Shown: in pieces, positions 1 through 64,000 of the stretch
Position numbering within the stretch: position 1 is the stretch's first letter
How the letters are laid out: the number at the start of each line of letters is the position of its first letter
From: Ostrea edulis
Taxonomy: Eukaryota
Length of the DNA: 64,000 bases
Direction: 5' to 3'
Assembly: GCF_947568905.1 (NCBI RefSeq)
Contig: NC_079169.1
Coordinates: 51,956,001-52,020,000, forward strand
Notes under the pieces: model-generated
Database searches by the model: none
The model's input: only the letters and a program-made list of their open reading frames with translations
What the model was told of the DNA's origin: nothing
Program-made: the position numbers and the translations under genes

Positions 1-300
1 TTATTCCTCTCATTAATTCAATTGATGCTCTCATCAATTCAATTGAAGAGAGCAATAATTGAATAAATGCGCGCATTAAATCAATTATTGCTCTCATTAA
101 TTCAATTGATGCGCGCATTAATTCAATTGATGAGAGCAATAATTGAATTGAAGCGCGCATTAATTCATTTGATGAGAGCAATAATTGATTTAATGTGCGC
201 ATTAATTCAATTAAAGAGAGCAATAATTGAATTGATGATATCTTCAAATAATTGAAGATATCTTCAATTATTTGAGTTTATGTTAATTTGGCGCTCCATA
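1..300. mobile_element. Short non-autonomous TIR element with ~21-bp self-complementary internal repeats (left terminus just outside window)
   Basis: Repeats of ATTAATTCAATTGATGCGCGC/AGAGCAATAATTGAATT; ends ...TTAATTTGGCGCTCCATA, an architecture resembling the termini of the 22505-23760 element. ORF 67..255 is only a translation of the repeat. Confidence 0.55.
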
Positions 301-1008
301 GGATTGACTAGTAGATACAGTCGTTTCTGTTCAAGTGCCCGAGTGTTCGATACGATGAATCGGTGTCGCATCAATCAACAGTTACTTTATGATGATTTCT
401 TCGAATATATGGACACGGTTACCGGCAGTAGAATATTCTGATACCGGCTACGATGACATTCCAAGTGTGCACTGGCGCAAAAAGTGATATTCTTTAATTG
501 TAATATTATATCCTCTCTTTCTCTTCCTCGATGGAGGAAATGTACAAACACGTGCGAATTATCCATTGTACTATACGATTGATGTGGGCGTGCTTCTATT
601 GTTTGAGAAAAGTCTTCAAATGACAGGAAGCAATTCTATATTTTTAGCGGATCCCCAAATTTGTCTAGTTCAAGGTCCATAACTCCTTCAAAAATAGGTC
701 ACCACAGCCCAACCTCAAACTTAATCTGTAACCCAATAATATGAATTCATGTATAAATTTCAATTCAACAGCTGAAGGGATAGTAAAAAAATATTCCGGA
801 AAACCTTTTTCACAGACAGACGCACGCACGCACAAGCTGATCACTAAAGGGTACCTATCTATTGGCGGCGCTATATATTAAGTATGTTTCAGACATTTAA
901 GTAAAATGAGTATCATTCCATGGTGTCCTGAATCAATATCATGAAAAGGTATGAGAAAAGTAATTAATTGTGTCCACTAGTGTGACCATTAGCCGTGTGA
1001 TGACTTAC

Positions 1009-1131
1009 CAGGTTGAATAATTTTAATGCCCCTTTGATGTCACCGCTGGTAAACTTAATCAAACCATCCTTCCGGTAGGAGTTGTTCAGGACTTCCGCCT
1101 TCCGTTGTTTGATGTCTATATTTCCGCTCAT
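1009..1131 (-). CDS. Probable first coding exon of a TPR protein, ODAD4/TTC25-like paralog (rest of gene not found in window)
   Basis: ATG at 1131 with upstream in-frame stop; MSGNIDIKQRKAEVLNNSYRKDGLIKFTSGDIKGALKLFNL then a phase-0 GTAAGT donor. Last 23 aa align ungapped with ODAD4 exon 1 (YKAEADSLFKQGEYKKSIDSYSI), which has the same intron position and phase. Confidence 0.5.
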
Positions 1132-3249
1132 CCCGTCAGCTTACGTTGTCCGTTCAGCATCCACACAATGAACATAACAGTTAGAGACGCACAGTTAGAG
1201 TTGAGTACATTTCCTTTCCCTTGTCAATATATATTTTATTTAATAACGAGCCTAGAACCAAAATCTCTTAATCCAGCTAATCCTGGTTATGACGCTGTTC
1301 CAAAAAGGCTCCATTATTTTCTATTAAAATCCCTTTCCTAACTGGGTAACAGTAGGAATTTCATTTCACTTTGGGCCAAATGCCGACTAGAGCAAATGGT
1401 ATTGCCAATTTTTTTCTGCTAATATAAGCGTTTATATCACACCTGCTAATCTGTCTGTCTTTTCATTTGGTAAAACGTACATCGCAATAATGGCAACGTT
1501 CTTTCTTGAACTCCAAAAAGAAACATACGACAGCGAGAAGAAAAAAGAAAAGAAAGAAAACCTGCACTCACGAAGCAGCTAATGATAGCCTTTTGGTACC
1601 CTTACTGCAATTACCTTAAACATATTTTTTCCACATGTTATCCTGATTAAACGTTAGGTTGGTATAGCACCAAGGTTCCCATACGAATATCAGGCTTGGG
1701 AAATGAAACGTACGTATTAAATCAACATTATCTGGAAAATCTTATATTGTCGTCTGGATCACCTCTTAACATTCAGACGACAATCTGTTGATTAAAGTCA
1801 AAGGTCAAACCAAATCAATGACGGATTTAAATTTCATGAAGTCATGCTCATGGGGCAAGAATGCTTATTTAATTAATCCATGCATGATCCTGTTCTACTT
1901 TTTTTCTGATCCTGTTCTACTGGAATTATTTCAGCAGCAACTTCTGATCATCGGTAAAACGTCATCCAATAAAGACATATTCCTTTAAATCTAAGTTATC
2001 AAAATTTCGTAAACTTATTTCAGTAAATGCTAGAGAAGACGAAAAACTGCAAGGTCAATTTCTTTACCAAGTACAAATTGTTTATAATCTCTCGGGGGGG
2101 ATCGAAGAATTTTTTAAAGTGGGGGAAGGGGCAGTTTTGTACCTTTTTTGCCCAAAAAGGGAGGGATTTGGAGACACCAAATGACAAAGGTTATTTCTTA
2201 TTAAAAAATATTCAACCAAAGGGAGTCTCTAATCCTTGTACCTCCTCTAGATTCGCTACTGCTCTCGGAGGCAATATCAAATTATCATCAACCACAGGAG
2301 CAGGTGATCTATTTGTGGTTGTGTTAGGACACATGTCTTAAAGTTCAGAATAAAAATATTTTAAAAATATATTTTTATAGATACAAGTGTTGATAACTGT
2401 AATCAATACGTTTTATTTTTATTCATTATTAAACAAATATTATGAATTTACGATTCTTCCGGAAGTACAGTGTAAAATATAGAAGCAACTCATTTTAGGT
2501 TTCCAGATACAGTTATTTTGGTTTGAATATGCAACAGCTGCAGATATTTTCATATATGTATATTTTGCATGGCTATCCCCGATGTGCAAATCAAAGTTGC
2601 AGACATATACAGTGTAGCAGTCCAGCAAATAACACTGTCATCATCACGAGACATAGATCCGGGGTATGCCTTACCATTGCATTCATGTTTGGTTTCTGCA
2701 ATCTTTTGAAATACAAAATATAATAATATTCATGTTTGCTTGGTTTAAACATTATTTATTCAATAAATTTATGACAAAGTTAACAAGTGACAACAGAGAT
2801 TGGAAAGCAAGCCATGACCTATGTAAATCCGCTCTGTCTGCTCAATTTGGATACAATCATGACGATATCTCAACATTTTATAAATCAATTTAGCTTCTTC
2901 GATGGAATTTGCTAAAATGGGCGGATTTAGGATTTCAACTTTCCGGAGCGTGGGGAAAAAATCTGAGTCACGGGTCTGTTGGTCGCCATTAGATCCCCCA
3001 GTTCTAACATCCCATTTATAATAATGAAATCTGGTGTACAACTAATAGCATTTTCAAGTACACATCCTGCAATCTAATTTGGGAATGTTTCAGGTTACAC
3101 TGTTGGCTCCATGTGCCTAGAATCTTTTTCGTAGAAAGACTTTGCTTTTGATCAAAATTTCGGAAATACAGAAAAAGTAACATATTGTCGTATCTTAGGA
3201 ATACTTGAATTTTTCCACAAGTTTATTTGTTCTGTGTCGCTTTACGTAC

Positions 3250-3425
3250 CATTTCAGAAATTTTCACTTATATAGTGACGTCACCAGTGTAGGGGAAGTG
3301 CCACAAATTTAGACCTACGCTTCACGCTCAGAGCCGTAGCGGTGAGGGTTCTTTAACGTGCCGACGCCTGTCGTGACATGTGACCTTGTCTTAAAAGTTA
3401 TATCCGAAAGACCCGTGACTTTTCA
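3250..3425 (-). mobile_element. SINE fragment (same family as 58105-58431)
   Basis: Reverse complement of the central/3' SINE region (GAGGGTTCTTTAACGTGCC...GTGAC...CCGAAAGACCCGTGAC). Confidence 0.6.
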
Positions 3426-4196
3426 ATTTGAATTCAGGGCGTTTTGTCAGAGAAACAGTTGAACTACTTATAACGTCATTGTGTATGCAGTCCTTTTGAG
3501 TAACCAATGTATTAATATCAAGTACACGTATGTCATACATGTAGTACACGTGAAAGATGGCCGGTATCAGGTATTATTGTAGATTTAATAAAAAAACAAA
3601 AACAAATAACATCAAGTAGTATTTCCAAGTTTTTATTTTCAAGATGGTCAGTTCTACATTAAATTATATATCGTTGTTATAGAAACAAATATCTAACAAA
3701 ATGTTTAACAGATGTAAAACAAAATATTGAAATATAGGAATAAAAATATCTTTTGGCAGTATTGACTAAGTAAAGTCGCTCAAATACTGGCATGGTAACA
3801 AGTGTTTTTCATAACAATCGGCTTTGATATCCAATTTCTAGTTGTTTTCTTTTTTCAAAATTATTTAGATTTGATAATGCTCCACATTAATTCTAGTTTG
3901 ATGGTCATCAGATGGTAGAGAATTTGACTACGTTACTATGACATCACGTTATCATGACATCGCATGACTACGAAGCCTCTCTCGTCGGACTTTCCTTTCC
4001 CTGGTCCAGGCTCTTGTTGGCTTCCTTAGTGTCATCATCTCTATAAATAGTACAAAAAGAAACTTCAGCATTGCAATATTTATAGGCCATCCATTCTCTT
4101 TGATGGAAGCTTGTACACTCAAACCCATGGCTTGTGACATATACAATACATTATTATTATTTTTTAAAAGCATGCAAAAGAAAGAGTAAAATTTAG

Positions 4197-5223
4197 ACAA
4201 GAGGTCCATGGGCCACAATGCTCACCTTGGCCCTGCCATTGTTCACCTGTTGTGATTTTTATATAATTTTTTTTAATCTTCTTTATTCCCACGATTTTTT
4301 TTACCCCATATTGTGACCCCCACTCTAGCCCCATATGATCATGATTCATACAAACTTGAATCAGCACTATATCTGTGGAGGATTGCTGGTCATGACCCTG
4401 CTGTTTTTGAAAATTTCAAATGATTTCCCATATTTCCATATAAATCTTTGAATCTCTATTGTGGCCCCACCCTACCCCTGTGACAATGATTTGAAGAAAC
4501 TTAAATCTGCATTACCTGTGGAAGAGAACTAAAATAGCCTATGCCTACTGCTTGTTCCCACTCACTTACTTGTGAATAAAATATTGTATAAATGTAAATG
4601 CTTGTATATCATTATGACTAATCAGGGTCCTGCTACTCTTGGGGATAAGTTTTTAATCCCATGTACAAGTTTGACCCCCTATTATTGTGACCCTACCCCT
4701 TGGGGCATTGATTTCAACAAATTTGAATCTGCACTACCTGCAGCTGCAGATGTCTGCCTGTTAACATGACTAATCATGGCCTAACTGTTCATAAGAAGAA
4801 TTTTAATTACTTTTTACTATATATTCCTATGTAAACATTGATTCCCAATTGTGGCCCTACCCTACTCCCGGGGACCATGATTTGAAAAATGAAATGAAAC
4901 GTACACTCATTAAGGAAGCTTTGACATAAGTTTTGTCTTTTAAAGTCCTGTGGTTCCTGAGAAGAAAATTTTAAAAGATGTCGATATATTTTTGCTATAC
5001 TTGATTATCTCTCCTTTGAAAAGGGTGTGACCCTTCATTTGAATACTTTTGAATTCCCTTTACCAAAGGATGCTTTATGGCAAGTTTGGTTAAAATTGGT
5101 CCTGTAGTTTTGGAGAAGATAAAAATGTGTAAAGTTTACATAAGGATGGACTGACAGATGCAATGCTGGACAACAGGTGGTCAGAAAAGCCCACTTGAGT
5201 TTGTAGTTCAGGTGAAATAAAAA
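4197..5223 (+). mobile_element. Helentron/HINE-like non-autonomous element with ~165-bp Cg170-type internal repeats
   Basis: ACAAGAGGTCCATGGGCC 5' end, internal satellite units, GGACAG-type microsatellite and AAAGCCCACTTGAG...TCAGGTGAAATAAAA 3' hairpin end. Mirror image of the 50063-51033 element. Confidence 0.65.
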
Positions 5224-5264
5224 GTAATTTAAAGTGAAATAGCTCTAAAGTGGGATAAGTTTCA

Positions 5265-5270
5265 TTTATT
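5265..5270 (-). terminator. Candidate polyadenylation signal of ODAD4
   Basis: AATAAA on minus strand about 230 nt after the stop codon. Confidence 0.45.
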
Positions 5271-5499
5271 ACAGATAGCATAAAGTTTGTAGGTCATGGG
5301 TTATTGGGCACAGTCATTAACAGACGTATGTCGGAAATACATGTGCATCTATAATTTAGCGTTGTTATAAATCAGCAAACTTCAATATGATGCAATAATA
5401 ATAATAATAATACCATATTTATATAGCAATAAAGGTATCGAAATAAAACAACTGGTAATATCAGCACATGTGCAGTACAAAGAATTGTGACAAAATCTC

Positions 5500-8400
5500 T
5501 TACACATTTTCCTCAGGTTCGGGGGTCTTTTTGCCCTCAGGGGTCTTTTTTCCCTCAGGGGTCTTTTTGCCCTCTGGGGTCTTTTTTCCATCTGTTTCCA
5601 CCTTCGCTTCGGACTTGGCAACGGACTTGGCCGATTTTGGACTGTCCTTATCATCCTTTATTGACACCGTCTTGCTCTTGACGCTGGCGTTGTCCGGACT
5701 GGCCTCAGTATTATCCTCGCCATCCGTTGGTTTCATTGATGCTGATGAACCTTTGGCAATTTTATTGTTGACATCATCAATAGCCTTTTTAATGGCTGAC
5801 TCAGCAGAAGTGTCTTCTGAAAAGAGAGAATTTGTGTATGAAAGGTGAAAATCAAATGCAATATGATATAGTGATACAATATACTGTAAATATATAGTAA
5901 ATTGGTGAAATTAAAATTTCGCTCTTGTATTTCACAATTTTCTAATTACTTTAAGCATGAGTTCACTCACAATTGTACAAAGCTATATTCAACTATGAAA
6001 TCCTAACAGTGGTTGCTACGTAATCTTGTATGAAGATCGCAGACACACACTATTAGTCATATGGATTCTTGGCAGGGTATATGAACTCACATTCCCTGTC
6101 AAAGGTTATATGAATACTGTATATACTTTGACAGGGAATGCAAGTTCATATACCCTGCCAAGAATTCATATAAAGAATATGTCCTACTGCAGAGCGATTA
6201 ATCTAAAAAAATATATTAATGTTTACTTTACAAAGCGATTATTAAAGTATATAGATTTTTGAAGCCATTTTATATCCCATCTATTCTTAGCAGGGTATAT
6301 GGCCTCATATTCCTGGCTTGTCGTCCAATCAAATGCATAGATTTTTTTCTGTAGAAGGACATACACATATAAACATATACATAAACACATACACAACACA
6401 TGACCGGACACATGACCTCTAAGGTGGTGGTAAAAGTTTGTTCAGCCACTACTGGAGGTGGTACTTACCTTATGTTTGGGCAAGGTCTAGTGATAATTCA
6501 AATTTAGTATTTACCTTATGTTCAGGCAAGGTCTAGTGATAATTCAAATGTAGTATTTACCTTGTGTTTGGGCAAGGTCTAGTGATAATTCAAATGTAGT
6601 ACTTACCTTGTGTTTGGGCAAGGTCTAGTGATAATTCAAATGTAGTATTTACCTTGTGTTTGGGCAAGGTCTAGTGATAATTCAAGGTCTAGTGATAATT
6701 CAAATGTAGTACTTACCTTGTGTTTGGGCAAGGTCTAGTGATAATTCAAATTTAGTATTTACCTTGTGTCCGGGCAAGGTCTAGTGATAATTCAAATGTA
6801 GTATTTACCTTGTGTTTGGGCAAGGTCTAGTGATAATTCAAATGTAGTATTTACCTTGTGTTTGGGCAAGGTCTAGTGATAATTCAAATGTAGTATTTAC
6901 CTTGTGTTTGGGCAAGGTCTAGTGATAATTCAAATGTATTATATACCTTGTGTCCGGGCAAGGTCTAGTGATAATTCAAATGTAGTATTTACCTTGTGTT
7001 TGGGCAAGGTCTAGTGATAATTCAAATTTAGTATTTACCTTGCATTCAGGCAGGGTCTAGTGATAATTCAAATGTAGTATTTACCTTGTGTTCGGGCAAG
7101 GTCTAGTGATAATTCAAATGTAGTATTTACCTTGTGTTCAGGCAAGGTCTAGTGATAATTCAAATGTAGTATTTACCTTGTGTTCGGGCAAGGTCTAGTG
7201 ATAATTCAAATGTAGTATTTACCTTGTGTTCAGGCAAGGTCTAGTGATAATTCAAATGTAGTATTTACCTTGTGTTCGGGCAAGGTCTAGTGATAATTCA
7301 AATGATGATAATGCAGCACTTAGATCTCCTAGTTTTACTGTAAATAAAGATCAACAGGATTGAAAAGATATCAAGATTTATAAACTGCTAAAATATAAGG
7401 TGTTAAGAAAATGAAGCAAATAAAATGGATTTCAGCTCACAAACAGGACCATTTGCTATGGATCAAAACTACATTAATCCAACAGACCATATCATGTGAC
7501 TTACACTAGGGGTGAAACGATGCATTGCGATGCGACCGAATCGCGATGTAGTGGTCTTGATTCAATGTTCGATTTATTCGGGGTCTGTTTCGGTTTGATA
7601 CGGTTCTAAAATCATTGCACACATTGCTCTTGATAACACGGTTTCTGATTAGCCAATGGAATTGAAAATAGCCCAATCAACATACGAGTAAACTTTGCTG
7701 TATCAAAATGGACGCAGTCGAGTTGAAAAATGCACCCCTAATGTATAAATCCTGGGTATGGCGACATTTCGGCTTTAGGACAAGTGATAAGAGTGTTGCT
7801 CTATGTTAAACGGTTTTACATTATGTAGAATTTATTTGCAGAGAGCAATAAATACAACGAAACATAAAAAATCTTAGCATTATACAGAATTTGGTACATG
7901 CTATTGTATCAAATCGAAAATCATCGAATCGAGACTAAAGTATCGAAAATCGAATCGAATCGAGAAGGTACTGTATCGTTTCACCTCTAACTTACACTAA
8001 ACAAATAGACCATATCATGTGACTCATACTAAACCAACAGACCATATCATGTGACTTACACTAAACCAACAGACCATGTCATGTGACTTACACTAAACCA
8101 ACAGACCATATCATGTGACTTACACTAAACCAACAGACCATGTCATGTGACTTACACTAAACCAACAGATAATATCATGTGACTTACACTAAACCAACAT
8201 ACCATATCATGTGACTTCCACTAAACCAACAGATAATATCATGTGACTTACACTAAACAATCAGATCATATCATGTGACTTAAACAAAACAAATAGACCA
8301 TATCATGTGACTTACACTAAACCAACAGACCATATCATGTGACTTACACTAAACAATCAGATCATATCATGTAATTTACACTAAACCAATAGACCATATC

Positions 8401-11400
8401 ATGTGACTTACACTAAACCAACAGACCATATCATGTGACTTATACTAAACCAACAGACCATATCATGTGACTTACGCTAAACCAACAGACCATATCATGT
8501 GACTTACACTAAACAATCAGATCATATCATGTGATTTACACTAAACAAATAGACCATATCATGTGACTTACACTAAACCAACAGACCATATCATGTGACT
8601 TATACTAAACCAACAGACCATATCATGTGACTTACACTAAACCAACAGATCATATCATGTGACTTACACTAAACCAACAGATCATATCATGTGACTTACA
8701 CTAAACCAACAGACCATATCAAGTGACTTACACTAAACCAACAGACCATATCATGTGACTTACATTAAGCCAACAGATTGCATCATGTGACTTACACTAA
8801 ACCAACAGACTGCATCATGTGACTTACACTAAACCAACAGACTGCATCATGTGACTTACACTAAACCAACAGACTGCATCATGTGACTTACACTAAACCA
8901 ACAGACTGCATCATGTGACTTACACTAAACCAACAGACTGCATCATGTGATTTACGCTAAATGAACAGATTATATCATGTGACTCTAACTAAACCAACAG
9001 ATTACTGGTATATCATGTGACTTACACTCTGATTGGGCCACTAACACTGAGGCCTGCAGCTGCCATTGGGGTTCCCCTGCCTCTTCTGCTAAGGCTAGAG
9101 ATTTGTCTCCGTGTTCCTTGGCAACCTGGTATTTTCCCATCTCCAAATAACATCGCCCAATTTCATGGTACAGCCATGTGCTCTCCAAAGCTGATTTTGA
9201 TAAAGGTAATTTCTTCTCCCATCTACAAAACAACAAAAACAGCATTCAGACCATCACCTCTTATAGACAGCTAAAAAATACATGTAATACACACACTGAT
9301 ATTGTAGATCCTTTGTAAAAACCTCGAGGAATGCTCATTAATTGATCATAACTCTTCATTGCCAATCCAGAACACTTCACAAAGTACTGGTACTTTCAAT
9401 GTGTTTGTAAAGGCCTGATTGCTATTTTTGGATACTGATACTGTAATAGTTTGTTACTGACACTGTGATAGCCTGGCTGTAGTCGCCCTTCCTGGCATGC
9501 ACTCTTCCCAGGTTGTCCAGTCCTCTGGAGCATGCCTCCTCCATGTCGCTGTAAAGAATCAGAGTAAACTTAGGCACACAAACTATCCAAAGATCAAGGT
9601 TTCTGTTCCAAATATACTTTCTATCTAAAAGTTATTGAAAATCTTTTAACAGAAATACTGAACTGGATTGATATATGGAGTATATTCTATTGTTCATGAT
9701 TGTAACTACACTACCCACCCCCAAACTCAGCATCTCTAAAACCAGCAAGACCAATCCAAGACTTACTGCTCCTCCCCAAGATTGTAGTCGATCTGATGCT
9801 GTTCTTGGGACTTGTCGTAGTTGCCCAGTTCCAGGTAAGCATTTCCTATACAGCTGTGTAGATTGGCAATGACCTCCATTTTGTTTGGTACAACATCCTC
9901 TGTGAAACCGTTGACTGTGTTCAGACATCTCTGGGCTCGCTTTAGACTCTCTGTATATTTACCTTCTACTTGAGCTGTCAAGAATTATATATTCAGTCTG
10001 AGTAAAGGCAACATTACACATTTACCCCAGCTATCCTTCATCTTCAAGACTGGATATATATCCAGCCCAATTCCAAATCAGAAATGCAACAAAAAATATG
10101 AAAAAATTATTGACATTTCTTCAATGAAACTTTCAAATGCTAACTCCATTACTTTGCAGTTAACATCATACAGCAAGGATTTTGTAACATCGTAAAGTAT
10201 GTTGTAATTTGTCAGTGTGGCTTTTTAAATTTTCTTAAATCAATGCTATTACCTCTATCCAATTTCGTACATTTCACTGATTCAGTATTTTACATATACA
10301 TGCATATATTGAAATTCAGTGGATTAATGTATAAATTGTTCGTGTTATATCCAAAGTTCAAAATAACCAATGTTGAACCATATAAATAATGTTAAGATCA
10401 ATATAACAAATACTTCAAAATAAGCAACTTCAATATAAGTGGAGTAGACTGTATTTTTTTCTTGACAAAGTATTAAAAGGTCTGTAACTCCAGTGGATGT
10501 TTGATAATAAATGAAAAACATGCATGATCCTATGATGCATAAAATTCATTGATAACTATGAATGTACTATTTGTTATCTTAACATAGAGCCATCAAATTT
10601 GGGAGGTAACCAAGGGCAGACGATTTAAATACTATAATTGGATCCCAATCCCAAGCTTTCAAAATAGGAGGGTCTGGGATAGAAAAATTGGGTAAGTCAG
10701 GACCCACACATTTTTTTATTTATGCCTCACTGATCACAACGTTAAACATTTATCTTTCATGCAATGTTAAACTACAGTCTACCTTGATCAATCCTTTCAA
10801 GTTCTCGGATGATGTAGTCATTTGGTGACAATTTTCCTGTGCTGGATTCCTCGACCCGTTTCTCTCGCCTCATCATAAGTTTCTCATGTTTACGGGCATA
10901 CATTGGTTTTTGCTGTCTCCAGAAATCGGTTCTGGTATCTAGGTAATTCAGGCCCTGGGACACCAGCCCAGAGATGGTTTTACCCACCGGAGTATTAGCA
11001 TCTGTAGGCATCAATGAATATAAAGAAATAAACATAATTCCATTATTATGCTTTTAAATTCAGTTATACATGATGTATTGTTACATGAAATACACTGCAT
11101 AAATATATGACATAATGTATACTGTATTGTTTATTCAACAAAATCTTTCTAAAGACTCCTTGAGTCCTGATTGGATGTACTGTTTTATACTGAAGCTCTG
11201 ATTGGGTGTATTGTTTTATACTGAAGTTCTGATTGGGTGTATTGTTTTATACTGAAGCTCTGATTGGGTGTATTGTTTTATACTGAAGCTCTGATTGGAT
11301 GTATTGTTCTATACTGAAGCTCTGATTGGATGTACTGTTTTATACTGAAGTTCTGATTGGGTGTATTGTTTTATACTGAAGCTCTGATTGGGTGTATTGT

Positions 11401-14400
11401 TTTATACTGAAGCTCTGATTGGCTGTACAGTGTATTGTTTTATACTGAAGCTCTGATTGGGTGTACTGTTTTATACTGAAGCTTTGATTGGGTGTAATGT
11501 TTTACTCTGAAGCTCTGATTGGATGTACTCTTCTACACATAAGCTCTGATTGGATGTTTTGTTTTATACTGAAGCCCTGATTGGATGTACTGTTTTGCAT
11601 TGAAGCTGTTTTCTATTCCTGAACTTTATTGAATGAAATCTTTAAGATTCAACATCCACATTCACACAGGCTGTTGGACTCAACATTCACATAGGCTGTT
11701 GTGAGAAGCGTATATGCTGACCTGTTTCTTTGAGTAGTTTTTCAAGGTACTGTCTGTCACCGTACAGCTCTCCTAGAAGCTGTTTGATCGTCTTCTCGTT
11801 CCCCACCGGCCGACTGACCTCCAGTTTTTTCTGGGTTTGCATACCTGGGCGGCCATATGTGTTGTAGGCAGGCTTCTTTATCTTCCTCTAAAATGTTAAC
11901 ATTGTACAATAAGTTGCAGTTTCCTTGTAATGATACCACAAGTTTTTAACATTTGGTCTAGGATTCATACAGCGGCAATGGTACATAACTTTTTGGCAGG
12001 TATTATACTACATCTATAAGTAATGCTGTTAGGTCTAAGCACAACAAGATCCTTGTTAAACAAGATGTGTTGGTGAAACAATGATGCCCCTGTACAGCAG
12101 TAAAGTAACTCTGGTACCAGACGCAAGGTTTTGTCACAAGGAATACACATGTGAAATAAGAAAGACATAGAATTAACCACTCAAAAGTTATGGACAAGGT
12201 AAACATTTTCAAAAGTATGTCAAACACCAAGGTCAAGGTCATGAGGTCAAACATTGTGGTACCAAAAGCAAGGTCTTGTCACAAGGAATATGTATGCAAA
12301 ATATGAAAGCTCTTATTTCCCTCCATTGAAAAGTTATGACCAAAGTTAAGTTTTTGCGGACAAACGGACAGACCAAAACTACATGCCCACAAACCTCTAA
12401 TTACAGGAGCATGAGAACTTTATATATCCTGTGGAATTACTCTTGTGGGGGTCAACTCTCATGGATGGCCAGGATTATACAGTTTTGTTGGGAATGAATT
12501 TTGTATATTGATAGATTATATGAATTCTGTATTTCATTGAGGTTTTATAGGTTTATAAAGGTACCCACAAAAACTGAGTACCCTAAAAGCTCAGTATCTA
12601 CAACAACTGAGTAATTACCCATGAAAACTAAGTACCTACAAAATTATTCCATAGTAAATGTTTTAAAACTTGAAACATATATATAGAGTTACTATCCAGT
12701 TACAGAATAAAGATACTTACCAAACAGAAAGTTATATAATTAATTACTGACCACACAGAAAGTTATATAATTAATTACTAACCAAACAGAAAGTTCAGAT
12801 TAATTACTAACCAACACAAAGTTATAATAAATTACTAACAAAACAGAAAGTTATAATTAAGAGCCATTTTCTGTAACCACTTTAAAAATTTGGCACGCAT
12901 AGTCACCGATTTTCACGAAACTCACCTGAATGAGACAACTATATATATAGCAATCGGATCATGCGCTCGTCTTTTCCCATAACTGGTAAGAAGACTTGGG
13001 CGTGGATCGGCGCAAGAATTGCATCAAATTGATGCATTTCTTCACCGGAAGCGCGCCTGTGGATGAGGTTAGAAGGCATAACCGAATCCCTGTATAATGT
13101 GTTATTTAGATTTTCACCACAGATTCAGTTTAGGTATCATTAACATCTTATTCACTCTAATATACAAAAATATAAGTGGAAATTGATAGTATTAGATGTA
13201 TGATATCTTACATTTAGATGCATTTGAAAGTACGTGTTTCATATTGTAATATACGACTGTTGAAGTCATAGTTGCATTTGTGTACACATAGCAACAGACT
13301 CTGATGGCGTTGAACCACATACGGGGTTCATTTGCGGTTATGGAAATAGCCGAGTAGTTACGATTGAACTATATAGCATATTAAAAAATATATATTTAGA
13401 AATTAGATGGTGATCATGGTTGCTATGGAAACAGGTACAATTTTATCAAATTTGGCTATTTTCTAGAATTTGGTAGTTTTTGCACGAAAGTTCAATATAA
13501 AACATTATGAATAGTTTTAAAATTTTAATTTTCATATTAAATGATAAAGTAGATCCTATATTTTTTATTTAAGGAAAAAAAATTAATAATGGTCAATCCT
13601 AAGTGATTTTTATAATTGAATAAATCTGAAAAATTGTGTTTGAATTCAATGCCTTTCATGTTTTAATAACTTTTATTTGCATCCACCTCAAATAAAGTAA
13701 CACAAGTTTTTAAATCAACTAATTTATGTTCTTCATAAATTTAAACTAAAACTTTTGGGAACCTGTCTATTTCCTACAATTTGCAGGGCCATAAATTAAC
13801 CTTCAATTTGGAGGAGGCAGGAAATTAGGCGGGGGTCTGGGGGCCACCCAGGCCCCCAGACGCTGAGCACATTTTGTGCACACTGAACATGTTTCGTGCA
13901 AAATCCTTGATTCTAGGGCCTTCTAAGATATTACTTGACTAACTCATTCTAAAAGAAAGATTTGGAATGCTTTTTAAGGGAAGTATCATGTTCTTAGTTA
14001 TTGGAAACAACATAAATTCTAATGAACTTTAAATTTTAATTTTTTTTGGCTCAAAAGTTGGAGGAGGCAGCTGCCTCCTCCGCCTCCATGTAATTTACGG
14101 CCCTGATTTGAAGTGAATGGTTTATGAAAAAATGCATTCTGTAACCAAGAGTTATTCCCCTTTGAAACTCTTCAATGTGATAAGTCAAGATTATATACTT
14201 TGAATACATAGAAAATTGTATTTTAAATTGCATTGAAAAATGCACCTCTAATGTCATATCATGATGAAATGCATCATTTTGTTTCCATGGAAACACAGCT
14301 TAGAAGGTAGATCCCCAAACATGTCTCATTGTAATATAAATGATAATAGTACTAGGTCTAATGTATGTTGAACAAGGATTTATATATTTCAAGCTGAATG

Positions 14401-17400
14401 TTGGAATTTTTACCCATTCAAATTTGCCTCTAAATTAGCTTTTTCAGAATGTATTAAACAACCCTTTTCCAAGTAGAATGAAAACATACTAGAAATATTT
14501 AAAACTTTAACTAAATATTAAACTAAATAATGAAAATGTTATATGATTTTATAAGAAGTCAAACAACTAAATCCAGCATAGTTGAATAAAAAGTGTAAGT
14601 ATTCATGTAAAAATTGACTCTTTTGTGACCTGAATGGCATGCACAGGTTACCATGGCAATAGAGTTGCATAGCAACCAAATTATGATGGTTTTACATTAC
14701 TTATGCCAGATTAAGTCGATATGCCAAATTTTGAAGGAAAAAAAAATTGGTGACAGTGCGTGCCAGACTCCTTTAATGTTTAACTGGTTACTGAGAATGG
14801 CTCTTAATTACTAACTAAACAGAAAGTTATGATTACTAACCAAACAGAAAGTTATAATTCATTACTAACCAAACAGACAATTACTTTTCAAATGGAAATT
14901 TACTAATTACAATACAGATACAGACATAAAATTTACTACACATACAGAAAGCTACTATACAGAAATAAAGTTACAATCCATTGTCATAATCTGATGTTGT
15001 AAATGTGTTTTATTTAACTATGTCTTTAGTGTTTTCTAAAACCATTGTCATAATCTGATACTGTAAATGTATTATATTTTGTGTATTTAGCACTTTCTAA
15101 ATGTACACTACTTAAAAGCATACATATTCAAGACATTTATCAATCTAATGTACTTGATTTAGCTGTAGCTGCTTCCTGTGAAAGGCGGTAACTAGCAAAA
15201 TACAATATGTTTACAGTAATAGCTAAATTTTCATCAAATGTAATATCAAAACATACTTCATCTTGTTTTGCGAAAAAGGACAAATCTCCCTCTGTTGTAA
15301 GTTTCACTTTGTCTGGGGCTGGAAGAAATCCCAAATGTTACATGTAACCATGGTACTGTGCAGTGCAAAATAGATCCAACATTTACTACATTTTTATGTA
15401 AACAAACAAAACATTCTAAAACTGACTGGAATAAGCTTAATATGTAAAGGTCTTAGGAAGAAAACAATCTAAAACTGACTGGATTAAGCTTACTATGTAA
15501 ACAATGAAAACATTCTAAAACTGACTGGAATAAGCTTACTATGTAAAGGAAGGAAACATTCTAAAACTGACAGGAATAAGTTTACTATGTAAACAATGAA
15601 AACACTCTAAAACTGACTGGGATAAGCTTACTATGTAAAGGAAGGAAACATTAATCTAAAACTGACTGGAATAAGCTTACTATATAAACAATGAAAACAT
15701 TCTAAAACTGATTGGAATAAGCTTAATAAGTAAAGGAAGGAAACATTCTAAAACTAACTGGAACAAGAGGTACTGTGAGCAATGCTCACTAAGAATACCC
15801 CCCGCTTACCCCAATCTCCCAAAGGGTGTTGGTAATAGGTATAAACTACCTCTTTTCTGAGTGTAAAAAACAAATGGCATTACAAACCGAACCATATTGC
15901 TACTTCGATGTCCAGTGCGCGTGACCTTTGACCTTTTGACCCCAAAATCGATAGGGAACATCTTCATCCCATGGGTAGTCCATATGTATGATATGGTGAC
16001 TGTATGTGGAAAGGATAACGCTTTAGAGCCCGGAAACCATATTGCTACTTCGATGTCCAGTGTGCTTGACCTTTGACCTTTTGACCCCAAAATCGATAGG
16101 GAACATCTTCATCCCATGGGTAGTCCATATATATGATATGGTGACGGTAGGTGGAAAGGATAATGCTTTAGAGCCCGGAAACCATTGCGTCTACAGACGG
16201 ATGGACGGACGGACAGACAGACGGACAACCCGATTCCAGTTTCCCCCCCCCCCCCCCCCCCCCCACAACTTGTTGCGGGGGGTATAATAAGCTTACTATG
16301 TAAACATTCTATACCTAACTGGAATAAGCTTAATATGTAAACATTCTAAATCTAACTGGAATAAGCTTACTATATAAACAATGAAAACATTCTAAAACTG
16401 ACTGGAATAAGCTTACTATGTAAAGAAGGAAACATTCTAAAACTGACTGGAGTGGATTAAGCTAACTAAGTAAACAATGAAAACATTCTAAATCTAACTG
16501 GAATAAGCTGACAAAAGGTTTACCTCCTACTGAGTTGTCAATGGCTTCCTGAGCCTTCTGTATACCAAGTCGGAACTCTTGGAGCTCTGGTCGAAGTTTG
16601 TGACCTCTGTGATAGAAGACAAGGGAAAGCTCAAAATCTCCCTGGTAGTATAAGGCCTGAGCTTTCTGGTACACACCCTGAAAAAGCAAGCACAGCAGAC
16701 TAGGGAATTAACCTGTATATGGATAAATGTCAGTGAACTAAAGATACCTCCCCCCTCCCCCATCAGAATGACTCCAATGCTGATTTTTTGCTGAGAAAAT
16801 GCAATGGACCAGAGCAGGATTCAAACAAGGGTCCCCTGAATCTCCAGTCAAGTGTTCTACCAATTGAGCTACCTGGCCATTGGGATCGACCTCATCTGAC
16901 CACCACATTTGTGTATGTACATACAACTGTGTATTTGTTTGCTGGATTTTTTGTGAGATACTACAATATGCTATAAACTCATGTTCAACACACACATTCA
17001 TTTAATGTTTGAGTTGAAATAGAATTACTACACATGAACTTGAATTGTAAAAATTCATTTAGGACAGTATGTACTAAAATGATCAAGTGGGAAGAATCAA
17101 CAATCCTGAGGAGATTTTTACTTTCATTCCTGACACACAAAATTCAATTGAAATTCTCAACAATTCACTATGTGTAGAATTCAGAATATGAATGATAACT
17201 TTATCAGCAGTCTTAATCACAATTAGAAAATCATCATAATGATTATAGTTAAGTTATTAATTTAGACAGAAAATGAATGATAGATAGAATAAATGTGAAT
17301 GAATGTAATTCATCAACAGGTAAAATTGATGTATTTACTTGTACAAAGATCATGTCCAAAAAAAATATTGTATTCATTTGCAAAATTTATATAATATGGC

Positions 17401-18096
17401 ATGCTAATTAATAAATAAAACTTGTGTATGAAGAACAGGGGAGACGACTCCATGTAAATGCTTTTTTTCCCCCCTTACCTTATGGAAAGTTTTATCCTCT
17501 GACAATGAAGATTCAGCGTCAGCTAAAGCATTTTGTGTGTCTCCTAACTGTAGGTAACATTTGGATCGACAAACCAGGCAGTTCTTGTCGCCAGGTTGTA
17601 ACTCTAAGGCCTGCAATTAAGGAAATTAGCATGACTCCCAGTTTTAATGTATAAAAAAAATTTACATCAATTTTTGCAATACTTTTCAATTACACTATTT
17701 TGATAAGATATTATGCATCATATCAATATATTGTTTGCGTTAAGAACAATCAGTATTTTTAAATGTAATTTTTCTAAATTTTGGGTTGAAATGTACACTA
17801 GGTCTACTGCAAAATCTACGGAAATCAAGAGGGAAAATTGTTTAGTCTTTCCCCAAACATGAAAAATGCATACTGAAATATGATAAACTAACCTTTCTTT
17901 TGCTTAAATCATGCCTAGATTACAAAATATACAGAACATCAAGGCAAAATTTCGGATTCTATTATTTAAGCCTACTTACGATTGAGTAACTGTCTATGGA
18001 TTTCTTGTACTCTCCCTGTTTAAAGAGTGAATCTGCTTCTGCCTTGTAAATTTCAAATGTTCCCTTAGGGCCTTCAGAATCCTCGCCGTCGTACAT
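5500..18096 (-). CDS. ODAD4: Outer dynein arm-docking complex subunit 4 (tetratricopeptide repeat protein 25), 11 coding exons, 575 aa
   Basis: Exons 18096-17980, 17610-17479, 16677-16524, 15318-15257, 11887-11722, 11001-10783, 9974-9767, 9548-9462, 9222-9026, 7337-7269, 5816-5500. All GT-AG, phases match, total 1728 nt. TTC25 motifs: KAQALYYQGDFELSLVFYHRGHKLRPELQEFRLGIQKAQEAIDNSVG, KTIKQLLGELY, FWRQQKPMYAR, WLYHEIGRCYLE. Confidence 0.93.
5512..5590 (-). repeat. Coding 18-bp tandem repeat (GKKTPE x4) in ODAD4 tail
   Basis: Four copies of GG(A/G)AAAAAGACCCC(A/T)GA(G/A) in the last exon. Confidence 0.9.
6463..7303 (-). repeat. 46-bp minisatellite, ~18 copies, unit = last 34 nt of ODAD4 exon 10 plus 12 nt of donor/intron
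   Basis: Minus-strand unit TTTGAATTATCACTAGACCTTGCCCAAACACAAG/GTAAATACTACA; first copy is the real exon end; one 18-nt partial copy near 6680. Confidence 0.92.
7475..9028 (-). repeat. 32-bp minisatellite, roughly 30 copies, starting at the ODAD4 exon 9 donor
   Basis: Minus-strand unit GTAAGTCACATGATATGGTCTGTTGGTTTAGT; one distal unit is separated from the rest by the 7507-7989 MITE. Confidence 0.92.
7507..7989. mobile_element. hAT-type MITE
   Basis: TIRs TAGGGGTGAAACGAT / ATCGTTTCACCTCTA; 8-bp TSD ACTTACAC (7499-7506 and 7990-7997); GAATC subterminal repeats. Confidence 0.85.
11165..11610. repeat. 31-bp minisatellite in ODAD4 intron 5
   Basis: About 13 copies of GAAGCTCTGATTGGGTGTATTGTTTTATACT. 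Confidence 0.9.
12000..12415 (+). mobile_element. HINE/CvA-like element fragment
   Basis: CAAGGTCAAGGTCA motifs, internal duplication, CGGACAAACGGACAGAC microsatellite and terminal ATGCCC...GGAGCAT hairpin remnant. Confidence 0.5.
12861..14803. mobile_element. TTAA-flanked composite TIR element, Kolobok-like, non-autonomous
   Basis: TTAA at 12857-60 and 14804-07; outer TIR GAGCCATT(T/C)TC(T/A)GTAACCA; inner TIR GGCACGCA(TA/CT)GTCACC; no transposase ORF. Confidence 0.7.
13784..14105. mobile_element. MITE with CAG termini and 5-bp TSD (hAT5-like), copy 1
   Basis: TIR CAGGGCC(A/G)TAAATT / AATTTACGGCCCTG; TSD ATTTG on both sides; near-identical to 51322-51644. Confidence 0.85.
15395..16510. repeat. 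~45-bp minisatellite in ODAD4 intron 3, split by a HINE-like element
   Basis: ACTGACTGGAATAAGCTTACTATGTAAACAATGAAAACATTCTAAA copies on both sides of 15762-16287. Confidence 0.85.
15762..16287 (+). mobile_element. CvA/HINE-type non-autonomous Helentron
   Basis: AACAAGAGG start, ~145-bp internal tandem duplication, (GACG/GACA)n microsatellite, 3' CCCCC..CAACTTGTTGCGGGGGG hairpin; inserted within one minisatellite unit. Confidence 0.75.
16806..16878 (-). mobile_element. tRNA-derived SINE head / tRNA pseudogene
   Basis: GGCCAGGTAGCTCAATTGGTAGAACAC...GTTTGAATCC: A- and B-box-like motifs, but T and anticodon stems pair poorly. Confidence 0.55.
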
Positions 18097-18150
18097 TTTT
18101 GTTCACTGGGCCTGTAAAACTTGTCAGCGGCCTTCTATCCTCAACACCAA

Positions 18151-18182
18151 TGTAAACTTCCGGTGAAAATTATCCTAGCAAC
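18151..18182 (-). promoter_or_regulatory. Candidate ODAD4 proximal promoter with RFX X-box-like site
   Basis: CCTAGCAAC (18174-18182) about 75-85 nt upstream of the ATG, beside TGTAAAC (forkhead-like) and CTTCCGG (ETS-like); RFX/FOXJ1 are established regulators of motile-cilia genes. Confidence 0.5.
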
Positions 18183-18779
18183 CAAGCACGCGCTGAATCC
18201 CTCAAATATCAGCGCGCTAGTCAACTTTTATTGTATGTCCCTGGCAATGTAACATTAAGGTGCCGATGTTTGAATCATTTTGAATATTTGTGTTAGAAAT
18301 GATATTTCTCTAGAGTTTTTCTGTTTTGGGGGGTGTTTTTTGCATGATTGATTGCGTCCATTACATATTTTTATCCGACACATTCACAGATTTAATGAAG
18401 GGATTAAATGTAATCCCTTGTTGTACCGGCGTGATTTGGACTGATTAGCGCTGTAATCCATTCAAATACTTTTCTTAATATATTTAAATGTAAACTCTGC
18501 TATCGTTACGGTCATTCTAAATAAATAAATTTAAATTGTTGTCTACACAAAGATTAGTTTTTGTTGGGGAAGGAGGGGGGTCATCGAAGTCATATATCAA
18601 ATATCACTGACTCTTTACTCTTTATAGTAAATATAACTTTATAACCAACAGCATATTCTTTGTCTCCTACGCCTTAAGGTAATATTATACCATCTGTCTT
18701 ACATAGTGCTTGGTCTACCCCTCCCAAAAAGCTTATTAATATCTGATTAGTCAAGCTGATGGAAAACCAATCAAACATA

Positions 18780-19020
18780 CAACCTTGTATTTTTGTGCAT
18801 CATATATATCTTAACGAGGAAATTAGGTTTTTCTCCAACATCAGCATCTGCTCATAAATCAATGATTGAAATTGGTAAATATTCTGGTATTACTAGGAAT
18901 GAACGAATATGTAACACATGCAACTCCGGTTCATTAAGTTTGTTGATGATAGAAAATATTTTTGTGATGTTATATATAGAGAGAGAAAAACCAGTAAAGA
19001 GCCATCTATTCTACATGTAA
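18780..19020 (+). pseudogene. Decayed 3' end of LINE ORF2 (CR1/L2-like)
   Basis: SAHKSMIEIGKYSGITRNERICNTC resembles the R-SAHxL-IE-GRY...R-C--C C-terminal motif. Confidence 0.5.
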
Positions 19021-19629
19021 ATATGACTGAAAAATTTATTTTGAACAATATATGACATTGTATTCACATGTAACTACGTGTTGTAACGTGTATGTAATCA
19101 CTTCTGTTTTTTACTTATATACGTTTCATGCTGCCCCTTGAGGACCAGAAAATAAATATGTTCCATTTACGATTGAATCACAATCTTCACATGTTAAAAA
19201 ATAGAATAAGAATTAAACTCATTAATAGATAATAGCATGACTAAAGGGGTTTTTTCTGCAGAATTATCTCTTCTTCTTCTTTTTTTTCTTTTGCCTTCCT
19301 TTCGATAGAGAAGGGTTTGAATTTTCTAATTTACATTCATTTTTCTCATTGACGTTCTCAGTTGTTTATGTTCCTGCAAAACCTTCGTGAGGATGGAATT
19401 AAAGTTCTATGAAGTGAAGTTCCTTATCATTTACTCAGTCTGTCACGTCATACTTGGACACATCTATCCTCCATTTAGAGGCTGGGTCTATCATGGTATC
19501 ATTGTTCTTTATCGATGGAAAATTATACAATACAAATGGAAAATGTGAATACAAATGGAGAATTATACAATACAAATGGAAAATTATACAATGCAAATGG
19601 AAAATATAGAATACAAATGGAAAAGATCA

Positions 19630-19862
19630 AATATTGCAACGTTTGACATGCCATAGGAGACCTCACCATTTCCGGTGAAGGGCTGCAAAATTTAGGCTTA
19701 AGCTCGGCGCTTATGGTCTTTGAGCAGCGAAGGTTCTTTATCGTGACACATCTGTTGTGACACGGGGTCTCAGTTTTTGCGGTCTCATCCGAAGGACCGT
19801 CCCATTTCATCGCCTCTTATGACAAGTAAGGGGTACTGGGGACCTATTCTAACCCGGATCCC
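19630..19862 (-). mobile_element. SINE copy
   Basis: Reverse match to the SINE core/tail at 58105-58431 and to the head at 26590-26750. Confidence 0.65.
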
Positions 19863-20592
19863 TATTATATACCTATGAAAGTGTGTATTGTTAATACTAG
19901 CAGATAATATGTCGTCAATGTATCTTAATGTCGATTTGAAGGACACAGTAAGAGGTTTTCTATTTCTTCTTAAATAGGAGCTATTGAATAAATTCTGCCT
20001 CATAAAGAATAAAGAAACAAGTCAACTACTACTACTAAAAGAGCACAATTTGTGCTCATGGGAATTCTAACACTGTTGAAAGACTTGATTACCAAAACCA
20101 TGTAGATATTGTCAATGAGGAACTCCAGCATCGTTTTAATATCAACTTCAGAGTATTTGTGCGTGGATACATGTATTTGGAAACTGAACTATACAACGTA
20201 TTGAAATGTAGTTAATTACCTTATAAAGCGGGGTTTCCCTATGATAGTCTTGTACTAGCATCAGATTCCGCACTCTAGTGTCCAAATCACTGAGCCATGG
20301 GAATGCAAAAATTCAGGCAACGAGCACTGCAGTAAGGCAGTAGGATATTGTTCGTGAAAAATGCCTAGCCTGTCAATGGTTCTCGAGTAACAGTGTAGGA
20401 CCGGTAAAACGTTTCAAAGATCGACCATATGAAAAACATTTAGATATCATTTGTGATATGACTGTCGTTTTGCTATGACCAACATGGACGATGATTGTCC
20501 GTGACCAGTGGAACAAAATATTGCTGTGACCAATATGGAAAACTCTTGTAGTCGCCTGTAATTCTGTACAATATTTTCCTGTTTCCAATATC

Positions 20593-20754
20593 CAGTGGCG
20601 GATTCAGGGGGTTGGAACCCACCCCACCTCTTTCGCAGAAAATTTTGTTACATTAAAGTAAAAATAGCGCATTTTGAGGGTTCATCCCCCACCTTTTGAA
20701 AACCAAAATTAATTATAGAAATCCCCCCTTTAAAATAATCCTGGATCCGCCCTG
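20593..20754. mobile_element. Short CAG-terminal MITE
   Basis: CAGTGGCGGATTCAGG ... CCTGGATCCGCCCTG; TSD not cleanly preserved. Confidence 0.55.
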
Positions 20755-21455
20755 AGTATCTCTAGTGTTTTTCTCAGCTAATATCAGCACAATGTTTGGC
20801 AGAAATGCATGCGAAACTGGTATAGTACGTTACAAAATATCTACAGACCATCATTATGATCGCACTACCCCGTGCTCAACCCGGTAACCTTCTATCAACA
20901 GATAACGTAACACCCATCTTTCGACAACTAACTAGTTTGGTATGCCACAGTCATATGACTTGAATATACATGCACTTGCACCTATTTCGCTTCCTTCCAA
21001 TAGTCCAATAAATCCGATTCAGAGAGGTTTATATAGTATGTGAATTTGACTGCATTCCACGTATTTCCTCTTTGCAGACCTTTTCATAGTTTTGTATTGA
21101 TCCACCCATCCATTCAGTTGTCCGAGCCTGCCGTGTGAAGTACTATTATTATCATTTTACTGTATATTTAGATCTTGTAAAACAAAGATTGTTAAATCAT
21201 AGATTCGGAAGCAAAGACATAATATAACTGAGATAAGCAACTTGTTTACTGCTTTTTAAAGTAGTTCCACCCTATGTGACGTCAGAAGATTTTGCAAAAT
21301 CAATGATTTATTTAGATTTATGCACGATATTACCAAAATATTTTTAGAGTCTGTTCCATTGGTTATTGTAAAAATTCTTGTTAAACATAAAATGTTTCAA
21401 AAGTTTAAGTTATATATAGATAATCAATATTATGTTTTCAAAATAATAAATCCAA

Positions 21456-22126
21456 GGGAAATGTTGTCTCGGCACGTTTGGTCGCCGGCGACCAATTGTG
21501 CCACACGTATCGTCGCCGGGTAACTGATCATGCCTTGAGGGTGGACACGATTGGTAGCCAATTTTAGGTTATACCCGAGCACGAATGGTCGCCACCCAAG
21601 CTCCCACTCCCAAACCCCAACTTTGCTTTTCTCCTACTCCTCTTCCTCCAGCATCTACTCCCCTTCCTTTTCTTTCTCCCTTCTAATCCTCCTCCTCCTC
21701 CTTCTTTTCCAAATTCTTCTTCAATTTCCTCCGGTTTGATCAAACTGAACGAGTCTTCTGAATTGGCGGGTAATAGCTATGGGAGATGTGGCGCTTTCTA
21801 GTAGGCTTCAATCAGATGGTAATGGACGCCCCCTATAAAAATCACAGCACATCTTATTCCGATTCGAAACAGCTCTTCAAACCTTCCACATAAGTGTGCA
21901 GAGAATAGGCCTAATCTTGCGTTTCATAAATGTGGCGTGAAAGGGTAGGCCTACAAGAGGAGAGAGTGCACAAAACATGGAATGGATATACCCACAAAAC
22001 AGGCGTCCTCCATAGACGCCTACTCTTCAACTCTTCAGCGAGTCAGAGCTATCTCCGCGCTGCCCTCCAATCATCCCCATGTAATCTTTCTCTCTCTCTC
22101 ACTCACGCAAACACATACACAGAGTC

Positions 22127-22173
<47 letters not shown>

Positions 22174-23965
22174 CCACGCCAAATTCAATAACAGAATTAT
22201 CGCTAGTACAGTAGTTGACTTAAATCCCCCCCCCCTTTTTTAATTGTTCATCATGATAGTACTGATGGATATATATTATATATTTTTTACAATAAGTTAA
22301 CATGGTAAGTGGTAAAGTGCTGTTCATGAATATTATGTTCACTAAAATTAAAACTGTGTACGCAGTGTTGTTTATGCCGAATTCAACGATTTCATTTTCT
22401 TATCAAACCATGACAAATGGTAGTACTATAGTACTTGCTTTGTATTTCACTCTGTGTGCCCATGTATATTTGCATGCGTGTTTGCGCACTTACTTATCAG
22501 GATGTATGTCACGCCATATTTATATTTACTCCTTTATAAAGGTATCTAATGTACTCTATGAGATATCTTCTATTTTAAATCAGATATGGAATAAATTTTA
22601 TAAGATGTCTCATATAATTTAGAGTTGATAATGTATCGCATAAAATATATAAGATATTCTTAAACTATATAAGATATCTCATAAACTTTATAAGATATCT
22701 TGTATATTAAACAAGATATCTTATAAAGTTTATGAGATATCTTATGAAAGATAGAATATATCTTATAAATTTATTTTTGTAAGATATCTTAAAAAACATA
22801 TAAGATATCTCATATGTTTTATAAGAAGATATCTCATAAATGAATTTTTATAAGATATCTCATCAACTTTATGAGATATCTTATAAAACATACGGGATAT
22901 CAAATATGTTTTATAAGATATCTTATACATGTTATTATGAGTCAGAATTACCCAGCAATTTACTAACAACGGCAGTCAAACAAGTAATAACATTTATTTG
23001 CAATTCTTGAAAGAAAATTATAATAATAACAAAGTACTAACTTACAATAGGTGAACAATAAGCAATGTCCGTGCCGAGCTGAATCTGTATACAAAACAAA
23101 TCACAAATCGGCTGTTAATTTCCAACGAAATTCCTAAATCCTACTCCCAGCTATAGAATAATCAAAAATATCTAAAGTGCTTGTCTAACTAGAGCTTGAC
23201 ATCGGCTAAATTCACATTGTATTCATAATCAGAATAAATGTTCTGGTACATTCTTGAAAGACACAGTTCGTTATCTATCTACTATATGTGATAAACATCG
23301 AACTCTGGAACAATATAGGTCACGGGTGTCACTCAAATGCAAGTATTACACAACAATATGATACTTTATATGGTTTATAAGATATCTTGTAAAAATTTAT
23401 TCATGAGATATCTTATAAAGTTTAAGAAATATCTTATAAAATATATACGATATCTTATATGTTCTACAAGATATCTTATAAAATATATGAGATATATTAT
23501 AAAATTTCTTTTATAAGATACTTTATAAAAGTTATAAAATATCTTATAAGACTTAATGAGATATCTTAAATCAAAAACGTTAATAAGATATTTTATAAAG
23601 TTTATGAGATATATTGTATACTATATAAGATATCTCGAGTAAAATATATATATATATATATACATGTATATACTAGGATATTTTATATCTTTTATCAAAT
23701 GTCTTATAAGATTTATGAGATATCTTTGAAGAGGAATAAATGTAAATACGGCGTGCAATAAGGATGGTATGTAAGAGTATTGTGTTGCTAAAATGTTGCG
23801 ACTCCTTTGTTTGCAAAATAAATTCACATCAAATTCCATCCAGAAATGCCAAAGTGTTTTTGTTTGTTGGCTTTGTATCGTACTTGGTTTAAATGTGTGC
23901 ACGTATGTGCGTGTGTATTGCAAAACAAACTTTATTACATATGAATGTACAAACATACACGCACG

Positions 23966-23996
<31 letters not shown>

Positions 23997-24255
23997 CATC
24001 ACTCATATACACACAGACACGCACGAACGAACACACACACGAACTTACACCGTTCTTGCAAAACAAAGCAAAGTTGGGGTTTGGGACAGGGGGCTTGGGT
24101 GGCGACCATTCGTGCTCGGGTATGGCCTAAAATTGACGACCATTCGTGTTCACCCTCACGGCACATTCGGTTTCCGGGCGACGATACGTGCGGCATGTTT
24201 GGTCACTGGCGACGAAACGTGCCAAGGCGACCAAACGTGCCGTAACAAATGTCCC
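21456..24255. mobile_element. ~2.8-kb non-autonomous element with ~140-bp GC-rich TIRs
   Basis: 21465-21610 is the reverse complement of ~24090-24250 (GGCACGTTTGGTCGCC...CCCGAGCACGAATGGTCGCCACCCAAGC); interior holds microsatellites and a nested foldback. Confidence 0.7.
22505..23760. mobile_element. Foldback element with AGATATCTT-rich inverted arms, nested in 21456-24255
   Basis: Termini TATGTCACGCC / GGCGTGCAATA; arms ~22540-22930 and ~23380-23730 of ATAAGATATCTT repeats around a unique core. Confidence 0.65.
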
Positions 24256-25299
24256 GTAACAGCGCAATAACTTTGTTTTCATTGAAGCCCTCATCAAGTT
24301 CATTATACGATAGATTTCCTTCATTTTTTACTGAAATTTTGAATAGTTTTGTAAAGAAATGTTTAATGAAATTATTATAAATACTATTATCATTTTAACC
24401 AGTGGTGGGGTTTTTTTTTGGGGGGGGGGGATTTCGATGATTCTCTTGAGGAAAAATTGCTATTTTCTGACTTTGATATGTGATTTCGTATGTGTATGTC
24501 TTGCATCTTAAAAAGGTGGATGACCTATATATTTTACTTCATAATTTATTAGTTTTAACTCTCATGAATTGAAATGAATATACATTTCAAACTTTTATCA
24601 GATAATAAAGCGAGTATGGAGTTACCTTAACAAAAGAGTTTGCAAATTCTAACTATTTGCCGAGATCTCGCCGATTTTGTCGAGTTTGAGTCATGTGTCG
24701 CCTTTTGAAACTTCATTTTCGTTTTACTTTGAAGTGAAACATCTTCCGAAATATTGTATCTTGAATGCTTGGGAGGTTTGAACTTGAAATCTTTTATTCT
24801 TAAGATGGTATACGTAATTTGAATCAATGTATGCCCTTTTACCGAAAAACAGGAGATCGCGAGATAATACGAGACTTGGGGAAGTTGCTAATCTCTGTTA
24901 TATAGGTTTCTTTTGTAACGAAATCTCAGTTTCACAAATTTGCGAAAACAATGCAACGTAAATAAAACTAGCGTAAAGGACGTCCTCGGTTTTTTTTGGG
25001 GGGGTGGGGGTGGGGTGTTTTTTTTTGTGCACCACACGTGCAAGGAGATATTTCACGAAAAATTGCTGACACGGGGTCGTCTCCGCCACATGGGTAACAC
25101 AGGGCCGTTGTCTCCACGTGGATTACTTGGGGTCGTTGTCTCCACATAGACGAGTTGAAATGACCAAGAAAAACAAACACCTGGTCATTTCTATGAAATA
25201 TGTCAGCAGAGGCACACATGGAATTGAACTATCTTTGTCTGCGGAGGGAGTTTCACGTTATCTTTATGCAATCTATCTCCGACTGCGGAGAAATTCGTG

Positions 25300-25306
25300 T
25301 ATAAAA
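25300..25306 (+). promoter_or_regulatory. TATA box of EF-hand gene
   Basis: TATAAAA followed by a probable short non-coding exon (donor at 25361, acceptor at 25439). Confidence 0.55.
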
Positions 25307-25448
25307 GCCACGCATACGCTCACGCGGTCTCCTGTCGACCTAGTGGAACCAGACGAAAGGGTAATTATATAGGACTATGTCACCTTTATTGACAGAGGAT
25401 TTCATTGACTGATTGCTTTATTTTGTGTTTCTTTTTAAGCTTTCAACA

Positions 25449-28400
25449 ATGAGGCACATCATCTTCATCGTGGTCATTTCCCTCGTTTTTGCGTAAGTTT
25501 GTTTTAGTCATCCATCAACCTCAGAAAGAGCTATATAATGGGAAATAAACAGATGCGTAGAACTCGAACATACAGCATGTATTATTGTAAATTGTGAAAT
25601 TTATTACTTTTTACATAAAATGGATAAAGTATTTTTAGTATCTGTCTTCTAGCTATAGATTCAATGATTTTTTCCCCAGACAACATCACCACGATATAGC
25701 TCTAATGGTGGACCAGGGCTTCCTGCGTCTTGACGTTAACCCTAAAGATGGTCTCCTGGAAGAGGGTGAACTCTCCGGAGTTTTTAAACAAAGGGATGTG
25801 GACGGTAATATAGTTTTATCCTAAATATCAAATCCACGCTTGAAAAATGAATTTGAATATAGTAAATAACAGGAGGATCGTAAGTTCATCTGCTCGTGCC
25901 TTGGCCGTTTAGAAAGTACGAAGAGTCGCCTGTTCATAAAAACAGAGGTCACGTGTCGCAACGGCCCTGAGCGCCACACAGCGGTCTAAAGACGTCTCGA
26001 TATGAGTGAACAATTTCCAAAAGGACTTAAAATATTTTTTTTAAAAGACAAAGAAAACGTATTTGTACATGTAGATACGCTACGCGTAATGCACCACAAT
26101 AACTATATAATGACTTAAGATGGAGTAAAAATTATGAAGATTTCAATATCTGAATACTTCTACGTTTTCTAAAATATTTACATTTTATTTTCACTGTTTG
26201 CAATTAAATCAAAGCTTTAAAAATGTCATTTCTCAAAGCCACATCATGTTGCAGGGGATACCTCTACATGCACAGCTGTTAGTCTGGATCATCCCAACGT
26301 CTGTGCATATTTCACAAAATTTAAGTCAAAGCGAGGCTTGATCACGCTGATTGGCTAGTTTTAAAAAACAATGCACTTTACCTGCGCCCAAAGATGTTTC
26401 TTTGAATTGAACTGTAGAATGTTGAAGCATATTTTCCACAGAAAGAAAAGCAGATTTAGTGTGTAGAACATATCTTTCTTCCTAAAAAGAACATACCTAT
26501 TATGACACATGGGATAACCTTGGTTGAAATACTATTATTTTTTTTTACCTAATTCTGATAAAGTTTCGTTAAGAATTCACCATTGTTATCAAGCACTGCC
26601 CCGTTGGGACGTGGGGATCCGGGTTAGAATAGGTCCCCGGTACTTTTTGCTTGTCGTACATGTAAGAGGCGACTAAGTACGACGGTCCTTCGGGTGAGAC
26701 CGTAATTTAAACCGAGGCCCCGTGTCACAGCAGGTGACGTTAAACAATATACAACCAACCAGCCAACTATCCCAAACATATTTTCTCTCAACAACTTAAT
26801 TATTTACTAATAGATGTATAATGATTTATTGTTATTTTTTGTTGTTGTTGTGTACTATAGCAGCACCATTTAACGGTGATTTTTTTCTATGGAAAGCATA
26901 CAGACATACACAAACGTCAGGATGATCCAGATTAACACAAATGAATATCTCAATAGCAACATAATGTTTAGAAGAAATCTGTAACGTCAAATCCCGATAC
27001 GGCCATTGTCTTTCAAGTTTGATTGAACAGGTGACTCCCACTTCCGGTTCTTTAACCCCCCCCCCCCCCCACCGGAATAATTCAGCTTAAGTCCCTGTAG
27101 TCGCGGTTGCCTACACTAACCAGTTCACTGTTCTGTGTTAGAGCACTGTTACTATTTTCAATGACATGTGTATCGAAAATCTGTTGGGATAATTGCGACA
27201 ACCTCATGTAACCTAGCTAGCTACTGTCTGCTCTGTTTGTACGCTAGCTAGCTACTGTCTGTTCTGTTTGTACGCTACCTAGCTGCTGTCTGCTTTGTTT
27301 GTACGCTAGCTAGCTAGCTACTGTCTGCTCAGTCTGTACGCTAGCTAGCTACTGTCTGCTCTGTTTGTACGCTAGCTAGCCACTGTCTGCTCTGTACGCT
27401 AGCTAGCTACTGTCTGCTCTGTTTGTACGCTAGCTAGCCACTGTCTGCTCTGTACGCTAGCTAGCTACTGTCTGCTCTGTCTGTACGCTAGCTAGCTACT
27501 GTCTGCTCTGTTTGTACGCTAGCTAGCTAGCTACTGTCTGCTTTGTTTGTACGCTAGCTAGCTAGCTACTGTCTGCTCTGTTTGTACGCTAGCTAGCCAC
27601 TGTCTGCTCTGTACGCTAGCTAGCTACTGTCTGCTCTGTTTTCCTTTTATTTGATACAAAGGTTTGACAAAGAATACGGATCACAACGAACAATAATGAT
27701 TTTATTGTAACGAGAAGTGAGTACGGTTTTCCATTCAGCGAAACAGTAAACCATGGTCCATTGATTGCGACAACACTTTAATCAAGTTTAGAGACCACAG
27801 GCATGTTTACATTCCGTTGTCTGCTATCTATGCTTTGACTAAGTGTGCGGTACTGGTGTTACTTTACGTTAAGCTTATAACGTCATAAATTGTGACAAAA
27901 AGAATAACAAAAGCAACGTCACATTTTAAACAAATGTCATTGACAGTTTAGAATTCTGATTATAGTATATGGGTATCCGAGTTTTGTTCCTGTTGGTGCG
28001 CATCCTGAAGACAATATATAAAACTGAATTTATTGCAGGCGACGGCCAGCTCTCGTTCGACGAGTTCTCAAACCACGCGGCGGATAACCCGATTCGACAC
28101 GAACTTTTCAATCACTTCGATGCAAACAAAGATGGATTCCTCCAGAAAACTGAGACTGATGCCATTTATGCAGCCATGGATCAAACTGGTATGTTCAAAA
28201 CCAGACTCGAATTTCAAATCCAGATTCCCAAAGCTAGTGTGGCAATAAAACACTTCTATATTATCATATAGCGACGAATTTGTTTGTTACCCAGTAGAAT
28301 GTGAATAACATGGAAAATGTTTTTGCTTGGCAAAATTAATTTAGACAGAGATCCCAAAGAGGTCCCGCTAGGCCAGTCAGTGGCAACAAAACTTTTTCAG

Positions 28401-29379
28401 CCATCATGTATCCGTCTCCGGCGTGAAAAGGGGGTTTTTGTTCTAGATTTCTGTCCTCCTGTTACGTTTCTCCTCCTCTCCTCCTCCTCTCCTCTTCCTC
28501 CTCCTCCTCCTCCATCTCCATTTCTTCCCCTCTCTGTCCTTTCTCACGTTCAAGGTCTGTATAGAATCCAAATTTAGTTTTTAAAATTCATGTGACATCT
28601 CAGATTGCAAAATCCAAAAATCAAACACTACTACGGGAAGTATGACCGACAGACAAACAGACAGACAGACAAACAAACATCTTCTGTCTGTACAATACTG
28701 TGGAGTACCAGTTTGTGGGTCTCGAGTCCAATCTTTTCTCCGCAATCTCTAGCTTGTTCACCCAATATCATATACTTTAAGATTTCATTTCAATGTACAA
28801 GCATTCAATACTTTTTTTTCAATTCATGGTGTTATACTTCCATAAATGACTATTCATTGCAGGTGATCACCAGGTGTCTCGACATGAGTTTGACCACTAC
28901 TATACCCACGTAAGTAAATCAAATACACGGGCGTCAAAACCAACAGCCAATCTGTATTTTAACTTTCTAAAGATGTTCACGAATAATTACTTAGAATTAC
29001 TCAAATTTGTACTAGGATTTTTAATGCTATTTTTCTATATGATCTCAGTCATTCCCAAAACCTATGAGATCGAGGCTGGCCACTCAAACGATTGATGAGA
29101 TAGATCTCGTGTACAGCTGGTCATTGTGTTTATCGTTTGATTTCTACACTCGCTAATGAATATTACCGTATTTCTCCCATTAATAGCGCCACTGGGTTCT
29201 TTTCAATAAGTCGGGAATACTCCCCATTATTCCCCACATCGCCTACTTTCTTACCTTACACTTTAAAATTTTCTAATATAGCTGTAGATGCACAGGATTC
29301 AATTGCATTATGGAAATTTCAGTCCACCGGTGTTTTTGGTATGATTTAGTGACGACGATTGATTTACTCAGATACTAGA

Positions 29380-29426
<47 letters not shown>

Positions 29427-31189
29427 AAAATTGTAATAGAGTGTCAGTAATCGGATAATAATGGGTTTTTTTAAATATGAAAAGAAAACACAGAAATCCT
29501 CCGTAAAGCTTTAGCGCTTTTATTACATCTTCAAAAGCTTTACAAAAATGTATATAATTAGCCTCAATTTGGATCGCACGAGATCGTAATTATTTATAAC
29601 GTATCAACAGAAGTGAGATGGATTTTAGACGTATCGATCAGATAGAAATACCACAATCACAAACCTGATGAAATTTTATGCATATACATGTAACAACGAA
29701 TTAAGGTAATAATGACCAGAGTTTTACAAATAACGCTGTGAGCGATAATATTACGACTACGCGATGCGTCATGGTGGACTACATGTATAGTATATACACG
29801 CCTTGATCAACAGAACACACGGGGTAACACAGACCACCACACACCTTGTTTTCCATGACGTGTCGTCAAAAACTCGTGTTCTGTACGTGAATCAATCAAA
29901 TAAACACACACATGTAGAAAAACGTTTTTAATGGTTATCATATATCTTCCATTTTTGAATGATTATGATAAGTTGTTAAAAGTAGATGTAATAATAAGCG
30001 CATACCCCCTTTTTCCAGTTTTTCTTTTCTTTTTCTTTTTGCAAGGCGCTAAATGGGACGAATACGGTATTATATAACGACAAATGTTCGTCGGTCATGC
30101 TTATAATTTCTTTCTAGTTTGTGTAGGCTTGTAGTTGGCCTGCGTCCATCGTCGTGCGTCGTCCGTTAACAATTGAACATCTTAAATTCTTCTTGATAAC
30201 TACTATTTCAATTGTTTCCAAATTTGGTATGAAACAGCTTAGCGAGAAGGAAGACGCAAATTGTAAATTTCAGGACTCCTGCACCCTTGGAGCCTTAGGG
30301 GTGGGACAAAATTTTCAAAAATCTTCTCTACAACCACAATGTGTAAGAAAAACTAAACGCATTGTGATGAAGAGCAGGAAATCTTCTACCAAAACTGTAA
30401 ACTTCATGATCGCTGGGATAAAGGTTCTGACTCCAGGATGGGGCCAAAACTTCATATCATATTGTATATATGTGTAAAACATTTAAATGATATCGTCTTT
30501 AATGCTATTGATACTAAATTGAAACAAAATAGATATTTATAAGTAGGTCGACCTTTACCAAAACTGCAAATTTCATGATCCCAAGGGGTAACGGTTTTGG
30601 TTCCAGGGTGGGGCTAAACTTATTTTAGTGACTGTCTTTATCATTTGAAAGACTTCTTTATGTTTGCTTTTACGGTATAAATACTAACTGCATATTCAAG
30701 AAAAGCAGGAAAGGTTGTACCAAAGTTATGAATTTTGCAACCTTAGGAGTTTGACTGTCGGACAGGTCCAAATTAGTCATATCGTGTTTTAAAATGTTAC
30801 ATATATCATATCACGTAAAGTCTGTCATCAAAATTTTTTAAGAACACATCTTGTTTTATACTGTTACTAAATATTAGAATTTAGCCTAGATATGCAGAAC
30901 AGAATTCCATAGATGTTTGCATTAGTCAAGTGATACTTTTAACTAATAAGTAGGTGACCGATAAGGCCAGTGGGCCTCTTGTTTAATATCTAGTTTAGAA
31001 TTATCGTTGACAACTTTTGTTTCATTTGTACTAATTTCATAAACTATAAAGTATCTGTTGCTGAAATCAATAGAAATAAAATAGCTCTAGATAACATTTC
31101 TGCACACATTTTATTATTTTGTCTTTTTTTATTTTCAGATAATTCAACTCATTATTCATCAGCAACAACATGGACACCACGGGCGTTGA
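25449..31189 (+). CDS. Secreted EF-hand Ca-binding protein (shell/matrix EF-hand-like), 5 exons, 138 aa
   Basis: Exons 25449-25492, 25680-25804, 28039-28188, 28863-28909, 31139-31189 (417 nt, phases match). Signal peptide MRHIIFIVVISLVFA; loops DVNPKDGLLEEGE, DVDGDGQLSFDEF, DANKDGFLQKTE, DQTGDHQVSRHEF; tail HQQQHGHHGR. The last exon is the least certain. Confidence 0.8.
26278..26936. mobile_element. TIR element in EF-hand intron containing a SINE fragment
   Basis: GTTAGTCTGGATCATCCCAACGTCTGTG vs reverse complement GTTAATCTGGATCATCCTGACGTTTGTG; SINE head at ~26590-26750. Confidence 0.5.
27205..27640. repeat. ~27-35-bp minisatellite rich in GCTAGCTA
   Basis: About 14 copies of GCTAGCTAGCTACTGTCTGCTCTGTTTGTAC. 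Confidence 0.9.
30110..30985 (-). mobile_element. Helentron/HINE-like element
   Basis: Ends GGTGACCGATAAGGCCAGTGGGCCTCTTGTT; starts with CGTCCATCGTCGTGCGTCGTCCG; decayed internal ~160-bp repeats. Similar decayed copies at ~53340-53830 and ~54400-54940. Confidence 0.6.
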
Positions 31190-31342
31190 TGTGAAATAAT
31201 TTTACATAAATACAGAGAAAATTCGGGCAATCCTTGTTTCAATTGATAGCACAACAGCTCTGTTCTGGTCGTCCACCATGATTTGGATTGTTGTTTTTCC
31301 TATCCAGCTCGCTACAGTCCTGCAACATTTAGATTCCTTGTA

Positions 31343-31469
31343 CAGTAAAACACGCTTATAGCGAACACACTTATAACGAATTCACGCAAATCTATTGGAT
31401 ATAACAGAATTTAGTTATAACGAACTGTTTCTGATAGCCCTGGTGGTTCGCTATTTTCGTGTTTTACAG
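31343..31469. mobile_element. Tc1/mariner-type MITE
   Basis: TA-flanked; TIR CAGTAAAACACGCTTATAGCGAAC vs CTGTAAAACACGAAAATAGCGAAC. Confidence 0.7.
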
Positions 31470-31491
31470 TAGCTTTAATCACTTGTTTGAG

Positions 31492-33192
31492 CTAGTCTAT
31501 ATCGTACACAATCCATTTGCTCTGACCATCAATAAGGGGCGGGGCACCACACCATCGGCATGTTAAATCGACCCAGTCCACCAACTCGGAAAATTCCGGA
31601 AGTTCCGTTACTTCCTTGCGGAGGGCGAATTCCTGATCATCGATTACCCTTTTAATCTTTCCTTTGTAAATTTCCGTTCCTATGAACGCTACAGCTCGTC
31701 TTCGCAAACAAGAGATGTCTAACGTTAGTGAATTCGTCTCTTTACACTTTAAAAGAGGAAAAGCTAGATTATAGGAGTGTGTGATGGCGTTTATGAGGTA
31801 GCGTGCGGCGCAGGCTGGAACGGCTTGGAACATGCTACATTTTCTCTGTTGTTTGATGTACATTACAGTGGGGATGCTTAGATTTGATAAGTACCTGAGT
31901 GACTGGAGACGTAGTGTCAGGTACACAATGAAATAAACATCCGACAATAAAAGCGACAAGTTTTCGTGGTCTGTACCAGAAAGTTTGGTACACAGGCTGG
32001 AGTAATTTAAATCGATTACGGAGAAAATCTCCTTACTATCAGTGTGGCGAGCAATGACTCCCAAGATGTCTCCTTTCATGATAGCGAGTTTCTGTCTTAC
32101 GTCTAAAATCACCTGTAGTTTTATGTGTTGAATCATGTTTCTGTGTGGAACGAAATAATTTGGTAAACACCCGTCTTCTAGGAAGGTCTCCAGTCTTTTA
32201 ACAAGTGCGTGTATGCATTGGAATAAGTTGTCTGGCGTCCATGTTTGTAGTGGAAGGTTTTCTAAGACCCAGAAGAAAACGTTTTTCAACATGTACGATG
32301 TTAAACATGGTTCATCCTCGTCAAATAAGTTTAGTTTGCAGATAGCCTTGAAGAAAACATACGATCTTATCTGTGTAGTGGTGAGGCTCAGGAGAAGGAT
32401 TTTCTCCGTTATTGCAAAAGAGATTCGCCATTCTAAGTGCGCTTCGGAACTAAAAGGATGTCCCACTGGTACGAATCCGCAACCCCCTTTTGTTGCTTTC
32501 TGGATCAGTTCAGATGATGGCCATCCGGAAGCTCTCGGACGTGAAAGGAACTCGGTGGCCGCGGACGGCCATGAAGACATCGACATGCACACTACGTAAT
32601 CCAGGAAATGTATCCCGAGCTCGTCTTCTATTGCACCGTGGAGTGCTGGACCATCGCGCGTGTTTCCCTGCATGAACATAAATAATTTCATACTATTTAT
32701 CGCAGTTTCCAATTTTTCTCTCAATGCCATTGGCAAAAGATATTCTTCGGAATCTTCTTCTTCTATACGATTTACCACGCGCATTTTCACGTAACCGGGA
32801 AATGTGTTCTCCAACATAAAGAAAGATCCCTGCCCTTCTCCCTGGCTTTCTGTAATAATGACCCCTGTGAATTCAAAGACCACATCTACGTCAGTGTCGT
32901 TAACATAAGTCCCGTCCTCAATCAGCGGAAGTGGTCGCTCTAGATACAGTCCGTCATGGGAACTCCCCAACATAATGATGTCCGAAATCCACAACTTCTT
33001 GGCGATCTCCTGCTTTTTGTTATAGCAGACGACGGTTTCGCGGCTGTATAGAACTTCTGCACGGGACGCTGTGGACAGCTCCTCCAAATATTCACTAATC
33101 CAATCCTGCTGCCTCTTGTCAGCCGCTAACATTCTGACGTCATAAAAAGCATCTTGGTCAAGTATAATGCAGCTTAGTAGTTTGTTCTCCAT
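31492..33192 (-). CDS. Mab-21 domain nucleotidyltransferase, cGAS-like receptor (cGLR), 566 aa, intronless CDS
   Basis: LGSSHDG...DTDVD...LDYV catalytic signature; WPSAATEFLSRPRASGWPS, GFVPVGH, LEWRISFAITEK, SYMLKNVFFW, CLPNYFVP Mab-21 motifs; in-frame stop immediately upstream of the ATG. Confidence 0.88.
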   Translation of the reverse strand: MENKLLSCIILDQDAFYDVRMLAADKRQQDWISEYLEELSTASRAEVLYSRETVVCYNKKQEIAKKLWISDIIMLGSSHDGLYLERPLPLIEDGTYVNDTDVDVVFEFTGVIITESQGEGQGSFFMLENTFPGYVKMRVVNRIEEEDSEEYLLPMALREKLETAINSMKLFMFMQGNTRDGPALHGAIEDELGIHFLDYVVCMSMSSWPSAATEFLSRPRASGWPSSELIQKATKGGCGFVPVGHPFSSEAHLEWRISFAITEKILLLSLTTTQIRSYVFFKAICKLNLFDEDEPCLTSYMLKNVFFWVLENLPLQTWTPDNLFQCIHALVKRLETFLEDGCLPNYFVPHRNMIQHIKLQVILDVRQKLAIMKGDILGVIARHTDSKEIFSVIDLNYSSLCTKLSGTDHENLSLLLSDVYFIVYLTLRLQSLRYLSNLSIPTVMYIKQQRKCSMFQAVPACAARYLINAITHSYNLAFPLLKCKETNSLTLDISCLRRRAVAFIGTEIYKGKIKRVIDDQEFALRKEVTELPEFSELVDWVDLTCRWCGAPPLIDGQSKWIVYDID

Positions 33193-34107
33193 TTATTTCA
33201 TACACAGAAAACCCCGGGAATAAAATCTACAACAAAATTAAGAACAAATGAATATACATGTACATGTTATCTGAGAACAAAGCATTACAAAACATTCTTT
33301 CCTTTTAATCCCTTTTCGGACATCCTGTAGCTAATAATGAATAGAAAATCCAAAACCATGTATCAAACCTACATGAAGAAGATGCACCCAATCATATGCA
33401 AAAAAATAATTTTTGACCTCTTAGAATGAAAAAGAAGTTACAATAGCAAAAAATACACATCTAAAGGGGGTACGGCGTCGCAACCCCTCTATGGTTGAAT
33501 GATTTTAACAAAAATGTCTTTTTTTTCCATTTTGGGGTTTATTAAATCCTATTTTTAGGCGAAAAAGGTATAAACTTGGGCCACAACCCCTCCCCCTTTG
33601 AAAAGTTTCTAGATCCGCCTCTGAATATGCCTAGACTTTCGGCATTAAGCATCACAGTTCATACCCTCGTGTATTTTCAAAGCTGAAAGGAATGAAAGAT
33701 TGTTGAAGGAACATAAAATAGCAAACATACCCAAAAATTTACATAATTTTTCATAACTAAAGTTGTTTTAAATACGAATTGATGATTGTATGCGTTTTAA
33801 CACAAAGCAAGATAATTCATTCATAGTGAGAATTAAATGCATTAGAAAATTTGTTTAGTGAAAAGATCAATGCCTCCAATTGCCAAATACATGCCTATTA
33901 TTGCTATTTTACATCAGTTTCTATTGGCATGCTGACTACAATAGCATGAATCAAAGAATATTTATGAATGATGGTTTAGACAATAGTCCGTGATTCAAAG
34001 ATACCAGAAAATGATGGAATAAAAACAGTCAGCATTCGATGGTGGTTATAACAAACAAGTAAAGATAACAAACGGTGGTTTTAAAAAATACAAAACGAAG
34101 AGAAAGC

Positions 34108-34375
34108 CAAACATGGACCCCTGGACATACTAAGTTAGGGTCAGGTGTCTGGAAGTAGTAAGCATCCCCTATTGACCGGTCACATCCGCTGTGAGCCCTA
34201 TATCCTGATCAGGTAAACGAAGTAATCCGTAGTCAAAATTGGTATGTAAAGAACGGCTTAACAATCTATGAAACACACCAGACAGTATTCGACCCAGTGA
34301 TAGCTTGTATTTACAAATTAGATCATTATAACGACCCTAGAATTTGCAAAATGATGTCTTTACACGAGACTGTTG
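34108..34375 (+). mobile_element. Unclassified interspersed repeat (second copy ~49548-49790)
   Basis: GGACCCCTGGA...TCAGGTGTCT...GTAAGCATCCCCT..GACCGGTCA.A.CCGCTGTGAGCCC shared by both copies. Confidence 0.65.
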
Positions 34376-34760
34376 AAATCCCGTTTCCTAACGTTACGTC
34401 AGTTGATGACTGTGTAGAGGACAGTATAGAGGGAACTTACACTGCCTCGCTAGCTTTTCTAATGATGTGGTAGTTAAACAACAGCGAACGTGTTCAGCTT
34501 GGATGGATGACCTCTACACGTTACAAATGTAAGTAGCTTACTTCCATGTACAGTGAAAACTACTTAATCTGACATCTGCGCAATCCGTTTTGCTGAGCAT
34601 TCTGATTCTTATTTTCATTCTCTCTTTCATATTTCCATTGTTTTGCACTGTTTATTCCGATAGAAAATGTCTCCCATTGCATGTCGGATTAGACAGGTTT
34701 CAATGTTAAGGGTGCGTGTGTGGACTAAAACCCGTGGTTTGCGACGATGCATCTAGATGA

Positions 34761-34906
34761 NNNNNNNNNNNNNNNNNNNNNNNNNNNNNNNNNNNNNNNN
34801 NNNNNNNNNNNNNNNNNNNNNNNNNNNNNNNNNNNNNNNNNNNNNNNNNNNNNNNNNNNNNNNNNNNNNNNNNNNNNNNNNNNNNNNNNNNNNNNNNNNN
34901 NNNNNN
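34761..34906. other. Assembly gap (N run)
   Basis: Run of N. Confidence 0.98.
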
Positions 34907-35133
34907 AACTAGAAAATAAAATTCCTTTTCGGAAGACTTCGGACAAAGCCGTGTCTGGATTTTTGGAAGACTCCGGACAAAGCCGTGTCTGGATGTTCGG
35001 AAGACTCCGGACGAGGCCTTGTCTGGATCACGAGTCACTGCGTGCAATTCTACAAAACTAAGGGATAGCGCCCTCAGCACAGCTCAAGTTCTCTGATGGG
35101 TTTTTTTAAATATTTTTTTTAAACATACATACA

Positions 35134-35171
<38 letters not shown>

Positions 35172-35234
35172 TCTGCAAAGAAACTTGTACAAAATGTTTA
35201 TAACAAGCTACCAAAGGTATATATATATTCTTTT

Positions 35235-35278
<44 letters not shown>

Positions 35279-35559
35279 CATACAGTCATTATCTAATATA
35301 TCAAAGGTACTTATATATTGAATATTTTTTTAAGAAGAAAAAAACCACTCTATGAAATAATTGATTCCAACGGTACCAGCAGGTGTCAAACAATCTTTTT
35401 CACCATTTTTATATGCAACATGTCTCTGAGTTTCATAAAATGTATTCATCAGCGATATCACAGCATTTAAAAATTCAGTGCCTTCCCTTTACATCTCATA
35501 GTGTAGATATAATATTTCAGCCAAAGAACAAGATTATTTTGTATAGTTTTCTTTTCATC

Positions 35560-38280
35560 CAAAAATCCAAAAATAAAATTATTTTTTGTTATTGATATTT
35601 GAAGATTGGTTTTATGTTCAAATCAAACTTCAAATTCTCTTAAGAAATGCTGAACGCTATCACATTCCCAAAACAAATGTTCAATTGTTTCTTCTTCTGT
35701 CTCAGAGAATGTACAATTCTTATCATCTCTAATTTTGATTTTCAATAAGTATGAGTTTGAAGCTAAAATTTTGTTCAGAATTCTATATTGAAACCATTGC
35801 AGTTTACAATTACTTGTAACTTTAAATGGCAATCTGAAAATCATTTTCCATTCTGCGTCATTTAATTCAAATATTTCATTCCACTTTCTTTTACCAGTAG
35901 GTTCTGTACAGTTTCGATTGAGAAGAGTATAAAATTGTCTTGATTTTTTGCATCGGAGAAGAGTATATATACTCGACATAATCAGAGGGTTTGTTGATTT
36001 AATTAATTTTTTTTATCAAATTTGACTTTTTTCATCCATGCTTTAATAGCATTTATAACACTCATATATTCTAAAAAATTAATTTTCACTTTTGGATAAA
36101 TGTTACAGAAAGATTCATAAGTCAGGAACAAACCCTCTTCACCAATAAGGTCATTAAGGTATTTAATATTATTGTGAAACATGGATTTATTAAGAAATAC
36201 TTTCCTACCCACAAGAAAGTTAGAATTGTAAAATATTGGAGTATCTGTTGTTACTGTAAATGGATTTTGTTTATGCTGTAGCTCAATCCAAGAATCAAAT
36301 ACATCAACCCAAAATTTGTTTTTCAGCGATGTCTTTATTTTTTTTTTATGTATTCTATTCCACATATAGTAACTTTATTCAGATCTAAATTTGGTATGAA
36401 ATTATGCAAACCCTATCTGAAAAATGGAGTTGTCTCATCCAAAACAATTTTAAAGAGGCTATAAAAGCCTTTACATTTATCATTTTTAACTCACCATCCT
36501 CCTATTGCTTTACAATTACCTCTTTTTTAAATTCTATGTTGAGAATGGTTCCACAAAAAAGAAAAGAATTGTTTATCTAATTTTTTACAATAGCTGTCAT
36601 TGGGATTTGGAATTGCCATAAAAATATGATTTGATAGAGGCAAGACCTGAGTTTTGATAACAGTAATTTTTCCTATTGGTGTCAAATGTCTTTTCTCCCA
36701 TTGGTTTAAGATTGATTTTATTCTGCTTAACTTTGGCTGACAATTTAGTTTAGACATGTTCTGTAACTCTACATCAAAATTAATTCAAAGTAGAGTAAAC
36801 TTACAAGTCCCCAATTCAGATGAAAGTCTTTAGAAAGGGTGCCCTGATTATATATTTTTTTATCCAATCCATATTGTATTGGTTTTTGAAAAATTAACTT
36901 TTAGTCCTGACATTTCAGAGAAGTGTTGCAATACTTTTATTGTTTCTAGAAGAGATTCCTTGCTACCATCGAGTGTAGTTGTGAATTTTTTTTTTTCATT
37001 ATTATTTATAGTTATACCTTTTTAATACTTTTATTTTCTCTTATTTGTATGGCTAAAATTTCTGCACAAAGAAGAAAAATATAAGGTGATAAAGGATCAC
37101 CTTGTCTACATCCTCTTTGAATGTTGAAAGATGCTGAGAGATTGCCACCTTGGTTAATAGTAGATATGATGTTGTGATAGAATAATTTCACCCATTTATG
37201 AATATTAGGTCCAAACTTAAAATAAGTTTAGGTATTTTGTATAAAATTCCATGAGAGGGTATCGAAGGCTTTCTCAAAGTCAATAAGTAGTAAAAGACCT
37301 GGGATTTCTTCTTCTTCAGTATACTGCATAATATCATAAATTAGTCGAGTATTTTCTCCAATATACCTGTTAGAAATGAAGCCAGTTTCATCAGAATTGA
37401 TAAGTTTATCCAAGTAAATCTTTAATCTATTTGCAATCCAAGTAAATCTTTAATCTATTTGCAATGGTACCAGAAGGTATTTTATATATAGTGTTCAGAA
37501 GTGTAATTAGACGCCAGTTTTTAAGATAGTGTCTTGGTTTGTCTCCTTTAGGTAAAAGTGTAAAAAATTCCATGTCTCAGTGTTATTGACAGAGTGTTAT
37601 TTTCATATGCATAGTTGATAGACCTTACAACAAATGTACCAAGGTATTTTCAAAAAACCTTTAAAAACTCAGCTGAGAACCCATCAGAGCCTGGTGATTT
37701 ATTTGCTTTCATTTTACTTAGTGTTGTAGAAGCCTCCTTCAATGTAGTTTTACCTTCTAAAAGCATACATTCCTCTCTGGATAACTTGGGAATATCTTCA
37801 TACTTTAATTCAGAATTTAAATCAACTATGTTTATTTCCTGTTTAGGTATAGAATATAAATTGTCATAAATTTGCTTTGTTTCATCCAATATTTCAAACT
37901 GGTCTTGAATTATCTCCCCACTATCTTTTATAAGTTTGGGAATTATTTTACAAGTAAGATTTCTACAAACTACAAAAATTAATGTGATGGTTTTTCTCCT
38001 TCTTCTGTCCATTTTGCTCTGCTTCTTACACATATATATTCCTTAAAGTTTATGATTTCTGAGTTTTTCCAGTTTTTGTTGTTGTTCATATAGTTCCTTT
38101 ATATTGTGTTCAGAACTAGTTTGTTCTAAAACCTTAATTTCTTCTATTAATTTTTTTCTTCATTCACTTGTTTATTTTTTATATATGCAAAGTAAGAAAT
38201 GCTTTTTCCTCTTATTTCCATAATTCCCTGATGTTAATAAAATGTATGTCTGTATTGAATCTCATTACTAGAAGGCCTAT
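35560..38280 (-). pseudogene. 5'-truncated, frameshifted L1/Tx1-clade LINE ORF2 (reverse transcriptase plus C-terminal Cys/His domain)
   Basis: KSPGSDGFSAEFLKVF, WRLITLLN, ETGFISNRYIGENTRL, LLLIDFEKAFDTLSW, GCRQGDPLSPYIF, LTPIGKITVIK, ETIEHLFWEC, spread over several frames with stops. Confidence 0.85.
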
Positions 38281-39171
38281 ATGAAAACGTTATAGAAGAC
38301 TCAAAGAATGTAACAATTTATGATCACAGCTAAAATATAAATGTAAAAAAATATACGCGCAATACAAAACAGCAATACATACGTACAGTACTACAGTGCC
38401 ACAGGAGCGACAGACTCCTTGAGGAAGTGTTCACGTTTGGTTGAAGGAGTTATCTTTCTTGGAAAAACGAAACCTTAGCGGAGCCATCAGAGTTGAAAGA
38501 ATTTTGATACCACCACAGGGATGATTCACATATCATGTGTGTCACAGACGGGTCCTCACTTTGATAGTGTTATATCCAAAGGACCTGTGACCCTGCCCCA
38601 CAATGGGGCTATACCCGTGACCTTCAAAATATTCAATAATCAAACTTTAAAATGTTCTCAATTTTAAACCAAATTCCAAGTATCGTGGCTCAGTTAAATA
38701 TACCCGCACGGAATACCCAAGTCTTTCAATACCTAAGTGGTTAATCATCCATCAGAATGCATTTAAACACACGTCATTAACTACCCGTATTGCTATTTAA
38801 AGCTTGACAGTGTACACAATATACAATTGTGTGCAAGTATAAGGAGAGAGAGACAGACAGACACGGAGAGGGGTGTACTTGCAGCTGGTGTCTGGGACGA
38901 TGACACCAAGTTATAACTAGTTAATCAGTCCTTACATTTTTATGAGCATCAATTTCTGAATGTATTTCCAAGATATATATAAATTACCCAGAAAATACAA
39001 AGACACGATAGTACAGTAATAGTTTTACTCATTTTCAATCTGAAATACTTTTTTTAAAGTCCCTACAGGTAGACTACACGAAATCAGTTAATATCATATA
39101 TAGATATATATTATATATATGTATATATAAAGTCTCTTTTTTTTCGAAGTAAAATAGAAAAAAACAACTCT

Positions 39172-39225
39172 AAACACTTTATAGAAATATTTCGACCGTG
39201 TTACCGGTCTTCTTCAGTCGTGTTT
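39172..39225 (-). ncRNA. Minimal type I hammerhead-like motif (Penelope-type), in an inverted pair
   Basis: CUGAAGA-AGACCG GUAACA CGGUC-GAAA-UAUUUCUAUA; stem I has two proximal mismatches; the inverted copy at 39266-39303 has UUGAAGA. Confidence 0.5.
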
Positions 39226-39303
39226 ATCTCTCATAGCAACCTAACGTTACATTACTATGAGAGATAAACACGATTGAAGAAGACCGGTAACACGGTCGAA
39301 ATA

Positions 39304-39470
39304 NNNNNNNNNNNNNNNNNNNNNNNNNNNNNNNNNNNNNNNNNNNNNNNNNNNNNNNNNNNNNNNNNNNNNNNNNNNNNNNNNNNNNNNNNNNNNNNNN
39401 NNNNNNNNNNNNNNNNNNNNNNNNNNNNNNNNNNNNNNNNNNNNNNNNNNNNNNNNNNNNNNNNNNNNNN
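39304..39470. other. Assembly gap (N run)
   Basis: Run of N. Confidence 0.98.
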
Positions 39471-41212
39471 ATAATTTAATTTTTTAGGATCCATTATATA
39501 TCCAACTATATATGAATGAAAAGCACATTTTTGTTAACAATATAAAATTCAATAACGTCATGATACATATCAAATACCAGGTTAAACTGCGGGAAACGAA
39601 ATCAGTAAAACAGAATCAGAGTCCTTTGATTATCATGAATTATTTAACAAAACAGGTCAAAAACGCAATATATAAAATACATAATCCAGAAACTTTACTC
39701 TACGTAGCTACACTTTAGTCAAGAATGAATACACAAACCACGAGATCATTACCACTTGAAAAATCTGGAGAGATGTACACTGATCAGAGTTCCGAAGAGG
39801 TCAAATCAGTTCTTATTCATGTTACAGAGAAACAGGTGGATGATCTAGTCAATTATATAAGCACAAATAATGTAATTATTACAATGACGTGTGTTAATAA
39901 TGTGATTTAACAAACATGTTCATCCATTCACACCCGCCTCTAAGAACTTGTGTGTTACTGTATGACATATATTCACATTTCCAATGTTTTTTATCTTTAT
40001 CATGAATGCGCCGGAGTTGTGAACAACATGCGTATGAATATTGATAATTATAGTAAGGTCTATTTTAACGGCTCAGAATTCCGACAAAAATGGAAGACGA
40101 ATGTAAATATACTTTCATTTTTGCTGCAACGTTTCACGCTGACGTACTTTTTATAGACGCGCATCGTGAAGTATATTGGCGTGAAGCGTCGCAGTTCATA
40201 CCCTCATGTATTTTCAAATGTGAAATGTATATATAATCATTTGTGAAATATTATTTACCAAACTATATATATGTAGGTTGTTTGAGTAGTTTGTGAACGT
40301 GTTTCATTTTATGAAAATTTAGGTTTCTATTTCTATATCACTATAAGTGCTTTCATAGAGTTATAAATACAATGAAATAGCATATGTTTATTTCTATTAA
40401 AAATATTAATATATGTAACTATTTAATTCATTAATAAATCAACACGTTTCCTTTGCTTTTGAAAGCGTTAGAAGTACCTAAACCTGTCTGTTGGGGGGGG
40501 GGGGGGCTATGAAAATTATGATGTGCTATCAGGAACAGATATATTTATCTTTTATGGGGATAATCCCATTCTTTAACTGATTTGTAATTAATCAAAAAGT
40601 GTTTTCTATTATTTCTTCATTTTGGTCACAAAATACACACGTTCTGCGCTCAGCGCATCTTACGTATTTGGCAATTTTTTTTTTTTTTTTTTGGCCAGTC
40701 TGAGGTCTGCAATCCCCCATTTTTGGAAAATGAAAGTATCATTTTAGGTCGAATCCCCCTGTATTTTTTTCTCTGGTTCTGACCCCACCCCACCCCCCGA
40801 GTACTCTTTGAGTCAGTATGTATTCGTTTTAAAAACATTTTTGAAATAATCGTACCAAATAGTCCCAGACTTCTAGGGTAGTTTCTCATCAGCTGATTCA
40901 AAATAGCAGGTTTAGCTTCAAATAGCATACACCATGATACACTGTACATTCAGGGAGTCTATCAATGTTTTACATACATAAGAAATACTGCCTTACTCAG
41001 GCAAATTCCCCTCAAAAATCTCCCACAATAGGGCCAAAATTTCCCAAGGTTAAACGCAGCTTGATTTCAACTATATGAAAATAGTTATAAGGAAAATATT
41101 GGACAGTTACAGGATGTTTTCGTCATTTAATCAAGAATTTTTTTTTTTTTTTTTTTTTTTTTTTTGAACTTTGTATGATGTCGATTTACACTTTATATAT
41201 AATCAAGTGCAG

Positions 41213-41250
<38 letters not shown>

Positions 41251-41254
<4 letters not shown>

Positions 41255-41289
41255 CAAAGCACTTTCGCTTTACGGCTCTTCAGTGGAAT
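41251..41289 (-). ncRNA. Minimal type I hammerhead ribozyme candidate
   Basis: AUUCCA CUGAAGA GC-CGUAAA-GC GAAA GUGCUU UGGAAU: perfect 6-bp stem I, intact core, 2-bp stems II and III; abuts a (TA)n tract. Confidence 0.6.
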
Positions 41290-42511
41290 TTAAATAATAA
41301 TTGATATACATGTATACATATTCCATATTGACATTGAACTGTAACATCAGCTGAAATCCTTTTTGGAGAGGATATCTTGTTATATGTTTTTGTTCACGAT
41401 TTTAATGCGATTAAGATATAAAAAGAAATAAAATAAATAAGCAACAACAAAACTGCATGCTTGTATATATCCTCCATTGTCTAGAAATTTTTTTTTTTTT
41501 TTTTTTTTTTTACAAAAATGTATTTTTTATTTGACTTTCGCATTATATACATGCATGTAATTTAACACTACACAGCAATATCATCAATATTCATATGCGA
41601 AAGGCTTTTCATAAATATAAGGAGAGAGAGAAAGAAAGAAAGAGAGAGAGAGAACACAAAGTAGATTAGGGCATATTACACAATCTTAGGTTGAAAATAA
41701 AAAAGATATCTTTAATGCACTAATACAGTCATAATGTATCATAATATTTTGCCAGTATCTCTGAAACTCCCCATACCTGCAGTTTTTCAGCAACAAAAGT
41801 TTTGTAGATGAAATTGTATGAACAATACTAAGTCATACTCCAAAATAATATTTGTTTATTTTTTAGCGCCAACTTGATTTGTTTTTGGTGATTGTATGAA
41901 AGTATCTATCATTTTCTTTTACTCTTTAAGATACATTTTAAACTCTTGTAAATGACTATCTGCATACAATACACTGGAATTATCCTATTATATACTATCA
42001 AAATACAGTTTACAAAACACATTGAAAAAAATCTGCTAATTTTCCGTTTCACAATATGCATTTTTCAGCCATATTTGAAATTTTTGGTGCATTTACCAAC
42101 ATATGCCCTGTACTGGGTGAAGGTGGTGTACACTTTTGCACTTGATTACAGAGAAGTGTACACTTTGTGGTCAGTGTGAACGAATTAAGCACGCCTGTAA
42201 TAAAACTTTTTCGACTTTATCCCCAGTGCATATGATTTGATATGTTTTTGATCGTGATTTAACAATATCTGTAAGAATTTGGGGACGGATTTTACTATCA
42301 CGAAAATAAGTTAGGAGTGCGAGATATTTCTTTTTTTAATTTAGACGTATGTTTAAAGATCTTTACTTTAAATTGGTATCCAAGCGATGAGTTACATTAC
42401 AAAATAGAAAGATTCAATTCAACACCTTTTACCAAACACAAAACAAAGAATCATTGATCAGTGCATCCAGGAGCAATCATCAAAAATCTTTGGTTTAAAA
42501 AAAACTTGGAT

Positions 42512-42560
<49 letters not shown>

Positions 42561-42569
42561 ATACACAAG

Positions 42570-42930
42570 AAAAAGAAGTCCATATGTTGATTTACTATCC
42601 TTTCTTAGTAGAATTAGATTAAGTGCACATAAACTTGCAATAGAAAGTGGTAGATATAATTCCACATCAATGAATGAAAGATGTTGTAATGCTTGCAATA
42701 TACTGGTGTGATCGAGGCTGAAATTCATTTTCTTTTTCAATGTAAATCTTATTCTAAGCTAGGAAACACCTACCTTAGAAACATTTATAATATAACACAG
42801 AAAAATATTACTCTGGACAATGAAAGATACATGTTACAAATATGTGATATACATAAAGTCTTAAAAATTACTGTGAAATTTATTAGAGACTGTTTTGAAT
42901 ACAGAAGTCAATTACTTTCGACTACATAAA
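42570..42930 (+). pseudogene. Decayed 3' end of LINE ORF2 (CR1/L2-like)
   Basis: IRLSAHKLAIESGRY...ERCCNAC...IEAEIHFLFQCKSY. Confidence 0.6.
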
Positions 42931-43424
42931 GATTATGTAAACATTTAGTCCGAAATATCTGACGTTTTCCTGGCTTTTTTTTTTTTTTAATGATTTTGAT
43001 ATTCACTGACAGTAAATAAACGTAAGATATTTCGGACTAGTAAACATTATGTAATGATGTTCAATGGACCTTTGCCAATTATTGTAATTGTGTTTGTGCC
43101 AATAAATATATATATAGAAGCAAACTCAAATTTTGACGCAACCCGCGTCTTTATCAAAAGACATATATTACATAAACAAATATCACACACCACGAAAAAA
43201 CGACAATCTACATTGTTAATAAGAATGATACACTGTTGTACTGAATTGAGAAAAATGGGGGGAGGGGAGGTTGTAAGCGTGTCTACAGACGATGGTGTAG
43301 AGAGTACATGTACCATGGTCGGGTCGGAATAGAAATAAAATCATTTTTCAAAATTATAGAAATCAGACAAATTTAGAGAAAATTTCCAAAACAAGGGAAG
43401 ATAATGATTTGGAGTGATTAAGTT

Positions 43425-43469
<45 letters not shown>

Positions 43470-43984
43470 AACAAACTTTTATTTAAACGACATGTTCATC
43501 AAACAATGACTTCCTTATTCCAATTCACTTTAATTAATAAATTTATCTAAATGCAAATGGGCCTACATATACGAAAATATTACAATTCATTATCTGAATT
43601 AAAAACAAATTTCTTTGTCTTCATATTTCATTTACCTTTTTTCAAATCTTGAAATACGGATACCAGTGAAGCTGGTAATACTAGTGGGTGAAAAATAAGA
43701 ACAAACTACAAATAATAAATTGATGGTTATTTATTGTAGAACTTACTTTATACTGTAAAACAACATAGCATTTTCAAATCAAATTACAAGTTATTGTATA
43801 ACATCTAGAAAATTCTATTTTGAAAATAAGATTTCGTAGAAATTACTCACGATCACGAAACGAAAGCGGAAGAATGTAGAAATCTCGAGAACGGCCATTC
43901 GGCTAATATCGTCCGATTACGGTACCCTTCATCAATTAGATGTAATCGTCCGAGATGTACCGAGTGTGAGAACCGCCTAACATG

Positions 43985-44070
43985 AATCACGTGGTGTGGA
44001 TTTCGTGATTGTATTGGTTATGAACATTCTAGATTCTTCTTGTGACGTCACATCCTCCTTTTCTATTAAA
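43985..44070 (+). promoter_or_regulatory. HSC70 proximal promoter: E-box, inverted CCAAT, heat-shock element, CRE, TATA-like box
   Basis: CACGTG 43988-93; ATTGG 44013-17; tGAAc aTTCt aGATt cTTCt 44021-40; TGACGTCA 44043-50; TATTAAA 44064-70. A non-coding exon ends at 44146 (GTATGT donor); acceptor at 45088. Confidence 0.7.
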
Positions 44071-45092
44071 GATTGGAACACGCCGGGGTTAAGAACATAC
44101 CGGTAGAAAAAGGAGAAGAGGTTAGCAGGTGTAGAAGAACCAACAGGTATGTGTTTTTAGGAGAGAGTATATCAGTATACTAGGAACTATGAATTCAAGC
44201 CCAATCTTGGTCAAACAACCCTTTCAAAAAGTCGATCAGTAACCTAACTAGTGTGGCGCGGTGGAAGCGCACGTGATTGGCAACGCCGAGGTCAAATTTT
44301 TACCAGAACACATTTTTGTTTAAAACTTGTATAAGTTTTTGAATATGTTGTTATTATTATTATTTTCATTTCACAGTACACGTCTCTGCATTTCAACATT
44401 TTTTTTTTTTCGGAAGAACAAAGACCGGACATGATGTATCGATCTATCGGACATGCTTTGTCCAGCTTGTATTGAGAGTTTTACATATGAATGACTACAT
44501 GTATTGTATGGCTCAAGCTTCTTTCAAGGTGATCCAAACTAAATCCAGTACAAATAAATTCTTGCTCCTTTGTTTCTATAAATCTCGAGAATCCAACGCG
44601 GTCAGCATGGAGGTAACCTATTCGTTTATTAATTGATCAGCGATTCACTGTCGGATCCCAAAGAAGGGCATTCCTGTCAACAAGGGAATAAAGTCTATAT
44701 GTATTCTGTGTCGGGGTTAAAATACTGGAATGCATATAAACTAAGGAACAAAATCTTGAAAAGTGGAAAAAATATGACTGTTGATTGAATTTTGTGAAAG
44801 TACATAAACTTTATTGAGTAATTCCATCAAGTCACAATGTGTTGCAAATCTATTATCTTTTCCTACATAAACTTTAAGTCACAGTGTGTGCAATCCTTAT
44901 CTATGGATCTTGTGCATACCGCATGACTGCCTTGCCACAGTGCAATAATTAACAATGATAAATCTCTAGTAATAACAGGGTGTTAACGAAGTTTCTAAAG
45001 AATGATATTGAGTACAAACCACAAGAGTGTATATAGTATTGGAGCATACAACTTTCTTGGTTTTGCTGACAAAGACTTTTTTTTCTAGCAAC

Positions 45093-47970
<2,878 letters not shown>

Positions 47971-48339
47971 GAAGTTATTACTACTGCATAATGAAAACCA
48001 TGAGACTATTGTCAACTGTATAGTCCCATTTGTTGTGTAAAGTTGCTTTGACTTTATATGCTCATGTTGAAAAAGTTGCTAACTTCAGAACAAAACTTAA
48101 ACAAGTAAAAACTTTGATCTGTTGTTTTATTTCATAGTATGGGGACGCCAGTGTCCTATTTTGTCGGAGTTTGATTTGCAATTTCCCTCTACTTCTCCAC
48201 ACAATGCGTTGAGCTGTGAAATTTGTTTTCTTGGCTCCCCTAGGGCTTAATGGATGCCAGAACTGTCAAATAAGGCCATTGCAATAAAGGCGCATTAACT
48301 GATGGCAACCATTTGTAGCTCATGAGTTATTCTGACGTA

Positions 48340-48899
48340 TGAAAGCTTCCCGACAGTGCAGATAAGTTTCTTCAAATGATGGCCCACTGGGTAATGTGGG
48401 GTTGAAGAAACGTTGAAAGCTTACTGACTGCAGATGCAAGTACAAATAATGGGCCACAATAGGTGATCGGAGTATCGCATTCAAGTATATATAAAAGAAA
48501 ATTTTTACATAGAAATATATAGGATAAATCTTTAAAAATCTTCTCAAGAACCACTGATCTAGAAAAGTGGAGATTTACAGTGAAAGCTTCCTGATATAGT
48601 GAAGATTCAAGTTTGTTAAGATGATGGCCCGCGGGGGTCGGATGGGGCAACAATAGGGGATCAAATTTTTGCATACAAATATATAGGATAAATCTTTAAA
48701 AATCTTCTCAAGAACCACTGAGCCAGAAAAGCTGATATTTACATGAAAGCTTCCTGACATAATGCAGATTCAAGTTTTTTTTTCAAATCATGGCCCCCGG
48801 GGTTTGGATGGTGCCACAATAGGGGATCAAAGTTTTACATACAAATATATAGGGAAAATCTTTAAATATGAGCGATGTGGCCCTTGGACCTCTTGTTTA
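48340..48899 (-). mobile_element. Truncated Helentron-like element with ~3 Cg170/HindIII-type units
   Basis: ~165-bp units containing AAGCTT; ends GAGCGATGTGGCCCTTGGACCTCTTGTT. Confidence 0.65.
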
Positions 48900-48973
48900 A
48901 AATTGCTTGAACTATTTAGCTAGGGTTTTTCTTTGTATGTACATTTTTTGTTTTACAAAAAAGACCTATAGGT

Positions 48974-49245
48974 CACAGGCACTTGTTTCTGTATAATAAT
49001 TTACGGCTTCTGTGTTATTAGTATACAGAGGTCGCAAGTTATTTACAGTTATTATTAGTATACAGAGGTCGCAAGTTATTTACAGTTATTATTAGTATAC
49101 AGAGGTCGCAAGTTATTTACAGTTATTAGTATACAGAGGTCGCAAGTTATTTACAGATATTATTAGTATACAGAGGTCGCAAGTTATTTACAGTTATTAT
49201 TAGTATACAGAGGTCGCATGTAATTTACAGAAACAGGTGTCTGTG
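48974..49245. mobile_element. hAT-type MITE with internally amplified ~37-bp repeat
   Basis: TIR CACAGGCACTTGTTTCTGTA; 8-bp TSD CTATAGGT on both sides; about 6 copies of TTATTAGTATACAGAGGTCGCAAGTTATTTACAG. Confidence 0.8.
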
Positions 49246-49843
49246 CTATAGGTCTATATTTCATGGGATTTTTCTTCACATACTTTATCACTATGTCAAT
49301 TGGACGATTATGGTAATGCTGACAAAAGAACAGAAGTTCAGCGTGCATTGATAAATTTACGTAGATCTGTATTAACATTATAATTTGTTAAAATTCAAAC
49401 ATAATTTCTATTGACTCCAGCGACATTGTCATGAGTAGGTCTAATGGGGGAAAAAACCTATCCAGATCTTGGTATCTTATAGGTGGAGTCTCGATGAAAA
49501 GTGAAGATAACGAACAGTAATAAGCAATAGAAAATAGAGAGTTGGGCAAACACGGACCCCTGGATATACAAGAGGTGGAATCAGGTGTCTAGGAGGAGTA
49601 AGCATCCCCTGTCGACCGGTCATACCCGCTGTGAGCCCTATATCTTGATCAGGTAAACGTAGTTATCAGTAGTCAAAATTAGTGTGCCAAGAATGGCCTA
49701 ACATACGGTATGATACAGCATTTGACCCAATGATGGATGTATTGGCAACCAGATTGTTATAACGACCATAAACTTTGCGAATGGATAATATCAAAGTTGA
49801 ACATCAAAAGCTTTGAATTCCTATCAAGGTTATATAGTACGTG

Positions 49844-49953
49844 CACAGGCACTTGTTTCTGTAAATAACTTACGACCTCTGTATATTAATAATAACACGT
49901 GTTATTATTAGTATACAGAGGTCGTAAGTTAATTACAGAAACAAGTGCCTGTG
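49844..49953. mobile_element. 110-bp palindromic hAT-type MITE (unexpanded form)
   Basis: Same TIR; flanks AGTACGTG / AATACGTG (8-bp TSD, 1 mismatch). Confidence 0.8.
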
Positions 49954-50062
49954 AATACGTGGGTGTATGAACATTAGAAAAGATCTTTTTTTAATGTTGT
50001 GAAAAACTATTTGGTTCAGAGTGAACAGAAAATAGGACATTAGAACTATTTTTATTTATTGA

Positions 50063-50079
50063 TTTTTAGCTCACCTGAG

Positions 50080-50123
<44 letters not shown>

Positions 50124-50141
50124 TGTCGGCGTTGGCATCGT

Positions 50142-50172
<31 letters not shown>

Positions 50173-50175
50173 AAA

Positions 50176-50206
<31 letters not shown>

Positions 50207-51033
50207 CAAAAGTATCCTTGGGTAAAGGGCTTTCAAGTTTGTTCAAATGAATTACCCCTGGGGTTAGGATGGGGCCACAATAGGGGATCAAAGTTTTATA
50301 TAGAAATATATATAGGAAAAATCTTCTCAAGAACCAATGAGCCAGAAGAGCTGAGATTTACATGAAAGCTTCCTGGCATAGTGCAGATTCAAGTCTGTTC
50401 AACTCATGGTCCCCAGGGGTAGATTGGGGCCACAATAGCCAGGGGATCAAAGTTTTACATACAAATATAGGCCCTATAGGGAAAATCTTTAAAAATCTTC
50501 TCAAGAGCCAATGAGTCGAAAGAGCTGAAATTTACATGAAAACTTCCTGACATAGTGCAGATTCAAGTTTGTTCAAATCATGGCCCCCGGGGGTAGATTG
50601 GGGCCACAATAGGAGATCAAAGTTTTACATAGAAATATACAGGGGAAATCTTTACGAATCATCTTCTCAAAAATCAATGAGCCAGAGAGCTGAGATTTAC
50701 ATGAAAGCTTCCTGACATAGTGCAGATTCAAGTTTGTTAAACTCATGATCCCTGGGGTTAGGATGGGCCACAATAGGGAATCAAAGGAAATTGTGAATAA
50801 ATAGAAAAAAACTTTAAAAATCATCCTCTCAAGAACCGATGAGCCAGAGGAGCTGAGATTTACATGAAAGCTTCCTGACATAGTGCAGATTCACGTTTGT
50901 AAAAATCATGGCCTCCAGTGGTAGGTTGGGGCCACAATACGGACTAAGGTTTTAGATGCAAATATATATGGAAAGTCTTCAGATATGGGCCAAGGTAACT
51001 CAGGTGAGCGATGTGGCCCTTGGGCTTCTTATT
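50063..51033 (-). mobile_element. Full-length Helentron/HINE-like element with 4-5 Cg170/HindIII-type satellite units
   Basis: TTTTTAGCTCACCTGAGC.AAGGCTCAAGTGAGC hairpin end, GTCCGTTGTCTGTCGGCG microsatellite, ~165-bp AAGCTT-containing units, CAGGTGAGCGATGTGGCCC end. Confidence 0.75.
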
Positions 51034-51321
51034 TAAAAATGACAATAATTACTCAAAAATGAAATTGAGGAGGATATAAGCACCACGTACCATAATTCAT
51101 TCAACAAATGTATAAGTAGGAAATCGATTGTCTTGCAAGACCATATTTAATCAACAAAATCATATATTCACGTGCCTGTTTTGAGGTGTAAAAGTGTTTA
51201 AAATAATTCAATACTGGTGTTATTGTTATAGATATACGTTATAACTATCATTGAATTCAATCTTTAGTGATAAAATTACAGGAAGTTAAATCTTAGAAAA
51301 ATCCTTTACTTTTACAGTGTA

Positions 51322-51644
51322 CAGGGCCGTAAATTAACCTTCAATTTGGAGGAGGCAGGAAATTAGGCGGGGGTCTGGGGGCCGCCCAGGCCCCCAGACG
51401 CTGAGCACATTTTGTGCACACTGAACACGTTTCGTGCAAAATCCTTGATTCTAGGGCCTTCTAAGATGTTACTTGACTAACTCATTCTAAAAGAAAGATT
51501 TGGAATGCTTTTTAAGGGAGGTATCATGTTCTTAGTTATTGGAAACAACATAAATTCTAATGAACTTTAAATTTTAATTTTTTTTTGGCGCAAAAGTTGG
51601 AGGAGGCAGCTGCCTCCTCCGCCTCCATGTAATTTACGGCCCTG
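51322..51644. mobile_element. MITE with CAG termini and 5-bp TSD (hAT5-like), copy 2
   Basis: TSD GTGTA on both sides; about 6 substitutions relative to 13784-14105. Confidence 0.85.
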
Positions 51645-51656
51645 GTGTATTTAAGA

Positions 51657-51808
51657 AATAAGGTATCATTTAAAAATATTTATCGGGATATAAATACGGG
51701 TTGGTCACGTGATCAAATTCCATAAAGCCCGAAGGGCTTTATGGAAAATTTGATCATGTACCAACCCGTATTTATATCCCGATAAATATTTTTAAATGAT
51801 ACCTTATT
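51657..51808. repeat. ~150-bp near-perfect palindrome centred on AAGCCC-GAA-GGGCTT
   Basis: Arms AATAAGGTATCATTTAAAAATATTTATCGGGATATAAATACGGGTTGG and its reverse complement. Confidence 0.9.
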
Positions 51809-52269
51809 ACTTATATTTACATTTTTGGTTGGTAACATTGCTGAATTGTGTTAACAACACGTTTCCATACATTTCAAATTGTTGACGTCCACAACGAAGC
51901 GTCATAGATGTTCAAAATGACGACAACACAAAACAAAGTTCTATAAAATGAAGAACTGTTTTAATTATTAAGACGCTAGAAAGGAAGTATATCAACATAT
52001 ACTTATACATTAACTCGGGAGTATATAATGGAAAACTCTTCCATATGTCTAATTTTAGGGGGTGGGGGAATTATGATTTAAACGGGGATGCGCAGTGTTA
52101 CACTTAGAGTTGTGATGCGCTTTGACTTTTGAAAAGTGAAGACGTTGAAGACCGACTTTGAAAGATATTCTGTGGATATTGCGGAGTTAACAGAAGACTG
52201 AGATGGAGGAACATGAAGAACAGGGCGGCAGTCGTCAGGTGTAGGCAAATCTTTTATAGACAGGACAGA

Positions 52270-52660
52270 GGACGCAGCTCAGATGAATCTCCGGAAAGAA
52301 CTGAACATCGCAGAGAATGTGGAACTGCACGAAGGTAAGGGACGGTTTGGATTTGGATATGTAATTGTTGATAAACATGAGCTCACTGAACGCTTCTTTT
52401 GACTCGATAATTTTTTGTAATAGGTTTTTAACGACGCCTCGCTTCGATGTCCCGACATAAACTTGGAAACCGACATCAAGCGCTATCTATGGCTGCTGTG
52501 GCACGGAAGCAGTGTGGTGTGTAGGTCTTAATGCACTTTGACGACTTATCGGCCATACATCCTGTGAATGACCTTTTTGCTAAAGCCTAATGTCATCGTC
52601 TAGCAGTAAGTACAATTCCGCATCACCGAGGACCAGGGTGAAGTTGTAGCAGACGAAATT
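52270..52660 (-). pseudogene. Crypton-like tyrosine recombinase C-terminal remnant
   Basis: YTPHCFRATA (HxxR), then a frameshift to FMSGHRSEASLKTYY...SSQKKRSVS (GH...Y). Confidence 0.65.
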
Positions 52661-53927
52661 TTAGACATACATTAGGCCTAGTAGGCTAGTAACTAAAGAC
52701 ATTGTTTACAGAAATGTTTTTATCAATTATTGATGAAAGTTCACTGCTTGGAATACAAATAAAACCGTAAATACATATTGTGATGTTGATTTCATCTATT
52801 GAAAGATTTCTGTAGTAAGTGAGAGCGATTGCTAGATGTGTATTGCCTTAGTAAAAGTAGTACCTGTTACCTACTTTTAACAAATGTTCATACGCACAGC
52901 CGTGACCTCTGTTGACCCCGTAGTAGATTTATCCAGAAATAAATACGTATTGCTCGTAATAGTGTTATGTAGGAGAAAACAGTTGCAAATGTAAATATTG
53001 GAAGATAAACTGGGTGCATGATTATGGTGTCCAGGAAGCCTGACTTTACGTGAACTTAAATTGAAAGTTGCATTGTCCCTGGGGAGGCCGGGGGGTTCAG
53101 ACTTAATTAAGGTGGACCAATATGACGTATATAGTGTCTTGGAAAATATTTTTCTACTTCCTCAGCACAAATGTTTTGATTTTATGTGTATGAAATGTGT
53201 ATTTTATTATACCGGTAGAAGGCCAATCTCTAAAGCTTACAAAAAGCGTGAAACGATTACATGAATCGAAAGAGGGATGAGATAGACTGGGAATATTTCA
53301 GAAAAATTATTGTCACCAAAAAAAATTATGAAAAGGGGAGAGGGGTAGTAATTAATATCCATACTTCAAGTGCCTGTGGATTATAGGTTAGCTATTTGTT
53401 AAAAACTAAACTAATAGGTTTTTTTCTTTTGTTACCCTGAATTGATAAGTTCGTGATTCCCTGGGTAGGTTTTGACTCCAGGGCGGGGCCAAACTTGGTA
53501 TATATAGTATATTTGTGTAAGACATTTAGATCTCTTTAATGTTATTGATCTAGAAGGAGTAGAGGTAGTCTTTTATGAAAGTTGTACTTTTCACAATCCC
53601 AGGGGGTATGGGTTTTGGTTCCAAGGTGGGGCCAAAATTATTGTAGTGATTATTGTCTTTATCCTTTAATTTTACATGTTACACCCTTTTTCATTGAAAA
53701 ATTATTGGAATATCTTATCCAACGAAAAAAAAAAAATGACCGGAACTACTTTCTATTGGAATGTTGGGGATTCCTCTGGATGCTTTGTATTTATATATAG
53801 ATTAGGGAATCCTGAAAAGAAAAACTTAACAATTCTATCGATCTATATAAATTTATTAAACAAAAACAAATTTCAAATATAAATAATAATTATGCAAAAT
53901 GAAATAAACATGGCTATTTGAGGACAG

Positions 53928-53964
<37 letters not shown>

Positions 53965-55139
53965 ATATAACAACACATGTACACGTAGTACGTCAGCTTC
54001 TGCAATTCCGGGATGAGAGTTAAATGTATTCAACCGGGGATGACAATAATCCAGTTTGCACCTAGCGGCAACTTCCTTCATGTCACGAACCCAAATACCA
54101 GATACATGTACACCGCACACTGCTCCAGAGATACTGCAATATCGTAGTCCTTAACGACTATGGTTTCGAACTCCGGCATAATATGTGTATGAGTGGGCAC
54201 CGAAACGAGGCTTCCGTACGACGTTACAACAGCTGTCACAGCCTTAGAAATTCACTGACAAAACTCGAAAAACCCTCTGTAACACTCACTTGTCCACCTG
54301 GAAGCCTGGACAACCCTCAAGAGAACCCTACCTGGCATCCCACATCATGATCATGACTAAATTGATTATAGTGATTAAATATGTGTGTTAATAATTGCAT
54401 ATTTTTTACTTCTTAGATTTCAACTTTGGTATGAAGCATCTTTGGGACAAAGGGGGCATAAATTGTCAAATTTAGGCCTTAGGGGCGGTACAAAAATTAA
54501 TCAAATTTTCAAAAATATTTTCTACAATTACCGCACAACTGTAAGGAAAACTAAATGCTAGTGATGTAGAGCAGGAAGGCCTCTACCAAAATTGTAAATT
54601 TCATAATCCCCGGGGTAGAGATTCTGACTCCAGAACGGAGCCAAACTTTGCATTTAGTGTTTATATGTAAAACATTTTACTAAAATTGTAAATTTCATGA
54701 TTCCAGGATTTGGTATCTAAAATTAAGGTGATTGTTTTCATCATTTAAAAAAACCAATTCTTTAACTTTCCTGATATTGTATCAAAAGATGTACAACAGG
54801 TAGACTTCTACCAAATTGTAAATTTCATAATCCCGAGGTAGAGGTTCTGACTAAAGACAGGAGCCAATATAGTGTTTATGAATAAAACATTGAAATAACT
54901 TTAAAAGACATCCAGATACTTATCTTTTTTAAATCTATAAATACCAAACATGGTAGCGGTCTATATTTGGCTAAGAAATAATTTAAATAGCTTATCGGGA
55001 GGGAACGTGGTTTCAGGGACAGAAACAATCTATTAGACTATATAGAGGATGTGGACATCATTGATAAGCTTCGTATACCGCAGCACTGATGTGATCTATG
55101 TGATAAACTCAATATTCGTTTAGAATATCCCACAACCAA

Positions 55140-55350
55140 CTTTTTCCTACTTTCGCTGCTTAAGCATGTCCACCTTTTCTTCATGTTTTCCTCCGACCGG
55201 ACCTAATTTGTTGAATTTACAGCATTGACTTCAGATCTAACATCTCATTTCCTTCACAGAGTTAGAGACTGGAGTTTTGTCTTCTCTTTTCTATCCCTCA
55301 TCAGTCAATACTGATATTTCAGCAGCTGAAAAGTTTGGACATCCTTTCAT
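55140..55350 (-). pseudogene. Decayed Myb/SANT-like DNA-binding domain (Harbinger ORF2/NAIF1-like)
   Basis: PNFSAAEISVL ... EVNAVNS..VRSEENMKKRWTCLSSESRKK across two frames with stops. Confidence 0.55.
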
Positions 55351-55574
55351 AGCCAACTGAAATCTATCTGACCGCTTTGTGGTCACAAGTGAATGCATTC
55401 TACCATCATTCATGTATTGTTTGTAGACATAAAAGCAATGGTGGATAAATTTATTTCTTCACGTTTTCATCTTTGGCAATTTTCATACTTTTTCGTTTTC
55501 TTCAATTATTATGCGGTTTACGGAATATCTTTCTTTTCTTTTTCTTTTTTTTTGTATTCAGTATGTTATTTTGT

Positions 55575-55666
55575 CAATCTGATTAAAATCAGATCCTCGA
55601 TCCGCTCCTCGTGTACAAGAGGGAAAAAAAGAGGAGCGGATCGAGGATCTGATTTTAATCAGATTG
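55575..55666. repeat. Perfect 36-bp inverted repeat with 20-nt loop
   Basis: CAATCTGATTAAAATCAGATCCTCGATCCGCTCCTC and its exact reverse complement at 55631-55666. Confidence 0.92.
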
Positions 55667-56439
55667 GTTATTTTGTTAAGATAAATTTAAACACCTGTGA
55701 CGTTGCGAACTGGTCCTTTATTGTCTTTTATTTTTATATTTCAAATTGGTTAAGAAAATAATTATTTTGATTAAAATCGTAATATTTCGACTTCTATTCA
55801 TATTTTTTATAACTTTAATCCACAATTTTCCCCAAATTTTGTTTTTACCATTAGATTTACCTTAGTTAAGCATTGTAAACATAAAAAATGGGAAAATAAA
55901 ATTTGAAAATTTTCACCTTAATCGTGTCCATGGCCCTTTAATGATCAAAATCAACTGTCAGATGTGTTTCACAAAAAATAGAGGTTATATATTATGACAA
56001 AAGCTCATTATATAGTTTATTATTTGTTTTGGGTACAAAGATTGGGGTGTGTTATTGTTTAAGAAATTTTCAAATAAATGAATATGTATATCACATTTCA
56101 AATATTCTTCGGGTAAACTGTGCCATTTAAAAGTTAAATTTGTGACTGTGCAAAGTCAATATGCTTTACATTACAAAATTGACATTTCACTGGTTTGTTT
56201 GTAAACATAAAAAGATTCGAGTCTTGTTAATTTACATAACACAGAGTAAAGACCAAAATATTGCTCATATCCTTGCATTCACAGGGTCCCATTTGGTTGT
56301 AAACATTAAATGAGTTATACTTGCCATGTTTAACATCAGAATGGAAAAACGTGAACCAGTTCCTTTAAAGATACATGTAGTGTAATGAAATGGTACTGTC
56401 GTATCTTAAGCTTATAATTGTCATAAGTCAGCAGGCATG

Positions 56440-57311
56440 CCATGGAAGCCATCTTAGGACTAAGACCATATCTTAAGATAAACTTAGGATGTATCTTAGT
56501 CCTAAGTGAGGCCTCGGTGGCTAACTTAAGATATGTCCTAAGATATCTCCTAAAGTTAAGACATCACTAGACCCGTCCTAAGTTAAACTTAAGATATGTC
56601 TTAACTTTGTTTATGTATATAATGTCATTGTGGCTGCCGCCTAACTGTGTGTGCAAGGGGGAATAATCCGGAGTGATCACTGTTTAAGAGATTACGACAA
56701 TAACTTTGATTAGATGTTCTTAGATGACCATGCAGAGCATCGTGAGTAAATACCGACTCACGCGGCCAATGATACATAATGTATATATGTGCTTTGTTTG
56801 AAAACAACCTTCACCGGCCAACAATGAGGTCACATTCTCTAAATAATGACAGCAGTAGGATTTTTCAAGAGATCGTCGCAGACATTCATAATATTTCAAG
56901 ACAAAGCACAGAAAATGATATTAATGATGTTTTAAATTGCTTAGTCGGAATTTCCAAACAATACATACATATGTCAGTGAATGTTAAAGAATTAAACAAA
57001 ATAAAGAAAGGGTTTTTATGAAATTTCTCATTTTCCAAACATTGTTGGAGCAATAGATTGTACTCGTATTAAATTCAAATCCCCACTCACCAATGAATAC
57101 ATATATGTAAATGGGAAAAAAAACACAATATAAAGTTGAATTATCTTGCTCGTGTTCTATACATGTATATCGACATGTAACAAATTTAAAAAAAATGATA
57201 GGGATATTTTTTAAAATCATGTATATTTTTTTAGTCTTGCAGTGGTGTAATGTCTAAGACGGGAGTAGTAGAGGTTTCGTTCCTCTGGCCTCTCTCTCTC
57301 TCTCTCTCTCT

Positions 57312-57372
<61 letters not shown>

Positions 57373-57850
57373 TCTTATTAAAACAAATACTTTTAAAAAT
57401 AAATTTTGATATAATTACCTTGTATGATCTATATATAATTTTACAAGTCATTAAAACAGTTTAAGTTTTAAGTCACTGATAATATCGTCCATTGGTATGT
57501 AATGTTAAAATTCATAAGAATTTTCCTAAGAATCCCTTAAGTCTATCCAAGTTAGGATAGTCCTAAGAGAACTTCTATGTCCATCTTAAGATATGTCTTA
57601 GGACCATCCTAAGAGTCATCCTAAGATATCTTAAGTCATGTCTTACGATTATTCCTAGGAACCACACATCTTAGAAAACTCTTATGATTTATCTTATGAC
57701 AGATCTTAAGAAACTCTTATGATTTATCTTATGACAGATCTTAAGAAACTCTTATGATTTATCTTAAGACACATCTTAGAAAACTCTTATGATTTATCTT
57801 ATGACAGATCTTATGAAACTCTTATGATTTATCTTATGACAGATCTTAAG
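56440..57850. repeat. CTTAAG/CTTAGG-rich repeat region, probable decayed TIR element, with a 35-bp tandem repeat at ~57660-57850
   Basis: Motif clusters at 56450-56610 and 57520-57850; unit AAACTCTTATGATTTATCTTATGACAGATCTTAAG. Confidence 0.5.
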
Positions 57851-58104
57851 ATAGTTTTGAACCATTTCACTTTAATTCCTTGCAGAAGTTTGACAACCGA
57901 TCGCAGAAGAACATGTCAGCTACATTGCATCTACTTGTATATAGCCTATCATTTGCCATCCATTTCTTATTTAAGCTATTCCACGTGCCTTTAATGACTT
58001 TCTGTTTCACAATGAACTTTCACTTTTGACTTCTGACCCCGATCGATCAAACGCACTTTACAATGGAGACTCAGCTGCAGTTTGCATATGCTCTTCAACA
58101 TGTA

Positions 58105-58431
58105 CGGCCGCCGCGGTGGTCTAGAGGTAGAGCGTTCACCCCGCATGAGGAAGGTCGGGGTTTAAATCCCGGCAGCGACAAACCTAAATCGCTAAAACAA
58201 GTAGTGACAATTCCATCACCAAACGCTCGGCATCACTGAGGTGTGAATGTCACGGGTCCTCGGAAATAACCTTAAAAACGGATGTCCCATGTCACAGCAG
58301 GTGTGTCACGCTAAAAACCCTCACTGCTCAATGGCCGTAAGCGCCGAGCATAAGCCTAGATTTGAAGTCCTTCACCGGTCTTGGTGACGTCTCCATATGA
58401 GGGGGAAATTCTCGAGAGGGACGTTAAACAA
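58105..58431 (+). mobile_element. Full-length tRNA-head SINE
   Basis: A box TGGTCTAGAGG, B box GTTTAAATCCC, core GTCACAGCAGGTGTGTCACGCTAAA; (CAAT)n tail resumes after the inserted MITE. Confidence 0.8.
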
Positions 58432-58436
58432 GATAC

Positions 58437-58633
58437 CATGCGCGGATCTAGAGAGGGATCGGGGGGGGGGGGGGGGGTCCGGACCCTGGAATTTGCAAAG
58501 ATAAAAAAAATTACAATATATATATAAGATTTATAAGAAAAATTAGTTGACTGTTATTATATCACGGGTTCGATTTTGTGAAAAGGTTCGACCCCCCCCC
58601 CCCCCCTGGAAAAAAATTCTGGACCCGCGCCTG
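58437..58633. mobile_element. MITE with 5-bp TSD inserted in the SINE tail
   Basis: CATGCGCGGATCTAGA / TCTGGACCCGCGCCTG; TSD GATAC on both sides. Confidence 0.75.
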
Positions 58634-59365
58634 GATACCATCAATTAATCAATCAACATGCACAACCCAACCCCCGCCTCAGACAAATTATCATCAATAA
58701 AACTCATTTCAGTGATTTTCATAACAGATGCAAGCTTTCAAGCACACTAAATCTCATTTTATAGTACAATTGTCTATTCCAAATTTTCTCCTGCCACCAT
58801 AGACTGACCGAGTGACCTGTAATAATCCATCCACTTAGTATATGGTGGTTCTAGGGCATCCTGACGTTAGTTAACATGTTTGCTATGTATATGATTTCCA
58901 GTACAAAGAAAATTCTTCCTTTTGATTGACATGAAGAGAAGTAGGACATGTATAAACTACGTAGAGCATGTGGTTTTCTTAGAATAAACTTTAATCGCAA
59001 TGCCTGATGGAGCCGAACATTACGCACAATTTTATCTTTCCTACTTCAAGTTTACACACTGTGCTAAAACTGAAACTTTAATGAATTGTATTCACACAAT
59101 ATGGGACAATATGTAAAGGCCACTGTTTTCATGAGCGTTGTACATATTGCTTCTGTCTAAGATTAGATATGTGTTTTCTATTAACTGTTGTGCATCGACA
59201 CATGCGGTTATGCTTCGTTACTTCTCAAGTTCAGAAGATAAGATTCTTGCAATTTCATTTCACTGAGAAGAAAGAGTTTACTTGGAGGGTAAACAAAATC
59301 GCTTTAATTTGGATCTAGTTACAGACGGGAATTTCGTCCAATGGATCTGACATTGTGGGGAATCT

Positions 59366-59555
59366 ATGGAAGATTTTCTAGACATTCGATCGAGCCCTAA
59401 GTTGTCGTCTGCGCTTCTGTTGACAGCGGCGTTTGTTCACGTGATCGGATACTCATCCACTCATTGGTCAGACGGGGGTGTGTTTTACACGGGACTGTGG
59501 AAAACGTGTATCCTGACCCCCACGTTTCACTGTCTTGAGGATGCTTACACGGCAG
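59366..59555 (+). CDS. Claudin/PMP22-like first exon A (TM1 plus extracellular loop 1), no private downstream exons seen
   Basis: MEDFLDIRSSPKLSSALLLTAAFVHVIGYSSTHWSDGGVFYTGLWKTCILTPTFHCLEDAYTA; W-GLW-C-C motif; 190 nt, phase-1 GTGAGT donor. Confidence 0.7.
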
Positions 59556-60303
59556 GTGAGTCGACTCAAACCCACTATATAACATACACAAACTCTAAAC
59601 TGCGCACTACCGTCATTCCGTGAGTACGTTTCATAGGAAGTTGTAAAAATCTTCAAATTTCAAACATCAGCAAATTGGAAAACCTGTATATTATGTAGTC
59701 ATTTTATAATTTGCTCTCTGAATGATCTACTAATTATCAAAATTAAAAATTTTCTTTGCCTTGACCTGGCCCCAGGATCATGTAACAAACTCAGACTTAA
59801 GTCAAACTTTCAATCAGCCGTAAGATGTTCATTACTTTAGAACTGAAACTCTTAATTTTGCAGACCCTAAAAATTTGACGAAGCAACATTGAATAACAAT
59901 ATTTTTTTTTTGGAATCACTGACTTCTCAATCATTTCATCGCAATATTCAGATTTTGACTTAAGCTTAAAGGTGTTTCATGATCCTGGAGCCAGAACACC
60001 TTTGTCACACATGCAGCGTCTTCTGCCGTTTAGTGACGAGTGAAGGCTCTGATGAATTACAGTTCGTATTTGTTGTTAGCGTCATCCGTTTGTGTTGAAT
60101 TACTTTTAGGAACTTCTATATGTTGTGACATCAATGATTTTCAAATTCAATCATACCCGAATTGCATGATGGGTCTTTCATTATCCGAGCTTACACCCCC
60201 AGTAGATTCTTTTACTTCATGGCGATTCCATTACCCCCATGGGGCACCTAGCATTAACCTCCTAACACACAAATAAACACAATCTGTGTGTGTGGATGAG
60301 AAG

Positions 60304-63296
60304 ATGGCGGGGTTTGGCAGCGCAAGTTTGTTGGTGAAGATTGTCTTCATCTGTGTCATTGTAGCAGTTTTGTTTCATCTGATTGGATTCTCTACGGCCT
60401 ATTGGACCAATCGTTCATCCTATGTCTATTCTAATCACTGGGGCCTGTGGAAAAGCTGTCGTATTTATTGCTCTTCAATGGGGACAAAATCCGGTAATTT
60501 AAGTTAGCAGTTTTGTACAAATCTGACCAAAAACAAATTACTTGTATTATTACAATTTATGGTTATGTACAATGTTCTTGTTTTATTCTAATTAATCAAA
60601 TATTTGATTGCATGTTTAATTGTCTCTTGTATATGTATTGTTAAATTCCTATGTAAAATTTGAAATGAACAGAGATGCATGTAAAATTTGTTTTAATTAT
60701 TTTTCTTTGGAACAATGATTCAAATGTTACAATCAAAGGAGTTAATATATGCATGAAGTAGATAATAAGACGGTTGATTTTGTGTTTATGAAGTTGGATG
60801 ATCAGGTTTAATTACAACCCGCTAAGTGGATAACAAATGATCTTCAACAAACAGCCCTGGGATATACTGAGCTTTTCGTCAGATTTCTTTGATGAAGGAA
60901 CGTGCAGATGTGGGCGTTCGCGGAGTAGTAGCTATGAAGGTGGTGAGATATTTTTGTGACGACACAAGTGCATTCTAACTTTAAAACAACTTTTCAAAAC
61001 TCAGAAGTTGTTACCAAATGACAGTATTTGTTTCCTCTGAGTTTTGTTCATGTTGATACAAATTCGTCATCATAGCATTACACCAGATGTTTGTTAAATG
61101 CTTTTGTTAAGTGAATCACTTTGCCAGACGTGGATTGTAATCTGGGACGTCTCTTCTGTTCCCTAGCAATAGAAGAAAGAGACAAAGGTATTTTTGACGA
61201 GCCATTAACAGATATTGTTTTGTTTTTTTTTTAACATGGGAGACTTTGATCCTCTGCCAAAGCAAAACAGGGTTTTTCTGTTTTATTATTGACGGAATAA
61301 CGGATTTTCATCTGAAATGAGATAGTATCAGAAAATTCAGTGCATTATGAACATCAATACAATACATGTAGATGTCAAAAACATAGTTAAAAACGTTTAC
61401 GTTAATATCTACATAACAATGACACGTGATCGGTAGCATTGGCACGTGATAATAGCATTGACACGTGATAATAGTATCGACACGTGCTATTCTAAAAGTC
61501 TTGTTCATTTCTGGAATAGCCATTACTACTATCTTCGACGTAATATTTAATCGCATCTGCAATGCGATATTAACAATTTTTGTGTTACATTATGATGTGG
61601 ATGTTATTGTTTAATGTTGTGTTATTATGTCGCGCTAGCTATGAACATTACGCTCCAGATTTATTAACTGTTTACGACAAAATCCCATTGGAATGAAAGT
61701 ATTTTGAGGTAATTCATGAGCTAAAATAGTTAAGTGAGTTATTCTGATTTCTCGGTATTGTTTAGTACATTTATGTGAACACTGCAAAGGGTAATTTCAG
61801 TCGCTAACATGTATATAACTGTTGTAATCTACCCTACATTTATTGTTAACATCAAAGAGAGAAGGGTATTCTTCTTACGGAGTTTGTCCTTGAGATTAAT
61901 TAATCATCTAGATCGATTAATCACCTAGATTAATATGTCAATGTCTGTTTTTCTATTTGCTTGCTTCATTATAGGTCCATGGATTACTTAGAAATTGATT
62001 AAAGTTAATTAAAGGAATGATTTTGAAGACATGGTGCATGTATTTAGTACTTATTAGAACATTGACGTACATGAAATAAAGAGTGGAGTTCTACCCAATC
62101 ATAATCACCAGCTTCGAAATTCAGAGGAGATATGCATTTGTAAATACGGCTATATAACAGTATATCTGTTCCTCTCCTTGTTGATTGATCTGACATTTTA
62201 ATTGGTTACCATGGTGTGATTTGTCTTGACGTTTTGATTGGTTGAAATTGGCATGGTGATATATCCATGTCTCTAGCGTGATTTGTCTGACGTTTTGATT
62301 GGTTTCAATTGGTTTAGGGCTATATGAAGTCCTTTAGCGCGATTTGCCTAATGTATTGAATGGTTAGCTTGGTATTATACCCTGGCCGTTATATGTTTTG
62401 ATTGGCTGGCCTGGAGCTATACCCCGGAATTCCGACGTTTTGATTGGTTCGGCTGAAAGCTATACCCAGGAATTCCGACGTTTTGATTGGCTGGCCTGGA
62501 GCTATACCATGGAATTCCGACGTTTTAATTGGTTGGCTTGAAGCTATACCCAGAAATTCAGATGTTTTGATTGGCAGGTTTGGGGCTACATTTAGGCTTT
62601 CAAGAGCGTGGTCTGATATTTGATTCTTTGATTTGTAGTTATGTCCATGCTTTTCTAGACGATTAATCTGACTGTTTACACCTAGATCTCCAACATGATT
62701 TATTTGTTGAGACGATTTGTATATTTTCCTTATTTTGCGGGGTTGATTTGGAGTTATGTGCTTTTTAAAAGACTATTTTTCTTATGTTTTTTCTTCGTTT
62801 TGTCAGGTTGGTTTGGTGCTACCCAGGCCTTTGAGACGATCGGACTGATTGCTGGATTTGTTGGTCTGATACTAACCATCCTATACATCTTCGTAACCCA
62901 AACAGCTGGTAATCGAGTGCTGTTTATAATCGACCTCCTAGCGGTGGGAATAGCAGGTATGTAAATTAGCGATGGAGGTCACGAGTACGAAAATATCCGT
63001 ATCGATTTCTCATCAAATTAATATCAGACAATGGATTCTATGACAAAGGAGAATCTGAAATATATCATTTGTTAAGCAATTTACCTGCTCATTATGTTAA
63101 TTTCATCATGTATTGAATCAATTTTTATTTTCATTTCTCAGCTGGATCAACCCTCCTTGGGGTCATAATATATGGTGCAAATGCCAGCGCCCTCTCGTGG
63201 TCGTTCGCACTGGCGGTCATAGCCGGACTGGTATATGGTGTGGCCGGAGCCTTGATGGTCATCCATCTGCTCAAACCAAACCTCGTCCAGGGCTGA
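60304..63296 (+). CDS. Claudin/PMP22/EMP-like four-TM protein (exon 1B plus exons 2 and 3), 164 aa
   Basis: Exons 60304-60493, 62807-62956, 63142-63296, phases match. HLIGFSTAYW, WGLWKSC..C, WFGATQAFETIG, ALSWSFALAVIAG. Confidence 0.85.
62230..62580. repeat. ~42-bp minisatellite in claudin-like intron
   Basis: GACGTTTTGATTGGCTGGCCTGGAGCTATACCC.GGAATTCC, about 8 copies, decayed at the left edge. Confidence 0.8.
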
Positions 63297-63779
63297 TGCA
63301 GTAGGGAAATATGTCTCCCGAGATGTTCTGGCTGCTATAGGAGTGGGCGTTTTATGAGATAGATAGAAGGGTGTTGCATTTTGCAGCATCGAATCACATC
63401 TTCCAAGCGCACGATATAGTTTTATTTTTGATTTCTTTTATAGCTAAACTATTTTTAATTAAAATTATGATAGGATTTTTTAAATATACACGTGCATGTC
63501 TTCCTTGTAAGAAGGAAATTGTAGATAGTTTGGGACTTTGTATCATGTTTTTACAACCGGTAATGTAAAATAAATATTTCTATTTATGTATTATATCTAT
63601 TGTTATCATTGGGCCATTCAAAGCCTGCGTGCTGAGGGATGACGTACATAGAATATTCCAGTATCGCCTCCAATCCATTTAAGTTTACCATGGCCAAAAT
63701 TCACCTCTAGACTAAGAGTTACATGTAGTAGAGCCTTAGGAAATATTATCCCTACTCTGAAGATTACATTGTATACTAT

Positions 63780-64000
63780 TGAATACAGAGGACTTCAATG
63801 TCAACAGATGGCGCTCTCTCCACTAGTATTCTGAATGTCAATAGATGGTGCTCTCTCCACTAGCACTCTGAATATCAATAGACGGTGCTCTTTCCAGTAG
63901 TAATCTGAATTTCAATAGATGTCGCTCTCTCCACCATCAATAGATGGCGCTCTTTGTACTAGTATTCTGAATGTCAATAGATGGCGCGCTCTCCACTAGC
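63780..64000. repeat. ~37-bp minisatellite running off the window end
   Basis: ATTCTGAATGTCAATAGATGGCGCTCTCTCCACTAGT, about 6 copies. Confidence 0.85.

What the first reader, a model, noticed from the sequence alone, without database searches (positions are those of the whole stretch)
59366..63296. Claudin-like locus with two divergent variable first exons and one constant region
Seen: exon 1A (59366-59555) and exon 1B (60304-60493) are both 190 nt and 63 codons. Each encodes TM1 plus the W-GLW-C-C extracellular loop 1, shares H25-x-I-G-x-S30-xxx-W34 at identical positions, and ends in a phase-1 donor. They are otherwise highly diverged. Only one exon 2/exon 3 set is visible. Established: ECL1 sets claudin selectivity and adhesion, and variable first exons on constant exons are known for protocadherin and UGT1 clusters. 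Inference: alternative promoters would swap the whole ECL1 on a shared TM2-4 scaffold. I do not know of this arrangement for claudins.
Basis: partly seen in the sequence, partly recalled or inferred. Interest (0 to 1): 0.8.

Follow-up and report, generated by a model that had tools for sequence, protein, structure and literature searches.

The report
Oyster claudin-superfamily gene, two first exons
A small four-pass membrane protein gene of the flat oyster, a distant relative of claudins, has two interchangeable first coding exons that give one shared protein body two different first outer loops; this is real and kept in all oysters examined, but human claudin-10 and claudin-18 use the same trick and databases already list the oyster isoforms.

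Summary
Exon 1A (59366-59555) and exon 1B (60304-60493) each start with ATG, are 190 nt long, end in a phase-1 GT donor, and encode TM1 plus a W-GLW-C-C loop. Only one exon 2 (62807-62956) and one exon 3 (63142-63296) exist in the window.

- **RNA evidence.** Spliced contigs of a roughly 95%-identical relative show 59555>62807 (two runs) and 60493>62807 (one run). DNA runs show neither.
- **Locus identity.** This is Ostrea edulis LOC125647783; RefSeq isoform X2 equals 1A+e2+e3.
- **Conservation.** The 1A-1B-e2-e3 layout is present in the Crassostrea virginica, Magallana gigas and Saccostrea cucullata loci. RefSeq lists isoform pairs in six oyster species. Both first exons are intact, and 1A has dN/dS of 0.09-0.21. 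Scallop and pearl-oyster relatives have one first exon.
- **Family.** The protein belongs to the PMP22/EMP/MP20/claudin superfamily and sits nearer LIM2/MP20 and TARPs than classic claudins.

CLDN10 (exons 1a/1b) and CLDN18 (1a/1b, two promoters) do exactly this. My verdict is a new, probably independently evolved member of a known kind. Separate promoters are inferred, not shown. This scan also noted alternative-first-exon genes elsewhere in this genome (neuroligin, Rab24).

The parts
59160..59365 (+). Conserved non-coding block upstream of exon 1A, taken as 5'UTR and/or promoter-proximal region
   Evidence: The block aligns across Ostrea, Saccostrea, Crassostrea and Magallana at 70% mean column identity, although synonymous sites are near saturation. 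It carries 2- and 4-nt indels, so it is not coding. A spliced contig of run X2 is colinear from 59193. M. gigas cDNA contigs are colinear up to 832 nt upstream of the ATG.
59366..59555 (+). Exon 1A: ATG, short N-terminus, TM1, and ECL1 with W34-x8-GLW-x2-C48-x7-C56; phase-1 donor
   Evidence: The joint 59555>62807 appears in runs X1 and X2. The exon equals the first 63 aa of RefSeq isoform X2, P0109. Amino-acid identity among four oyster genera is 76-84%, with dN/dS 0.09-0.21 and the CAG|GTGAGTC donor conserved.
59765..59990 (.). High-copy repeat (transposon-like) in the 1A-1B interval; not part of the gene product
   Evidence: Summed contig depth in the DNA runs rises from about 10 to over 1000, with many diverged contigs and loose ends.
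60189..60303 (+). Region upstream of exon 1B, the candidate 1B promoter or 5'UTR
   Evidence: Conserved between Ostrea and Saccostrea over about 110 nt. In Crassostrea and Magallana only about 20 nt before the ATG is alike, next to a (CT)n run. No start-site data exist.
60304..60493 (+). Exon 1B: ATG, TM1, and ECL1 with W34-x12-GLW-x2-C52-x3-C56 and an N-R-S sequon at N36; phase-1 donor
   Evidence: The joint 60493>62807 appears in run X1, whose contig is colinear back to 60313. Orthologous 1B-first RefSeq isoforms exist in C. virginica, S. cucullata, S. echinata, M. gigas and M. angulata. Weak Pfam hits match the N-terminal part of PF00822 and PF13903.
60365..60493 (+). Part of exon 1B that RefSeq isoform X1 (207 aa, P0110) uses as an internal exon after 1A, via an acceptor ...cattgtag|CAG
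   Evidence: The P0110 sequence, plus the frame and acceptor check. The contigs show no 59555>60365 joint.
62807..62956 (+). Constant exon 2 (TM2, intracellular loop, start of TM3)
   Evidence: Single copy in the window. It is the acceptor for both first exons, and the 62956>63142 joint appears in X1 and X2. dN/dS is 0.06-0.10.
63142..63296 (+). Constant exon 3 (rest of TM3, short ECL2, TM4, stop TGA)
   Evidence: dN/dS is 0.05-0.15.
63297..63590 (+). 3'UTR with AATAAA at 63569-63574; the end is inferred
   Evidence: The X2 contig runs to 63508. The AATAAA was read.

Best explanation
This is one gene, Ostrea edulis LOC125647783, for a 164-aa four-helix membrane protein of the PMP22/EMP/MP20/claudin superfamily. 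It has two mutually exclusive first coding exons. A transcript beginning with 1A or with 1B is spliced to the same exons 2 and 3. The two proteins therefore share TM2, TM3, ECL2 and TM4 but differ in the N-terminus, TM1 and the whole first extracellular loop.

Exon 1B resembles the single first exon of relatives in scallops and other molluscs and is probably the original. Exon 1A is probably an upstream duplicate made in the oyster lineage. It diverged strongly once and has since been held nearly constant.

Each exon most likely has its own promoter, so a cell chooses which outer loop the protein displays. Shown: the exon anatomy, both splice joints, the conservation and the fold. Inferred: the separate promoters, the direction of the duplication, and any difference in function such as adhesion or partner choice at cell contacts.
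For: **Splicing**
- Contigs of runs X1 and X2 skip 59556-62806 with GT..AG ends. X1 also skips 60494-62806. Both skip 62957-63141. DNA runs X3 and X6 show none of these joints and cover the introns evenly.
- In M. gigas, eight cDNA contigs from eight runs join 1A>e2>e3 and skip 1B. This product is on record in 55 blocks of the collection.

**Annotation and synteny**
- P0109 (RefSeq X2) equals the window's 1A+e2+e3.
- C. virginica isoforms X1 and X2 are reproduced exactly from locus L001, with different first exons and identical exon 2 and 3 coordinates.
- The order 1A-1B-e2-e3 holds in L001, L002 and L005. Isoform pairs are annotated in six oyster species.

**Selection**
- 1A has dN/dS of 0.09-0.21.
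- 1B is intact in all four genera, with dN of 0.18-0.45.
- The constant exons have dN/dS of 0.05-0.15.

**Family and fold**
- The family profile matches LIM2/MP20 at 1e-14, TARP gamma-2 at 6.5e-13 and claudin-18 at 2e-8.
- 14 of 25 relatives hit PF00822.
- AlphaFold gives mean pLDDT 88 for the 1A form and 90.5 for a 1B form, with the same four helices plus an ECL1 sheet.
- Foldseek's top matches are TARP gamma-2 (TM 0.78), LHFPL4 and MP20.

**Origin**
- Scallop and Pinctada loci have one first exon, and it scores better against 1B than against 1A.
- All seven hits below 1e-10 in the representatives search are 1A-type. Those with a species label or an exact window match are oysters; the rest are unlabelled contigs.

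**Promoters**
- A roughly 200-nt non-coding block before 1A is conserved in four genera.
- The 1A 5'UTR is colinear with the genome, with no upstream splice.
Against: - No RNA of O. edulis itself was laid. The runs with joints come from a relative (about 95% identity) and are listed only as 'RNA?'.
- The 1B>e2 joint rests on one contig in one run, with 30 nt on the exon-2 side.
- O. edulis RefSeq has no 1B-first isoform. Its X1 joins 1A to an acceptor inside 1B.
- No start-site data exist, so a shared promoter is not excluded. The sequence upstream of 1B is poorly conserved in Crassostrea and Magallana.
- The tree of first exons is unresolved, with a long-branch artefact, so the direction and date of the duplication are inferred from similarity scores and taxon sampling only.
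- The ECL1 charge difference seen in O. edulis (-2 against +4) is not conserved, so a claudin-10-like charge switch is not supported.
Confidence: 0.8

Rival explanations
1. One promoter, two mutually exclusive exons. Transcription always starts upstream of 1A, and 1B is reached by splicing from a donor in the 1A 5'UTR or from an unseen upstream exon. The choice would then be made by the splicing machinery, not by promoters.
For: No start-site data exist. The upstream region of 1B is weakly conserved outside Ostrea and Saccostrea. The X1 contig for 1B stops at about 60310, so its 5' end is unseen.
Against: 1A transcripts are colinear with the genome for at least 173 nt and up to 832 nt upstream of the ATG, with no splice. 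One search lists no joint into the 1B region. The AG just before the 1B ATG is absent in C. virginica.
Confidence: 0.13
2. In O. edulis, 1B is used only as an internal cassette, as in RefSeq isoform X1 (1A, then 60365-60493, then e2). That would give a 207-aa protein with two ECL1-like modules, and no 1B-first isoform would exist in this species.
For: P0110 (XP_048730554.2) has exactly this structure, and the acceptor at 60364/60365 is in frame with a pyrimidine-rich tract.
Against: The relative's contig runs colinear from 60492 back to 60313, which is 52 nt upstream of that acceptor, and no 59555>60365 joint was seen. The 1B ATG, N-terminus and TM1 are conserved in all four genera, and five other oyster species have 1B-first RefSeq isoforms. 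The fused product carries only half a TM1 between its two loops, which does not fit the four-helix fold. It may be a minor splice form or a gene-model artefact.
Confidence: 0.05
3. Two separate or nested genes, or 1A is a decaying relic exon.
For: None beyond the read-through ORFs that gene callers produced from 1A (P0001, P0004).
Against: There is only one exon 2/3 set. The 1A>e2 joint is direct. 1A is the better conserved of the two first exons, with dN/dS 0.09-0.21 and a conserved donor.
Confidence: 0.02

Closest known systems
Human/mouse CLDN10 (claudin-10a and claudin-10b from exon 1a or 1b)
   Same: There are two alternative coding first exons. Each encodes TM1 and the first extracellular segment, and each joins the same downstream exons, so the isoforms differ only in TM1 and ECL1 (PMC6862131).
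   Different: Claudin-10 is a classic tight-junction claudin whose isoforms have opposite ECL1 charge and opposite ion selectivity. The oyster protein is a 164-aa MP20/PMP22-sized relative. No conserved charge switch is present and its function is unknown. A common origin of the two exon pairs is unlikely, because scallop and pearl-oyster relatives have a single first exon.
CLDN18 (claudin-18.1 lung and 18.2 stomach; exons 1a/1b with promoters P1a/P1b)
   Same: Alternative first coding exons replace the N-terminal 69 residues or so, including ECL1. Two independent promoters give tissue-specific isoforms (PMC12384651).
   Different: CLDN18 isoforms are 91% identical overall, whereas the oyster first exons are 25% identical. 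The promoters are proven for CLDN18 and only inferred here.
PMP22 (exons 1A/1B)
   Same: Same superfamily and similar size. Two promoters and two alternative first exons (PMC3110552).
   Different: The PMP22 first exons are non-coding, and both transcripts encode one protein. Here the first exons are coding and change the protein.
LIM2/MP20 and TARP gamma subunits
   Same: These are the best sequence-profile and fold matches: 9cbv at 1e-14 and TM 0.73, TARP gamma-2 at 6.5e-13 and TM 0.78. They share the four-helix bundle with a small ECL1 sheet and the W-GLW-C-C motif.
   Different: Identity is about 20%. I know of no ECL1-swapping first exons for them (own knowledge, not searched). No functional link to lens junctions or glutamate receptors was tested.
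Protocadherin and UGT1A variable-exon clusters
   Same: Variable first exons are joined to constant exons.
   Different: Those are arrays of many exons, each with its own promoter. Here there are only two exons, and no further copy lies in the 59 kb upstream.

Membership tests
PMP22/EMP/MP20/claudin superfamily (Pfam PF00822 / PF13903) | Four transmembrane helices in a protein of about 160-220 aa | tested here: met
   AlphaFold models give helices at 7-30, 64-92, 100-127 and 133-157, with mean pLDDT 88 and 90.5.
PMP22/EMP/MP20/claudin superfamily (Pfam PF00822 / PF13903) | W-(x)n-GLW-(x)n-C-(x)n-C motif in the first extracellular loop | tested here: met
   Present in both 1A and 1B. GLW is invariant, and W34 and both Cys are at least 90% conserved across 25 relatives.
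PMP22/EMP/MP20/claudin superfamily (Pfam PF00822 / PF13903) | Score at or above Pfam's gathering threshold | tested here: inconclusive
   P0109 has no hit at E<=0.001. Its C. virginica ortholog scores 26.6 bits against a cut-off of 26.7. Single exons score 13-15 bits. 14 of 25 aligned relatives match PF00822.
PMP22/EMP/MP20/claudin superfamily (Pfam PF00822 / PF13903) | Homology to solved members by profile and by fold | tested here: met
   The profile matches LIM2 at 1e-14, TARP gamma-2 at 6.5e-13, CLDN18 at 2e-8, CLDN19 at 2.5e-7 and LHFPL4 at 2.8e-7. Foldseek gives probability 1.00 and TM 0.73-0.78.
Classic claudins (tight-junction strand formers) | C-terminal cytoplasmic tail ending in a PDZ-binding motif (typically -YV) | tested here: not met
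   The protein ends ...KPNLVQG about 7 residues after TM4. Among the relatives, only the Argopecten paralog P0116 ends in -HYV.
Classic claudins (tight-junction strand formers) | ECL1 of about 50 residues, and closest similarity to claudins rather than other branches | tested here: not met
   ECL1 is about 30 residues. LIM2 and the TARPs score better than any claudin.
Classic claudins (tight-junction strand formers) | Forms paracellular strands or a barrier | not testable with these tools
   Needs expression and freeze-fracture or permeability assays.
Alternative coding first-exon genes of the CLDN10/CLDN18 type (gene organisation) | Two or more first exons, each with its own ATG and each encoding TM1+ECL1 | tested here: met
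Alternative coding first-exon genes of the CLDN10/CLDN18 type (gene organisation) | Each first exon is spliced to the same exon 2, and use is mutually exclusive | tested here: met
   Joints 59555>62807 and 60493>62807. M. gigas cDNAs skip 1B. C. virginica isoforms share exon 2/3 coordinates. One caveat is RefSeq X1 of O. edulis, which joins 1A to part of 1B.
Alternative coding first-exon genes of the CLDN10/CLDN18 type (gene organisation) | Separate promoters with different expression | tested here: inconclusive
   A conserved block lies upstream of 1A, and conservation upstream of 1B is weaker. Run X1 holds contigs of both exons and run X2 only of 1A, but contigs cannot show absence. No start-site data exist.
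Protocadherin/UGT1-type variable-exon arrays | A tandem array of many variable exons | tested here: not met
   Only two copies in the window and in each of three other oyster loci.

The most novel reading that the evidence does not exclude
True oysters would have evolved an ECL1-swapping switch independently of vertebrate claudin-10 and claudin-18, in an uncharacterised MP20/PMP22-like tetraspan. The first exon was duplicated in tandem. The new copy (1A) changed rapidly and was then frozen, at 76-84% identity across four genera. The old copy (1B) keeps the ancestral N-terminus, but its loop evolves two to four times faster. This would be convergent evolution of the same modular solution in the claudin superfamily, and it would imply two distinct extracellular partners or adhesion states at oyster cell contacts.
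Probability: 0.5. Interest if true: 0.45.

Novelty: new member of a known kind. Interest (0 to 1): 0.3.

Why it matters
It shows that swapping TM1 and ECL1 through alternative first exons is not confined to vertebrate claudins. The same design recurs in a distant branch of the superfamily in molluscs, where junction proteins are barely studied. It gives a clean natural pair of isoforms for asking what the first loop of these small tetraspans does in oyster epithelia (mantle, gill).

It also flags a likely gap in the O. edulis annotation. There is no 1B-first isoform, and the 207-aa X1 model is doubtful. It does not open a new kind of mechanism.

Tried and rejected
- **More variable exons.** tblastn and a motif scan of all six frames of the window found none.
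- **Second exon 2/3 set.** None found.
- **Pfam on single exons.** Only sub-threshold hits. I did not send my own joined exon model to any search tool. I used the database proteins P0109, P0006, P0111 and P0112 instead. The only joining I did myself was a local translation to check the reading frame. dN/dS was computed exon by exon.
- **Tandem full-gene duplicate in scallops as the source of 1A.** The Argopecten paralog P0116 lies 3.6 Mb from P0115 and has its own constant exons, so it is not a tandem neighbour.
- **Tree of first exons.** Unresolved. The 1A clade sits on a branch of 3.3 changes per site and is pulled into the Patella sequences, which I treat as a long-branch artefact.
- **Claudin-10-like charge reversal.** Net ECL1 charge for 1A against 1B is -2/+4, +1/+2, -3/+1 and 0/0 in the four species, so it is not conserved.
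- **Search for 1B-first cDNA contigs in Magallana.** P0113 and P0122 are on record only in genomes. The P0123 contigs are unspliced read-through.
- **Other checks.** Rfam found nothing in 56000-64000. No paper mentions these LOC or XP identifiers.
Full report
**What is in the sequence**

On the + strand, 59366-59555 and 60304-60493 are both 190-nt open stretches that begin with ATG. They end in good GT donors, CAG|GTGAGT and CCG|GTAATT, after 63 codons plus one base. The two peptides are 25% identical. They share H25, I27, G28, S30 and W34 at the same positions, and then GLWK-x-C and a second Cys.

A six-frame BLAST of the whole window finds only the reciprocal match (E 4e-5). A motif scan for W..GLW..C..C finds only these two places.

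Downstream there is one exon 2 (62807-62956, acceptor ...ttttgtcag|G) and one exon 3 (63142-63296, stop TGA). No second copy exists in the window. Either first exon gives an open 164-codon frame.

**Is it spliced as proposed?**

I laid four public runs on 58600-63700.

- Runs X3 and X6 come from the same organism as the window, at about 100% identity. They cover the whole stretch evenly like DNA and show no intron-sized joints.
- Runs X1 and X2 come from a relative at about 95% identity in the exons. They are listed only as 'RNA?', but they have depth only on the exons.
- Their contigs skip 59556-62806 (GT..AG; X1 and X2), 60494-62806 (GT..AG; X1 only) and 62957-63141 (both runs).
- The contigs break about 30 nt into exon 2. 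A de Bruijn assembler is expected to break there when two transcripts share that exon.
- The 1B contig is colinear back to 60313, so it covers almost the whole of 1B.
- The 1A contig of X2 is colinear back to 59193.

They were seen in a close relative, not in O. edulis RNA itself.

**Identity of the locus and independent support**

A profile of the two exon peptides searched against 1.84 billion representatives gave 86 hits. A follow-up word search with the best full-length hit gave named proteins.

P0109 is Ostrea edulis XP_055995868.1, 'uncharacterized protein LOC125647783 isoform X2'. It is letter-for-letter the window's 1A+e2+e3.

RefSeq lists a 1A-type and a 1B-type isoform of one gene in five other oysters:

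- Crassostrea virginica (LOC111114826 X2/X1)
- Saccostrea cucullata
- S. echinata
- Magallana gigas (LOC105325887 X3/X2)
- M. angulata

I fetched three of these loci. In C. virginica (L001), both isoforms are reproduced exactly with first exons at 10001-10190 or 13435-13639 and the same exons 14421-14570 and 16742-16896. M. gigas (L002) and S. cucullata (L005) have the same order 1A-1B-e2-e3, and the 1A donor CAG|GTGAGTC is conserved.

In M. gigas, eight cDNA contigs from eight different runs join 1A>e2>e3 and skip 1B. Their 5'UTR is colinear with the genome for up to 832 nt, and the product is on record in 55 blocks of the collection. An HSP70 gene lies upstream of the M. gigas locus.

**An oddity in the O. 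edulis annotation**

RefSeq isoform X1 of O. edulis (P0110, 207 aa) is not 1B-first. It is 1A joined to an acceptor inside 1B (...cattgtag|CAG at 60364/60365, in frame), followed by e2 and e3.

That product would carry two loop modules separated by half a TM1, which does not fit the fold. No 59555>60365 joint was seen. I regard it as a minor splice form or a model artefact, but I could not test it in O. edulis RNA.

**Selection**

These are pairwise Nei-Gojobori estimates among the four genera, computed exon by exon.

| Exon | Amino-acid identity | dN | dN/dS |
|---|---|---|---|
| 1A | 76-84% | 0.09-0.16 | 0.09-0.21 |
| 1B | 51-75% | 0.18-0.45 | 0.19-0.38 where computable; dS mostly saturated |
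| e2 | 73-86% | 0.09-0.17 | 0.06-0.10 |
| e3 | 69-88% | 0.08-0.24 | 0.05-0.15 |

Exon 1B also has a 5-codon indel in the loop. Both first exons are intact in all four genera. 1A is as constrained as the constant part. 1B changes two to four times faster, mostly in the loop.

**Family**

- Single exons give only weak, correctly ordered Pfam hits.
- The C. virginica ortholog scores 26.6 bits on PF00822 against a cut-off of 26.7. More distant relatives found by the search score 30-58 bits on PF00822 or PF13903. 14 of 25 aligned relatives match PF00822.
- A profile of the 25 relatives matches solved structures in this order: LIM2/MP20 1e-14, TARP gamma-2 6.5e-13, claudin-18 2e-8, claudin-19 2.5e-7, LHFPL4 2.8e-7, claudin-15 5e-7.
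- AlphaFold models of the 1A isoform (P0109, pLDDT 88, pTM 0.82) and of a 1B isoform (S. cucullata P0112, pLDDT 90.5, pTM 0.86) give the same four helices. The ECL1 sheet has three strands in the 1A form and four in the 1B form.
- Foldseek's best matches are TARP gamma-2 (TM 0.78), LHFPL4 and MP20 (TM 0.73).

The protein therefore belongs to the PMP22/EMP/MP20/claudin superfamily. It is not a classic claudin, because its ECL1 is about 30 residues, it has no C-terminal tail or YV motif, and claudins are not its nearest relatives.

**What differs between the two loops**

- The spacing from W34 to GLW is x8 in 1A. In 1B it is x12 in Ostrea and Saccostrea and x17 in Crassostrea and Magallana.
- The Cys-Cys spacing is x7(8) in 1A against x3 in 1B. 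This is conserved in all four genera.
- 1B has an N-x-S/T sequon in Ostrea and Saccostrea only.
- The net charge difference (-2 against +4 in O. edulis) is not conserved.

The difference is therefore one of loop shape rather than a claudin-10-like charge switch.

**Origin**

Scallop loci (L003, L004) and a Pinctada locus (L006) have a single first exon. It begins MAGF/MGF like 1B and scores better against 1B than against 1A.

All seven hits below 1e-10 in the representatives search are 1A-type. The ones that carry a species label or match the window exactly are oysters, and the rest are unlabelled metagenome or Logan contigs.

The tree of first exons is unresolved, but it shows the 1A clade on a very long stem with short tips and the 1B clade on a short stem with longer tips.

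The most economical reading is a tandem duplication of exon 1 in the oyster lineage, fast divergence of the upstream copy, and then constraint. This is an inference. Orthology of the Pinctada gene was not established.

**Promoters**

About 200 nt before the 1A ATG (window 59160-59365) are conserved across the four genera at 70% column identity, even though synonymous sites are near saturation. The block has 2- and 4-nt indels, which rule out coding. It contains a CACGTG or CACATG motif and an AGATAAG motif.

Upstream of 1B, about 110 nt are shared by Ostrea and Saccostrea only. Run X1 holds contigs of both first exons and run X2 only of 1A, which hints at regulated choice, but contigs cannot show absence.

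Separate promoters are therefore likely but not shown.

**Comparison with what is known**

- Human CLDN10 uses either exon 1a or 1b, and its isoforms differ in TM1 and the first extracellular segment (PMC6862131).
- CLDN18 has first exons 1a and 1b driven by two independent promoters, and its isoforms differ in the first 69 residues including ECL1 (PMC12384651).
- PMP22 has two promoters with non-coding exons 1A and 1B (PMC3110552).

What is new is the host: an uncharacterised mollusc branch, and probably an independent origin.

I found no paper naming these loci. Notes of this scan report alternative first coding exons in two other genes of this genome, neuroligin and Rab24. I did not test those.

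**Verdict**

It is a new member of a known kind, already modelled by RefSeq in related oysters, and of modest interest.

Noticed in passing
window 61420-61486: A 19-nt tandem unit, repeated 3.5 times, sits in the 1B-exon 2 intron. Each copy carries a CACGTG (E-box-like) palindrome (sequence). A CACGTG or CACATG motif also sits in the conserved block upstream of 1A.
   Followed up: no
window 59765-59990: A very high-copy repeat lies between 1A and 1B. Summed depth in the DNA runs rises from about 10 to over 1000, with many diverged contigs. It is probably a small transposon.
   Followed up: no
window 62216-62575 and 63797-63999: Tandem repeats with 61-, 42- and 85-nt units lie in the last part of the 1B-exon 2 intron. 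A 37-nt repeat array begins about 500 nt downstream of the stop codon and runs to the window's end.
   Followed up: no
window 60365 (RefSeq XP_048730554.2, P0110): The O. edulis RefSeq isoform X1 (207 aa) joins exon 1A to an acceptor inside exon 1B, while no 1B-first isoform is annotated. Five other oyster species do have a 1B-first isoform. This is possibly an annotation artefact.
   Followed up: partly
L004 (Argopecten irradians, P0116): A scallop paralog lies 3.6 Mb from the ortholog. It has a divergent N-terminus and, alone among the 25 relatives, a claudin-like C-terminal -HYV motif.
   Followed up: no
L001 13185-13434 and L002 10848-11097: A long (CT)n microsatellite lies just upstream of exon 1B in Crassostrea and Magallana. 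It is absent in Ostrea and Saccostrea.
   Followed up: no
window 59171-59365: The frame of exon 1A stays open for about 65 codons upstream of its ATG in O. edulis, which led prokaryote-style gene callers to extended products (P0001). Indels among species show that this stretch is non-coding.
   Followed up: partly
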